A DNA stretch of 63,287 bases, filler included, from Squatina squatina (Eukaryota): assembly GCA_031763465.1 (NCBI GenBank). It is 4 parts of 4 records of this genome, joined end to end, with 100 filler letters (N's around TTAATTAATTAA, not from the genome) between each part and the next. Parts side by side here need not be neighbours in the genome. Positions count along the whole stretch, not along the records: positions 1 to 17,218 come from JARFOE010000219.1; 3 more parts are not named here. One strand, 5' to 3'. The position numbers and the translations under genes were made by a program. Position 1 is the first letter of the stretch; every line of letters starts with the position of its first letter. Under the pieces are notes generated by a model. That model made no database searches and had not been told where the DNA came from. It saw nothing but the letters and a program-made list of their open reading frames with translations. Positions 1-63,287 of this stretch are shown here, piece by piece.

Positions 1-3000
1 CTGAGCCATTTGGAGTAATTTTAGTACTCCAACAAGTATTTTAAACACTGTTGTTATTGTCATACTCCAAAGCATATTATGAGTAAAACTTAAAATATCG
101 TGCATTGTTACATCGGTTTGTAACTGTTGTCAGATGTAAAACATTAGTATCTATATATCATGATAACAACAAACACATTAGAAGAGGAAGAATGACTGAA
201 AGTGTTTTACAAACTGAACACCTAAAACTCACTTTACAGAGCAAAAATATTTGTCTCAGTTAATTTACTGACTTCGGCATTCTTTATTATTATGCTTCTC
301 CACATAAATAGCATTTTTATTTTCTTTCCTGAGAGGCCATAAGTCTGGAAACATAAAACTGAAGTACAAATGTCAAATGCTATACTTCTCATGTGGTTTT
401 TCATTCTATCTCTCGTCCCGTATTGACCATGCATTAAACTCTGTTTCACAATACTTCTTCAAAGTATGCATAAATATAGGAGCTCGTTCTATTATTCAAA
501 TAGAAAATGCAGTGACATGTACAGCTACTCTATTTTACATTGCTAAACTAACCTTTAAAAATTACCTCTCAAAAGAGCACCAGTTATATTAGACATTAAA
601 TAAAAACATGTGTTATTAATTACTTTAAGCTGTTTTAAAGAAAAAGACAACAGAAAAGTTATTACCTTTAATGTCTTTGATATGATAATCATTCAGCTAA
701 AGGACATTAAGAGTGACTGATAGATTTTAATTTTTGTTGCATACATTAAACTGACACTGGATAATTCCAGATTTGCATTAATACTTCAATAAATGAAGCA
801 GTTACATGCCTAGTTTTAACCTTGGAACTTGTCTGTTTACAAGCCCTAGAACAAGCCAGAAAAATCATTTCCATAACTCAAATACACACCACTTCCCAGA
901 GATTCCCGCAGGGATTCAAAAGACTTCTAATGCCTAAATGCTGCTAGCTATTTCAAAATCTATGCGTATACATACTTTTACTACATTCTATAATAACTTT
1001 TCCACCATACACTCTCTTTTCATGTTTCCTTTCAGTAAGCACTTACATATAAGGTTTTGCGAGTTGAATTTAGGTAATTAAATGTAGTTAAATGTGTCAT
1101 ACAATGAGAAAAAAATATTAAATCAAACTAAGTAATGCCACATTATAATCCAGAAATTATTTGTGGTGATATTAATTGGCAAATATTAATACAGTTGCAT
1201 GGCATTCCTCTGTCCCCTAATGCAGCAAAGGCATTAACCCATTTAAATAAACGGGTTAATGCCTGTGCTAAAATAGTGGAGGTAGGAATGTAATATGAAG
1301 GTGTTACATGTTCATCTGCTAATTTTGCCAAGAGTAAATTCCATGATATTTTATATCTCCACAGATAGTTATTACTATTGTAGCTACACAGTACATGCTG
1401 AGAGCAATAATCCTGTTTTTAGAACCATCAGTTAAAGAAAAAATAGATATAAGCCAGTCACCTAAGGTCAGCCTATCTAACTATCTACCCAACTGACATT
1501 CAATACAATTTATTTATATTGCTCAATATACAGAANNNNNNNNNNNNNNNNNNNNNNNNNNNNNNNNNNNNNNNNNNNNNNNNNNNNNNNNNNNNNNNNN
1601 NNNNNNNNNNNNNNNNNNNNNNNNNNNNNNNNNNNCAATGTCAAACATGTTCATGTCATTTCTTTCTGATCGGATAATATTAATTTTAATTAAGGCAAAC
1701 GTTTATAATCACTAGTACGGAAATTTTCATTTGTTAAATGGCACGGTTTATTATGAATGGCATCTGTGCAATATCAAGCAGAGATGCAGTTTAATGGTAA
1801 TGTTCTTGCATTAGAAGAAACAGTTTACATCTGGACACCATTAGCTTCAAAAGTAGTTATTTTACTTCAATAAGAAGAAACTTGTACCCCCTGAAAACAA
1901 TGCTAACATGCATAATCGGGTGATTTTCAACTGGCACCTACAGTCACATTAAATTTACGTTGCGAGTAATTTACTTGAATGCTTTATTGCTGAAATTGCA
2001 TTTTTTTAAACAATTTAAGTAAGTTTGATTTACCAGTCACCAATATTAACCAATCTTGGCAACACAGTTTAAGAAATACTAAAATGCAGTGTAAGATTAG
2101 TTATAGTTATAACTGTCTCGTCTTAAATGTGCTACCTGGCAAAGGTTAATTAACAATATGCAAAGTTTGCACAATCTCACACCACAACTGTTGTGACTAT
2201 TCAGATCAGTTGGTTTGTCAAATACATTAATTCAAAATATTTTGCACTTTGGTTAATTTTGCCTGAAGTACAAACTATAAAAAGATACAGATTTTATTTC
2301 TGCTCTTAATGTTAACTTCTTTATGAAATACTCAGTGGTTAAATGGAGATTGTCCTCACATTAGGAGACGTATATTATTATATTAAATGCATTGGAATTT
2401 CTTACCCTAACAAATTACAGTTGTGAAAGAATTTAGACAAACAGAAGAAAGGACTGGCGGAAAAAATAACTAACCGAAAACAATAATGTAAAAAATTATT
2501 GTAATTCTATACTTGGTGCTAATAATCAACAGATTATTCAGATTAATGAATTCCAAACAATTTGAATATATGAGACAACTTGGGGATTCTTCCCTTCTTG
2601 AAGCTCCAGAAGAATTATTTTACCATTTACTATTCACGGGTTATCTTTTCCTCACCACAAGCTGCTGGCCAATTTGCACATTAATAACGCCGTGCGTCGT
2701 TCACACTCTTACTCATTCAGCAAATTTTGGCCCATAATGTTACTTGTAGCTGCGTAAACTGACCAAAGCAACAAAAGGGAAAATGCAGCCAAAATCCGTT
2801 TGAAAAAAACAATTGGAGCAATTTGTTATCTCTGTGGCAGTTTCTGATTCCCAATTGTATCTTTGGAGGGGGCGCAATGAGTGGTTGCTTTTGTGTGGGT
2901 TGCTGCTTTATGATTGGGTAGGTTTTTGCAGCAATTTTTTGTCAGCAAAAAAACAGCACTGTTTCACTTAACAGGTACTGGTTATTTCAGTCCATTTGGG

Positions 3001-3809
3001 TCAACTGCCACACTTAAAAATGAAGGACCATTTTCCCACACACTTACATATACTAGACTGGATAGATCAACCAACCACGTCTAATATCCTTCACTGGATC
3101 ACTGAGTTCGCCCAATGGATATCAAAACTTCAATACCAAAAGAAATTTTCACTCTCTATTCAGCATGTTGAAAAACATAATGGAATCCCCATGAAATGGA
3201 ATGAAGAGAGAGTTTAGTGGTATTTCTGCAAATGATTCAAAAGACCATACTAAGAACTATTGGAAGACACTGACAACATGTTATGACACACAATACTGTG
3301 ACATTATTAACGTCTATTCTGCAATGGCACAGATAGGATGGATCAATATTAAACAATAGTTGAATAACTACAGGGAAAGACATGAATAACACACGTTATC
3401 ACATTTTTTGAACGGGCTCAGAGTTTTGGGGCTGTCTCCCACCTGGACTCATGTAGTTCATTTTCTTGACTCAACAAAAACAAATGCAAACACATTTTAC
3501 CTGTCATTTGCATTTTACAAATCCATCTCAATCATGCTTTTGGCAAGCTAGTCCTTGCTTCAAAATTAGATTGTGCATCATGTCTCTGTGCAGACAAAAT
3601 AAAAAAATTCCCAGTTTTAAAATATATGCTGAATTTGTTATAATTACACAGTAATCAGGGTCCAGCATAAAAGTCCAAATACACTCTGAAAACTGTATCC
3701 AGTTCTGGTCACAAAGAGGAAAGACAGTGCAGAGAAGAGCCACAAGGCTGAGCCATGGTCTCAAGTTATGAGGAAAGACGGGCTGCTTCCACCTCTGTAA
3801 TCTCACTGG

Positions 3810-4363
3810 TCTCTACCCCTGCCTCAGCATATCTGCTGCTGAAACTCTCATCTATGCTTTTGTTATCTCTAGACTTGACTATTCCAACACACTCCTGGCT
3901 GGCCTCCCACATTCTACCCTATGCAAACTTTTGGTCATCCACAACCTGGCTGCCTGTGTCCTAACTCGCACAAAGTCCCGTTCACCCAACACCCATGTGC
4001 TCGCTGAAATACATTGGCAAATCCTTGATTTCAAAATTCTTATCCTTGTTTTCAAAGCCTTCCATGGCCTCGCCCCTCCCTATCTCTGTGATCTCTTCCA
4101 GCCCCACCAGCCTCTAAGATATCTGTGCTCCTCTAACTCTGCCCTCTTGAGCATCCCTGATTATAATCACTCAACCATTGGTGGCCGTGCCTTTTGCTGC
4201 CGAGGCACTAAGCTCCAGAATTCCCCACTTAAACCTCTCTGCCTTTCTACCTTTGTTTCCTCCTTTAAGACACTCTTAAAAGCCTACTTCTTTGACCAAG
4301 CTTTTGGTCATCTGACCTAATTTCTCCTTAGGTGGCTTGGTTTCAAATTTCTTTTATCTCGTA
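3810..4363 (+). mobile_element. L2-clade LINE, 3' end of ORF2 and tail (truncated, degenerate)
   Basis: ORF 3931..4320 reads ILILVFKAFHGLAPPYLCDLF...GGRAFCCRGTKLQNSPL...SSFKTLLKAYFFDQAF, the typical L2 ORF2 C-terminus. The contig ends inside the element. Confidence 0.8.
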
Positions 4364-4463
4364 NNNNNNNNNNNNNNNNNNNNNNNNNNNNNNNNNNNNN
4401 NNNNNNNNNNNNNNNNNNNNNNNNNNNNNNNNNNNNNNNNNNNNNNNNNNNNNNNNNNNNNNN

Positions 4464-4562
4464 AGTTCAAGAAGACGGCTCACCATCACCTTTTCAAGGC
4501 CAGTTAGGGATGGGTAGTAAATGCTGGCCCTGCCAGCGACGGCCACATCCCAGGACTGAATT
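4464..4562 (+). mobile_element. Elasmobranch HE1-SINE/HER1 (CR1-type) shared 3' tail
   Basis: gttcaagaagacggctcaccatcaccttttcaaggccagttagggatgggtagtaaatgctggcc; closely similar copies at 18310-18476 (-), 49183-49292 (+) and about 54160-54235 (-). Family name from recall. Confidence 0.65.
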
Positions 4563-4859
4563 ATAAAAAGACAGTTTCAAAGAGCTTGTAGTTTCTGTAG
4601 AATGCTCTAAACTCTTAACCAGCTTCTGGCATCTAACTTACTTTGTCATAAGGTCCATCTGGGAATTCCATTCTAGCGAGATGTGAGAGAGCAGGAACAG
4701 CACCAGGACGAAGGAGCAACAGAGCTGCAACTGTAGGGAGACCAAATAGAATGAGTCATGCTCGCAGGGACCCTTGCCCTTCCCATTGAATTTGTAGGTC
4801 CAGGACAAAATAACTGAAATTCTCTGAGGAGCAGTGCGTAAGGACAGTTTGATTTGCTA

Positions 4860-5420
4860 TGGAGGCTGTGAGAGAGTGCTGACACTTGCAGTAACAATAC
4901 CTACAACCAACTACCACAGCTGCCACAGCATTGCCTGTTGCAGTCAAAGTCACTGCAGCCCTCAACTTCTGTGTCTCTGTTCCTTCTAGCCGGTAAGAGG
5001 GGAAATCAGTAATATTAGTCAGTCTGCAGTTTGTTGTTGCACTAGGCAGGTGACTGATGCCATGTTTGCTAGAACAAGTACTTTCATCCCTTTCCTCGTG
5101 GACAGCTGGAAGCAAAATGATAGGGCTCTGGGATGCACACAGATTGTGGGCTTCCCCCAATTATATGGTCGCATTGACTGCACCGACTACCTTTATGAAT
5201 CGAAGGGCTTTGACTTCATTAATGAGCAACTGGTGTGTGATCATCAACAGCACATCACACAGCTCCGTGTCCACTTTCCTAGTAGCTGCCATGATATTTT
5301 CATCTTGAGGTAATCCTCTACTCCCAACTTTGTGCATCTGCACAGCAAGTGACAGGCTGGCTGCTTGGGGACAAGGGTTATCCCCTGCAGTTGGCTCTTG
5401 ATTGCTCTTGGGAACCCACG
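4860..5420 (+). mobile_element. PIF/Harbinger (HARBI1-like) transposase relic
   Basis: Frame-broken motifs ALPVAVKVTAALNF, GFPQLYGRIDCT, KGFDFINEQLVCDHQQHI...FPSSCHDIFILR and GWLLGDKGYP cover conserved PIF/Harbinger DDE-region motifs. Confidence 0.85.
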
Positions 5421-8400
5421 GTCAGCGGCCGCACTGTATTATATTCAGACTCAAGAGTTTGCAGTGTCGCGGGACCGTCTCCTGTTTTTGAAGTCTCCTT
5501 TCAGTTGTGTGCCAGCTTCTCCTGTGAGAAGAATGGTAGTGGGCTAGTGTGTACCCTGTTGAAGGGTTTTGAAGATGGTGAGACATAGGCTGCATGTGGA
5601 GAGAAAACAGCAAATGTGGCCAAGAGAGACAAATAGTTGTGAGGGCAGTAGCAGAGTAAGGTGTTGTGAAGCGCCCTGTTGTGATTGGAGGAGAAGCCGT
5701 GGAGGGAAGGATAATGTTGTAGCTAAAGTAGTGTGATGCAGAGCTGTGCAGAGATGTGAAGGAGCACATCTCTTTGAGAGTCCTGATGAGCTTACGTAAT
5801 ATATTTACAAGTCTGACAAACCCATTTTAAAAAGAATGTGGAAATATAGTATAAAGTAATAAATTTAGAAGAATAATTTGTTAATTCAGAAACCTTGACA
5901 TCAAGTGCATTCTTTGTTCCTCTATCATTATTCCATGCAAATGTATCTACAGAGCAGAATTTGCTTAAAATACTGTGGTAGGGTTTTCAGGTCATGGTTG
6001 TCAACTGCATTTTGATGTGGAGGCCACAGTTATACCAATAAAGTATGGCAAAGGCACTTTTCACAAAAATTCTCCTGCAAGTACAGTACTGGCATTTACT
6101 TCAGAGTCACCTAAATGCTTATCTGCTGTGGCAAGTCCTTGCTCAACGGACTGTTTGCTGACATCTAGCAAATTGTGATGCCAGCAAACTTCAGGACAAA
6201 ATAAAGCTTAGCCTCAATAGTCTAAGTGAAGCTATCTGACATCACTCAAATTATTTTGACAACCTTACCTCATAAATGGATTAAATCACAAAGGTGATGA
6301 AAAGACATCTCAGTTTACTGGCTCAGATTGACTCTGTTCGGAGCCATAGTTTTATCTTCATCTTCCATAAAAGGTCTGTGACTAAATGTTATAATGCATT
6401 GTAGCTTTAGCCACAGAACCAAAATATTTAACAATTGAAAGCTTCATTCAACAACTATGCAGAACTTCTGTACTTGTCTCTTCTATAAACAAGACAGAGG
6501 ATCTCAAATAAACATTAGGATTCAATATTTAATACATGACACAACAAATGTAAAAAAGCATAAGTGACTGCATTATGCAGTAGATTAGAGAACACTGTCC
6601 TTTCATCACCAGGGCCTAGTTTACAATCCAGCCCAGACTGATGGAATAAATATTGCCCCTTTCGATTGGCTGTAAGGATTCTAAAGGCTACATGAGTTTG
6701 GACAGTCTGGAGGAGAAATTCAACTGGAACCAGAAACGGGTTCNNNNNNNNNNNNNNNNNNNNNNNNNNNNNNNNNNNNNNNNNNNNNNNNNNNNNNNNN
6801 NNNNNNNNNNNNNNNNNNNNNNNNNNNNNNNNNNNNNNNNNNNTTTTGTTTTAACTTAATTCAATTCCATTTTGATTCATTTTAAATATCTGATGTTTTT
6901 TACATGTGTATTTTTTGGGATAGTCCCATTCATTCTTATGGTGATTCCTTATATACTTTGCTTGGGCTGGCCCATGTGATCCCAGGGACGCTTGCAAAGC
7001 ATACATGTCCCTGGGATACGTGGGCCTCTATGCAGGCCTTCACATAGAGGCCCAGTACCACAAGTCTTCAAACCACCCGGACTGCCAGGTAAATTTGTAG
7101 ATTTTTTTCAGGTCGGGGGCATCCGCCCACGGGAAGCCTCCGACTGCAAAATGTGGCCCAACGTGTTTTTGAACTCACTGCAGACTAATATAGTCCAGAT
7201 GCACAGTAATAAGCATAAACATCTTCCACCAAGCTATTACTAAATTATTAAGGTGCCACGAACACTGTTGCAAGACACAAATGGGTATGTGGGCAGACTT
7301 CAAAATGTATATAAAAGGTAGTTAAGTGAAATCTTGACAGTATTGTAAGTTAATGTGGTGACAAGATAATGTTCAGGGACAGTTGCACTGATCAACTGAT
7401 TGCTAATTGACAGTGTCAAGACATAAATCCCCCACACATACTTGAAATGCACGGCTGGGAGAGATTGAAACAGTTTTCAGCTCTCAAGCAGTTTACTGTA
7501 TTTCATTATAACTGATTATAATTAACCATTTAACAATTTCTGGTCATTCTTATTTCAAAATGATAGAGCTTTCTTTTCATCCAGTCTGAAAGCCTCAAAG
7601 GAAAGGACTGAAAATTGAAGTAGGCTTTCTTACAGATGCCGCACATATCTATATGTTATTTTAATTTATTAAAAATCTCCTGCTCCAAAAAAAAATCAAC
7701 TGAACCCAACATGGAGAATTCCACTCTCTTTCTTGCTGAAGAAAATGAGTTACTTCACACAAGAAGCAAATGTTTACAATTTTACACACTGGGAACATTG
7801 TCATTTCGTCACAAGTCATTTATGTATTGACTAAAGTGGAATGATGTTTCTTAGCAAAAAGTGAATCATCATGAAGCAACAATAAATTACACAACCACAA
7901 GTCCTCCTCAATCAGTTCTACCTACATTTCTTCCACAATGCAGTGGAAATACAAANNNNNNNNNNNNNNNNNNNNNNNNNNNNNNNNNNNNNNNNNNNNN
8001 NNNNNNNNNNNNNNNNNNNNNNNNNNNNNNNNNNNNNNNNNNNNNNNNNNNNNNNTTCCAGCTGTGAGTTGCACTGGGCCTGGAGCTGGGGGTCGGCCAA
8101 GCATCTTTGCCCTGGAGCTGGAAGGGGAGCTCGATGAGGCTGTGAACGGCGAGCTGGAGCTCGACCTTGCGTCGAATGTAAATGGATGGTCGAGGATTGA
8201 CTGAGGGGGGAAACTGGGCCCCAGGGCTGAAAGTGAGGGGTGTAGTTGGGACTAATGATTAGTTTGTGTGGGGTGGGTTCGAGGGTGTAGGATGGGTATG
8301 GAATCACTCAGTTGGAGCAAAGTTAGGATTTCGAACTGCACTGCGCTGCGCTGCTGCTGCTTCATCGGAAACAGCTTTTGATTTGAATCCAACCAACCAA

Positions 8401-8574
8401 CATCTTGCCCCATTTTTATTTACATTGAAGTCAATGGGTGAGGTGTAAAACGGGCTCCTGACTCACTGTCACCCATTTTACACCATCGTGAAAGTCAAAA
8501 TGTACACCAGTGAACTAGAACTACCCTCTCTCAGCCCAGATTTGGCCAGGGATGGGTCCACTCATTCTCTGTTG

Positions 8575-8706
8575 ACTGTCTGTGTGTGTGTGACTCTCTC
8601 CCTCTCTATTAGTCGCTTTCTCTCTCTCTCTGATTCTCTTTCTATTAGTCGCTCTCAGTCTCTGTCTTGCTCTTGCTCTCTCTGTCTCTATCTCTGTCTC
8701 TCTCTC
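8575..8706. repeat. Imperfect (TG)n/(TC)n microsatellite
   Basis: tgtgtgtgtgtgactctctccctctct...ctctctctctctg...ctctgtctctctctcc read directly. Confidence 0.85.
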
Positions 8707-8971
8707 CATCCAGTACTTGCCCTCTGTGAGATTGGGAACACGTTGCCTGGGTTTCATCGGCCATGGACTTGCACCAAAACAATTCAGTGACACCCCAGTG
8801 CACACTGGACATGGTATCGCTCTCCACGTTCCATTTGTTAATGCTTCATCAGTAATGCTAACTCTCACGAATTATTCGTGAGGCATTTTTAATGAAAGTT
8901 TACTCCAACTCACGAAAGGTGATGATAACGGACAGGATTTTTTAAAAAAGATTTGAACATACGGATTTTAC

Positions 8972-10400
8972 CTGTGTGGATCCTGCATGGTGTTTCTGCT
9001 CGGGAGGTTGCTTTTGGAAAGGTCTTTCAAAAATTGCTTTCAGTGACTCCTTTTCTTGCCTATTTTTCTTTTTTAGGTTTTCAAGCTCTTGTGAATCAGT
9101 TACATCCTTTTTGCCATTTCTTGCCATAAATAATGATTTGAAACTCTCCAAAGCAGATTCACCAGAAGTAGGTATTGGTGCTTCCGCTGATGATTCTTCT
9201 GGTGATGGTGGTTCAGCGGTGTTTTCCGAATGCTGACATTCGTCAGCGGTATCGACTTTATCCTCGATTTTGGGGGCATCAAAGATTAACTGACTGAGCT
9301 GGTCCAAAAATCCAGAATTTTTTTTTCAACTCCAGTGGCTTTCTGTCATCTTTTCTCTTTGGTAAAGATTCTGTTAAGAGTTTCGCTGCAGATTTCTGGC
9401 CTGGTTTAGTCAATTTTAACATTGCTAAACCAGGATCCTTCTGTTTGATCTCTGCCAGAGTCTCTCTGTCCTCACCAACAGCACCTTTCTTCAGTAACCG
9501 GAATCCACTAAAGAGGGGAGGCATTTGAAATGTCTTCTCCGTCTGTGGAGCAGGAACTTCTTGGATGGGAAGATTGCCGGAACTGCCCGTTGACATGGGT
9601 AATGTGAGATCTTCGTTCGACTTGTCCAATAAATTTTGTTCTGTTTCACTATTTCGATCATGAGAGTTTTCGGTTATATTTTTACTGGATTCCATCTGTG
9701 GGGTTAAATTCTCTTTTGGCAATCCGAGTTTAGAAAGCATCTTTGTCTCTTCAACTACATCAATGTTTTCTCGTTGCTGACTTGATGTAGGCTCATTATC
9801 CTTTGGCAGAATTTGTTCTGCAGCGTGCTGAGAGTTTTCATTAACTGACAATGCAACTATAGTTTCATTGATTTGTTTTTTGTCTGGTCCAGCTTCATCC
9901 TCTGACTCAGTATCACTTGTTGTCTGAACAAGAAGCACATGTACTGTACCTTCACCCAAGTCTTTCTCAAACGGCTGTGCAGGATTGAGGGGTTCCAAAG
10001 AACATTCAGGTGCACAGGCTTCTTTATTTCCCTTTTCAGTGTTTTTAATCTGAATTTCGCCATGTATTAACTGTTCTCGCCCCACTTTCTCTGGTTCTTC
10101 CTTTGCCTCAGCAACAGTCGCTTTTTCAGAGGCAGTTACAACATCCTTACCCTTAATGTTATCAGACACATTATTGGGATCTAAAGAACGAAAAAAAGTC
10201 AACAATGCATTTCCTTGGTCAGTCTTTTGCTTTGTTGTTTCTGGGAGAACCTTAATCTCGCGACGACGACCCAGAAACGACATCTTCATAGAAAGTGAAG
10301 GAAATAATGATGAAGTACCTTATGTGGTTGGGGTTGCTGAATTCCCTGTATGTCCCATTTCAGCAGTATTGCCATTATCATTATTTAAACTTTCCATCAT
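8972..10400 (-). pseudogene. FMN1: Formin-1 alternative first coding exon (isoform-IV type), disrupted as assembled by an in-frame stop and a frameshift
   Basis: From ATG 10400: MMESLNND...TT*GTSSLFPSLSMKMSFLG, NALLTFFRSLD, LVQTTSDTESED, FQMPPLFSGFRLLKKGA, EIKQKDPGLAMLKLTKPGQKS. In the next frame: FLDQLSQL, ESALESFKSLF, ELENLKKKNRQEKESLKAIFER. These match recalled mammalian FMN1 isoform-IV motifs (FQLPAFFSGLRVLKKGA; ETALEAFKALF; ELEALKRKMRHEKESLRAVFER). Donor CAG/GTAAAA at 8972/8971. TAA at 10322-10320; one extra base in the T9 run 9318-9326. Confidence 0.85.
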
Positions 10401-11179
10401 ATTGCTACTGCTTATACTGACTTACTACTCCCCTCTCTGAAAATGTTTGTTGAGTTAAGGAAGTTAGTCCATAATTTATATCAGCTACTGATAAGATTCT
10501 GTTTTATAATCTACAAATGCCAAAATCTGTTTGTTTCTGAAATGAACTTGAATCTTCCCCACACCCCCCCACTTCTAGGTCACTATGTTGCCAGAAGCAA
10601 ACATAAAACCTGCAAGCATTTACTGCAAGCAGTCTTTTTTAAACACCTGCAAGCAAACTAATACAGCTGTCTGCCAGCACCTATGGACTGAAACTCCATA
10701 CCAGCTGCTAAATTATGTACTTCATTACACAAAACCGCTGTGCATTTTGTCCATCTTACTTCTACATCAAAAATCTGCCAATGAGAATCGATGAATATAG
10801 TTATCCTGATGAAATGCAACTTGCCCTCCTCCCAAAATTTAAAAAAATCTATGAAGAAACATTCAGTGAAATGACTGTGAGAAGGCCTCTACTTTAAAAG
10901 TAAACCTCAAATGTCACAGAATCCAAGTCAAGGAATGTTAGAATTTTACGCAAAAACAGGAATAAACTTCTGAAAACATCTTTCCTGTGCTTTCTCCAGT
11001 TTTCTGACTTTCTTCACAGGCATTCCAAAACCAGAGATCTCAGCAGGGCAAGATTAAGCAGGCTTCGTCCAGCATCTCAAATCAGCCATAATGTTCCAAC
11101 TGAACAGAAGGTGTAGAACAGCAGGCCTGAAAAGACCGGGTGACTCTTCACAGTGAACTGCAGTTGAAAATCTAGCGTC

Positions 11180-11370
11180 TTGAGAGAGTGTAAAAGTAAC
11201 CCTCCTCCGCCGTCCTGCTCCAGCTTTCAGCTGGAATGTGAGTTTCCGGCTTTACTGTGAGGCAAGAAAGCCCACAGCACTGGTTTCATATTTCTCTGTC
11301 CTAACTCTCCCAGCTACTTCCGCAGTCCAGGCAGGTACTTATCAAACACCCCACCCAATGTGACAGACAG
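11180..11370 (-). promoter_or_regulatory. Possible internal promoter for the FMN1 isoform-IV-type exon
   Basis: ETS core ACTTCCG (11316-11322), CCCCACCC (11349-11356) and CCAAT (11355-11359) cluster about 0.9 kb upstream of ATG 10400 on the same contig. Motif-level evidence only. Confidence 0.3.
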
Positions 11371-11654
11371 TGTACGTAACTGAGCTACTAAAGTATCTGT
11401 TATGCAAACAGTGCGTTACATGCTGTAGTTTAAAGGAGAAAGCACACCAATTCATTTTTTCCTCTCTAACAGGAAACAACTTATTTATTTCAGCTGGAAC
11501 TTTGTGAGCAGTTTTTACTATAAATAGAATGACTGACTTGCTTATAAAATCATAATGAATCTTAGTTATAGTGTAGCTAAGATTTAGTCTTAGTACTATC
11601 AGCAGTAGGGAGAGCACAAGATAAGAATGTGTGAGCGTGTCCCTAGAAAGAAAG

Positions 11655-11860
11655 GAAACATAGAAACATAGAAAATAGGAGCAAGAGTAGGCCATTCGGA
11701 CCTTCGAGCCTTCTCCACCATTCAATATGATCATGGCTGATCATCTAATTCAACACCCTGTTCCTGCTTTCTCCCCATATCCCTTGATCCCTTTAGCATT
11801 AAGAAATATATTTATCTCCTTCTTGAATATATTTAATGACTTGGCCTCCACTGCCTTCTG
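11655..11860 (-). mobile_element. CR1-clade LINE 3' end
   Basis: Minus frame KAVEAKSLNIFKKEINIFLNAKGIKGYGEKAG followed by the tail cgaatggcctactcttgctcctattttctatgtttctatg. Confidence 0.85.
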
Positions 11861-12315
11861 NNNNNNNNNNNNNNNNNNNNNNNNNNNNNNNNNNNNNNNN
11901 NNNNNNNNNNNNNNNNNNNNNNNNNNNNNNNNNNNNNNNNNNNNNNNNNNNNNNNNNNNNACATCACAAACTCGCGTGGATCCAGGACCCTTAGGTAAGT
12001 ACCTAACATTTTTTGCGATTGGAGGCAACCGCATGCAGGAAGCCTCCAATCGCAATTTCAGGGCCAATATTTCATTAGATTCATACAGACAATAGTTATG
12101 CAACCTATAGATGGTCAGTGATGATTTTAAAATTAAATGAAATTTTAACTGTGGGCAAAACCCTTTCCAAATATTCCCCTCAAATTTCCTCTGCTAAATT
12201 TTAGTTTATATTTTCAACTGCACAAAGTAAAGATCTTAAAAAAGTAAATGCAATAGTTTAAAATAGCTAAAATGAAGTAATTACAACATTAATTACAAAT
12301 ATTGTTTTAACCAAC

Positions 12316-13203
12316 CTTGGTAGTCTTGTTGCTGAAACTTTCCATTCGTATTGCTGAAATTTTGTAGCAAAATATTTCCTTCTTCCAAATTATGTTCCAC
12401 TTCTATTTCTTTTGGTGTGGTGTCGCTATGAATAGATGTATATGGTCTTAAGTAGTCCTCATCTGCAGGTTTATGTTCTGTTTCTAGTACAGGTAGTGGG
12501 AGGATCCTGTGATGGAGTTGAGGACTAGGTAATCCTGAGGTCAAAGGAGATGGAACAGGAGACACGTGATGATGCGTAGCAGGACATGGATTGTTAAAAA
12601 TATTACTAACAGCACTTAGTAAAGATAAAGAATCACTTTTGTTGGCTCCCAAGGAAACTCCATCACCCAAGGAATCGACATCAACAGATTGAAGTGGCTT
12701 TAGAAATATATTTTCTTTTATTTGCAGTATGTCTTCACTTGATAAATTTTTACTGTCACAAGCCAAGTTAGTTCCACTTGCATTTGCCTTGCTCTTTTCC
12801 ACTCTATGCCATTCACCTGTTTCATGAAATCGGTCAATCTCAACAACATTTATCAGGTTCTTGTTGACATAGCCACTGAAGGGCTGTGAATTTGCATTGT
12901 TTTGTATCTTTTCCTCAGCAGCCTCAAATATTTTCCTACTGTTGCCGGTCTTCCTTTCACACATCATACTATTGTCACATTCCCTGCCTGTCATGGGTAC
13001 TGTGACAGCATTACAGCTGGTCACAGTTTCACTCTGCATTCCAGTAACCACTGTGGAAATATTTTGTTCCACAATACAATGTTTCACTGATTCATCTGCA
13101 AAAGAGACACCATTTTTGCTTCCTTCAGGCTTTGAAATAGCCGGAACAACTTTTTGCACAACCACGCCTGCATTCTGTATTTTGGCAACCACTGTCACTA
13201 CCG
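12316..13203 (-). CDS. FMN1: Formin-1 large N-terminal coding exon (long isoforms), 5' part lost in the gap
   Basis: About 296 open codons containing IFNNPCPATHHHVSPVPSPLTSGLPSPQLHHRILPLP, matching recalled FMN1 [39 protein letters not shown]. Phase-1 donor CAAG/GTTGGT at 12316/12315. Confidence 0.85.
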
Positions 13204-13303
13204 NNNNNNNNNNNNNNNNNNNNNNNNNNNNNNNNNNNNNNNNNNNNNNNNNNNNNNNNNNNNNNNNNNNNNNNNNNNNNNNNNNNNNNNNNNNNNNNNN
13301 NNN

Positions 13304-13620
13304 GCAGCCAGTAAGTGATGAGCGCGAGCCGCTGTCAGTCAGTGAAATGCGGCTCTGGTCCTCGCGCTCTCCTCCCGGTCTGTGTCCCTGAGCGCGAGCC
13401 GCAGCCACCGCCGCAGCGCCAGCTCAGCGCGCGCCCGCATACACATACACACGCGCGCGCGCACGCAGCGGGTACAGCTGCTCACGGGCCACGTCGGGAG
13501 GCGGAGTCGCGCGCGAACTGCAAAAACCCTGATTCCACGCGAACCGAGAAGTGACTGCATGCCGCAGGCTGGCGTGTGCTCGATATCCGGAGCTAAGATA
13601 GAGGGCGACGAAAGAAATGT
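13304..13620. promoter_or_regulatory. CpG-island-like segment between FMN1 (-) and RYR exon 1 (+)
   Basis: GC- and CpG-rich in an AT-rich background; on the same gap-free contig as the RYR start codon; includes a 32-nt alternating purine-pyrimidine tract. Confidence 0.6.
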
Positions 13621-13639
13621 TATATGCGTTTGCATAAGA

Positions 13640-14022
13640 AAGAAGACGAAAGACTTGCATTTATATAGCGTCTTTCACGACGACTGGACGTCTCAAAGCG
13701 CTTGACAGTCAATGAAGTACTTTTGGACAGTAGTCAGGCCAATGTGGGAAACGCAGCAGTCAACTTGCGCACAGCAATCTTCCACAAACAGCAACATGAT
13801 AATGACTAGATAATCTGTTTTTGTTATGTTGATTGGATTAATATTGGCCAGGACACCAGGGATAACTCCCCTGCTGTTCAAAATAGTGCCATGGGATCTT
13901 TTACATCCACCTGAGAGAACAGACAGGGCCTCGGTTTAACATCTCATCTGAAAGATGGCATCTCTGACAGTGCAGTACTCCCTCAGCACTGCACTGGAGT
14001 GTCAGCCTGGATTATTGTGCTC
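13640..14022 (-). mobile_element. Deu-domain SINE (SacSINE1-like)
   Basis: Reverse strand carries cagtgctgagggagtactgcactgtcagagatgccatctttcagatgagatgttaaaccgaggcc...aaaagatcccatggcactatt and ends in the tail ...gctatataaatgcaagtcttt. Confidence 0.8.
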
Positions 14023-14673
14023 ATTTGCTAAGAAACTGAAAATCATTTTCTAACAAATGAAACACCTCAGCTTTTGGAGCAGTTAATTCTTACAAGTGCA
14101 GACTTAAACTGGGACACTGAGGATTCATGAGCAATTCAAGTGTAATATGAATGCAGCATTATTGCTCCAATATGCCCAAGTGACAAACAACAATGTTACC
14201 CATACACAACATGGATGTAATTGCGCCTAACTTTGTGTTGGATAAATCATTTGTACAGGAGAACGAGGCAATTGGAGTTGTCGTCTTTGTTTCCTGATAA
14301 CCATTCAGTATCACAAGCATAGTGTCTTGCACTGAGTAGATCATCAATAGCGACAAAGGGCTGCGTAAATTGAAGTGTTGCATTTCCTGCCCAGTTAATT
14401 AGGCGAGCGGATTATATTTGGATCATCGACAACTTCCCCCTTAATGAGAAAAAGTCAGCACGAAGACAAGTGTTTTGCTGGTCTAGTAATTTCCCATGGA
14501 AGGGCAGGTGCAGTGACAGTGAGGGCTGATCGACAGTCACTGGATTCGGCGTGCCCAGGCTCCCCTATATGGATGTATGGATTGGTCTATGCTAATACTG
14601 GGAGAAGAGCAGCTTGCTGACAGTAGAGGGACGAAGGGTCCAGCGTGTGAGCGGAGCCGGCTCTTCAACAACC

Positions 14674-14721
14674 ATGGCTGAAGGGGGCGAAGGGGAAGAT
14701 GAAATTCAGTTCCTCAGAACT
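14674..14721 (+). CDS. RYR3: Ryanodine receptor, first coding exon (MAEGGEGEDEIQFLRT)
   Basis: Kozak accATGg, 16 codons with the diagnostic RyR N-terminus, donor GTGAGT at 14722. The peptide alone does not separate RYR2 from RYR3; RYR3 is inferred from head-to-head adjacency to FMN1. Too short for the ORF track. Confidence 0.9.
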
Positions 14722-17218
14722 GTGAGTATTAACATACGAAATACCTCCACTCGATGAACTGCACCAAGCGTGACCTATTTAGGGCTTCAAGTCGGGATTT
14801 CTATGCGGTCACAAAACCTAGATTCCCGGGCTGTGTGCACAAACAGTAATGTAGTTAGCATGTGAACCGCCACACCGCGAAACGAGTACTGTTCGATTCT
14901 GGGCGTGTTTTAGGTTTTATTCCCTTCACGAACTTTCCCCTGTGTAATATATGCAATTTATGTGCAGCGTCTCTTGATGTTACATTGCAACCATGTTGAT
15001 GTTTTGACAAAAAGGACTCCAATTCCCATTTAGTTGTTATCATTCTATGTTGTGAATGTTAANNNNNNNNNNNNNNNNNNNNNNNNNNNNNNNNNNNNNN
15101 NNNNNNNNNNNNNNNNNNNNNNNNNNNNNNNNNNNNNNNNNNNNNNNNNNNNNNNNNNNNNNGAAAAATCTAATGAAATGGCTCTTTTAGAGAGAACAAA
15201 TTAGGTTGGTTAGAAAGCTTACTAAGCATGTGAATGAGTTCACAGAAAAGACTTCCAAGATTATCAGTCAATAAACAGGAGGAGCTATCAAACCTAATAT
15301 GCTGACAACTGGCAGATCGATAAAGTGGATCTTTCATTTTTAAATGGAAATTGTGTTGCTGATTCTGGAAACCATCCTTCGTGTAGCGATTTTCTACATA
15401 ACCTAATTAAAAGCTTATGCGGTTGAGTACATGTTCCAGGAAATAAACACATCAAAGCTGCATGATATACAGTATGAATTGTATTAACAAATACCAACCC
15501 TCTGGGAATTTGAAATGCATTGGTGTACATCCAATTAATTGTTTTATTGTTTAAAATGCTTTTGCTTAAGGTACTATTGAATCTTTGTCAGTGAAGGTAT
15601 TCTGCTCTTTAGAAATTAGGAAAAATAAAATCAACCTTTGCTGCACCATATCCAGGTTATCTCTTCAGGGTGCAGGCTTGCTGTCTGATCTCCAACAAGG
15701 CACTTTGACAAGCCATTAAGTAGTCAGGTGCAGCTTGGGTTGGATGCAGATGTAATGTTTGCTTGACACAGCCATCTTTGGTAACCCAGCTTCAGAAACT
15801 CGGTCTGTGGTGTGCCAGTATAATATTTCCAATAAGCACCTTTTGTAAGACCTTTCCAAGTGAAATTATGCAAATAGTGCTGACTTATGGCTTGTTATAT
15901 GTTGTGGAATTGTGCTCAATAAAAACTGGGTTGAAGCTCCTCACTGATGAAAGGATAATGTTTTAGCCCACTGGACTAATCAGTCTCACTTCGCCACTGG
16001 AGTATACTCAATTCTGCTCATTTGACCCACACTCCACTGGNNNNNNNNNNNNNNNNNNNNNNNNNNNNNNNNNNNNNNNNNNNNNNNNNNNNNNNNNNNN
16101 NNNNNNNNNNNNNNNNNNNNNNNNNNNNNNNNNNNNNNNNCCACTAGTGGTTTTGCTAGAGTGCCTTAGTTTTGTGTCGCCAGCTCTTTAATCTGCACGA
16201 CAGAGAATCTCCTGTGCTTCATCCAACCCTCCGTCTCTGCTTCCCAAATTGCCATAAGTTTTGCTATTTAACTGTAAATAATATAAAATTGAGGTCTTGT
16301 ATAAAAAGAATGACTGAATGTATAACTTTAAAAAGGAGACTGAATTAGATCTGTGTACTTTGGTCTTGACTCCTTATGTGCAACACCAGAGGAAATCTAC
16401 CAGTCTTGAGACAATTGCATAAGATTTGTTCTCCGCAATTCTCACTGAAGTATTAGAAGATCAAAAGTGGCATTAATATGTTCCCACAAGGATTTTTTTT
16501 TCAAGACTCCTCACTAAGTCTCAATAACATTTAATTTTAAGCTTAAACTCCTGCTTCCAGAAAGCTGATTAGATATGTGGTGTAAGGTGCACAAATTGGT
16601 TTGACTCATAATAAAAGTGAGATATTTTGATTATGTATAAAAGTTGAAGGGCCGAATACAAAATCAAAATTATATCCTTCACCGTTACTATTGCAACTTT
16701 TATGCTTAAGTAAGCTGATTTTTTTGAAGATTATACATACTTTGGTGTGAAAATAGTTGACTGAAATGGGTGAGCGGTTTGATACAACAGCCCATTTTTT
16801 ACACTGTCAACTTGATGTAAAGTGCAAAAATTACATGTTAGCATTAATCCATTTTATTTGCTTTCATCTTTCCTGCTTTCTAGAAGTTCATGATAAAGGT
16901 AAGTCAATCTGTCATTTTCAACTCATTGTCCATTTGAAAACAATACCAGTTTTCTGATGGGTCTGTCTACACTTAGTTTCAAAATCCTGTTGATCTACAA
17001 AATGGTAGAAGTACTCCTGCCTGCAAACCATTTAATGTCACACCAGCAATAGTAGGTTGTGATTATTGTACGTAAAAATACAAGTTCAAATCCTACCTCT
17101 CTCTGTTCAGAGAATGTACTATTGGTAGTTTGATAGGTATTATGACTTGTGCAGATTGTAATCAGAAAACTAAAAATAAAAGTTTCAGTTCAAACCTGCG
17201 ATAAATATAGATAGGTCT

Positions 17219-17318
17219 NNNNNNNNNNNNNNNNNNNNNNNNNNNNNNNNNNNNNNNNNNNNTTAATTAATTAANNNNNNNNNNNNNNNNNNNNNNNNNN
17301 NNNNNNNNNNNNNNNNNN
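17219..17318. other. Artificial scaffold spacer N44-TTAATTAATTAA-N44
   Basis: Palindromic 12-mer at 17263-17274 giving stops in all six frames, centred in a 100-base gap. Confidence 0.95.
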
Positions 17319-17324
17319 GCAGAG

Positions 17325-18100
17325 GCTTCACTTTACGAAAGAAGTGGTCACATAATTATGCCGCATACTGCAAGTGGACCTGCAGCCCATTTCCACCACA
17401 GGTACTGCTCTGCTACTGCTGTTAAGGTCACAACTGACCTTAATTTTTTTATGCCACAGGGTCACTTCAGACCATCAATGGGGACTTCTGTAGCATAAGC
17501 CAAACAACTGTCCACAGATGTATCAAGTAAGTCAAGGATGTATTGTTCTTTTCAACCAGAAATTTCATCAGCTTCCCCGTGGAGAACTGGTGGCAGCATT
17601 TTACTCAATGGCAGGATTTCCCAAAATCCAGGAGTCACAAATTGGATACACATGGCCATATATGCTCCCTTCTTCAATCGCCATACATTTGTCAACAGGA
17701 AAGGAGAAAAGAATGTGTTGCGTATTTGCAACCATCATGCAAACAATTGCTTACTTCTTGGGTGCTAATACGATGCCTTCATTTTAAGGCAGTCCGCCAT
17801 GTCATCACTCCCTACGACAGAAAGGCAAATGTCTGGATGGATCCTTGCAGAGTAAGACTATCCTTTACAGCCATGGCTGATAACACCTGTGTGCTTTCCC
17901 ATGACTGCTACTGAACAATGCTGGTGAGGTCCATTCACCCAATAGAGCCATCATAAAGCACTCTGTAGGCATGCTGAAGACACACCTCACATGCCTGGAT
18001 TGATCTGGGGATCCTATTGTAATCCATAGAAGGTCTCAAGGATTATTGCGGTCTGCTGAGTGACGTACAATTTCATTTTACAAAGAGGCCTCTACACAGA
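17325..18100 (+). mobile_element. PIF/Harbinger (HARBI1-like) transposase relic
   Basis: Broken motifs AVKVTTDLNF, FYSMAGFPKIQ, FVNRKG, YPLQPWLITPV, RAIIKHSVGMLK...CLD, KVSRIIAVC. Confidence 0.8.
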
Positions 18101-18309
18101 GACCCAAGAGGGCTATATGGAAGAAAATATGGACACCCTTCTAGTAAGCAGGAATCATGAGATCTGGATCCCCAGGCATATGCCAAGGGGTGATGCATCC
18201 TGACTATCTGGACATCAATGTTTTCTACAAATACCCCCCGCACCTAGAACACGCTCTGCATTTTGCCCTGTGCGTCCTGCTCTTCCTCATTCTTTAAAGC
18301 TCCCAGGTT

Positions 18310-18476
18310 TTTTTTTATTCGTTCCTGGGACGTGGGCGTCGCTGGCAAGGCCAGCATTTATTGCCCATCCTTAGTTGCCCTTGAGAAGGTGGTGATGAAC
18401 CGCCTTCTTGAACCGCTGCAGTCCTTGTGGTGAAGGTACTCCCACAGTGCTGTTAGGGAGGGAGTTCCAGGATTTT
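18310..18476 (-). mobile_element. HE1/HER1-like CR1 3' end
   Basis: Minus frame KSWNSLPNSTVGVPSPQGLQRFKKAVHHHLLKGN plus the same tail as at 4464. Confidence 0.75.
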
Positions 18477-19624
18477 NNNNNNNNNNNNNNNNNNNNNNNN
18501 NNNNNNNNNNNNNNNNNNNNNNNNNNNNNNNNNNNNNNNNNNNNNNNNNNNNNNNNNNNNNNNNNNNNNNNNNNNNTGCAGGTTACCAGTTTTACGTAGG
18601 TATACTCAGACATTTTTCCCCAGAGGAATTAGCTAGAAAAGTATGCGCAGTTCTGAACAGGAGTTTCCGTACTACTCTGTGATTGGCCTACGAGCCCTTT
18701 TACGAACCTAATAAGTTGCCCATGATATTTCCCATAGATAGTTTCATAGTTACTGACATCATGTAATCCAGGAAAAAATTCCTTTCTGCGCATTTGTGTA
18801 TCAAAGTAATGGTGAAGTATTAGCAAATTAGCTACCTCACTCCAAAATAATTATATATTAACACTTCAACATACTTCGCTAAAATTTTAATATATACTAA
18901 AATGTTGATGTTGCATTAATAGCCTGTAATAACATTGTGTATGCAATTAAAATACTATAAATAGAACGATGCCTGGTTTATACGCTTTTCACAGTGGAAA
19001 ATAATACTCTGAGCATTCGTGTTAACGCTATTTGAATAATTGCATTGCAATTGGTATTGCCACCCATTAGGCGTTACTACATTTTAAAGATGAAACCCAT
19101 TCACAATACCTTGCTTCTAACTGTGTTTAAGACTTTTGGAAGGACTGCACTTACTGCTCAAAGAACAAAATATACGATAATTTTGATCGTTAAGGTTTAA
19201 ATCAGCGGCTCACCTTTTCTGTTGTATGATTAAACAGTCTTCACTACAGGGGAGCTGCAGGTTTCGAGCATGGAGAATTCCACTCAGGGCTACAAGTTCA
19301 GAATTAAAAGTTGGTACCTGCTAATGTAGTACGCCATCATGTTTTCACATGCCTAACAGCTTTGCAGAAACTTAAAACAACTCTTTGCCTTGAATGGTGC
19401 TGCTCACTGACTATAACATTCCTTTCTTGAACCTACAACAGTCTTTGTATTCTAGCAAATGCCAAGGTTCCCTTCACAGNNNNNNNNNNNNNNNNNNNNN
19501 NNNNNNNNNNNNNNNNNNNNNNNNNNNNNNNNNNNNNNNNNNNNNNNNNNNNNNNNNNNNNNNNNNNNNNNNNNNNNNNTTTGTGTTAATATCATTCATT
19601 GAAAACAAGTGGAATTTCCAAAGA

Positions 19625-20000
19625 TCTTATCAACTTCTTCAATTTTCAGAAGTCTTTGACAGTGAAGGTAGAAATTTTAACAATATATGACATTCCAGAA
19701 AACATTGTGAGGGTGCTGAAAGGTTTCCATGCAGGTTGTGAGTGTGAAGTTAAAGAAGACATCTTAATGACAGAGTAGTTTGCAATAGAGACCAATGTTA
19801 AACAGGATGTATTAGTTCACCCTTGCTCTTTAAATGTAGCACTAGATTGGAATAATAGTTGAGGTATGTGAATTAATTTTTGAGATATAACTTAACAATC
19901 TTGATTTATGTTTGCACTGACTATGGACAAGAGGGATGGCAAGTCATTGAAGCTTGATTACAAGCTAATAGCATGAAATTTATCATTAATAAAGAAAAAA
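19625..20000 (+). mobile_element. RTE-clade LINE reverse-transcriptase relic
   Basis: Degenerate YDIPENIVRVLKGFHAGCECEVK...F.IETNVKQGC...SPLLF...LDW, the RT GV(K/R)QGC.LSP region. Confidence 0.55.
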
Positions 20001-20649
20001 TATGGAGACGGGAAGAAATAATTTTCAATACTTTACAGTATTAATCACCAATAAGACTTTTTTCAACTGGTTCAAATTAATGTTTCAGTCACCAAAAGCT
20101 ATCACTTGTGCTTTAACCAAAGGAATGAATAAAAGAAATCATTTTTGTATAGATGAGGAGCTAGTTACTGAAGGGAGAGCAGCAGCAGGCTATGGGAAAA
20201 TACACATTTAAGGATTACAGATGAAGGTGCAAACATACTGCTGTTACTTGGGAGCTAATGATCTACTGTGTTTTTCAGTGCATCAAAGCTGGGAACTGAT
20301 TTGCCCCAATTTACTTAGCTGGTGGGATGATTATCTGCACATTACTGAAATTATGACTGAATCATAATGAGAGGTCACAATCTTGGGACAGCAGGGATAT
20401 TTATATATTTAAAACACAATGGCGCCCAATCCATCCTTTTTTTCTGGCGTTAAACTGGCGCTAAATGGGTGTTAAGGGATTAACGCTGATTTTGGGCGCT
20501 AAATTTAGCGCTGTGAAATTCATCCCCCCTTAACACCAGCGCTAAATGGNNNNNNNNNNNNNNNNNNNNNNNNNNNNNNNNNNNNNNNNNNNNNNNNNNN
20601 NNNNNNNNNNNNNNNNNNNNNNNNNNNNNNNNNNNNNNNNNNNNNNNNN

Positions 20650-20935
20650 TCAATCCATGCCAGTATATTATCCCCAATCCCATGTGCTCTAATTTTGTTT
20701 ACTAACCTCTTGTGTGGGACCTTATCAAAAGCTTTCTGAAAATCCAAATACACCACATCCACTGGTTCCTCCTTATCTGTTCTACTAGTTACATCCTCAA
20801 AAAACTGCAATAGATTTGTCAAGCATGGTTTCCCTTTCATAGATCCATGTTGACTCTGCCCAATCCTATTATCATTTTCTAAGTGTCCTGTTATCACGCC
20901 TTTTTAGTAGATTCTAACATTTTCCATACTACTAG
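20650..20935 (-). mobile_element. CR1 LINE reverse-transcriptase fragment
   Basis: SQHGSMKGKPCLTNLLQFFEDVT...VDVVYLDFQKAFDKVPHKRLVNKIRAHGIG. Confidence 0.92.
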
Positions 20936-23926
20936 GAACTGGATTGAGACTGGCCAAACTAATTTGACATTGAGCTTTTACAACTGGCAGAAAAAAAAGA
21001 CTTTCACCTTATCAGTGTGGGCTGGAATTGAACAGAGGCCCCACTGATAAAAGGACAGTGTGCTGCCACAATGTGTTATTCAGTCCCTCTTTTTGTATTT
21101 TAAAATTAGATCCAAGTATATAAAATATAAATTTGCTGAGAGAGTTGAACTTCCATTCCTGTCAGAGTTACACATTTTATAAAGCAATCCACATCAGTGT
21201 TCAATTATGATACACAGTTGATGAAAATAGGCATCTTTAAAAAGTATTTCACAGTCTTCGTTTGATTACTTCAATTTACATTTTAAACCCTTTACAATAC
21301 CTCACATATTGTCTCTTATTTTGATCTTAACTTGGCCAGTGATCTAAATTACTTCAGTTTACAACACCGCTGTTTGGATTCTATTCCACAAACCCTGCAT
21401 GGCACATGATTGTGCCATCTTAAATTTCTTGCTAATTTTAATCTTTCAATTGTTTAGCTGAGCTTCAAAGATATACTTTATATTTTCAGTGTTATTATAA
21501 CCCTGCCCTGCCACATCTTCTGAGAGAAATAATTACATTATCAAACCATGGAACTGGATCTAGTTTAAATAGAAAGTGCACATGCCCTTGAGGAATGGCA
21601 GGCTATGGGAAAATAACTTTGTTGTACTCCATATATTTAACGTGGAATAAGGGAGTGTCCATTATTTTTCTATCCCCATCCTTAGATCAGTACAAATATT
21701 TAAACCATTTTATGATAAACTTATTTGATGTTCATACTCTCCTCCCCCCAGAATAACTTGCTTTACTTTGAAAAGTCCAGAAAGGCAGGGTTGTCCCTCA
21801 TTTGAAACTTTATTAATGTCCATTTTCCATCTGCTAATCATCTAGATTCTCCATAGTAATGAATGCTATTATGCTCATCTGTACAAGTCTTAATTTATTT
21901 TGCATCTAATTTTTTAATGAAATTGCATCCACGCTTTAGATTTTCTGTCCCCATGCCATATATTTTAAGTAATACAGGTTTTCTCAGGTCAGTACTGAGG
22001 AATCCCAGCTCTGCCAGTGTGAGAAAAGTTGCCTTTCAAGCTGTTACTGGCTTGAAGATCTTTGAAAATGGAAAGTAGCTGTTTAAGAAGGGCAGAAAGT
22101 ACTCCCGGAACTTTAAGCCAGTTCCCATTAATTTTCCAAGTACAGGGCTGGAGTCTTGGGCCTCATGACTTGGGTTTGAGCTTAGGTTGGGACTAAGGTT
22201 TCCAACCCTGATTGTACATAGTTCCGGAGGTTTCATCACATGATATCCCACCTTCAAATGCCTGCCCAGTCAAAGAGACCTTTCCCCATCTGCAATNNNN
22301 NNNNNNNNNNNNNNNNNNNNNNNNNNNNNNNNNNNNNNNNNNNNNNNNNNNNNNNNNNNNNNNNNNNNNNNNNNNNNNNNNNNNNNNNNNNNNNNNGCAA
22401 TCATTTATAACATTACTGCCAGTCTATTGAGAAATATTGACTATGATTACTGAGATGAATTCTTTAAAAAAAGAGGATTAACTGGCCATTCATCTCATTG
22501 CTGTATGTGCGATGTTGTTGGGGCAGAATCGCTGCTGTGTTTTCCCACATAACAACAGCCACTGCACTTCAAAAACTACTCAATACCCCAGAACTTAATT
22601 TGGTGTGGGAATTGGGTGAGCAGGGGCCAAGGCCAATAGCAGACCCCCACCCCGAGGCCTGGGGAAATGATAACTGGGCCTTATCTGGTCAGTTGTCTGC
22701 CCAAAACTCGTGAGAAGTAGTAGCCAGCTGATGGGTGTGAGTGTGAGCAGGAGCCCACCGGCAAAGACTGAAGGATCGGTCCCTAGTAATCAGGAAGTGG
22801 AGGTTTCAGAAAGTGTCTCATGCTCGGGAGTTTGGGACAGGAGGCGTAATTTTTCCAAGTGGATATTTTCACCACAAGAAAAATTTTAAAAAGCATAATA
22901 AATTGACCTCTTTGGATTTTTTCTGGTTCCAATTCTTTATCTTCTTGTTAGCTTCAACTAGCAGGAAAGCCACAAAGGATTCCCTGCTCAGACCACTGGC
23001 TAAAATAGCAGTCAGCCCCCAGTGACGTCATTGGAGGCCAAGGGGTCCTATCCATCTGCTCAGAAGAGCAGGTTAAAATTGAAGACTGCAGGAAGGGAGT
23101 GGTGCGTTGGCGGGCAAATCTCCCACCCAGTTTCCACCAGGTGGGCAGGGTTAAAATTGCCCCCCATTGTATAATACATTTCAACATGATAAGGTGCTTA
23201 ATAAAATATATTATTCTGTTAATGTTACTGGCATTTTATTTTCCTTGTCATTTTCAGTTTCTATAATTAAAAAGTGTTAGGCATTAGGCTTTTGAAGTAG
23301 TATGGCAGAGCCCCAAGCTACAAAAGAAAGGGAAAAAAAATTCAAAGATCTCTACTGAGAAATTAACCTTTATTTCCTGAGGGTATTTTCATTCACATCA
23401 GAATCCCACTTTCCTTTTAGTTTTCACTTCAGTCTCTACAAGTCCATTGTCCTTGTGTCATACCAGACAAGGAGATAAGGGATCATTGCAGATGATGGCT
23501 CCATAAGATAATGGTACACATTCTTTATCAATGCGAAAGGAAATTGTGGTGAGAATGATGACTGTTTTGGCAGTCTGTGGCTTGTTTTCCACACTATATG
23601 TCCTTTAGTGAAACATCCCTTGAATGCAGAGATGTCTGAAAAGCAGGAGTGGAGGAACACATTATTGCCAACATGGTGGTTATCAAAACACGTGTAAAGA
23701 TAATTCCTACTAGAAATACTTACAGTTTTTCTTTTTAAGAACATATTCATAGTTAAAAAAAATGACTGTCAATTAATAATTGTTAATTTTGCTTGCATTT
23801 GACTTCTCTTGAGCTCAACTTTAAACNNNNNNNNNNNNNNNNNNNNNNNNNNNNNNNNNNNNNNNNNNNNNNNNNNNNNNNNNNNNNNNNNNNNNNNNNN
23901 NNNNNNNNNNNNNNNNNNNNNNNNNN

Positions 23927-24152
23927 CCCCCTTGTCTATTCTGCTAGTTACATCCTCAAAAAACTCTTAACAAGTTTGTCAAGCATGATTTCCCTTTCAT
24001 AAGTGCATGTTGACTCTGCCCAATCTTCTTCTTATTTTCTAAGTGCCCTGTTACCACGTCCTTCATAATAGATTCTAGCATTTTCCCTACTGCTGACGTC
24101 AGGCTGACTGGTCTGCAGTTCCCCGTTTTCTCTCTTCCTCCTTTCTTAAATG
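23927..24152 (-). mobile_element. CR1 LINE reverse-transcriptase fragment
   Basis: FKKGGREKTGNCRPVSLTSAVGKMLESIMKDVVTGHLE...SQHALMKGKSCLTNLL. Confidence 0.9.
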
Positions 24153-26706
24153 ATCCCAAGGATCCTGCCAAGTAGTGAAAGATGCTTGCACAGCATCATG
24201 TACCCATGAAAGCGCTGCACAGCTTCTGAGCGGATGTACAACAGTGGGTAGCATGAGCGTGGATTTCAATGACACTCTCTGCCACAATATCCAAGAAGAA
24301 TTTTGTTCCATGCAATGCTTACTAGAGAGAGTGGCATTTCTAGAGACAACAAGAAGGTCTTTACCAGTCAATGTATTCCAAGTTAAAGCATTGACAGCTG
24401 GCTTTCAGATCTAAAATGGGGCGCAGTATACAACAGGTTGCTGATTCATTTGGGGAAAAGTTCCAAAGGTATCAGTTACCCTCTGGTACCTCACCAAGTG
24501 ATCATTCTTTATCTTTAGATGTGTGCTGACAAGCATTTGACTGCAGGAAGCAGAGGTAACTAGGAGAGGAAAATCTGGCTAATATTTCACCTCCCTAGAG
24601 CAGGTCCCTGGCAGTTTAGTGCCACAGTATGTATCCTTTTCCATGCTAGTTAATCTTGCCAGGGGTGCTTTATTTGGCAACACCAAGGGGCAGAGTTTGC
24701 TGATTGGTGTCAGGTGAGGTTCTATGTCTGATAGACAAGGACAGCACTTATGTACACAACTGATCAAAATTTCAAATATAGCTCCATCAATACATGAATT
24801 GTAAACCTTCCAAAGACGAATCTTAAAAGAAATCTAGATTCTCACTCAACTGCTAACAGGCATTTTGTTGAGCAGCAGATAATTTTATTTCTAAACTGGC
24901 TCTGAAATTTTCAGAAATCAGTTTCAAGTATTAGGTTGGCCTGAAGACAATAAGGAAACGTTCAACTGCTATTTAAAAACATTTTTTTCAACTTACCATT
25001 TACATTGCAGCTGAATTTTTATTAATAGCAATGCATTGCTATAAAGAGTCATTTAAAAGCCCCATTTCCTTGCCCTGTGTTTGTGAATGAAATGAAAGTG
25101 GTGGTGTTGTTGTTAGGAAGCATCTCTCATCAGCTGATGGGGGAGAGATAGGCTGCACGAAAATGGGCTTGATTAAAATGTTCGGACTCTCATTCTCCCT
25201 TCCTGCCTCTACCTTCCCACAGGCATCACTCGCAAAGAGCTCACGGCAACAAATCGACTGTTAAATCATTTTCCGATTCTTTTTAAACCTGAAACATGAT
25301 ATTCCTTTGTGCTCTAACAATGAATGTGCTCAAATAGAACATTCAGGATTTGCCATTTCAAGATTGAAATATCTATAAGTTTAAAGAAAAATCCATAGAC
25401 ATCCAAACAAAAATTTGGATGTACATTTAGCTAAGTACATACAATGGATTGTACCACAATAATTCACCTAGAAGACACCACAAAACTAGTCTCAAACACT
25501 GTACTAAATATATTTTGCTGATAGTAGACTTATACCTTTTTACACCAATTATCAAAACTTGTACGAATCCATTATTTGAACTATTTCATGGGAGCAATCT
25601 ATTTCTTTAATTTTTTTAAAACTCTGAATCTGCATTTTTGGGCCATTCCTTTTGATATATTTCAATTTTGCAGTTAATTGTAGAAAAATACAATGCACTC
25701 AATGTAGCAACTATTTCCAGAAAGTAATCTAGGACAGAGATTTCCATTCATTAAAAATAGTTATAGAATGGCTGATCATAACATTTTTAGAGAATTAATT
25801 TATCAACACTCTCGGTGCAGAATTTGTTGGTGGTTTACCCTGTAATTGGGATTTGGGAAATAAATACTTTGAAACAAATCTGCTTCTTATGAGGGAACAA
25901 ATTGCAAGCAGCGCAAGACTTCAAAATGACAAGTATACCAATGTGACAAAGACAGTTATATTTATAAGTTAGTCCTTTTGCTCGTATAATGCAAATTTAC
26001 TGTAACATTTAGGTTACATTGCTAAACACGCTCACATAAACTGAAAATTCTTGTCATGAACTTGATAAATTAAATTCCGAAGAAGTCATCACCTATAGGT
26101 TTGGGTAAAACCTAATGAAGTCTTGAATTTATTGAGGTCACAAGTCAATGTTTATGGGTCATCGTGTGAAACAAGAGCATCTCATGCATTGCAATGTATC
26201 CCTGTGAGAAACAACTGTCACAGCAAATCTCTACAATGAATAAGAATGGTATGGAAAATCACTGAGAAATAAGAGCTGCAGCAAGAGAAAAGATCAGCAA
26301 GTTGATGGGAGAATCTATATTATTGCACCAAGCCTCTGGGAGAAAAAAAAAGTACTGCTGCAAAAACTGAAAAAAAAAACTAGTATCCTGATGGATTTCT
26401 AAAAGAAAACAAGGCTATTACATTAAGTCACAGGCATGACAGGGTAGATGTTGCAAGGACAGCATCGCATCAAGTAATTGTGACAAGAGTATTATGGCAA
26501 CACAGGCAGATCACAGGGGCCCTCAGGAGGAAGAATGCCACGACTGTTGTGGTAAATTGCGGAGCAAATTTGAAAAGCAAAAAAATGGGAGTGGAAACCA
26601 AGACATNNNNNNNNNNNNNNNNNNNNNNNNNNNNNNNNNNNNNNNNNNNNNNNNNNNNNNNNNNNNNNNNNNNNNNNNNNNNNNNNNNNNNNNNNNNNNN
26701 NNNNNN

Positions 26707-26812
26707 ATATTACAATGGTGACTATACTTCGAGGGTATTTAATTGGTTGCAAAGCGCTTTGGGACATCCTGAGGTCTTGAAAGGCGCTATAGAAATGCAA
26801 GTTCTTTCTTTA
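26707..26812 (+). mobile_element. SacSINE1-like SINE 3' tail
   Basis: attacaatggtgactatacttc...aaagcgctttgggacatcctgaggtcttgaaaggcgctatagaaatgcaagttctttc resembles the tail of the copy at 13640. Confidence 0.7.
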
Positions 26813-29800
26813 TTCTTCTTAATTCTGTAGCTGCCCTTTAGTCACAATCCCTTTGAAATAAAATCATTCAGCCAGCCACTAGCTGCATTAGAAATGTAGA
26901 TATTCAAGGTTAAATTTATCTCACTACAGTGAACGTTATTAAAACATCAATTTTATGTGACAAAGTAGTACTTCTTGAGAGGATCATAAACTTAAACAGA
27001 TTCATATAAGTTTACAGAATCTTTTTCATTATTTGAATCAGACGTCATTTTTACCGAATATTTTAATAATTAAGATGCACAATTATAAAATACGTTTCCT
27101 TTATTAAGGGGAAGAATGTGGATAAGGAAGTAAAATAATTGAAACGATGAAGGAATAGCCTGCCTCTCGTGACTCCTACACTCTTTGGCTGTACAAAGAA
27201 CATTGAGAAGGCAAAGCGCTAGACACTCAATAACAGGAAGGGGGAGGCAAGGAAAAGAGTTAATTGGGCCTTTTCCACCACACCAGCATGGTCAGTGAGC
27301 CACAGATAAGGCTGGTTTTACTATTGATACCCCATTTGTCCCTTCCTCTTTTTCATTTTACACACTCTGTAAATGAGGCCATGACGAATGAGATTACTGT
27401 TCAACGCCCATGAATAATGACCTGTTTACACGGTTTATTCAGGAAGAATGGAATTAGGACTATTCATTTACATCCACTGCAACCTTGAAAACAAATACCA
27501 CAGCACGCTTCAATCAACAGTGCCTACATACACTAAAAATACATGATTTGCCAGCTACTTTAATCAATAGCAATTAAAATGAATAGGCCCATCTCTAGTC
27601 ATTCAGTTGAATTTTAAACCTGTGTACTAAACATTGCACTGTTTTCTGTTGGCATATTGATTTATAAAAAAGTATATAAAAATGCAAATAAAATGTTACT
27701 GAGAAAAAAGACTAGAATAATGAGGGTGACTGCGATAAAACACAACATTCATTCAGATAGAGGACTTTGTTCACCCACTTATGACCGCATGGAGTTTTGA
27801 AATCAATATGTAAAAATGGTATATTTTACATACGACATGTTCAAAAATCTACATTAATTAATTAAATTACTCAACAAACACCTAGTTAATATCCTACAAT
27901 TTTTCAAAAACTGATTATGGTTGGTAGGCTAGGAATAGATTTATCACAAAGAATAATCATTTTCAAATGTGATTTCTTAACAGTGTCAAACTGGTGTCAT
28001 GGCTTTCATATTGATACTATGCAGTAACAGCAACAACTATGAATTCTAATTTAGATCATGCATTTTCAGTGTATTTGAAAATTTGCCTTAAAAAGCTATA
28101 ATTAGCTGCTATTGTGTAAAGACATTCAATTATTTTTTAAAGCAAATTTGCCCTTTGGAGTGTGGTATAATATACATATATAATTTAGTGTCTTTTTAAA
28201 ACTTTTTATCAAAGAATAATGCTGCTANNNNNNNNNNNNNNNNNNNNNNNNNNNNNNNNNNNNNNNNNNNNNNNNNNNNNNNNNNNNNNNNNNNNNNNNN
28301 NNNNNNNNNNNNNNNNNNNNNNNNNNNCACACACTGTGCATGACAAAGTGCTGCTGTTTAGAGCAGCCACTCTACTGTCTCTGCTTAACCTTGCCATTAA
28401 AATGTCCATAATGATGGAGCCTCTGCCAACACCTTTGATGGGAGCTCAGATGGTTGCCATCACGGGCCTGGGATCCAGCTTCTCTTCTGGCCTTCAAGGC
28501 ATGAAGAAGAGCGTGGATTGGGGCTTCGACAGTGCCACATCACTCCTACTCTTTATTCTTGCATTGTACAGTGGGAGTGCGCAGTCCCAAAGCAGTGGCA
28601 TTGGCTCTATTGGAAAGGCACATGTTGTCCTCTCTCAGGAGGTCAGCATGCCTGCTCCCCCACCAGCCTCTCAACATTTAACATAATTGAAGAAAACCTT
28701 GGTACAATTGCAAACGTTTCAACACTTGAAAGTTTCCGACTGTCGTTTCAAATAAAACTATTACTATTGATAATATTTAAAACAATTTGAAATAAAACTG
28801 GATAAAAATGAGGGTCAGAATTTATTTTTGTTCTGATCGATTTTTCTGGTAGTAAGTGGATCAAAAGCCATGTTTATATAAATAATATGTAATTGGAAGT
28901 TTCACCTTCCGTTTGTTAGTCTTTGTCTAAAGATGAAATGGATAGCTTAAACATCCAAACACAGTAGCAGTACATTCTGTTTACCTGTCAGTTAACAATG
29001 CTTCTTCCCACCTGTAGGTTAATGGTTCAGAGGTGAAAGGTCAGTTCTGTCAACTCTTCCACAATAATTCTGGGAATCCTTGACGCTTAAACTTTATCCA
29101 AAAGTGTTGTACATGTACCCGTGGTTCTTTGCCACAGGTGCATGCTTTCATTGTGTCTAAATGTGACAAAGATCTTGGATATTTTTCCCCGTCAACATGA
29201 TGTTCCTTTGATGTTGACTGCTGCACCTCTTCTTGCAAGTTCCTGCCCTCTTAAAGCTTGGTTTATCAGAGTAAAATGCCTTGATCATTCAAAGGTGCAA
29301 ACAAAGGCTGATGGATCAAGAGTGTTTCGGTGTNNNNNNNNNNNNNNNNNNNNNNNNNNNNNNNNNNNNNNNNNNNNNNNNNNNNNNNNNNNNNNNNNNN
29401 NNNNNNNNNNNNNNNNNNNNNNNNNNNNNNNNNAAGACCCGATCCCCGCTCACTGATTGGCGTTGGCACAATTAGATTGGAAAATCAGGTCTCAGTGTGC
29501 AATAATATTGAGGTTCTAGTCCATAACACAATAATCATGGTAAGACAACAGTAAGAGAACTCTGTATCTGTATCAGTTCTACCATAAGGAAGAGATCATA
29601 TTGAACGACTGCTCCCTTCAACCTCATCATCCGTGAGCCCAGTCATTGGTGAAGAATCCCCAATTTCAGTAAATTTGATTTAACTGGTCTTCAATCAGTG
29701 TCACTGCAACAGCTCTAGAACTGCACCAAGGCTCCTCTAGCAGTGAATGATTTGTCATTAAAGAGAAAAACATACAAGATAAAATTTGTGAATCTAGCAA

Positions 29801-32800
29801 ATTACATAAATGTGAAATGAGAATAATGGACTTATCTTTCTCCAGCACCACCATACTAAGATTTAGAAATGTATCAATGAATCCTTCTCTTCCTCTGTGC
29901 TATTGAAACCCTTTTGTGTGACCTGCCAAAACATCAGTTCCCATATGTCTAAAAAGGGTCAACTGGAATGTGCATACCTCACCAGGTTGATGACAGGTAG
30001 GTTATATGCACCGGATGGAATCTGCCATCATTGCCTATTACAGTTTCAGGTGTAATGTTAATAAGTAGAGTTTTGCTTTGTTTATTATTTTTATTAAATG
30101 ACAAATTTATAATCCTTCCTAATAATACAAGTATAGATTATGACACATTTGCTGGACATTAAAACTATAATTGTCAGTTATTTTGTGTGTCTACAATAGA
30201 TACTTTTGTACTCCAATAAAATTGCAAAGTTATGGAACGGCTCAGTCCCTGAACCCTTCCCTGTTTCTTGGCTAGCGAGGTGGAGCTCTGGCTGCATGAG
30301 ACGGCTGGTTGCCTTGCTTGGCTCTTCAGGGCATTCTTCTCAGAGGCAAGTCACGCAGGAGGTGGTTATATACTGTATCTAAAGGACCTGGAAGTAAATG
30401 CAGAAGAAGATGGCACACCTTAATAAACTGTCACAATGCAGCTGCATAACAGGGTTGTATGCCATGTAGATGGCCCAATTATGCAAAGCATTGCCCGTCA
30501 ACTTGCTGCACCTTTACTCTTGGTCCACATCAACAAGGGAAATTAGGGATAGTGTCAAAACAAAAGATGAAGCATACAAGCTAGCCAGAAAAAGCAGCAT
30601 ACCAGAGGNNNNNNNNNNNNNNNNNNNNNNNNNNNNNNNNNNNNNNNNNNNNNNNNNNNNNNNNNNNNNNNNNNNNNNNNNNNNNNNNNNNNNNNNNNNN
30701 NNNNNNNNTGTGAGGCACCGGCTCCCGAGGGAGGTTTCGGGGCGCGGCGCCGATCAGGAATTCCGTCCGAACGGGGGTCAGTTCGCAGCACAAAGGACAA
30801 GTGTAGCAATGTCCCAGACCAGCTGTAACTTATGCTTTTAATAGGATGAATTCAAAAAGCAAACTAATTGCACATCACTCTGTATGTGGGAATTTCAAAC
30901 AGGCATTTGTTATTAGCACACCACCCATTCAGCACCTGTTTTCACCTTTTGGCCAAAGTAAGCCCCTCTCCTTCATGCACACCAGTTTTGATTGGGCTGA
31001 CAATTTACTCCTGAAATTTTAGGCACAACTGGACCCATTAAGGCGATTTTTTTTTTAAGCATTTATTTTTTAATTTCTCCTCGCTGAATCCTACAACGTA
31101 TTTTCTGCACCTTTGATGCATCTTCATGGCATTAGAATGATTTGAATCAAATATTGAATAACTTGCACAATTGCATTTTCTTAAACAAGCTGTGCCTAAC
31201 ATACATAAATGATGGTTTGATGGCTCAAATTTTAATTTTCATAGGTAAAAGGGGACTGTGACATAGGTTAAGTGCTTTCGGTGGGCCCCGATTGTTTAGG
31301 CTGATTTATACGTGTTTTACATTGGTTTTTACATACCAGCACATGCTAATGCAATTCTCACTGACAGGAAGATCAGTGTAAATTTCAGTGTAACTTGCTG
31401 ATTATGCCATTTCAGGAGATTCCCGACTAAAAGTTCAAACTGCTCCAAATATATCATGGAGCTCAAATAATTTCCCATCCACCATCATGGCCGAATTTCT
31501 GTTGCAGTCTCTTCTAGGAATGGAACTGCCCAAAAAACTCACCAAGACAACATCAGCCCTTAAACAGTGCAAGCAAATCGGGAAATGCTTTTCAGCTGCC
31601 CAACATGCAGGTCTGTCAAGAAAAACTACATTTTGCAATCTTTGCTTGTGAAAAGCTTTTTTTTTGATTCACACCTCCCTAGAGTAGCACATTACTGAGT
31701 GCACATCCAGGTGTTGCTGAGCTTTAACAGAAGAGCTCTTAAGGAATGAGTGGAATTCTCCTGCACTGCCTGCCACAGCTGTCACTGCCTTTTGTTTCCA
31801 TACATCCTCATATTCTGCCAGCTACAGCCATGTCCCATTTTTGAATCAATGACAGACAGCTCCCACAACTCGACCACCTGGCCTGTATCAATAGGCAAAA
31901 ACCACAAAGCCCTGAGGACCTGAGCCAGATGGAAACTAAAATTCAGCAGCAACAGTCATCAAAAGCACTTAAACATTACAAAGTTGTTGTAGTTGCATAG
32001 AGAAGTTTGGTATCATTTACTGACAGGTCAGCACTTTGAGGGGAGGTGGCTAAACCTGCAGGGGTTAGTGTTAACACTTTCTTACTAATAACCTATAATT
32101 ATGTAAACTCTGACAAATATCTTGCATGAATATAACTTGAGAAATGCTATTGTTGTGGAAAGGGATAACTAATACATTTCTTGTATACAAGCAAACAAAA
32201 GGGGTTTTGTTACGTGATTTCATGGGCAACACACTGAAGTATGCTTATGGTACAGCTTTGTAGGTCACCAAACAATTGTCAAAAACAATTTTCCAAGCAT
32301 GCATGATCTTCAAGATCATGAAGGGTGATTACTGCAAGTATAATGTTTCTTTTTAATAGCTGCCACAAAAAAAAATGTGCCAAGTTATTTTGCCACTATG
32401 CAACCAAAGCAACATTCTACTGTGCCNNNNNNNNNNATATTTTTCACTTTGGCCTATTTGTTTCACGCCCTTGTTTTCTCTCCCTTCTAATACAATTCTC
32501 TGAAAACAGAACTAGCTTACTCATATTAAATAGCTCAACTGCGCTTTTCACATAAAGTTTATAACTTGTCTAATTACGGGTTGAAAGATTTGTATCCACT
32601 TGTACACATTATAGCATGGAATCAAAACGCAGTGTTGCCATCTTATAATACACACTTTGAGTATGAAATTGATAACAGATAAAAGAATATTGTAGATTAA
32701 AGTTAAGATCTGAAAGACTAAATAGCCAAGGGTTAAAATATGATACAGTATTGTGTCGCTAATTTTCTTAGTGTTTTTAAACCAGGATTCTCAGTTGGGT

Positions 32801-33130
32801 GGCTCCTTGCTGCCTCAGCTCGCAACATAGCACAAATGGGTTTTAGATCCACAGCTGGTAAATGTCGAAGAGCACAGGCCTTTGCCTACCAGCATTCCCA
32901 TGTGAGATTCAACACTGGATAAATGAGTTGAACAAGGCAGGAGGAGCCTGCATTACTGCAAACTGTCTCAGCCTTAGGATCTGACTGCAAAATAAATCAA
33001 CTGTGTAGGTGATAAAAAATAGTGTTTTTTAAAAAACTAAGTAACATGAGGAAGCTATATTTTCAAACAAAATATAAATTTAATTAAAAAAACCTGCACA
33101 TGACCTCAAAAACTCCTATGTTGTAATCAA

Positions 33131-33230
33131 NNNNNNNNNNNNNNNNNNNNNNNNNNNNNNNNNNNNNNNNNNNNTTAATTAATTAANNNNNNNNNNNNNN
33201 NNNNNNNNNNNNNNNNNNNNNNNNNNNNNN
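33131..33230. other. Artificial scaffold spacer N44-TTAATTAATTAA-N44
   Basis: 12-mer at 33175-33186. Confidence 0.95.
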
Positions 33231-33747
33231 AGCAGGTTCGAAGGACCGAATGGCCCACTCCTGCTCCTATTTTCTATGTTTCTACCTGCACACAAAAAAA
33301 AGACTTAAATAACCCGAAAAATGAACAGATCCTCTAAAGTATTAACTTGGATTTCTCATGTGTAAAAATGCTAAGCAAATGGTTGCCAAACAAGAGGCTG
33401 TGCAAACGTAATCTATTCTTGGAGATAAATCAAAGTAGGGGTCAATTTGTCTCTTAAGTGCTACTGGTTTTTCCTTGACTAGACAGATAATATTTGGCAA
33501 ACAGCCAATACAACCTGAACCTTAAACTGCGAGTGATATCAACTCTAACAGATGGCGACACATGTGTGTACAGCAATAATTTGACCACAGGACTCGCCAG
33601 ACTCCAGTTGATTCAACTAAAACTAGAAATAAACATCTCCCTGAAATGCATTAGTACATCTTCTATGGGCCATGCCTCAAGGTATTAACTCTGTTAATGA
33701 GGATGGTGAGTTTCCTGAGGGTGCGCGATGGAACTCAGCGTACCTAC

Positions 33748-33893
33748 TTTCAGGGGATGCAGAAATGTTTGCGGTCCAGGTCTCAAAAACCAGCTCAATC
33801 CTCCTAGGTCTCCGAATGGGCATTGAACAGATTGCACATGCTCGGAAGAGTGCAGTTCGTGCCAAGTTGGGCAGGTGGCTGGGAAAGATTTTC
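33748..33893 (-). CDS. Possible internal coding exon, unassigned
   Basis: CCCTTAG acceptor (weak pyrimidine tract), 146 nt open as KSFPATCPTWHELHSSEHVQSVQCPFGDLGGLSWFLRPGPQTFLHPLK, donor AAA/GTAGGT. No homologue recognised, and a second frame is also open. Confidence 0.3.
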
Positions 33894-34493
33894 CTAAGGG
33901 ATGCTTTACATAAATGCTATTTTGGCTGGCACACAGATAAACAATCAAATAACAGCTGATTTTTGATTGAATATAACATTCCCTTCAAGGAATCAAACAA
34001 ATTGAGAGCCAGGACCTTCGCTGGCCAGGAAACTGTGTGTCACGGAACAAGTAGGACGGGAGTGGGATAATAGCACTCGACATTACGTCTCACAGATTGT
34101 TAATATGCCGATCATGTGCACATTGTGGATCTAATCTTTGCAGAGATCCAACCTCACTTATCCAAGAATAATTATGATTTTATTGTACTGCTGATTTATT
34201 CCTGCATGAATTAGACCTACCTGAACCGTACTGTTTTCCAATAAATTTTCATTTTTTAAAAAAAAGGCATATGTTAAGAAAGCAGGTGGTTAAATTAGTG
34301 CAAAGCTTCCTTTTAATAAAGGGGCTATTCAGTTAATGCAAGTGAATGATATTTTTATTGCCCGGGCAATTGAGAATCTGTAAGCAGTAATTGGTGCAGG
34401 AAATGGTCAAATAAAGGCCCTAACCAGGGGATATTTCAAGGTCTGTCAGACGTGGACAAACAGAATATCACAGCACTGAAAACTTCATTCATA

Positions 34494-34920
34494 GAAAGAA
34501 AGATTTGCATTTATATACTCTTCTTCTTAGGCAGCCCCTCAGAGTCGAGGATGACTTGCTTCCACTCCGGAGCTGTGGGACCTTTCATAACATCCCAAGG
34601 GGCTTTACAGACAATGGAGCATTTTGACGCATGGTCAATGTTGTAATGTAGGAAATGCAGCATCCAGTTTGGGGATAGCCAGGTTGCACATACAGCAGCA
34701 TGATAATGACTAGATCATCCTTTTTTTTTGTAGTGATATTAGTTGAGGGATCAATATTGGTCAGGATACTGGGAAGAATTTGCCTGAGCGTCTTGTGAAA
34801 TAGCGTGCTGGGATGTTTTAGATCTGCCTGAGGGGGCAGACGGGGCCTCGGTTTAACGTCTCACACCGGCAACCTTCTGACTCAGAGCCGAGTGCACTAC
34901 TCACTGAGCCACAGATGACA
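34494..34920 (-). mobile_element. Deu-domain SINE (SacSINE1-like) with a small nested insertion
   Basis: Shares gatctgcctgagggggcagacggggcctcggtttaacgtctca and the tail with the copy at 13640. Confidence 0.7.
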
Positions 34921-36085
34921 CCTCATCATAATTCGCCTGCGGTCTTCATGAGGAATGGGTTCTTCACTTTATTTTTGCGTGCTATTACTGAGAAAATATT
35001 GTCTGGACTGTATATTCCTTAATACAAATTCTGAAATATGATTCGGTGTGGCATTTAGTAATTTTCAGAGAGGTGCACAAAGCGCTTTAATTTATCTGTC
35101 CTCAGGACATCTCAAAGCACTTAGCAACCAATGTTTTATTNNNNNNNNNNNNNNNNNNNNNNNNNNNNNNNNNNNNNNNNNNNNNNNNNNNNNNNNNNNN
35201 NNNNNNNNNNNNNNNNNNNNNNNNNNNNNNNNNNNNNNNNTCAGTTGGGAACATTCATGCTTTTGAATCGTTTAGCTTGGTCTTAACCCTTGCTCCGCAA
35301 GGTTTAATTAAGGGCCCCCTTCATCCGCGCTGCCTCTGTTCAGGTCATTAAGCCATTTCCTGCAGTCCCCTTGTTGCGGTGGGTTTTATTTACTTTCCCA
35401 GGAATGTTGTGTGCCCACTTTGTGTAGGTGTATTGCTTTTTGAGTACATAATTACTCCTTTGGTTTTCAGAGTTTATTTCACTAAAGTAGAAGTCATGCT
35501 CCTTAGAACATGGCTTATGTCTTGATGGGGTTTCGCCTGCCATTTTGTTTGTATTTGTACCTTCAGCAGAAACAAAGTCTGCCCACTGATTAGCAAAGGT
35601 TAAGTGCTTTATTTCCTGTTATTAGCCTGTCGCATTTGCATGATTGCAGTCAAAATTCCATAGAATGAAGAAAAAAACGAATTTCTTCCCCTTTCTTTGC
35701 TGTCCCTCTCCAGAACGCACAAGCCTTTATTTTTTCAATGAAGTCTACTTCTCTGGGTCCCAGTACTGCTCCATGAACAGCCATTCTTCATGTGCAGGAC
35801 TAGACTAGAGTATCAGGCGGCTGTTTGGCCATGAGGAGCATCAGGGCCCAGTGCAATTTTGTCCTCGCTCGACATTTGCTTGCTCAAACTGTGCATGTGT
35901 GTCAGAGGATAATGATCAGGAGCACAAGCATAGATAGGGATGAGGAAAGTCTACCCTAGACTGGTAAGTGGCAGCCGTGGCTGAGTGGTAGCAATCCCAC
36001 CTTGAGTGGCGGGGGTGGGGTGTTGAACACACTGAACATTCCGCCTAGGCCCATGGTGCTCATTACAAACACTGTACAGTGTGAG

Positions 36086-36363
36086 TTCATAAGAACACAA
36101 AAAATAAGAGCAGCGTAGGCCATACGGTCTCTTGAGCCTGCTCCACCATTCATCTTCTACCTCAACTCCACATTCTTGCCCTAACCTCATATCCCTTGAT
36201 TCCCTTAATATCCAAAAATCTATCCAACTCAGTCTTGAATATATTAAAGGGCTGAGCTTCCACAGCCCACTGGGATGGAGAATTCCAAAGATTCACAGCC
36301 CCCTGAGTGAAGAAATCCCTCCTCATCTCAAATGACCGCCCCTTATTCTGACACTATGACCCC
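36086..36363 (-). mobile_element. CR1 LINE 3' end
   Basis: cataagaac...ataagagcagcgtaggccat...gagaattccaaagattcacagcccctgagtgaagaaat, same family as 11655 and 39925. Confidence 0.8.
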
Positions 36364-36749
36364 NNNNNNNNNNNNNNNNNNNNNNNNNNNNNNNNNNNNN
36401 NNNNNNNNNNNNNNNNNNNNNNNNNNNNNNNNNNNNNNNNNNNNNNNNNNNNNNNNNNNNNNNACTATGGGAATGCATCAGGATGGGGACCGGGCTCTAT
36501 AACGGGTAGGAAGGTTGACAAATAGACCTGTCGTGCTGCCAGGATGAGGCTTGAAATCAAATTAAGAGTAAACCTGACTCAAAAGAAGATGGATGACTTA
36601 GATTAAAGAGGCACTATCAGCAATCTGGGAAGTTTGCAATTGAATGAAGGACTTGCGGATGCATCAGAGGAGCGTCAGGTTTTCTTTGAGGGGGTGCAGG
36701 AGGGTGGGAGCCACAAGTTGAGAACAATCCATATAATGAGTATTTGAGG

Positions 36750-37010
36750 GTTGAGGGTTAAATGTTGGCCAGACATCAGGGAGAACACCCCTGCTGTTCT
36801 TTGAATTGCCCCATCTTTTACATCCACCTGAACAGACGTTTGGGACCTCATCGAAAAGATGGCATCTCCAACAGTGCAGCACTCCTCCCAACACTGGAGC
36901 ATCAGCCTAGATTTTTTTTTTTCCAACTCAAGTCACGGGACTGGAACCCACAACTTTCCAAATCTAAGGCGAGGGTGCTACCCACTGAGCCACTATCTGA
37001 CACAGGACTC
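36750..37010 (-). mobile_element. Deu-domain SINE (SacSINE1-like) including its tRNA-derived head
   Basis: ttttacatccacctgaacagac...aaagatggcatctccaacagtgcagcactcctcc...gaacccacaac...gtgctacccactgagccac. Confidence 0.75.
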
Positions 37011-39924
37011 AAGTGCTAGGACCTTCTCTCTATTTCATTGGCTTAGTGCCTTTAACCAAGAGAAACAGTGCCCAGGGCATTTTTACGAGCCTGTGCAGCT
37101 CTGATATTTGACTAAAATAGCCTTGGTACCACTGTGAGACACCACAAACATAGGAATTTCATTGCCCAGCTCTGTCTGCAGTGACTAACCACCAAACTCA
37201 GCACCACTGCAAAAATGTCAATAAGATAAATGTGTTTGTTGTGGCCAAATTATTTTTGTACCATGTATCATTGCTAAAACAAAAAAATAATAAATCATGA
37301 CTCTCGCGTCTATTGAGACTGGTTGAGCAGAACTTCCATTATTAGCATGAAGTAAATTCTCTGTAGGGTCATTTGAATAGTTGGTAGCAGGGGTCATGGT
37401 TATATACTGTCTCTATCGTATCCCGAGTCCAAATCAGTCCTTGACCCATTTTCTTTTCGATACCGAGCCAGAATGANNNNNNNNNNNNNNNNNNNNNNNN
37501 NNNNNNNNNNNNNNNNNNNNNNNNNNNNNNNNNNNNNNNNNNNNNNNNNNNNNNNNNNNNNNNNNNNNNNNNNNNNAAGAAATGGGATCCAGGGTCCACT
37601 GGACCACCCGGGACCTGGCGTGAAAAGGTGCCAGTACGAGCAAAGTGGGGAGAAAGACAGTGGGGCAATCGGCCGAATATAAAGTTGGCTGATGTTTAAA
37701 GATGGCGGCCGCCGGTGCAACACCCGTGCCTTTAACGCCTTGACAACGACAGGTGAAACTTGTTGTTGCCAACACTAGTGACGTCACGGGTGAGCCGGCC
37801 TCCCATTCCAGAGGCTGCGCACCCACAGCGCACAGCGGGGTCGGCGCGCGATCTGATCATGTCACGCATTCGACCCCGGCGCCAACGCCGTCCCCGGCGA
37901 CGAGGCCTGAGTGCTGCCAGGGCACCAGGCCCAATTGGGCAATTTTGGAAATTTTCTGTGTACGCTGCTTTCGCACCCGGATAGCGTCGCTGTTCGGGCC
38001 CCCTCTACACATAAGCTTCAATCGTAAGGCTAAAGGGTACCGCACGGTAGGAAGTTTTGAGATGAATGTTTTTTGAAACAATAATAAAAGAAGTTAATTG
38101 TCAGGCACGTTGCTCTCTCTAGATTTTTGAATCTGTTAAGAGGATAAGGAAGGAATAACCCAACAAAGAAACATACATTTCAACCAAACCTTCATTTCAA
38201 AAGATGCCAATTTGATTTCAGTTGAGTAGGTCCATTTATCCGGGTGAAATCAGCATTGGTGAAGCAGAGCATGGGAGTTGGAGGGATTTAATAATTAGAC
38301 ATGAATGAGAAGTATTCAGCTGTAATTTACACGGCTTCATTTGTACATGAAATGCCCTTTACAACAGCGCATGTGCCCAAATGAACTTCTCACTTACTAG
38401 TTCTTTAGGAGTTTGTCATCCGGAAAGCTACATTGTGTAAAATCTGACATGAAAACTTTCAATATTTTCTCAAAGGAGATAAAGAAATGAGACCTTTTGA
38501 AAGGCCAATTATCAGTGAAGCACAATCAGCCTAGATTGAATTTGTGAATGCTCTTTTCACTTATCAAAATGTTTAGTCAGTGCCGTGATATCAATCTTTA
38601 GTGTAATTATGCATTGCCAAGCAGACCTGCACAGCTCCAGAGACATCTGCAGAAATAGGATGGTTGCCAGTGTTTGAATCATCAATTCAGTAGAGGTTAG
38701 GGCTGTTGTTAAACTCACTGCTGTGCCATCATTATAATCATCTGTAGCAAAATTATCATCATTACAGTTGCTGCTTCTAGTACACAAAATAAGACTTAAT
38801 GGAATAAGAGATCATTATTGTCTTAATGGAGTNNNNNNNNNNNNNNNNNNNNNNNNNNNNNNNNNNNNNNNNNNNNNNNNNNNNNNNNNNNNNNNNNNNN
38901 NNNNNNNNNNNNNNNNNNNNNNNNNNNNNNNNAGACAGTGGCGATTCATTTCAATACAGCTTCAAAGGTGTTCAGATCATTTCAAAACTGTCTGAAAGTC
39001 TTTTCAAGACTCGCTCGCAAATCACTTAATGCAAATTGGGCAGGTTATAAAATGGGTCTGTAAGTGAGATCTGATTTACTTCAATTTCTTTTCTGTCTAC
39101 GGCTCATTTTCGTGCAAGTAAAATCCACAGATGTGATTGAAAGCAAGGTAAGGATTGGCATGTCATCAGTGGATGGTCTCCACTTAGATGGAATTGATTC
39201 ATGTCAGATTGTGGCAATCACGTCTAAATGGGCATTTGATTGCGAGTTAACTTGTAAAAATGCTGTGACATTGTGCTGCTGCACAAAGGCATGAAAGTTC
39301 CATTGGATCGTCAGAAAACACAGCTGCCTGGCCTAGGGCAGTTCTTAAATTATACCGCACGTACGCGATGCTTGAACCACTTAACTGAGGGAATAGTAGC
39401 TGAGGTGGTTTCCCCCTTGCCTTCCTCAGGGGCTTTTTTAAATCATTTTGGAACTTGCTCCTAGGTGGGCTGCGACTAACGAGACTCGCCCACCCTTTAC
39501 GACGCACCCTTGGGACGCAAGTACTTCCGCTGGACATCAATCCAACATTCTCTGCTCACCAGGGCAGGCCTGGAGTGGGGCTCCAACTCATCCCTTCTGA
39601 CTCCGAGGCTGGAATACCACCACTGAATGCAAATATGCTACACAGTTTTCAGAGATTATTTCTAGTCTCCACTTGCTAGTGCCAACACTGTATATTGCAT
39701 TAAATTTAATATAAGCAGAACACAGTGTTCCAACATGACTTTAAAAACTAAGGCAAAACAATTTTTTTTAAACAAACAAAATTATTTTTTTGTCAAAGAG
39801 TACAACTTTGGATAAATTCAGGTTAGACAAAATTCAGGAGTATACAGTTCGAAGCTCCCAAGGGAGAATGACTTGCATCAACATCACTACATGGCATTTC
39901 TATTTGCATTACCCACATCCTATT

Positions 39925-40550
39925 GGAACATAGGAACTGGAGTAGGCCATTCAGCCCCTTGAGCCTGCTCCACCATTCAATTAGATCATGGCTGATCTGT
40001 ATCTTAATTCCATCTACCCACCTTGGTTCTGTAACACTAAATACCCTTACCCAACAACAATCTAGCAATCTCCGTTTTGAAATTTTCAATTGACTCCCAG
40101 CCTCAACAGCTTTTTGGGGGAGAGAGTTTCAGATTCCCACTCCCCTTTGTGTGAAGAAGTGCTTCCTGACATTACCCCTGAATGGCCTAGCTCTAACTTT
40201 AAGGTTCTGCCCCCTTGTTCTGAACTCACCTCCACCAGAGGAAAGAATTTTTCTCTGACTTTCCTATCAACTCCTTTAATTATCTTAAAAACCTCAATTA
40301 CATCAGCCATTAATCCTCTATATTCAATGGAATACAAGCCTAGTCTGTGCAATCTGTCTTCTTAATTTAACTCTTTTACTCCAGGTATCATTCTGGTGAA
40401 TCTGCACTGTATCACCTCTGAGGCCTATATATCCTTCCTGATGTGCGTTGCCCAGAGCTGATCGCAGTGCTCTAATTGGGGTCTAACCATGGCTTTATAT
40501 AACTGTAACATAACTTCCATCCCTTTGTATTCCAGCCCCCTTTGAGATAA
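39925..40550 (-). mobile_element. CR1 LINE 3' portion
   Basis: Minus frame HRLGLYSIEYRGLMADVIEVFKIIKGVDRK...FFPL and the CR1 tail aggggctgaatggcctactcc. Confidence 0.88.
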
Positions 40551-42409
40551 AAAGGGGCTTTATCCGTCCAATTGTTCATCCATCCAGAATAAATGCGTGA
40601 AATATGAGCAGCCCGTGATAAGCTGGAATTGCTTAGTCAGGGTGAGTAAGGCAGAGAAATCAAAAAGAAGCAACCTCCGAGCTTTGAAATTCCTCGGCAG
40701 TGAAGTCATCAGAAAAGCACAGAGATCCGAGGAATCCAAATGAGTGCAGGTGAGTGGCCCTTTAAATCGGTGCTTCAGTCGTGTCAGCCGGGTCCTGAGG
40801 CCAATCCCGCAAGGTGTCACTGAACCCCAATTTAAATACATTCATACATACCAGTTCTGAGCCAGTTTTTCCTGCAAAAATCATAGTCAGTCAGCCCGGG
40901 GCGGGAAATGGGGCGATGAGTGAATGTCCTCCCGATTTTAAAGCCCAGCCGCCAGTTTCCCGCCGGGTGCATAGGCTTACAGCCGGGCCCCTGAGTGACT
41001 GAGGTTCCACCAGCATTCCACCTCGCTTTATTTTGTCCTCGAAGCATCTACTTTTGATTTCCCCTGTGCAATGCTTCCTTCGAACTTCCAAAGTAATCTT
41101 CATCTATGAAGCACAGTGTGGGAACCTATCACCAACCGAGGGGTTAAATTAATTTTGACGTGTATGAGAAAGTGAATTCAGTCCAACCATAAAGCCTTTT
41201 GATTATTACTTACAATGTGTTAAGCACCCCCCCCACCTCAAAAAAGTGACAAAAACAGGGCTTCGCTCTGTTATGATTAGCACTCCTTTGGGATGGAGCG
41301 TTGCATATTTTAATCATGAATTGTTTTTTTCCTCAGCGTTTCTTATTGCTGTTTTGTGAATATTTGAATGACCTTGCCAATCTAAAGGGATCACTGCTTC
41401 TCAGAGTCAGGATAGTTGCGCAGAGGAAGTTGAACAGCAAGCGCTTGTGCGTATTTCTGCATGAATACAAAACAGAATAAACTGTGAACTAATCAAGGAG
41501 CCCATAACCTATTCTCAGATCGGCTGTATGATTTTAATAATGTAATTTGTACATGTCATTGAAGGATCCTGGAGGTCTTAAAATCATCAGCATGTGGAAT
41601 AAGCCTTAAAGAATGATCACACACAAAAAAAAACACTCCTCAGACAAGTGTCTGGTAATGATGTCTGAAGCACAGTTAATCCGAAGGGACAAACAAACCA
41701 CAACAAAATAAGATGATTCAATGTATATTGCATGAGTGGCAGATGAATTTTAATGGAACTAAATGCAGATTCATACAATTTGGATTAGGAGCATGAGGAC
41801 ACCATGCTGTTGAAGTTTGAGAAATAATTTTAATTCTAGTTTTACTTGCATCTCTGGACTTCAAGTTTTTAAGTCTTATTTTATTGATGATCCTGGACGT
41901 TGCTATGAGTGATGCTAGCGGGCGAATACTTAATTCCCTTGTGTCGAATTTCTTCCCACCACAATTTTAACGGAGGTGGAGTTAAGTGATGGGATTTCGG
42001 AAGAGAATTCCAAAATGCAAGCTATCTTAAATTATTCCAAAAATGAATTACTTTGAGTAAAGACATTTACTTATTACCATTTATGTCTCTGGTCTTACCT
42101 ACTCATGTACTTTGAAGTAGGGCTGTGGGTGCACCTCATTCATACTGTTTAATATTTTATATCCTTCAATGAGATTCCCACTTAACCATCTTCTTTATAG
42201 ACTGTGAGGCTTAAACTTCTCTAATTTTTCCTCGCAGCTCATCCCCTTTACACTTGAGAATGATCGCGTTGCTCTTTCCTGCATCTTTTCTAATGCAAGC
42301 AATTTTTTTTCCTGGCCCGGTGCCCAGAACTGAACACAGAAAGGGAAACAAAGAGCTTGTAGTTATATTGCGCCTTACAGGTTCTTAGGACATTCTAAAA
42401 CACTTTGCA

Positions 42410-42746
42410 ATGAATTTTTCTGTTTTTATTTCAGACTTTGACATCTGCAGTATTTCGCTTTTGGATTAGTGTTTNNNNNNNNNNTGTTTAATTCACTGCC
42501 ACTTCTGTTCTAGGAAGGCCCACCCTGAAGAAGCTCTGTTCTTCCCTCAGACGGGATTTCCATTTGTCTCTTTTACCCTGTTCAGCTTCATTGCCTTCTG
42601 TTTCCCTTCTCCTGTTTGATTATCTTTTCTTCCTTATCTGGCCCATTATTATCTCCTTTTGCCTCGCACCATCTCTTAATGTCTCTCCGTATCTCCTGCC
42701 TCCCACCCGATCACAGACCTTCCCTTGTGTTCTTTCCTCCCCCTCC
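42410..42746 (+). mobile_element. Penelope-like element terminal-repeat fragments (tentative)
   Basis: ttttatttcagactttgacatctgcagtatttcgcttttg and the pyrimidine-rich tract ending tctcctgcctcccacccgatcacagaccttcccttg resemble an abundant shark Penelope-type repeat as I recall it. Confidence 0.35.
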
Positions 42747-43116
42747 NNNNNNNNNNNNNNNNNNNNNNNNNNNNNNNNNNNNNNNNNNNNNNNNNNNNNN
42801 NNNNNNNNNNNNNNNNNNNNNNNNNNNNNNNNNNNNNNNNNNNNNNGATAAGGTACTGGTGTGTGTCTTCCCCTTGAATCATTGCAATCCTTCTGGTGAA
42901 ACATTGTGGGCTAATGTATTGTCCCTCCATAGTTGCCTGACAAGATGGTGTTGCGCCTTTTCCTTGAACCAATGCCTTCCTGTGGTCAATGATCTCCCAC
43001 AATACTGTCAGTTACCAAATTCCAGGATATTCTAACAGGGACGATGAAGGTATTATGTTGTCTGCTCCGATATCCCAAACAATCTGTCCAATAACTGCCT
43101 ATCTCTGTGTTTACAG

Positions 43117-43226
43117 TTTCTGGTTCCATTTACTCCCTGAATAAATCGAATGTTACACCAGGGCCATTTGGGGTGAAACTGATCCCGGATCAGGAAATGC
43201 TGAAGGAAACTCGTCCGGTATTCAGG
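43117..43226 (+). CDS. Probable internal coding exon, unassigned
   Basis: Acceptor ctctgtgtttacag, 110 nt open as SGSIYSLNKSNVTPGPFGVKLIPDQEMLKETRPVFR, donor AGG/GTGGGT. Confidence 0.45.
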
Positions 43227-46200
43227 GTGGGTACAGTTTTACTTCATACAATCTCTTTTTTGGACGTCACAGTAACTACATTCTAATACTAAAGTTATCA
43301 GAGCTTAGTCGCCGAAAATTACACTGCCAAGCAAAATATTAAAGACATAAATCTTTGGGATATGTAATTTTTCTTACAGGACTTATGCAGATGACCTCCT
43401 CGCCACCCTCCCCGCACCGCCACCACATTCTAAACGTAGCCTCCGAGCAAATTGTTTTTTTTAAATTGCGTGCTTGACATCATGCTGGCTGTTTTATTAG
43501 AACTAGTGCTCAAAAAAAAACAGAAGTACCCAACTCATTAGCTGGTGGCAAGATATATTTATGAAATAATCGGGCAGAATTTATATGCTTCCTAATAGCA
43601 TTACTGGTTTCAGCTCAAAGCATCAGAACAGATAATTGTAAACGGGGAGGTGGGGTTAAAGGTGAGCAGGCATAGGCTGTGCAGGGGAAAATGTTCCTGT
43701 GTTGAATACAGATTAGCGCTTCAGTTTTAGTTCCGTGAGAGCTAAAGTAGAAAAAGGGAAAGAAAGAGGGAGAGAAAGACAGGCTTGCATTTATACCGTG
43801 CTCTTCACGACCTCGGGACTTCCCAAAGCACTTNNNNNNNNNNNNNNNNNNNNNNNNNNNNNNNNNNNNNNNNNNNNNNNNNNNNNNNNNNNNNNNNNNN
43901 NNNNNNNNNNNNNNNNNNNNNNNNNNNNNNNNNTAAAATGACTGCAGATGCATTTCAGCACTTCACCCTTGCAATCATTATTTTTTATTTATGCATATTT
44001 TTTTTAGTATTTCAGGAATGATTATAACAGCAGGTGTGATTGCAGAGCTTCTTGTATTCCTCAGGGGCATTGCCTTGGCCATCAGTTAGAGGCACTCTTG
44101 TGTATTTAAGCCATGTTCCTGTGGCAGTAAATTTAACATGGTTAAAAAGTTACTAACAACCCCTGACATCAGCATGTTCCGACAGCACATTTTTTATTAG
44201 GGGTGAAATTTTACTGAGGTTTTCAGACAGGCCTTGCATTGCAGTAAAATTTACTGACCCACTAGTCAGCTTTTATGTTCGCATTGTTAAATGCGCTTTG
44301 CCCGTTGCTCAAGGCGTATCTGTTACCCCAGGACATCAGTGGGGCTGCAGCTTTTATTGCTTATGGGACATCGCCTGTTGCTGCCAGTATGTATTAAATG
44401 ACAGGACTGTGGTAATTAGATGCAGGCAGTCGCTCCATCACAAAAAAAACATGCTTCACAAGAAACTCCACCCCGCACCTCCCCCCCCGCCAGCCCCCCG
44501 CCCCCCTGCCGCTGAATCAGGTTGGCTGCGGGTGGAAGCGGAGGGTTCCAATGCAAACCAGGCCCTGCCGCTAAATCCAGCAAGGCCTGCGGGAAATGTG
44601 TTCTCCCTGTTTCCCGACTGCTTCCAAGCGCCCCGCTCCCGACCCACCTTCCCACTTAATATTCCAAACACCAGCCTCCCAAGTTGCGTACCACCAGTCT
44701 GTAGGTCGCACACTCTGCTTGCTCCCCAACCTGGAGTCTTGCTGTGCGATTGACAGCAGCCTGGTCACTTCTGCTTNNNNNNNNNNNNNNNNNNNNNNNN
44801 NNNNNNNNNNNNNNNNNNNNNNNNNNNNNNNNNNNNNNNNNNNNNNNNNNNNNNNNNNNNNNNNNNNNNNNNNNNNTGTTGGACAGGCATTACCCACAGG
44901 ATCTTGAATGTGAAACATGAGTGAGTGCCGATTTTGAAGAGAAGTGTTATTTGGGATTAATGTTAAGAACACATTATGTAGGCAATCTTGTATATGGAGC
45001 ATCATTGATTTTTTTTCCACCGCTAGTACTGAATGCTGCTGAGATTTGATGTTAAATCACAGCAGCAACATCTTACAGCAGCCTCCTCGGAATGTCATGA
45101 ATATTGTGTGGTTGGTATTGTGTGGGGCTGAATATAGAGCTTTATGCAGGCATAATTGTTGCTTTGTCAATGAATTGGCAGAATAATCAACTTCTTGTTC
45201 TCCTTGAGAAATGTCTGACTGCGCGAGATTACATAAAGGAATTTCAAACTGCACCAAAGCTTTAAGATTGTACTTTCATAAGCAATTTCTGAAGCTTTTC
45301 TTTCCCCTCAGGTTAAAGAATTCCACCATTACCCAATGCGATACTATCTATCATTTGGCTGAAGCTTTACAATTATTGTGACAATGGTTACATTATGCTT
45401 CAGACAGGTCTAATATTCTGGTTTCGGGACAGATGGCCCCTGACTGCATTATCCCCTTCCACGTCTCTATCCCCTTTATACATCACTCCATTCTCACTCG
45501 CTGTCTCACGCGCACATATTCTTCCCCTGTCTCATGGAGAGAGAGAAAGGGAGAAATCTAAGACCACATTCCTAGAGGATTGACTTGTCGCTCCCCTTGC
45601 CCAAGTGATCCTTCCCAGCCCTGTATCCAGGCCTGTGGCCTCTGCTCCTCTGAATTCAGGGGCTGGATTTGAAGCCAGAGTGGGTTTCGGGCTTGACAAG
45701 GGAGAGGGACGTGTGCGCAATGCCCTTGCTGGCGTAAGTTTCGGGCCTGGGGCATTTTACACGCTGGGCCTCAGTTGAATGCTGCCGGCCAGAACGGGCG
45801 GGAAGCGGGCACAGAGGGGCTGCTGACAATACTTTGGCTGCATCCCCCACCCGCCCCACCCACCCACTCTGACCCCTCCCCGGCCACCCACCCTTAGCTT
45901 CAGCGGGATTTTAGGGGAAAGATGGTCTCGCAGGAGGGCAGGGAAGGTGAGAGGAGGGAGTGGAGAGTCCAAAGCAAGGGAGGCCATGTCCTTCCTTCTG
46001 GTCTACCTGGCCCCACTAAGGAAATGGTTTCACTTACCCGGAAGGCCTCTTCGTCCTTCCCACCAGTTGCTCATCAGCTTGAGCCTGGGGGGTTGGGGGG
46101 TGAGTGGGGACATTCGGGCTGGGTTCGTTGCCTAAAGCCCCGGTTAAAATGCCATCGGGGTCCTTTTCATACACGAGGCTTATGCCTGGGTCTGGCGGAT

Positions 46201-47799
46201 GACTCGTCCGTCGCCAAAACAAGCACCGCTAAAATCGGTGATCGACAGGAAATGGAGCCGTTTTATTCTAACCACTCGTCCACTCCACTTCCGCCCACTG
46301 GGAGAATTGGAATCCCCACTCCACCCAGCTGCTTATCTGTCGCTCCCTTTTCTCCAGCTTTGGTAACCGAGCCTTTTCTCATTATGCCCTGACTCTTTGG
46401 GACTCTGGGATAGATTTTACAATTTAGCACTGGCAGCACAGAGTGAGGTGTCAGTCATGGATCGGTGGGTAGCATTCTTGTCTCTGGGTCAAATGGCTCA
46501 AGCCCCTAGTCCAGGNNNNNNNNNNNNNNNNNNNNNNNNNNNNNNNNNNNNNNNNNNNNNNNNNNNNNNNNNNNNNNNNNNNNNNNNNNNNNNNNNNNNN
46601 NNNNNNNNNNNNNNNATTTTTTTTTTTTGCATAAGGCAGAGGTCACAAAATGAATGATTAATTTGTTGAGTGCTCATAAATTGGGCTCCGAGCATATTAT
46701 GTATTATTCATTCATTGGTAAAATGCCTGCCATCTTCGGTCCATGTGTTATTTCTTTTTTTGTAAGGCTGTATCTGTCATGTCAATCAGCAGCTTCCACT
46801 GAGAATAAATTAGTGGATGTTTCGCCGAGAACGCCAATAGCGCTTTCTTTGCTAAAGTGGAACCGGGCGAAGTTTCAGATAGAAGATTCGGGCTGGAGAG
46901 AGGGAGCAGCAGGACAGCGTTACGCTGGGGAAGCAGGCAGACTCCTGAGGCAGGGTTTATGAATTTACCGTGGATACTTGCTCCTTTTATTGACTTACTT
47001 CTATTTATACCATTTTTAAAAATTCATCGCTCTTATCCTTCATAACTTCCCTCTGCTCGAGCCCTTTCCCCATCTGATTCTTAGTCAAATCATTATTTGA
47101 GGAGAAGCATAATGTCCTCTGGACTTTTATATAATCTCCCCTGTGGCTACTGNNNNNNNNNNNNNNNNNNNNNNNNNNNNNNNNNNNNNNNNNNNNNNNN
47201 NNNNNNNNNNNNNNNNNNNNNNNNNNNNNNNNNNNNNNNNNNNNNNNNNNNNTTAAGGACCCACCTGAATATGGCAGCATGCTACCCCTTATAATGCTTA
47301 CAAATGATTCATTAAATACTAAAATCTCATGTCTTTATGTATAAAAATGTCAGTAATTATCCTGAGGGCCGTACTGTACAAAATATCCCCAGAACTCACG
47401 CACAAGGTAGTCATGAATAAGTCATGCAGGTCATTCACAAACAAAATATCTTCTGTACATTGAGAGACTGAGGGGAAGGGCCGGTGACCATTATGGAAGA
47501 CACCAAAAGGTTGAATAGAATTTTGCTAAAAGAGGACATAGTGAATTAGGAATTAGTGATTAGGTGGCAACAAGCTGGATTTTAAAAGCCTGAAGACTGT
47601 TCGAAAAAGAGAAAGACTTGCAGTTGTGTACGGCCGTTCATGGCCTCAGGACATCCCAAAGAGCTTTACAGCCAATGCAGTGACACATAGTGTTACATAG
47701 AGACAGGCCATTTGGACCAACCAGTCCATGCCAGCGTTAGTGCTCCACTCGAGCCTCCTCCCATCCGTCCTCGTCTAAATCTATCAGCATTAAATTCTT

Positions 47800-47926
47800 A
47801 CAGGGCTTGACAGGGCAGAAGCTGGGAGTATTTTTTCCCCTGCCTGGGGAATCCAGAACTAGGGGTCACAGTCTCAGAATAAGGGGTCGGCCATTTAGGA
47901 CTGAGATGAGGAGAAATTTCTTCGCT
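47800..47926 (+). mobile_element. CR1 LINE fragment
   Basis: FFPLPGESRTRGHSLRIRGRPFRTEMRRNFF. Confidence 0.85.
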
Positions 47927-48169
47927 NNNNNNNNNNNNNNNNNNNNNNNNNNNNNNNNNNNNNNNNNNNNNNNNNNNNNNNNNNNNNNNNNNNNNNNNNN
48001 NNNNNNNNNNNNNNNNNNNNNNNNNNATTTTAAACAGGTTAGAACAGGTTAGTGTACAAATAGCGTGAGTCGCTGGCCGATCGCTCGTGGGCTTGGCCAA
48101 TCTGAACTTCGACCCTTTGATTCAAAACCGGATGAGTGGCCAATACCAATTGAAATTTGTATTACCTAC

Positions 48170-48330
48170 CCTGAATTGGAGAAACAGTTCCAAAGCCCTT
48201 GCCCATGGCTCCAGAGCAAGCGGTTAAAAACCCGATTGAAGATGCGATACAATCGAACACTTTCGACGTCGTGTACCTTCCATACTCGCTGAACGATGGA
48301 ACGAATGTTGGTCCTCACAATGTCCAGCAC
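48170..48330 (-). CDS. Probable internal coding exon, unassigned
   Basis: Acceptor tgactttcag, 161 nt open as VLDIVRTNIRSIVQRVWKVHDVESVRLYRIFNRVFNRLLWSHGQGLWNCFSNS(G), donor AGG/GTAGGT; protein-like composition and retained CpGs. Not in the ORF track on this strand. Confidence 0.65.
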
Positions 48331-48769
48331 CTGAAAGTCAATTCAGATACACACACAAAGAACACAAACAGATTAATCCTGAGAAGCCAAGGTTAAGGGG
48401 CAATGTACTGTGGGACATTTCCAAGAGACAATGATGAGGGAGCTATATGAATGCAAAATTCTTTGTTTCTCGACATTCACTTCATCCCCTTGCACTGCTG
48501 CCATTCTAACTCAGTACTGTGATCCTTCAGTCTACGAGGCAGCTGCGGGCTTCTGAGTTCTGAACTTTAAGGTATTGTTAATGCCATTCCATATTTGGAA
48601 CAGAGTTGGAGAGGGGTGGGGAAGGGGGCGGACCTCTTAAGAGTTTGAGGTCATGCTCCAGTCAAACTAAGTCCCAGTAACCAGTGTCACACGGTTAGAG
48701 TGCAGGTCAGCCTGCAAGGCCGACATTATCAGTGCGCACACTCAACCTGAGGCCTTGACTGCCGGGAGC

Positions 48770-49082
48770 GTGAGATTTTAGAATTCTCACCCTTGTTTTC
48801 AAATTCCTCAAGAGCCTTGCTCCTCCCTACCTCTGTAACCTCCTCCAGTCCCGCAGCCCTCCGCTACCCCTGCGCTCCTCCAACTGTTGCACAACCCCAC
48901 CCCCTGATTTTCATCGCTCCACCATTGGTGGCTGTGCCGTCTGTTGCCTCGGCCCTGAGCTCTGGAACTCCCTGCCTGAACCTCTCCGCCTCTCTCCCTT
49001 TCTCTTTCCTCCTTTAAGATGCTCCTTCAGCCTACCTCTTTGACCGAGCTTTTGGTCACCTGTCCTAATATCTCCTTCTGTG
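48770..49082 (+). mobile_element. L2-clade LINE 3' end
   Basis: Diverged copy of the element at 3810 (attctcacccttgttttcaaatt...ctctggaactccctgcctgaacctctccgcc...cctctttgaccgagcttttggtcacctg). Confidence 0.8.
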
Positions 49083-49182
49083 NNNNNNNNNNNNNNNNNN
49101 NNNNNNNNNNNNNNNNNNNNNNNNNNTTAATTAATTAANNNNNNNNNNNNNNNNNNNNNNNNNNNNNNNNNNNNNNNNNNNN
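49083..49182. other. Artificial scaffold spacer N44-TTAATTAATTAA-N44
   Basis: 12-mer at 49127-49138. Confidence 0.95.
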
Positions 49183-49292
49183 CAGGACTGCGGCGGTTCA
49201 AGAAGGCGGCTCATCACCACCTTCTCGAGGGCAACTAGGGATGGGCAATAACTGCTGGCCTTACCAGTGACGCCCACATCCCAAGAATGAAT
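49183..49292 (+). mobile_element. HE1/HER1-like CR1 3' tail
   Basis: gcggttcaagaaggcggctcatcaccaccttctcgagggcaactagggatgggcaataactgctggcc. Confidence 0.75.
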
Positions 49293-51709
49293 TTTTTAAA
49301 AATTAGATGTAGATTGGAGGATGTACATGTACATGGAAGGGGTATGAACAATGGTGTGGAAGAGGGTTTTGAACCATTTTCTCAGATGCAATACCAACCA
49401 AAATGTTATGTGCAAAACTGGAGAGGCTATTTAAATTAATGAATCACCAATATGAAAGAATGAAAACAGAACAGTTAAGTTCAGGCAGAATGACAACTTA
49501 ATGACTGTTTGGTACCCTGCCATTTATGGTATGTTACAATAAAACGTATGAAGTTATTTAGACGGAGAACCTATTTTTGCTCTAACAATTAAGTCTGATT
49601 ATCCCTCGGGCAGAAAGAAGCCCAGAAGCACTTTAACTGCCCAATTCTTGAAGGAATGGAACTTGAGAATCAAGGTGGAATGGGTACAGAGCTGAATCAC
49701 TGGGAAAAGAGGTTGCTGGAGGTAAGGTTGAGTGAAGCTTTGTGTTAAGCAAATTTTTCACCAAAACTGCAATCTATATAATAATTATTTCAGCTNNNNN
49801 NNNNNNNNNNNNNNNNNNNNNNNNNNNNNNNNNNNNNNNNNNNNNNNNNNNNNNNNNNNNNNNNNNNNNNNNNNNNNNNNNNNNNNNNNNNNNNNGTGGT
49901 TACTCTTTGGTTGCTGGTGACTAACTTCCTCCCCCTGGTGGCAGGATTTTTCCTTTGCGTGTGGAACTAACACCAGTGCACTATCCCATTAAAGGAAGTA
50001 CTGAAGTTTTACAGTTTGGACCACAACACTGCCAGAGCTAAGCATAATTCTGCAAAGAAATACACTAGGTGCTTTTACCAAAAGGACTGAATTCTGTCTT
50101 GGTGGAAGGTACATGGCATGATTGTGACTTTTAATCTCAGTTAATTAATACTACAAGAAACCAAGACGATAGCAAATGAAAAGGGTGCTACTACTGTACT
50201 TTGTGTATTGAACAAAACTGAACTACCTCTACAGTACTATATGCTAAAATGATTTTCAACAAGTCCTGAATATGTATATGTTCAGTGATTTTCAATGTTG
50301 AACCTTGGACGTAAATGGTACTGATTTGCACAGATTGTCCAGTAGATTTGGCATGTCAATCCCACCGTTACTATTTGCACTTGTGTTGCTTGCATTCTTT
50401 TGCTGTTTGTGCCTCATTTTATCAAAAAAACAATCCGACACAAATGACCTTGTTAATGATTGTTAGAATCATTATTATAGAAATTCTGTCAACATCACCA
50501 ATTTATTTGCTCTATTCTAAGTAAATAAAAAGTCTACCTTGGATGTCACATAAAGCACTAAGTAATAGAGCACATTGTTGCCTATTTATATCTCTTTCCT
50601 ATTTCCCTAGCGCTGTACTCTATAATCAGATGCAAAGATGCCCATAATTCTGGGCACCAGAGTAGCTGGTGGGGCCTCTGATTTAAGGGTCTATGGCATT
50701 ACTTAAAAAATAAATCTACAAGGGATTAGAATAAAATATTGAAGGCCAGTGAATAAAACTTCCATTTTTTCCTCCTAGGTCCCTTAATGGCTCAGTGGAT
50801 TTAGACATTGAATCGCTATATATAAAAAAAGGTCCCATGTTGGATCAGGCTCTGCTAAGATGCTCCCCATTATTGAATTCTTGTGAATACTCACAGGCGA
50901 GGCGAGATGCCCAGCACCTGTGGCACTGTACCACAAGGAGAAAATAGCACTTTCAGGACAGAAGGAGAAAAAGCTTGTGGAAAAACATCTAGTTTTGTCA
51001 GTTTTTAAAAGCTTATTTAAGGTAAAATTAAAACAGATAGCTCCTTTTTAGAAGGGACCTACCCAAGTCAAAGCAGTCTATACAAGTTCATATCTGTTTC
51101 ATTTAATCATAAAATTTAACCATAAAATAACTAGGATTATTGTGGTCAACTGGCCAACCTGAACAGGGAAAATGAGTTTCCAATTTGGTATCTCCTTGTC
51201 TTTGTGATGGAGCGTTAAATAATAAAGAATTATGATTGTGCAATACATGTTTTGCAGGCACTTATAAGTGTTAAAGTCAGCTTTGGTTTCTTTTTCTGAA
51301 TAGGTCAGCAATTATTTTGGGGAGTTAAATCAAAAAATGTGTTCCATTACAATGCAGGTGGGTCAGCTTAGCTATCTGAAGAATTACTAGTCCTCGAGAA
51401 TTACTGCTGTTAAGGGAACAGTTTTCATGTTGGATTGCATACATGGAGGTACTGTAAATAATGAGCAAGGTCAATTACAGCAGGTGACCATCATTATTAT
51501 TGTTACTGGGTCAAATCACACTTGCCATAAACTAAACTGGCCAGATTGCCAATCTGTACTCCTGAAGCATCTTANNNNNNNNNNNNNNNNNNNNNNNNNN
51601 NNNNNNNNNNNNNNNNNNNNNNNNNNNNNNNNNNNNNNNNNNNNNNNNNNNNNNNNNNNNNNNNNNNNNNNNNNTTGCAAACTCGTTAGCCCTTTGCTCC
51701 CACTATACA

Positions 51710-52130
51710 TTTATATCTAGAAGACAAGGAGGTGGAAGTTATACTGCAGCTATACAAAGCTCTGCTTAGACTACATCTTGAGCAATGTAAGCAGTTCTGG
51801 ACACCACACCTTAGGAATGATATATTGGCCTTGAAGGGAGTGCAGCGTAGGTTTAACAGTCTGATACCTGAATCCAAGGGTTAAATTACAAGAGATTACA
51901 CAAATTAGGGTTGTGGTCCCTAGAATTTAGAAGGTTAAAGGGTGATTTAATCTAAGTTTTCAAAATATTAAAAGGGAACAGTTAGGGTAGATAGAGAGGA
52001 ACATCTCTGCTGGTTGAGAATTCTAGGACTAGGGGGCATAGTCTAACAATTAGAGCCAGACCATTCAAGAGTGAAATTAGGAAACACTTCTACACACAAA
52101 GGGTGGTTGAAGTTTGGAACACACTTCCCC
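51710..52130 (+). mobile_element. CR1 LINE ORF2 C-terminal fragment
   Basis: EVILQLYKALLRLHLEQCKQFWTPHLRNDILALKGVQRRFNSLIP...SRTRGHSL...FYTQRVVEVWN. Confidence 0.85.
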
Positions 52131-52437
52131 AAACGATCTGAAACCCCGGACCTCCTCTCCAATGACTGGCAAATTCCGACCTCTCCTAAAATGATCCAGC
52201 ACCCCACTCCCAGATCTGACTGACAATGATGCAGCTCTTGGCCTTGCCGACGATTCCTGGTCTTTTGACACCCGGCTGAAAGCTGATCCAGAGTCACTGG
52301 AAATCACACTATTGCCTGGGGCTGTAGAATGTTGATCTGGCACTGCGGTTTCCTGAGACCAGGGGTCCCACTGTTTTTACTGGAGCAACTCCAGAATGAA
52401 CTTGAGTGGCCGAGTAGAAAGATTACCTTTGCATACC

Positions 52438-52579
52438 TAGGGCGACCAGATATTTAAAACTTAAAAACTGGGACAAAACTTACCTTCCAGTCTGCACATG
52501 TGCAGTCAGTCTCCCATTCTCGCTGGAAACCGGGACACCAGGACATTTACTCAAAAAACCTGGACGTCTGGTCACCCTA
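52438..52579. mobile_element. 142-bp non-autonomous hAT element (Blackjack/Tip100-like termini) with 8-bp target-site duplication
   Basis: Terminal inverted repeats TAGGGCGACCAGA / TCTGGTCACCCTA (12 of 13 match), flanked by a perfect TGCATACC duplication at 52430-52437 and 52580-52587. Confidence 0.9.
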
Positions 52580-53856
52580 TGCATACCTCTACCCAGTTCA
52601 GAAAATCCTATCCTAGTACCTACACTAGGATCAAAAGACGAAAGATTTTCAGTCCTTAAAATCAGCTAGAATTATAACAGCTATTGAAAATTAGGTTAAC
52701 GTCATCAGATTTAACAAATTAACGGAGAATAATTGCACAGGAGATTAGAACATAGCATTCTTTGTCACAAACTATTCTTGAATCCATAAATTATTTTAAA
52801 GGGGTGTAAGCAAATGCTTGAAAAAATGAAATATCAAACAGGAAATGAGCAAGAGAATGGGATTGAACGAGGTGGCTCACATGGGCATGGGCAAACATCA
52901 GTGGAGTTGATGAGCCAAATAACCTGTGTTGTGAAAAATATGCTTTTAATAACATGGTGCAGTCATAAATTATTTGTGCTTCAGCACTGTTAATATATAC
53001 TTGAAGAAAACTAAAACACATTTATTATAAATTTTATTGTGATTGAAATAATAATCAATTGTAAAGTGATAAGTTTTGATTTCCAGTCCAAAGTAGGACA
53101 TTTTACATTGTTAATACCCCATCACTTCTGCCTAACCACAGCATTTGTGTGTGAGCATTGAGCTGGTTTATTTTTTTTAATTAAGGCATGATCTATGCAG
53201 ACTAAACATAAGTCCCTGTAAAAAGTTACTGTACTTACAATGTGTTTTTGTGCATTTTTAAAGATTCCTGTACTTTTTGTGTGAAGCCCCCTTAAGTTAT
53301 ATTATTGACCACAATTATTAAAATATTTCCTGGGGTATAAAAGTTCAAATATCTTCAACGTAAACATTCGCTTCAATCAGTCTATTTTATTGATGAGAGC
53401 TACCATGTGTAGTTAATTCCTGTGTACCTGGAATCTTAAGTCAGAGTCAAAACATACTACTGAATGAAACAGAATTGGAAATCTCATTTACGATATGCAA
53501 CTGTTTCTGCTACATAGATCGATGACCAACATTTAATAATGTAAAATTAAGGCCAACAGAAGCAGTATAGATTATATCAGCAAAAGTAGGGAATGATTGA
53601 AGAGGTTATTAATGCATTTTAGATATTGCAATGAGTTTTTCACAAGTGCATTTAAAAAATCTACATTTCCCTGGTTAAAAGGCAGAATTATTGTAGAATA
53701 CAGAAACCAATTTTCATTGCTAAGTTTAACTATAAAAAACATCCTATTAAAAGGTCAGCTTATTATGGCTGCTAAAATAATCTGTAGCGATATTCTTTAC
53801 TTGCAAAAAAAGATAAGATTGTGATTATAACATGGATTTGCAGGAGTCAGCTCAAA

Positions 53857-53953
53857 TTACAGATGTTCCGGGTGGTTCTGAAGGCATGTGATGAAGTCTC
53901 TGACTGGTCTGCTCTCATAGCAGATTTGAAAAACTGCAGCAAAGAGTGGAAAT
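53857..53953 (-). CDS. GPD1L: Cytosolic NAD-dependent glycerol-3-phosphate dehydrogenase (GPD1/GPD1L family), last coding exon
   Basis: Acceptor tttttacag; (K)[34 protein letters not shown]; phase fits the preceding exon. Paralogue identity (GPD1L vs gpd1c/GPD1L2) is uncertain. Confidence 0.92.
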
Positions 53954-54379
53954 CTGTAAAAATACAAAAGTCGGTTTGAAACAATTGAACATGAGAATCA
54001 AGCCTTATTCCCAAACTAGAAGTAGCAAATTAACTCATGCTCTCATACAATGCCTAGCCTGTTAGAGCTGCACTAACGGAGGGTACCTGCCCAATCTCTT
54101 GTAAAGAACCCTTGCAATAGAGAACGAAAATGATTTGAAAATGGGGACAAATAACTTTTTTAATTCTCAGACTGTGAGCATCGTTGGAAAGACCAGCATT
54201 TACTCCCCATCCCGAGTTGCCCTTGAAGGTGGCGGGCCTTTTCATGTTCTGAGTATTAGTCCAGTAACATAACCATCATGCTACTGTACTCATTCTGTAC
54301 TGTCTCAAATCTATGCAATATTCAGATAAGTTCTATGTTTGTGACCAAATGTGGTAGTTTTTACTGCTTACTCTCAACC

Positions 54380-54535
54380 TCCCTTATTCAAGATGCTCCT
54401 TAAAACCTACCACTTTGACCAAGTTTTTGGTAATCCTAATACCACCTCATGTGTTGAATTTTGTTTGAACACACTTCTGTGAAGTGCCTTGGGACGTCTT
54501 GCTATGTTAAAGGCGCTATATAAATGCAAGCTGTT
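54380..54535 (+). mobile_element. L2-type 3' tail
   Basis: agatgctccttaaaacctaccactttgaccaagtttttgg...gtgaagtgccttgggacgtc...aggcgctatataaatgcaag. Confidence 0.65.
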
Positions 54536-54629
54536 TTGTTTGTTATACAATCTATGATGTATTGACATTTATTAACCACTAAAATTAAAAGTAAATAAAC
54601 CAACTTATTTACTAGTCATAAATACTTAC

Positions 54630-54736
54630 TTGTTCACCAAGTTTTTCTGTTTGAGCACTTTGTAAACTTCAGCTGAAGTCTGAGGACCTTGCAACTTTTG
54701 CCCATTCAACATCTCTCTTTCCAACTCCTCAATAGA
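54630..54736 (-). CDS. GPD1L: GPD1/GPD1L-family penultimate exon (107 nt)
   Basis: Acceptor ttttatgcag; [35 protein letters not shown](K); donor AA/GTAAGT. Confidence 0.93.
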
Positions 54737-55213
54737 CTGCATAAAATTAATGAAAAACTGAAAATCTAAGGTATGTATCCCAATTATCCATACATTATTT
54801 AGCAAAGTAGCAAGTGCTGACAAATACATTGTGCATCTAAATTGTAAAATGGCACATATCTCGATGCAACATTACTGAAAAGATGATTGATATGTATCAC
54901 ATCATCTCATCCAAAATACAACCTAGCACAACAAAAGCTGATTTTCTCTTTACTTCTTTATTTTTAGGCACTCTGACTGAGTTCTAGCCTTTGATTACAT
55001 TGTATGCTCTGTATAATGTTATAGGACTTTTGTTGTATTCGCTTTGTAAATCAAAATGCTTTGGCTATGAAATGGAGAGCTTTGTTTGTTCACTTTTTTC
55101 ATGAAAAGCAAAATATAAAATGAGAATTATATTTCTCGTACCTATAAATGCACTACATAAAAGGACAAAAAAATCATAAGACCTTTATCAGAGCAAGATA
55201 AAATAACTCCTAC

Positions 55214-55447
55214 TTTTCCAGTTTTCACAAATGCTTCTGCTACTTTTCTGTTGCGCCCTCCATAACAAGTTGTAACAAGATCAGCAACTCCGCAACTCTC
55301 CAAGAAGGTGGCTGATGTAACTGATCCTTTACAAAATAATTTAGCAAAAGCTAACATTTCCATCAATCCCAAGCGGATAACAGCAGCTTTAGTGTTGTCA
55401 CCATAGCCAAGCCCATCACAGAAGCCAGCACCAACAGCCACGATATT
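55214..55447 (-). CDS. GPD1L: GPD1/GPD1L-family exon (234 nt)
   Basis: Acceptor tttatttctag; [31 protein letters not shown]...[32 protein letters not shown]; donor AAA/GTAGGA. Confidence 0.95.
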
Positions 55448-55769
55448 CTAGAAATAAAAATGAAAAATAAAATTCATTAAAATCCAAAATGTGCATTGTA
55501 CAGATGGGAATTAAATTATGTATGAAGCAACACAAATCAAGTATGGAATGTGCATTTTAGTGAGACTTTAAAAGCACTTCAGATCAAGCTGTCCTCTTTT
55601 CTCTATCGACACCATAAGTTTCAAACTATAGTCTCTGAACCTTTTAAGAGCCAGGATTTCTGACCCGAGAGCATCAGATTTCTGTAAACTTAGAGAAGAT
55701 AAATAAAAATATTTTGTATGATGTGAGCATCTTTTTTTCTTAGGGTAGCTAACTGTTGGAAGTTAGGAT

Positions 55770-56499
55770 TGAGAATCATAGAATCGTTACAGCACAGAAG
55801 GAGGCCATTTGGCATATCGAGCCCATGCCGACTCTCTACAAGAGCACTTCAGTTAGTCCCTTGCCCTGCAAAATTTATTTTTTTCCAGGTACTTATCCAA
55901 TTCTCTTTTGAAAGCCATGATCGAATCTGTCTCGACCACTCTTTCAGGCAGTACATTCCAGATCCTAACCACTCGCTGCATAAAAAGGTTTTTCCTCCTG
56001 TCACCTTCGGTTCTTTTGCCAATCACCTTAAATCTTTGTCTCTGGTTCTCAACTCTTTCGCCAATAGGAACAGTTTCTCTCGATCTACTTGGTCTAAACC
56101 CCTCACTATTTTGAACACCTCTTCAAATCTCCTCTCAACTTTCTCTGTTCTAAGGAGAACACCACCATCTTCTCCAGCCAAGCCTTGTAACTTAAGTCCC
56201 TCACCCCTGGAACCATTCTTGTACCCTCTTTAAGGCCTTCACATTCTTCCTAAAGTATGGTGCCCAGAATTGAATACAGTACTCCAGTTGAGGCCGAACC
56301 AGTGTTTTATAAAGGTTCATCATAACTTACTTTTATACTCTATGCCTCTATGAAGCCCAGGAGCCCGTGTGCTTTCTCAACCAGGCCTGCCACCTTCAAC
56401 AATTTGTGCGTTTATACACTCCCTTTAGTTTATATTGCCACTCCTCATTCTTCCTACCAAAATGCATCACTTCGCACTTTTCTGCATTAAATTTCATCC
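55770..56499 (-). mobile_element. CR1 LINE 3' portion
   Basis: Reverse strand has the CR1 ORF2 end (gtattcaattctgggcaccatactttaggaag...gcagcgagtggttaggatctggaatg) and an (attct)n-like tail. Confidence 0.8.
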
Positions 56500-57559
56500 N
56501 NNNNNNNNNNNNNNNNNNNNNNNNNNNNNNNNNNNNNNNNNNNNNNNNNNNNNNNNNNNNNNNNNNNNNNNNNNNNNNNNNNNNNNNNNNNNNNNNNNNA
56601 TGTTAAGCTAATTGGCCTATAGTTACCCGCTTTTTGCCTCCTTCCCTTTTTGAATAGAGGTGTCACATTTGCAGTCCTCCGGTACTTCCCCAGAATCTAA
56701 TGATTTTTTGGAAGATTACAACCAGTACATAGCTATACAGCTCATTTTCCTATTTATGGAATCAATCTGTCCACAATTTGTCTATTGAGCTTGTCTGTTA
56801 AAATAAGAAGTCATTTGTTCAGTGCCTGGGACGTCCTGAGGACGGGTTAGGTGCTATATAAATACAAGTTTCTTACTCCCTCAATACCGCTTGTGGTCTT
56901 CATATAGCAGCAAGAAAACTGCCATTATTTTCATTCTTTACAGTGATTTCTTTTTTTCTGCTCCACCAGATTCTTTGTTTTAAATAATGAAGCTGGATTA
57001 CTAGAATATTTTGTCAATGAGCAGTCAAGAAGTCAGAAGCCAAGAGGAACTTTACAGCTAGCAGGGGCTGTCATATCGCCAAGCGATGAAGACTCTCACA
57101 CGTTTACAGTCAATGCAGCCATTGGAGAACAGTATAAACTAAGAGGTACAGTACTGAGGGTGGTAGTTCATTTGATGCATCTTAATCTGTGCTGATGAGA
57201 CTGTGACGTGTTTGGGTGGCATTGTACATTGGAGTGAATTGCTGGTTGTTCCTCAGCAGAGGAGTGAGAATCCTGGACTGGGTCACTCCTCCCACCCCAA
57301 CTATAGTATACTTAGGATAATTTTTGATTTGCGTGCAATACTTTACATTTATTAGTATTATATATTTGCCTTCCATATTGCATCAATTATCTTTGTGCGT
57401 GTTAGCTTAGCTCAGGTGATAGCATGCATGCCTCCTAGTCAGAAGATGATGGGTTCGAGNNNNNNNNNNNNNNNNNNNNNNNNNNNNNNNNNNNNNNNNN
57501 NNNNNNNNNNNNNNNNNNNNNNNNNNNNNNNNNNNNNNNNNNNNNNNNNNNNNNNNNNN

Positions 57560-58272
57560 AGGAAGAGGCCATTTGGCCCACAGTGCCTGTGCTGGCTCTT
57601 TGAAAGAGCAGTGGTGGTTAGTCCCACATCCCTGTTTTCTATCCGTAGCCCTGCGAGTTCCTCACCCTCCAGTACCTGTCTCACTTCCTTTTAATATTAT
57701 TTATGGAATCATCTTCCACCACCTTTTCAGGTAGAACGTTCCAGATCCCGACAATTCTTAGAGTGAAAACATTTCTCCTCGTCTCCCCTCTAGATCTTTT
57801 TCCAATGATTTTGAATCTATGACCCTTAATTATTGACCCACTCGCCAGAGTGAATAATTTTTCCCTCTCTACTCTATCAAAACCTCTCACCATCTTGAAA
57901 ACCTCTATTCGGTCACCTCTTAAACTTCTCTGTTCCAAGGAGACCAGTCCTAACTTTTCCAACCTCTCCTCATAACTGAAGTCCCTCATCTCTGGTAACA
58001 TCCTGGTAAACCTCCTCTGTACCTGTCCTAAGGCCTTTACAGCTTTCCTGAAGTGTGGTGCCCAGAATTGTTCACAATACTCCAGCTGAGGCCTACCCAG
58101 TGATTTATAAAGTTCTAACATGATCTCTTTGCTTTTATATTCTATCCCTCTATTTATAAACCCAAGTAACCCATTTAAAAAAAAAATTAAAACCATCTAA
58201 TCAACTTGCCCTGCCACCTTTAAGGATTTGTGTATATGGATACCAAAGTCTCTCTGCTCATCTGCACTTTTC
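57560..58272 (-). mobile_element. CR1 LINE 3' portion
   Basis: ORF 57681..58196: LGFINRGIEYKSKEIMLELYKSLGRPQLEYCEQFWAPHFRK...SYEERLEKLGLVSLEQRSLRGDRIEVFK. Confidence 0.92.
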
Positions 58273-58284
58273 AAAACCGTGCTA

Positions 58285-58449
58285 CACTAGGGACCCGGTC
58301 TGCAGGGTCCAGATCACCGAACCGCGTTACAGCCGAAATCGCATTGTAGCGGGTCATTTCGAAGTGCCACATTAACGCAGGTCCAAGGCGAACTTGCGTT
58401 AAACCAAGTTCTGCGCTACAGCAGGCTGCACTATAGCGGGGTCCCTGTG
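58285..58449. mobile_element. Tc1/mariner (Tigger/pogo-like) MITE
   Basis: Imperfect inverted termini CACTAGGGACCC / GGGGTCCCTGTG, each flanked by TA (58283-58284, 58450-58451); CpG-rich interior. Confidence 0.55.
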
Positions 58450-59380
58450 TATCTATATTGTTACTGCATATAAACAACTCTTTCTCATTATTTCTGCACT
58501 ATCACTACCTTTTGTCTTTTAGGATCCTCTTTAAAATCAATCTCTTTAACCAAGCTTTTGGTCACCCCTCCAAAGATCATCTTTGGCTCAGCATCCATTT
58601 TTGTCTGATTATTCCTCTGTGAAGCACCTTGGTACATTTTAATACTTCTTCCAGCAAATACCCCAAAAATGCTCCCACATGCCATGCTCTCAACTCCAGG
58701 ATCTCCTTCTCAACATGACCGATGCACACAGAACCCCTAAACTCCCCATCACCACTATATATATTCCCTCCATCCCATCACCTACCCACAGGAACACCTG
58801 CCCTACCATCTTCCTCCATAACTTGGCCTTTAAAAAAGGCTAGAGATAAAATTGACTGCATAGTTTAATGAACATACATGAACATTGATTTACAGTTACC
58901 CAGCAAATATGTGCACAGTCACAGAGAGCACTAAGGTATCAATCTCATTTCAACAATATGCTGTAATAAAAAAGAAATTTTGCTATGACTCCCTTCTGCC
59001 AATTTTTAATTTCTTTTTATTCTGCGTTTTAAATTGTTTTAACTTGTGCCACATCAAATTTTTATTTGTTCCTTTTTTGGACTGGTTCTTAAAGGGTTTC
59101 ATGTATCACTGCTGTACTTTCCAGTCTCGGATGATTTTTCAAGATCTGCTTGCCACTATCATGTTTCAGTCAGTTTGATAGGCATGACTAAAATGAATGC
59201 ACCAGTCAGAATCCTGATACCTTTAGTGACGACAATGGGCGTTGCCTCATGCTTCTATCATCGCCTTTGCCTTTGTACATTTCATTTTGTGACTAAGAAA
59301 TGAAACTAGTTTCAATGGCAGTAATCTTCTGCCAGCTGTGATTATGGAAAAATTCAAAGCTAAACTACCATTTGTTTCAG

Positions 59381-59526
59381 GGACAACTATTGAATGGTTG
59401 GAACCTAAATTACCATTATCGGACCATCTTAAGAATGGAAGTGCACATCAGTCGTCAACTGAGAAAGATCAGTCAAAAGCTGCAAGTGGGGATCAGCCTG
59501 TTTCCGAACCCTGCCAAATGACACGG
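59381..59526 (+). CDS. OSBPL11: Oxysterol-binding protein-related protein 11, internal exon (146 nt) between the PH and ORD domains
   Basis: Acceptor tttgtttcag; (G)TTIEWLEPKLPLSDHLKNGSAHQSSTEKDQSKAASGDQPVSEPCQMTR; donor CGG/GTAAGG. Aligns without gaps to recalled human OSBPL11 TTIEWLEPKISLSNHYKNG...EQPVAESGLLAR. Confidence 0.85.
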
Positions 59527-62500
59527 GTAAGGTAATTCAGAAAGTAATTATTCTGGGTGCCAACTTAAAGCTTTTTCAAAATCTCTTCTCATTATGTCAG
59601 AGTCAGTGGCTTTAAAATATTGAAATAAACAAACACCACTCAAGATAAGAGAATACTGTCAGTCTTTCAAGCATATTTGAAATATACCAATGCCTGCGTC
59701 TTGCAAATGGTTTGATAGTTTAAATTTTGATCTTGTTTTGGATACATACCTGTTTTAAGATGATGGTTGGGTGTGGTTTTCTTTTAATGAATATCTATTG
59801 TTTTGCCCTGGGGGCAAAGAAGAACTGCACTATGACCTGAAACTGCACTCGGATGAGTTTAGAAGCCAAGTGACTGTTTAATAAATATTATAGAATGGCA
59901 AAGCATCTTTTTGTCAGCTTACATTTAAAAAAAAAATTATAACTTATTTTCTAGAAAATACAGTGATAAGAACTTTATACGGTGAAGTAATTCAGGAAGA
60001 GTACAAGTCACAACTCCAAACAATCCAGCTTTTTTTCAAATTATTCACATCTTATTTAAATACTGTAAAGGAAGAGCTAATACTATATTTGTCGCTCTTT
60101 TCATCTTCACCCTATCTAAGACTAAATAGGATGATAGTTTTGTATGTGAACTAAAACCACAATAAAGATTATAAATTTTGAAATCCCATCTCTCCTTACA
60201 GAAATGCCCTTGCATACTTTTTCATCATTTTGAGGAGAAGTGGAGTGACCAATTGAATCTTGCTGAGCCAGGGTTACAGGAGAATGCATTAGGCAATAAG
60301 AAAGCTGTAACTTGTCCACTGGTACTTCATTACAATTTTTCTAAGGTCTGTATTCTCAGGAATCACCAGGCTGTCTATTTGAGCTCCTTGAGCTGTATCC
60401 TGTTGTGCCAGCTAACATACAAAAACATTGTGCTACTTTATTGTTGTGCCCCACAAGATGCTACTATGTTCAGTGTTCCTCTAACTTTCCTGCCTTGTTC
60501 CTTCTACTTTTCAAATGTGCTAGTCTTGCTCCTCCCTACATTTTCATTGTGTTGAAATCAATATTTATTGTATAGTCTTGTACTCTAACTTCTCTTCCAG
60601 TACATCAAAACTGTAGAACTCCTTGACNNNNNNNNNNNNNNNNNNNNNNNNNNNNNNNNNNNNNNNNNNNNNNNNNNNNNNNNNNNNNNNNNNNNNNNNN
60701 NNNNNNNNNNNNNNNNNNNNNACTCTTAGTTCCTGCTGAGTGCAAATCCAGGAACTTGGGTATTGACTCAAGATCTCTATTTGTAAACCAAATTTGTTCA
60801 ACATTGCAGTTTCTCTTTAATTTAAACTCATGAAAAGTACAGGATGGCATTCTTTCCCTTGTCACCTATTAAGAGACTTTGAAACCTGGCTTCCAGAAGT
60901 AAAGAGCAGTATTATGAAACATTGCAAATTACTGTATCCTCATTTACAAGATTTTTATTGGAGTATTGACGTGTTAGAAAGTTGTGGTATGTTTTTTTTT
61001 AATTAAGCCTCTTGTACTTTGATTAAGGAATATTAATCTGTTCTGCAGTTTGAGTTTAGTTTGTCATGGGCACAATCAAACTTAATCGAATACTCTGAAA
61101 GGCATAAAATTGTTGAGATTTACTCTGACATTTCTCAACTGATTCGCTAAGAAATTAAATTTAAACTCACTGCATTTTATTATTTAACTTTTTCAGACAC
61201 AGGTGCTTTGCATTACTGGATAATTGTGCTCATTACCTTTACCCCTACTCACTTTCACAAAGCTGGATGCTTGCTCCAGTACTCCCAAACTTCTTTGCCA
61301 AGAGTTGTGTTAATCTGATATTCTTTATTTTGTCTAGATATTATTGTATATTATATATCCCTCATCTCTTCCTATTGGGAGATACTGGGATAGTACACTG
61401 AAACTATTTTTGTGCACTTCCCTGGTATATTACTTTTTTTGGAACATCAGAAATCATCAGCTGCAGCAAATGTAACCTTCCAATTCCCTTCCTTCACCTT
61501 CCACAATATTTTGTGAAAGTTGATCAAATGTTTCCTCCATTATGATGGCTAGAGTTTTCAGATGTTTTATTATCCATTTAACATTTACTTGTAAACTGCC
61601 TTATTTATAGCATACATAAACATTAAGCAGCAAAAATGTGTTTTTTTTCAGCAAAAGTGTTAACAAATGTTACACCAAGATAGGTTGCTACAAGCACTTT
61701 TTGTAGTAGATACATTCACAGTCGCTGACTCTGCTGCAATATGATACTCTGCACTATTTATTTGATATTATTCTGACACAGCACTTCTAAATGATGTTTC
61801 ATCAACATGAGGTTTTAGGATAATTGGGTGTGGTAGCTAATTAGCTTAGATTAATTTGGGCAGTGAGTTTGATTTTTAATTTTCAATTTAAAATTTAGGT
61901 TTAGCTTTAACTTATTTTGCTGGTTTTTGGATTTAAGTTGAACCCTGATAAATGTATACATAGTTTGTAACCTATGCTGATCTGGATCAGGTTTTGTTGC
62001 GATTTAGAAATATCTTGATATATTTACAGGTTCACACTCGAAAGCACATAGTGTTTTAAGGGTCGATTCACAAAGATTGGGTGTTTTGCTGAAGCTTTGT
62101 TCCAAGCCCTCCTTTTTTTTCTACCACCTCACTTCCCCCATCTCTCTCTTTCAGCCACTTCACATTTCCAATGTGTATTTTTAATATAAAGCTAATTTAA
62201 AACATGGCTTGTATAAAAGAAAAAATCAGTGGGTCAGTGTAAAATATTCCAGTATCAAACTCGCTGNNNNNNNNNNNNNNNNNNNNNNNNNNNNNNNNNN
62301 NNNNNNNNNNNNNNNNNNNNNNNNNNNNNNNNNNNNNNNNNNNNNNNNNNNNNNNNNNNNNNNNNNATCTCTATCATATATATCTACTTAAAACTAATGT
62401 TACGGTTTAAGTTAGTTATAATTTTGATTCAGTTGATCTGAGCATTGCATTTTCAAGTCTATTAGATTCATATAGTTTTCATTTCCATATCCTTCATTCC

Positions 62501-63287
62501 AGCATCCTTCACATTCTGTAGGATCAGCCAAGTTGTCATTGAGAAAAATCATAAGGACCCAGTCTCTTTCAGATATGTTTGATGTTCGTACATTGCTGAT
62601 GTGACTGATATGTAAATGAGCCCGTATTCAGTTCTGTTAACTGCTGTCCAACAGAACTATTCCTCTCATTGCTGCATTCAGAGCTTTCATATCAAATAAT
62701 TTCTTGAAAAAGCAAGTCAGCGTTGTACTTTCATCTACTTAGTTTACAAAAGATGTTATTTCTTCAAGCAATAATCATTGTTGAGACTTGAGCACTGTGT
62801 GAATTCCAGTTACTGTTGAAGTCCATGAATTTTTCCTTTGTTGACATTTAACCTGCCACAACATGGCTGTTTGTCAGTTGTTTCTGGAGTTCTCAGCCAG
62901 TGTTGCTTGACAAACTATTGAGGTGCAAAGAAGATCTCCCAGGATAGGGTTCACCAGAAGAGCCAGCCCTGAGTATTGACTCAGTCAATGCAATAACTTG
63001 GTGGTGCAGCTGGGAAGCTTATATCTGAGCGGTTTGTCTTCCCTGCACATGTTATTTCAGCATTGTGTGATCATGTCTGCTTTTTACATTTGCCATCAGA
63101 TAGTGCCACCTGCTTCTCTCGTGTTTTGCTAGCTAACACCAAGGCAAGTTACCATCGGGACTTCTTTTGCAAGTATCTGTTGGAATGACACCAGCCTCGG
63201 TCATCTTTTAGTTTAGATTTGCTGCTGGGATGTTTTCCACAAGTCTCTTTCTTTTCATGAAAATGGCAGTTAATTCAGCTGCTTGTT

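What the first reader, a model, noticed from the sequence alone, without database searches (positions are those of the whole stretch)
8972..10400. FMN1 isoform-IV-type first exon is doubly disabled while the long-isoform exon is open: possible isoform-specific loss
Seen: the frame from ATG 10400 hits TAA at codon 27 (10322-10320), resumes in frame with FMN1-like residues, then shifts frame at 9318-9326. The visible long-isoform exon (12316-13203) has no stop in about 296 codons. Known: FMN1 has mutually exclusive N-termini, and its introns host the Grem1 limb enhancers, so the locus is constrained independently of the protein. Inference: this lineage or individual may have lost one FMN1 isoform while keeping the gene. 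Two separate lesions in one gap-free contig are harder to explain as error than one.
Basis: partly seen in the sequence, partly recalled or inferred. Interest (0 to 1): 0.7.

Follow-up and report, generated by a model that had tools for sequence, protein, structure and literature searches.

The report
Broken formin-1 start exon in shark
In this fragmented shark genome draft, the first exon of the short form of the actin-building gene formin-1 carries a stop codon and an extra base that related sharks lack; this is about as likely an error of the draft, which also breaks other conserved genes, as a recent real loss of that one form.

Summary
The lesions are in the assembly. The minus-strand exon is the FMN1 isoform-IV first exon (80% identical to Heptranchias). 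It has TAA at 10322-10320, where 14 of 14 orthologues have Glu or Asp, and one extra A at 9326-9318, which 4 of 4 relatives' contigs lack. It is single-copy, and every other FMN1 exon piece found is open. The conserved donor is 8963|8962, not 8972.

Whether the animal carries the lesions is unsettled; no run of this species is indexed. The draft (1.15 million contigs) shows 7 mid-contig lesions in about 133-156 kb of control exons, including CHRM3, HTR1A and ADRA1 homologues. Two such hits in 1.44 kb are expected about 0.2-0.3% of the time. By my rough estimate, recent loss of an exon conserved from chimaera to mouse is about as rare. The exon shows no other decay: start and donor are kept, pN/pS is 0.46, and invariant sites show no excess change.

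Odds: about 50% artefact, 40% fixed loss, 7% null allele. Mouse isoform-IV knockouts are mild, so loss is plausible. The scan has not noted this on other DNA.

The parts
8963..10400 (-). Coding part of the FMN1 isoform-IV-type first exon (479 codons plus one extra base)
   Evidence: 77-80% identity to Heptranchias formin residues 1-484 in two frames; single copy in G000
10320..10322 (-). In-frame TAA at codon 27 (G>T on the coding strand relative to relatives' GAA)
   Evidence: E or D in 14 of 14 orthologues; GAA in 3 of 3 covering relatives' contigs
10281..10289 (-). Two in-frame ATGs (10289, 10283) just behind the stop; possible reinitiation sites (untested)
   Evidence: contexts; Met at the first of these columns in most orthologues; products of 336 and 334 aa end at 9279
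9318..9326 (-). 9-A homopolymer carrying the +1 frameshift
   Evidence: 4 of 4 relatives' contigs lack one base at 9318 or 9327; longest homopolymer of the exon
9279..9281 (-). TGA reached after the frameshift, 316 nt upstream of the donor
8957..8962 (-). Conserved splice donor GTATGT (exon ends at 8963, phase 0), intact
   Evidence: RNA-guessed contig X9 leaves here into the next exon; sequence; the next exon is found with its acceptor in L164
8966..8971 (-).
   Evidence: relatives differ at 8967-8974 and X9 aligns through it to 8962
10401..10499 (-). 5' untranslated and promoter-proximal stretch, still alignable to relatives
   Evidence: DNA contigs of X1-X3 align to 10499; the X9 contig ends at 10419
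12316..13203 (-). 3' part of the long-isoform exon, open; cut by an N gap at 13204-13303
   Evidence: 55% identity to Pristis formin residues 332-623, no stop; donor CAAG|GTTGGT
8056..11860 (.). Gap-free 3,805-base contig that holds both lesions, each more than 1.2 kb from an end

Best explanation
This is the ordinary FMN1 isoform-IV first exon of a shark, and at least one of its two lesions is likely a consensus error of a fragmented draft, so the animal likely still makes isoform IV. Shown: identity of the exon, both lesions as assembled, intact relatives, a background of similar lesions in control genes, and no further decay. Inferred: a thinly covered short-read assembly fixed a G>T misread and/or a one-base slip in an A8 run. 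If only the frameshift is an error and the stop is real, translation could restart at the in-frame ATGs 11-13 codons behind it. As assembled, the exon yields a 26-residue peptide or a 334-336-residue fragment without FH1/FH2.
For: G000 has 1,152,659 contigs for 1.5 Gb; gap-free pieces in the window have a median of 1,175 bases. Control exons carry 7 mid-contig lesions: stops in L035 (best PDB match muscarinic M3), L107, L172 and L174, each 575-1,542 bases from a gap; frameshifts in L051 (5-HT1A) and L134; and a replaced segment with a stop in L105 (alpha-1 adrenergic; sequences). That is one per 19-25 kb. Six control exons run abruptly into unrelated sequence (L044, L114, L180, L184, L189, L198; L198 matches Kir2.1). 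The exon itself shows no decay. ATG and donor are kept. Besides the frameshift column, 2 of 70 invariant columns are changed, against 1 of 68 in Heptranchias and 3 of 70 in Cetorhinus. Against relatives there are 38 replacement and 23 silent differences, pN/pS 0.46, p = 0.005 against neutrality. All 14 orthologues and all covering relatives' contigs are open. The frameshift sits in the exon's longest homopolymer.
Against: At the measured background two hits in 1.44 kb are expected only 0.16-0.27% of the time (95% range about 0.02-1.1%). Some control lesions (two protocadherins, one orphan-like GPCR) may be true pseudogenes, which would lower that further. None of the control frameshifts was seen to be a homopolymer slip. 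The only multi-lesion control loci (L151 with 2 stops and a frameshift; the decayed L197) look like true pseudogenes. Both lesions are far from contig ends. No special error spectrum was found in the controls. A recent loss would also leave pN/pS and invariant sites nearly unchanged, so those tests have little power.
Confidence: 0.5

Rival explanations
1. Real, recent, fixed loss of isoform IV in this lineage: the exon became a pseudo-exon and gained a second hit, while the long isoform and the shared FH1-FH2 exons stay in use. The frameshift would be the decisive lesion; its stop lies 316 nt before the donor and would likely trigger decay of the message.
For: Two independent, mutationally ordinary lesions in mid-contig; chance under background about 0.2-0.3%. 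No second copy. The shared exons found are open: 0 stops in 415 codons, with 3 of 221 invariant sites changed, like other sharks. Three long-isoform pieces are open. Mouse isoform-IV knockout gives only weakly penetrant kidney aplasia (PMC2423616, passages), and Fmn1 disruption does not alter limb development (PMC8455560, passages). The first shared exon has an unusual in-frame extra proline in a motif invariant in 14 of 14 orthologues.
Against: No read support is obtainable. The exon is intact in 14 of 14 orthologues and in the relatives' contigs. There is no third sign of decay and no acceleration specific to this exon: window-specific against Heptranchias-specific changes are 47:28 (p = 0.04) with one outgroup and not significant with six others, and 14:8, 13:10, 13:10 and 7:8 in the shared exons. 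The draft breaks other conserved genes.
Confidence: 0.4
2. The lesions are real but sit on a null allele that segregates in the species, and the assembler picked that haplotype (or one lesion from each haplotype).
For: Short-read consensus does not phase alleles (general knowledge). A mild knockout phenotype would let a null allele persist.
Against: No alternative-allele contig was found (1 match). Two disabling variants in one exon of one animal already imply relaxed selection.
Confidence: 0.07
3. Both lesions are real but bypassed: reinitiation behind the early stop plus ribosomal or polymerase slippage on the A9 run, or a start at the ATG at 9127, would still give an FH1-FH2 protein.
For: In-frame ATGs at 10289 and 10283; the ATG at 9127 in the post-shift frame reaches the donor after 55 codons. 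Start-proximal stops often escape decay (PMC12776119, passages).
Against: It needs two inefficient events in series; many ATGs lie upstream of 9127; no relative shares either lesion.
Confidence: 0.03

Closest known systems
Heptranchias perlo formin isoform X3 (XP_067847467.1, P0003) and other chondrichthyan FMN1 short isoforms
   Same: Same first exon, 77-80% identical, same start position and exon end, followed by the same shared exons.
   Different: Open throughout; Glu at codon 27 and no extra base.
Mouse Fmn1 isoform IV (exon 6) and its knockout (PMC2423616; passages read)
   Same: Isoform defined by its own first coding exon; described as the most widely expressed variant. Losing it leaves the other isoforms and gives weakly penetrant kidney aplasia and cell-spreading defects.
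   Different: An engineered null. The mouse sequence was not aligned here; the link to exon 6 rests on exon structure and recalled similarity. The original knockout paper (PMC2230207) was not held.
Lineage-specific gene losses validated by reads or sister species (PMC7671337; passages read)
   Same: Same kind of evidence: stop and frameshift in an orthologous exon at a single-copy locus.
   Different: That standard needs at least five reads without the ancestral allele, or a lesion shared with a sister species; neither is available here. Only one isoform would be lost, not the gene.

Membership tests
FMN1 isoform-IV first exon | Orthology to the short-isoform N-terminus of FMN1 | tested here: met
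   E = 9.5e-151 to Heptranchias formin X3; tree pairs it with Heptranchias, support 90/90
FMN1 isoform-IV first exon | Splices onto the shared exons that lead to FH1-FH2 | tested here: inconclusive
   Shown in a relative's RNA-guessed contig at 8963; donor and acceptor are intact in G000; no RNA of this species
FMN1 isoform-IV first exon | Lies between the long-isoform exons and the shared exons | tested here: inconclusive
   On scaffold C219 the long exon is upstream and two FH2 exon pieces about 20 kb downstream, but N gaps intervene and most exons sit on other contigs
Unitary pseudo-exon (validated loss) | Inactivating lesions absent from orthologues | tested here: met
Unitary pseudo-exon (validated loss) | No intact copy elsewhere in the genome | tested here: met
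   1 match by DNA and 1 by protein; the draft may be incomplete
Unitary pseudo-exon (validated loss) | Lesions confirmed by raw reads or shared with a sister species | not testable with these tools
   Best share of words among 15 listed runs is 0.08; the relatives laid are 7-9% divergent and intact
Unitary pseudo-exon (validated loss) | Relaxed selection on the branch | tested here: inconclusive
   pN/pS 0.46 on the path to relatives against 0.84 for X1-side differences, Fisher p = 0.39; no excess at invariant sites; low power for a recent loss
Isoform-specific loss | Rest of the gene intact | tested here: inconclusive
   All pieces found are open: 415 shared codons and three long-isoform pieces. 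The first 177 or so long-isoform codons, the coiled-coil exon behind L164 and the last exons were not found.

The most novel reading that the evidence does not exclude
A squalomorph-like shark has naturally lost formin-1 isoform IV, the most widely expressed form in mouse, while keeping the long isoform and the actin-nucleating core: a natural isoform knockout of an exon kept from chimaera and coelacanth to mouse. Searches of the held library listed no title or abstract start reporting such a loss.
Probability: 0.4. Interest if true: 0.5.

Novelty: new member of a known kind. Interest (0 to 1): 0.3.

Why it matters
If real, it is a natural test of what formin-1 isoform IV is for (kidney development, cell adhesion) and a clean case of one isoform being lost from a gene that is otherwise kept. 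If it is an artefact, the lesson is practical: this draft carries about one stop, frameshift or mis-join per 20-25 kb of coding sequence, even in mid-contig, so every 'broken gene' call from it needs reads.

Tried and rejected
1. Reads of the source species: none indexed; the best of 15 listed runs holds 0.08 of the words, and no RNA holder is listed. This is no evidence on expression.
2. A matching or repaired protein in the public collection: three exact look-ups of the window's frames found nothing; the near-length search gave 3 distant hits.
3. A T>G/A>C error signature: suggested by odd changes in control genes and by window-versus-relative counts (21-23 against 6-9, p 0.002-0.02), but not supported in paralogue-based tests (3 of 28; 39 of 251 singletons against 30 of 218 shared, p = 0.60). 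Rejected.
4. A lesion in the FH1 exon: the two matches come from a shorter proline repeat; the frame is open.
5. Split connexin matches as frameshifts: 3 of 3 checked are N gaps, so they were not counted.
7. Earlier notes on look-alike DNA: none.
8. Pfam: no family for the exon. No structure prediction was run, because the question is about base accuracy.

Full report
Observation. The minus strand reads ATG at 10400, TAA at codon 27 (10322-10320), an open frame to a run of nine A's (9326-9318) and a TGA at 9281-9279; FMN1 similarity continues in another frame from 9325. Read through with X at the breaks, the peptide aligns end to end with 14 short-isoform formins from sharks, rays, chimaera and coelacanth (14 of the 28 hits; the teleost and weak hits and the fused Pristis model were left out). 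All 14 have Glu or Asp at codon 27 and run through the A-run. The nearest is Heptranchias (80% over 468 columns, paired at 90/90), so the animal is likely a squalomorph shark (inference). Contigs of relatives 7-9% divergent read GAA at the stop (3 of 3 that cover it) and lack one base at the A-run (4 of 4). The exon is single-copy by DNA and by protein.

Corrections. The conserved donor is 8963|8962. The RNA-guessed contig X9 leaves the window there and continues into the next FMN1 exon, and that exon is present with its acceptor on another contig. ATG to donor is 1438 nt, 3n+1. The long-isoform exon in the window is only its 3' part (293 open codons). Another piece and the following exon lie on separate contigs and are open; the first 177 or so codons were not found.

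Rest of the gene. Eleven segments of shared exons (first shared exon, FH1 exon, eight FH2 exons) give 415 codons with no stop; 3 of 221 invariant sites are changed, as in other sharks. The exons are scattered over many contigs, and some were not found, so 'intact' holds only for what is assembled.

Consequence as assembled (inferred). The first ATG gives 26 residues. Start-proximal stops often escape decay, with a boundary between about codon 21 and 100 depending on the gene (PMC12776119, passages), and in-frame ATGs follow at 10289 and 10283. A restart there gives 336 or 334 residues ending 316 nt before the donor, without FH1/FH2. The frameshift is therefore the lesion that kills the isoform; the stop alone might be bypassed.

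Are the lesions in the animal? No run of this species is indexed, so I measured the draft's background. G000 has 1,152,659 contigs. For GPCRs, one search listed 150 of 152 matches. I examined the 30 loci it delivered plus 60 regions chosen because their match was partial or held a stop, added by hand 30 unfetched near-full rows without stops to one denominator, and did not examine roughly 25 other partial rows. I also examined 28 of 28 connexin loci, 9 of 9 Frizzled loci (not in the denominator), 30 of 44 protocadherin matches, 10 of 10 Kir loci and 20 of 26 BTB_2 loci; the six dropped were mostly weak matches, two of them with stops.

Seven lesions lie away from N gaps. Four are single stops: L035 (muscarinic M3 match), L107, L172 and L174. 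Two are frameshifts: L051 (5-HT1A match) and L134. One is a replaced segment with a stop, L105 (alpha-1 adrenergic match). Not counted: L151 (2 stops and a frameshift) and the decayed L197, both taken as true pseudogenes; stops at gap or contig edges (L116, L169); and six exons that run into unrelated sequence (L044, L114, L180, L184, L189, L198). The labels adenosine-receptor-like (L134), GPR55-like (L107) and TAAR-like (L151) are my recognition, from no call. The rate is one lesion per 19-25 kb, and the chance of two or more in 1,438 bases is 0.16-0.27% (95% range about 0.02-1.1%).

That number cuts both ways. It shows that mid-contig position is no guarantee in this draft: the four control stops lie 575-1,542 bases from the nearest gap. 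It also shows that a double hit by error is rare per exon, and some control lesions may be real. Against it stands the prior for a real loss caught at the two-lesion stage. My rough estimate, from assumed and not measured rates (loss 1-3 per 10,000 Myr, 6-12 Myr spent with exactly two lesions), is 0.1-0.3%. The two are of the same size.

Signs of decay. None beyond the two lesions. ATG and donor are kept and the upstream 100 bases still align to relatives. Besides the frameshift column, 2 of 70 invariant columns are changed, against 1-19 in the ten other species. Over 346 of 479 codons, differences shared by both groups of relatives are 38 replacement and 23 silent (pN/pS 0.46, p = 0.005 against neutrality), no higher than the X1-side differences (12 and 4, Fisher p = 0.39). 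Relative-rate tests against Heptranchias are significant with 1 of 7 outgroups, and the shared exons show a similar slight excess. A loss in the last few million years would not show in these tests. A suspected T>G error signature was not supported.

What is known. Mouse isoform IV is defined by exon 6, is called the most widely expressed variant, and its knockout gives weakly penetrant kidney aplasia and cell-spreading defects (PMC2423616, passages; the original knockout paper was not held). Fmn1 disruption does not alter limb development, and the Grem1-like enhancers lie in the Grem1 TAD, CRM2 including Fmn1 exon 22 (PMC8455560, passages), so they say nothing about this exon. Accepted gene-loss calls need read support or a lesion shared with a sister species (PMC7671337, passages). 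Searches for a reported loss (listings only) showed none; most subscription journals are not in the library, and no supplements were read.

Verdict. A correctly identified FMN1 isoform-IV exon, dead as assembled, with near-even odds between artefact (0.5) and real loss (0.4 fixed, 0.07 segregating, 0.03 bypassed). I lean to artefact because the exon is intact in every relative seen, shows no third sign of decay, and sits in a draft that breaks CHRM3, HTR1A and ADRA1 homologues. One read pile-up or one PCR decides it. Interest 0.3; 0.5 if the loss is real.

Noticed in passing
L164:175-294 (G000:C301468): The first shared FMN1 exon has an in-frame extra proline, with a Thr>Ser beside it and a Pro>Leu nearby, in a motif invariant in 14 of 14 orthologues.
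   Followed up: partly
L035 (G000:C115:24957972-24959351): Muscarinic M3 receptor homologue with an in-frame TAA in the third intracellular loop, in mid-contig.
   Followed up: partly
L051 (G000:C1:15776410-15776973 and downstream): 5-HT1A receptor homologue with a frameshifting deletion just after TM5.
   Followed up: partly
L105 (G000:C1105293): Alpha-1 adrenergic receptor homologue with a short foreign segment containing TAA at the start of TM3.
   Followed up: partly
L198 (G000:C231:1024834-1025259 and downstream): Kir2.1 homologue whose coding sequence runs abruptly into unrelated sequence before an N gap; similar joins in L044, L114, L180, L184 and L189.
   Followed up: partly
L151 (G000:C664271:1819-3900): TAAR-like GPCR (label recalled) with two stops and a frameshift; likely a true pseudogene.
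   Followed up: no
L172, L174 (G000:C46:277461-280709, 328904-332152): Clustered protocadherin exons, each with one mid-contig stop.
   Followed up: partly
window 13304-13700: CpG-rich piece (60% GC, 48 CpG in 397 bases) placed just beyond the gap upstream of the long exon; promoter-like, but its link to FMN1 is unproven.
   Followed up: no
window 55142-55444 (-): Exon of an NAD-dependent glycerol-3-phosphate dehydrogenase (PF07479, E = 1.2e-24), in another stretch of the pack.
   Followed up: no
G000:C115:24896876-24930311: FH2 exons only 57-60% identical to the FMN1 query, likely FMN2 (inference).
   Followed up: no
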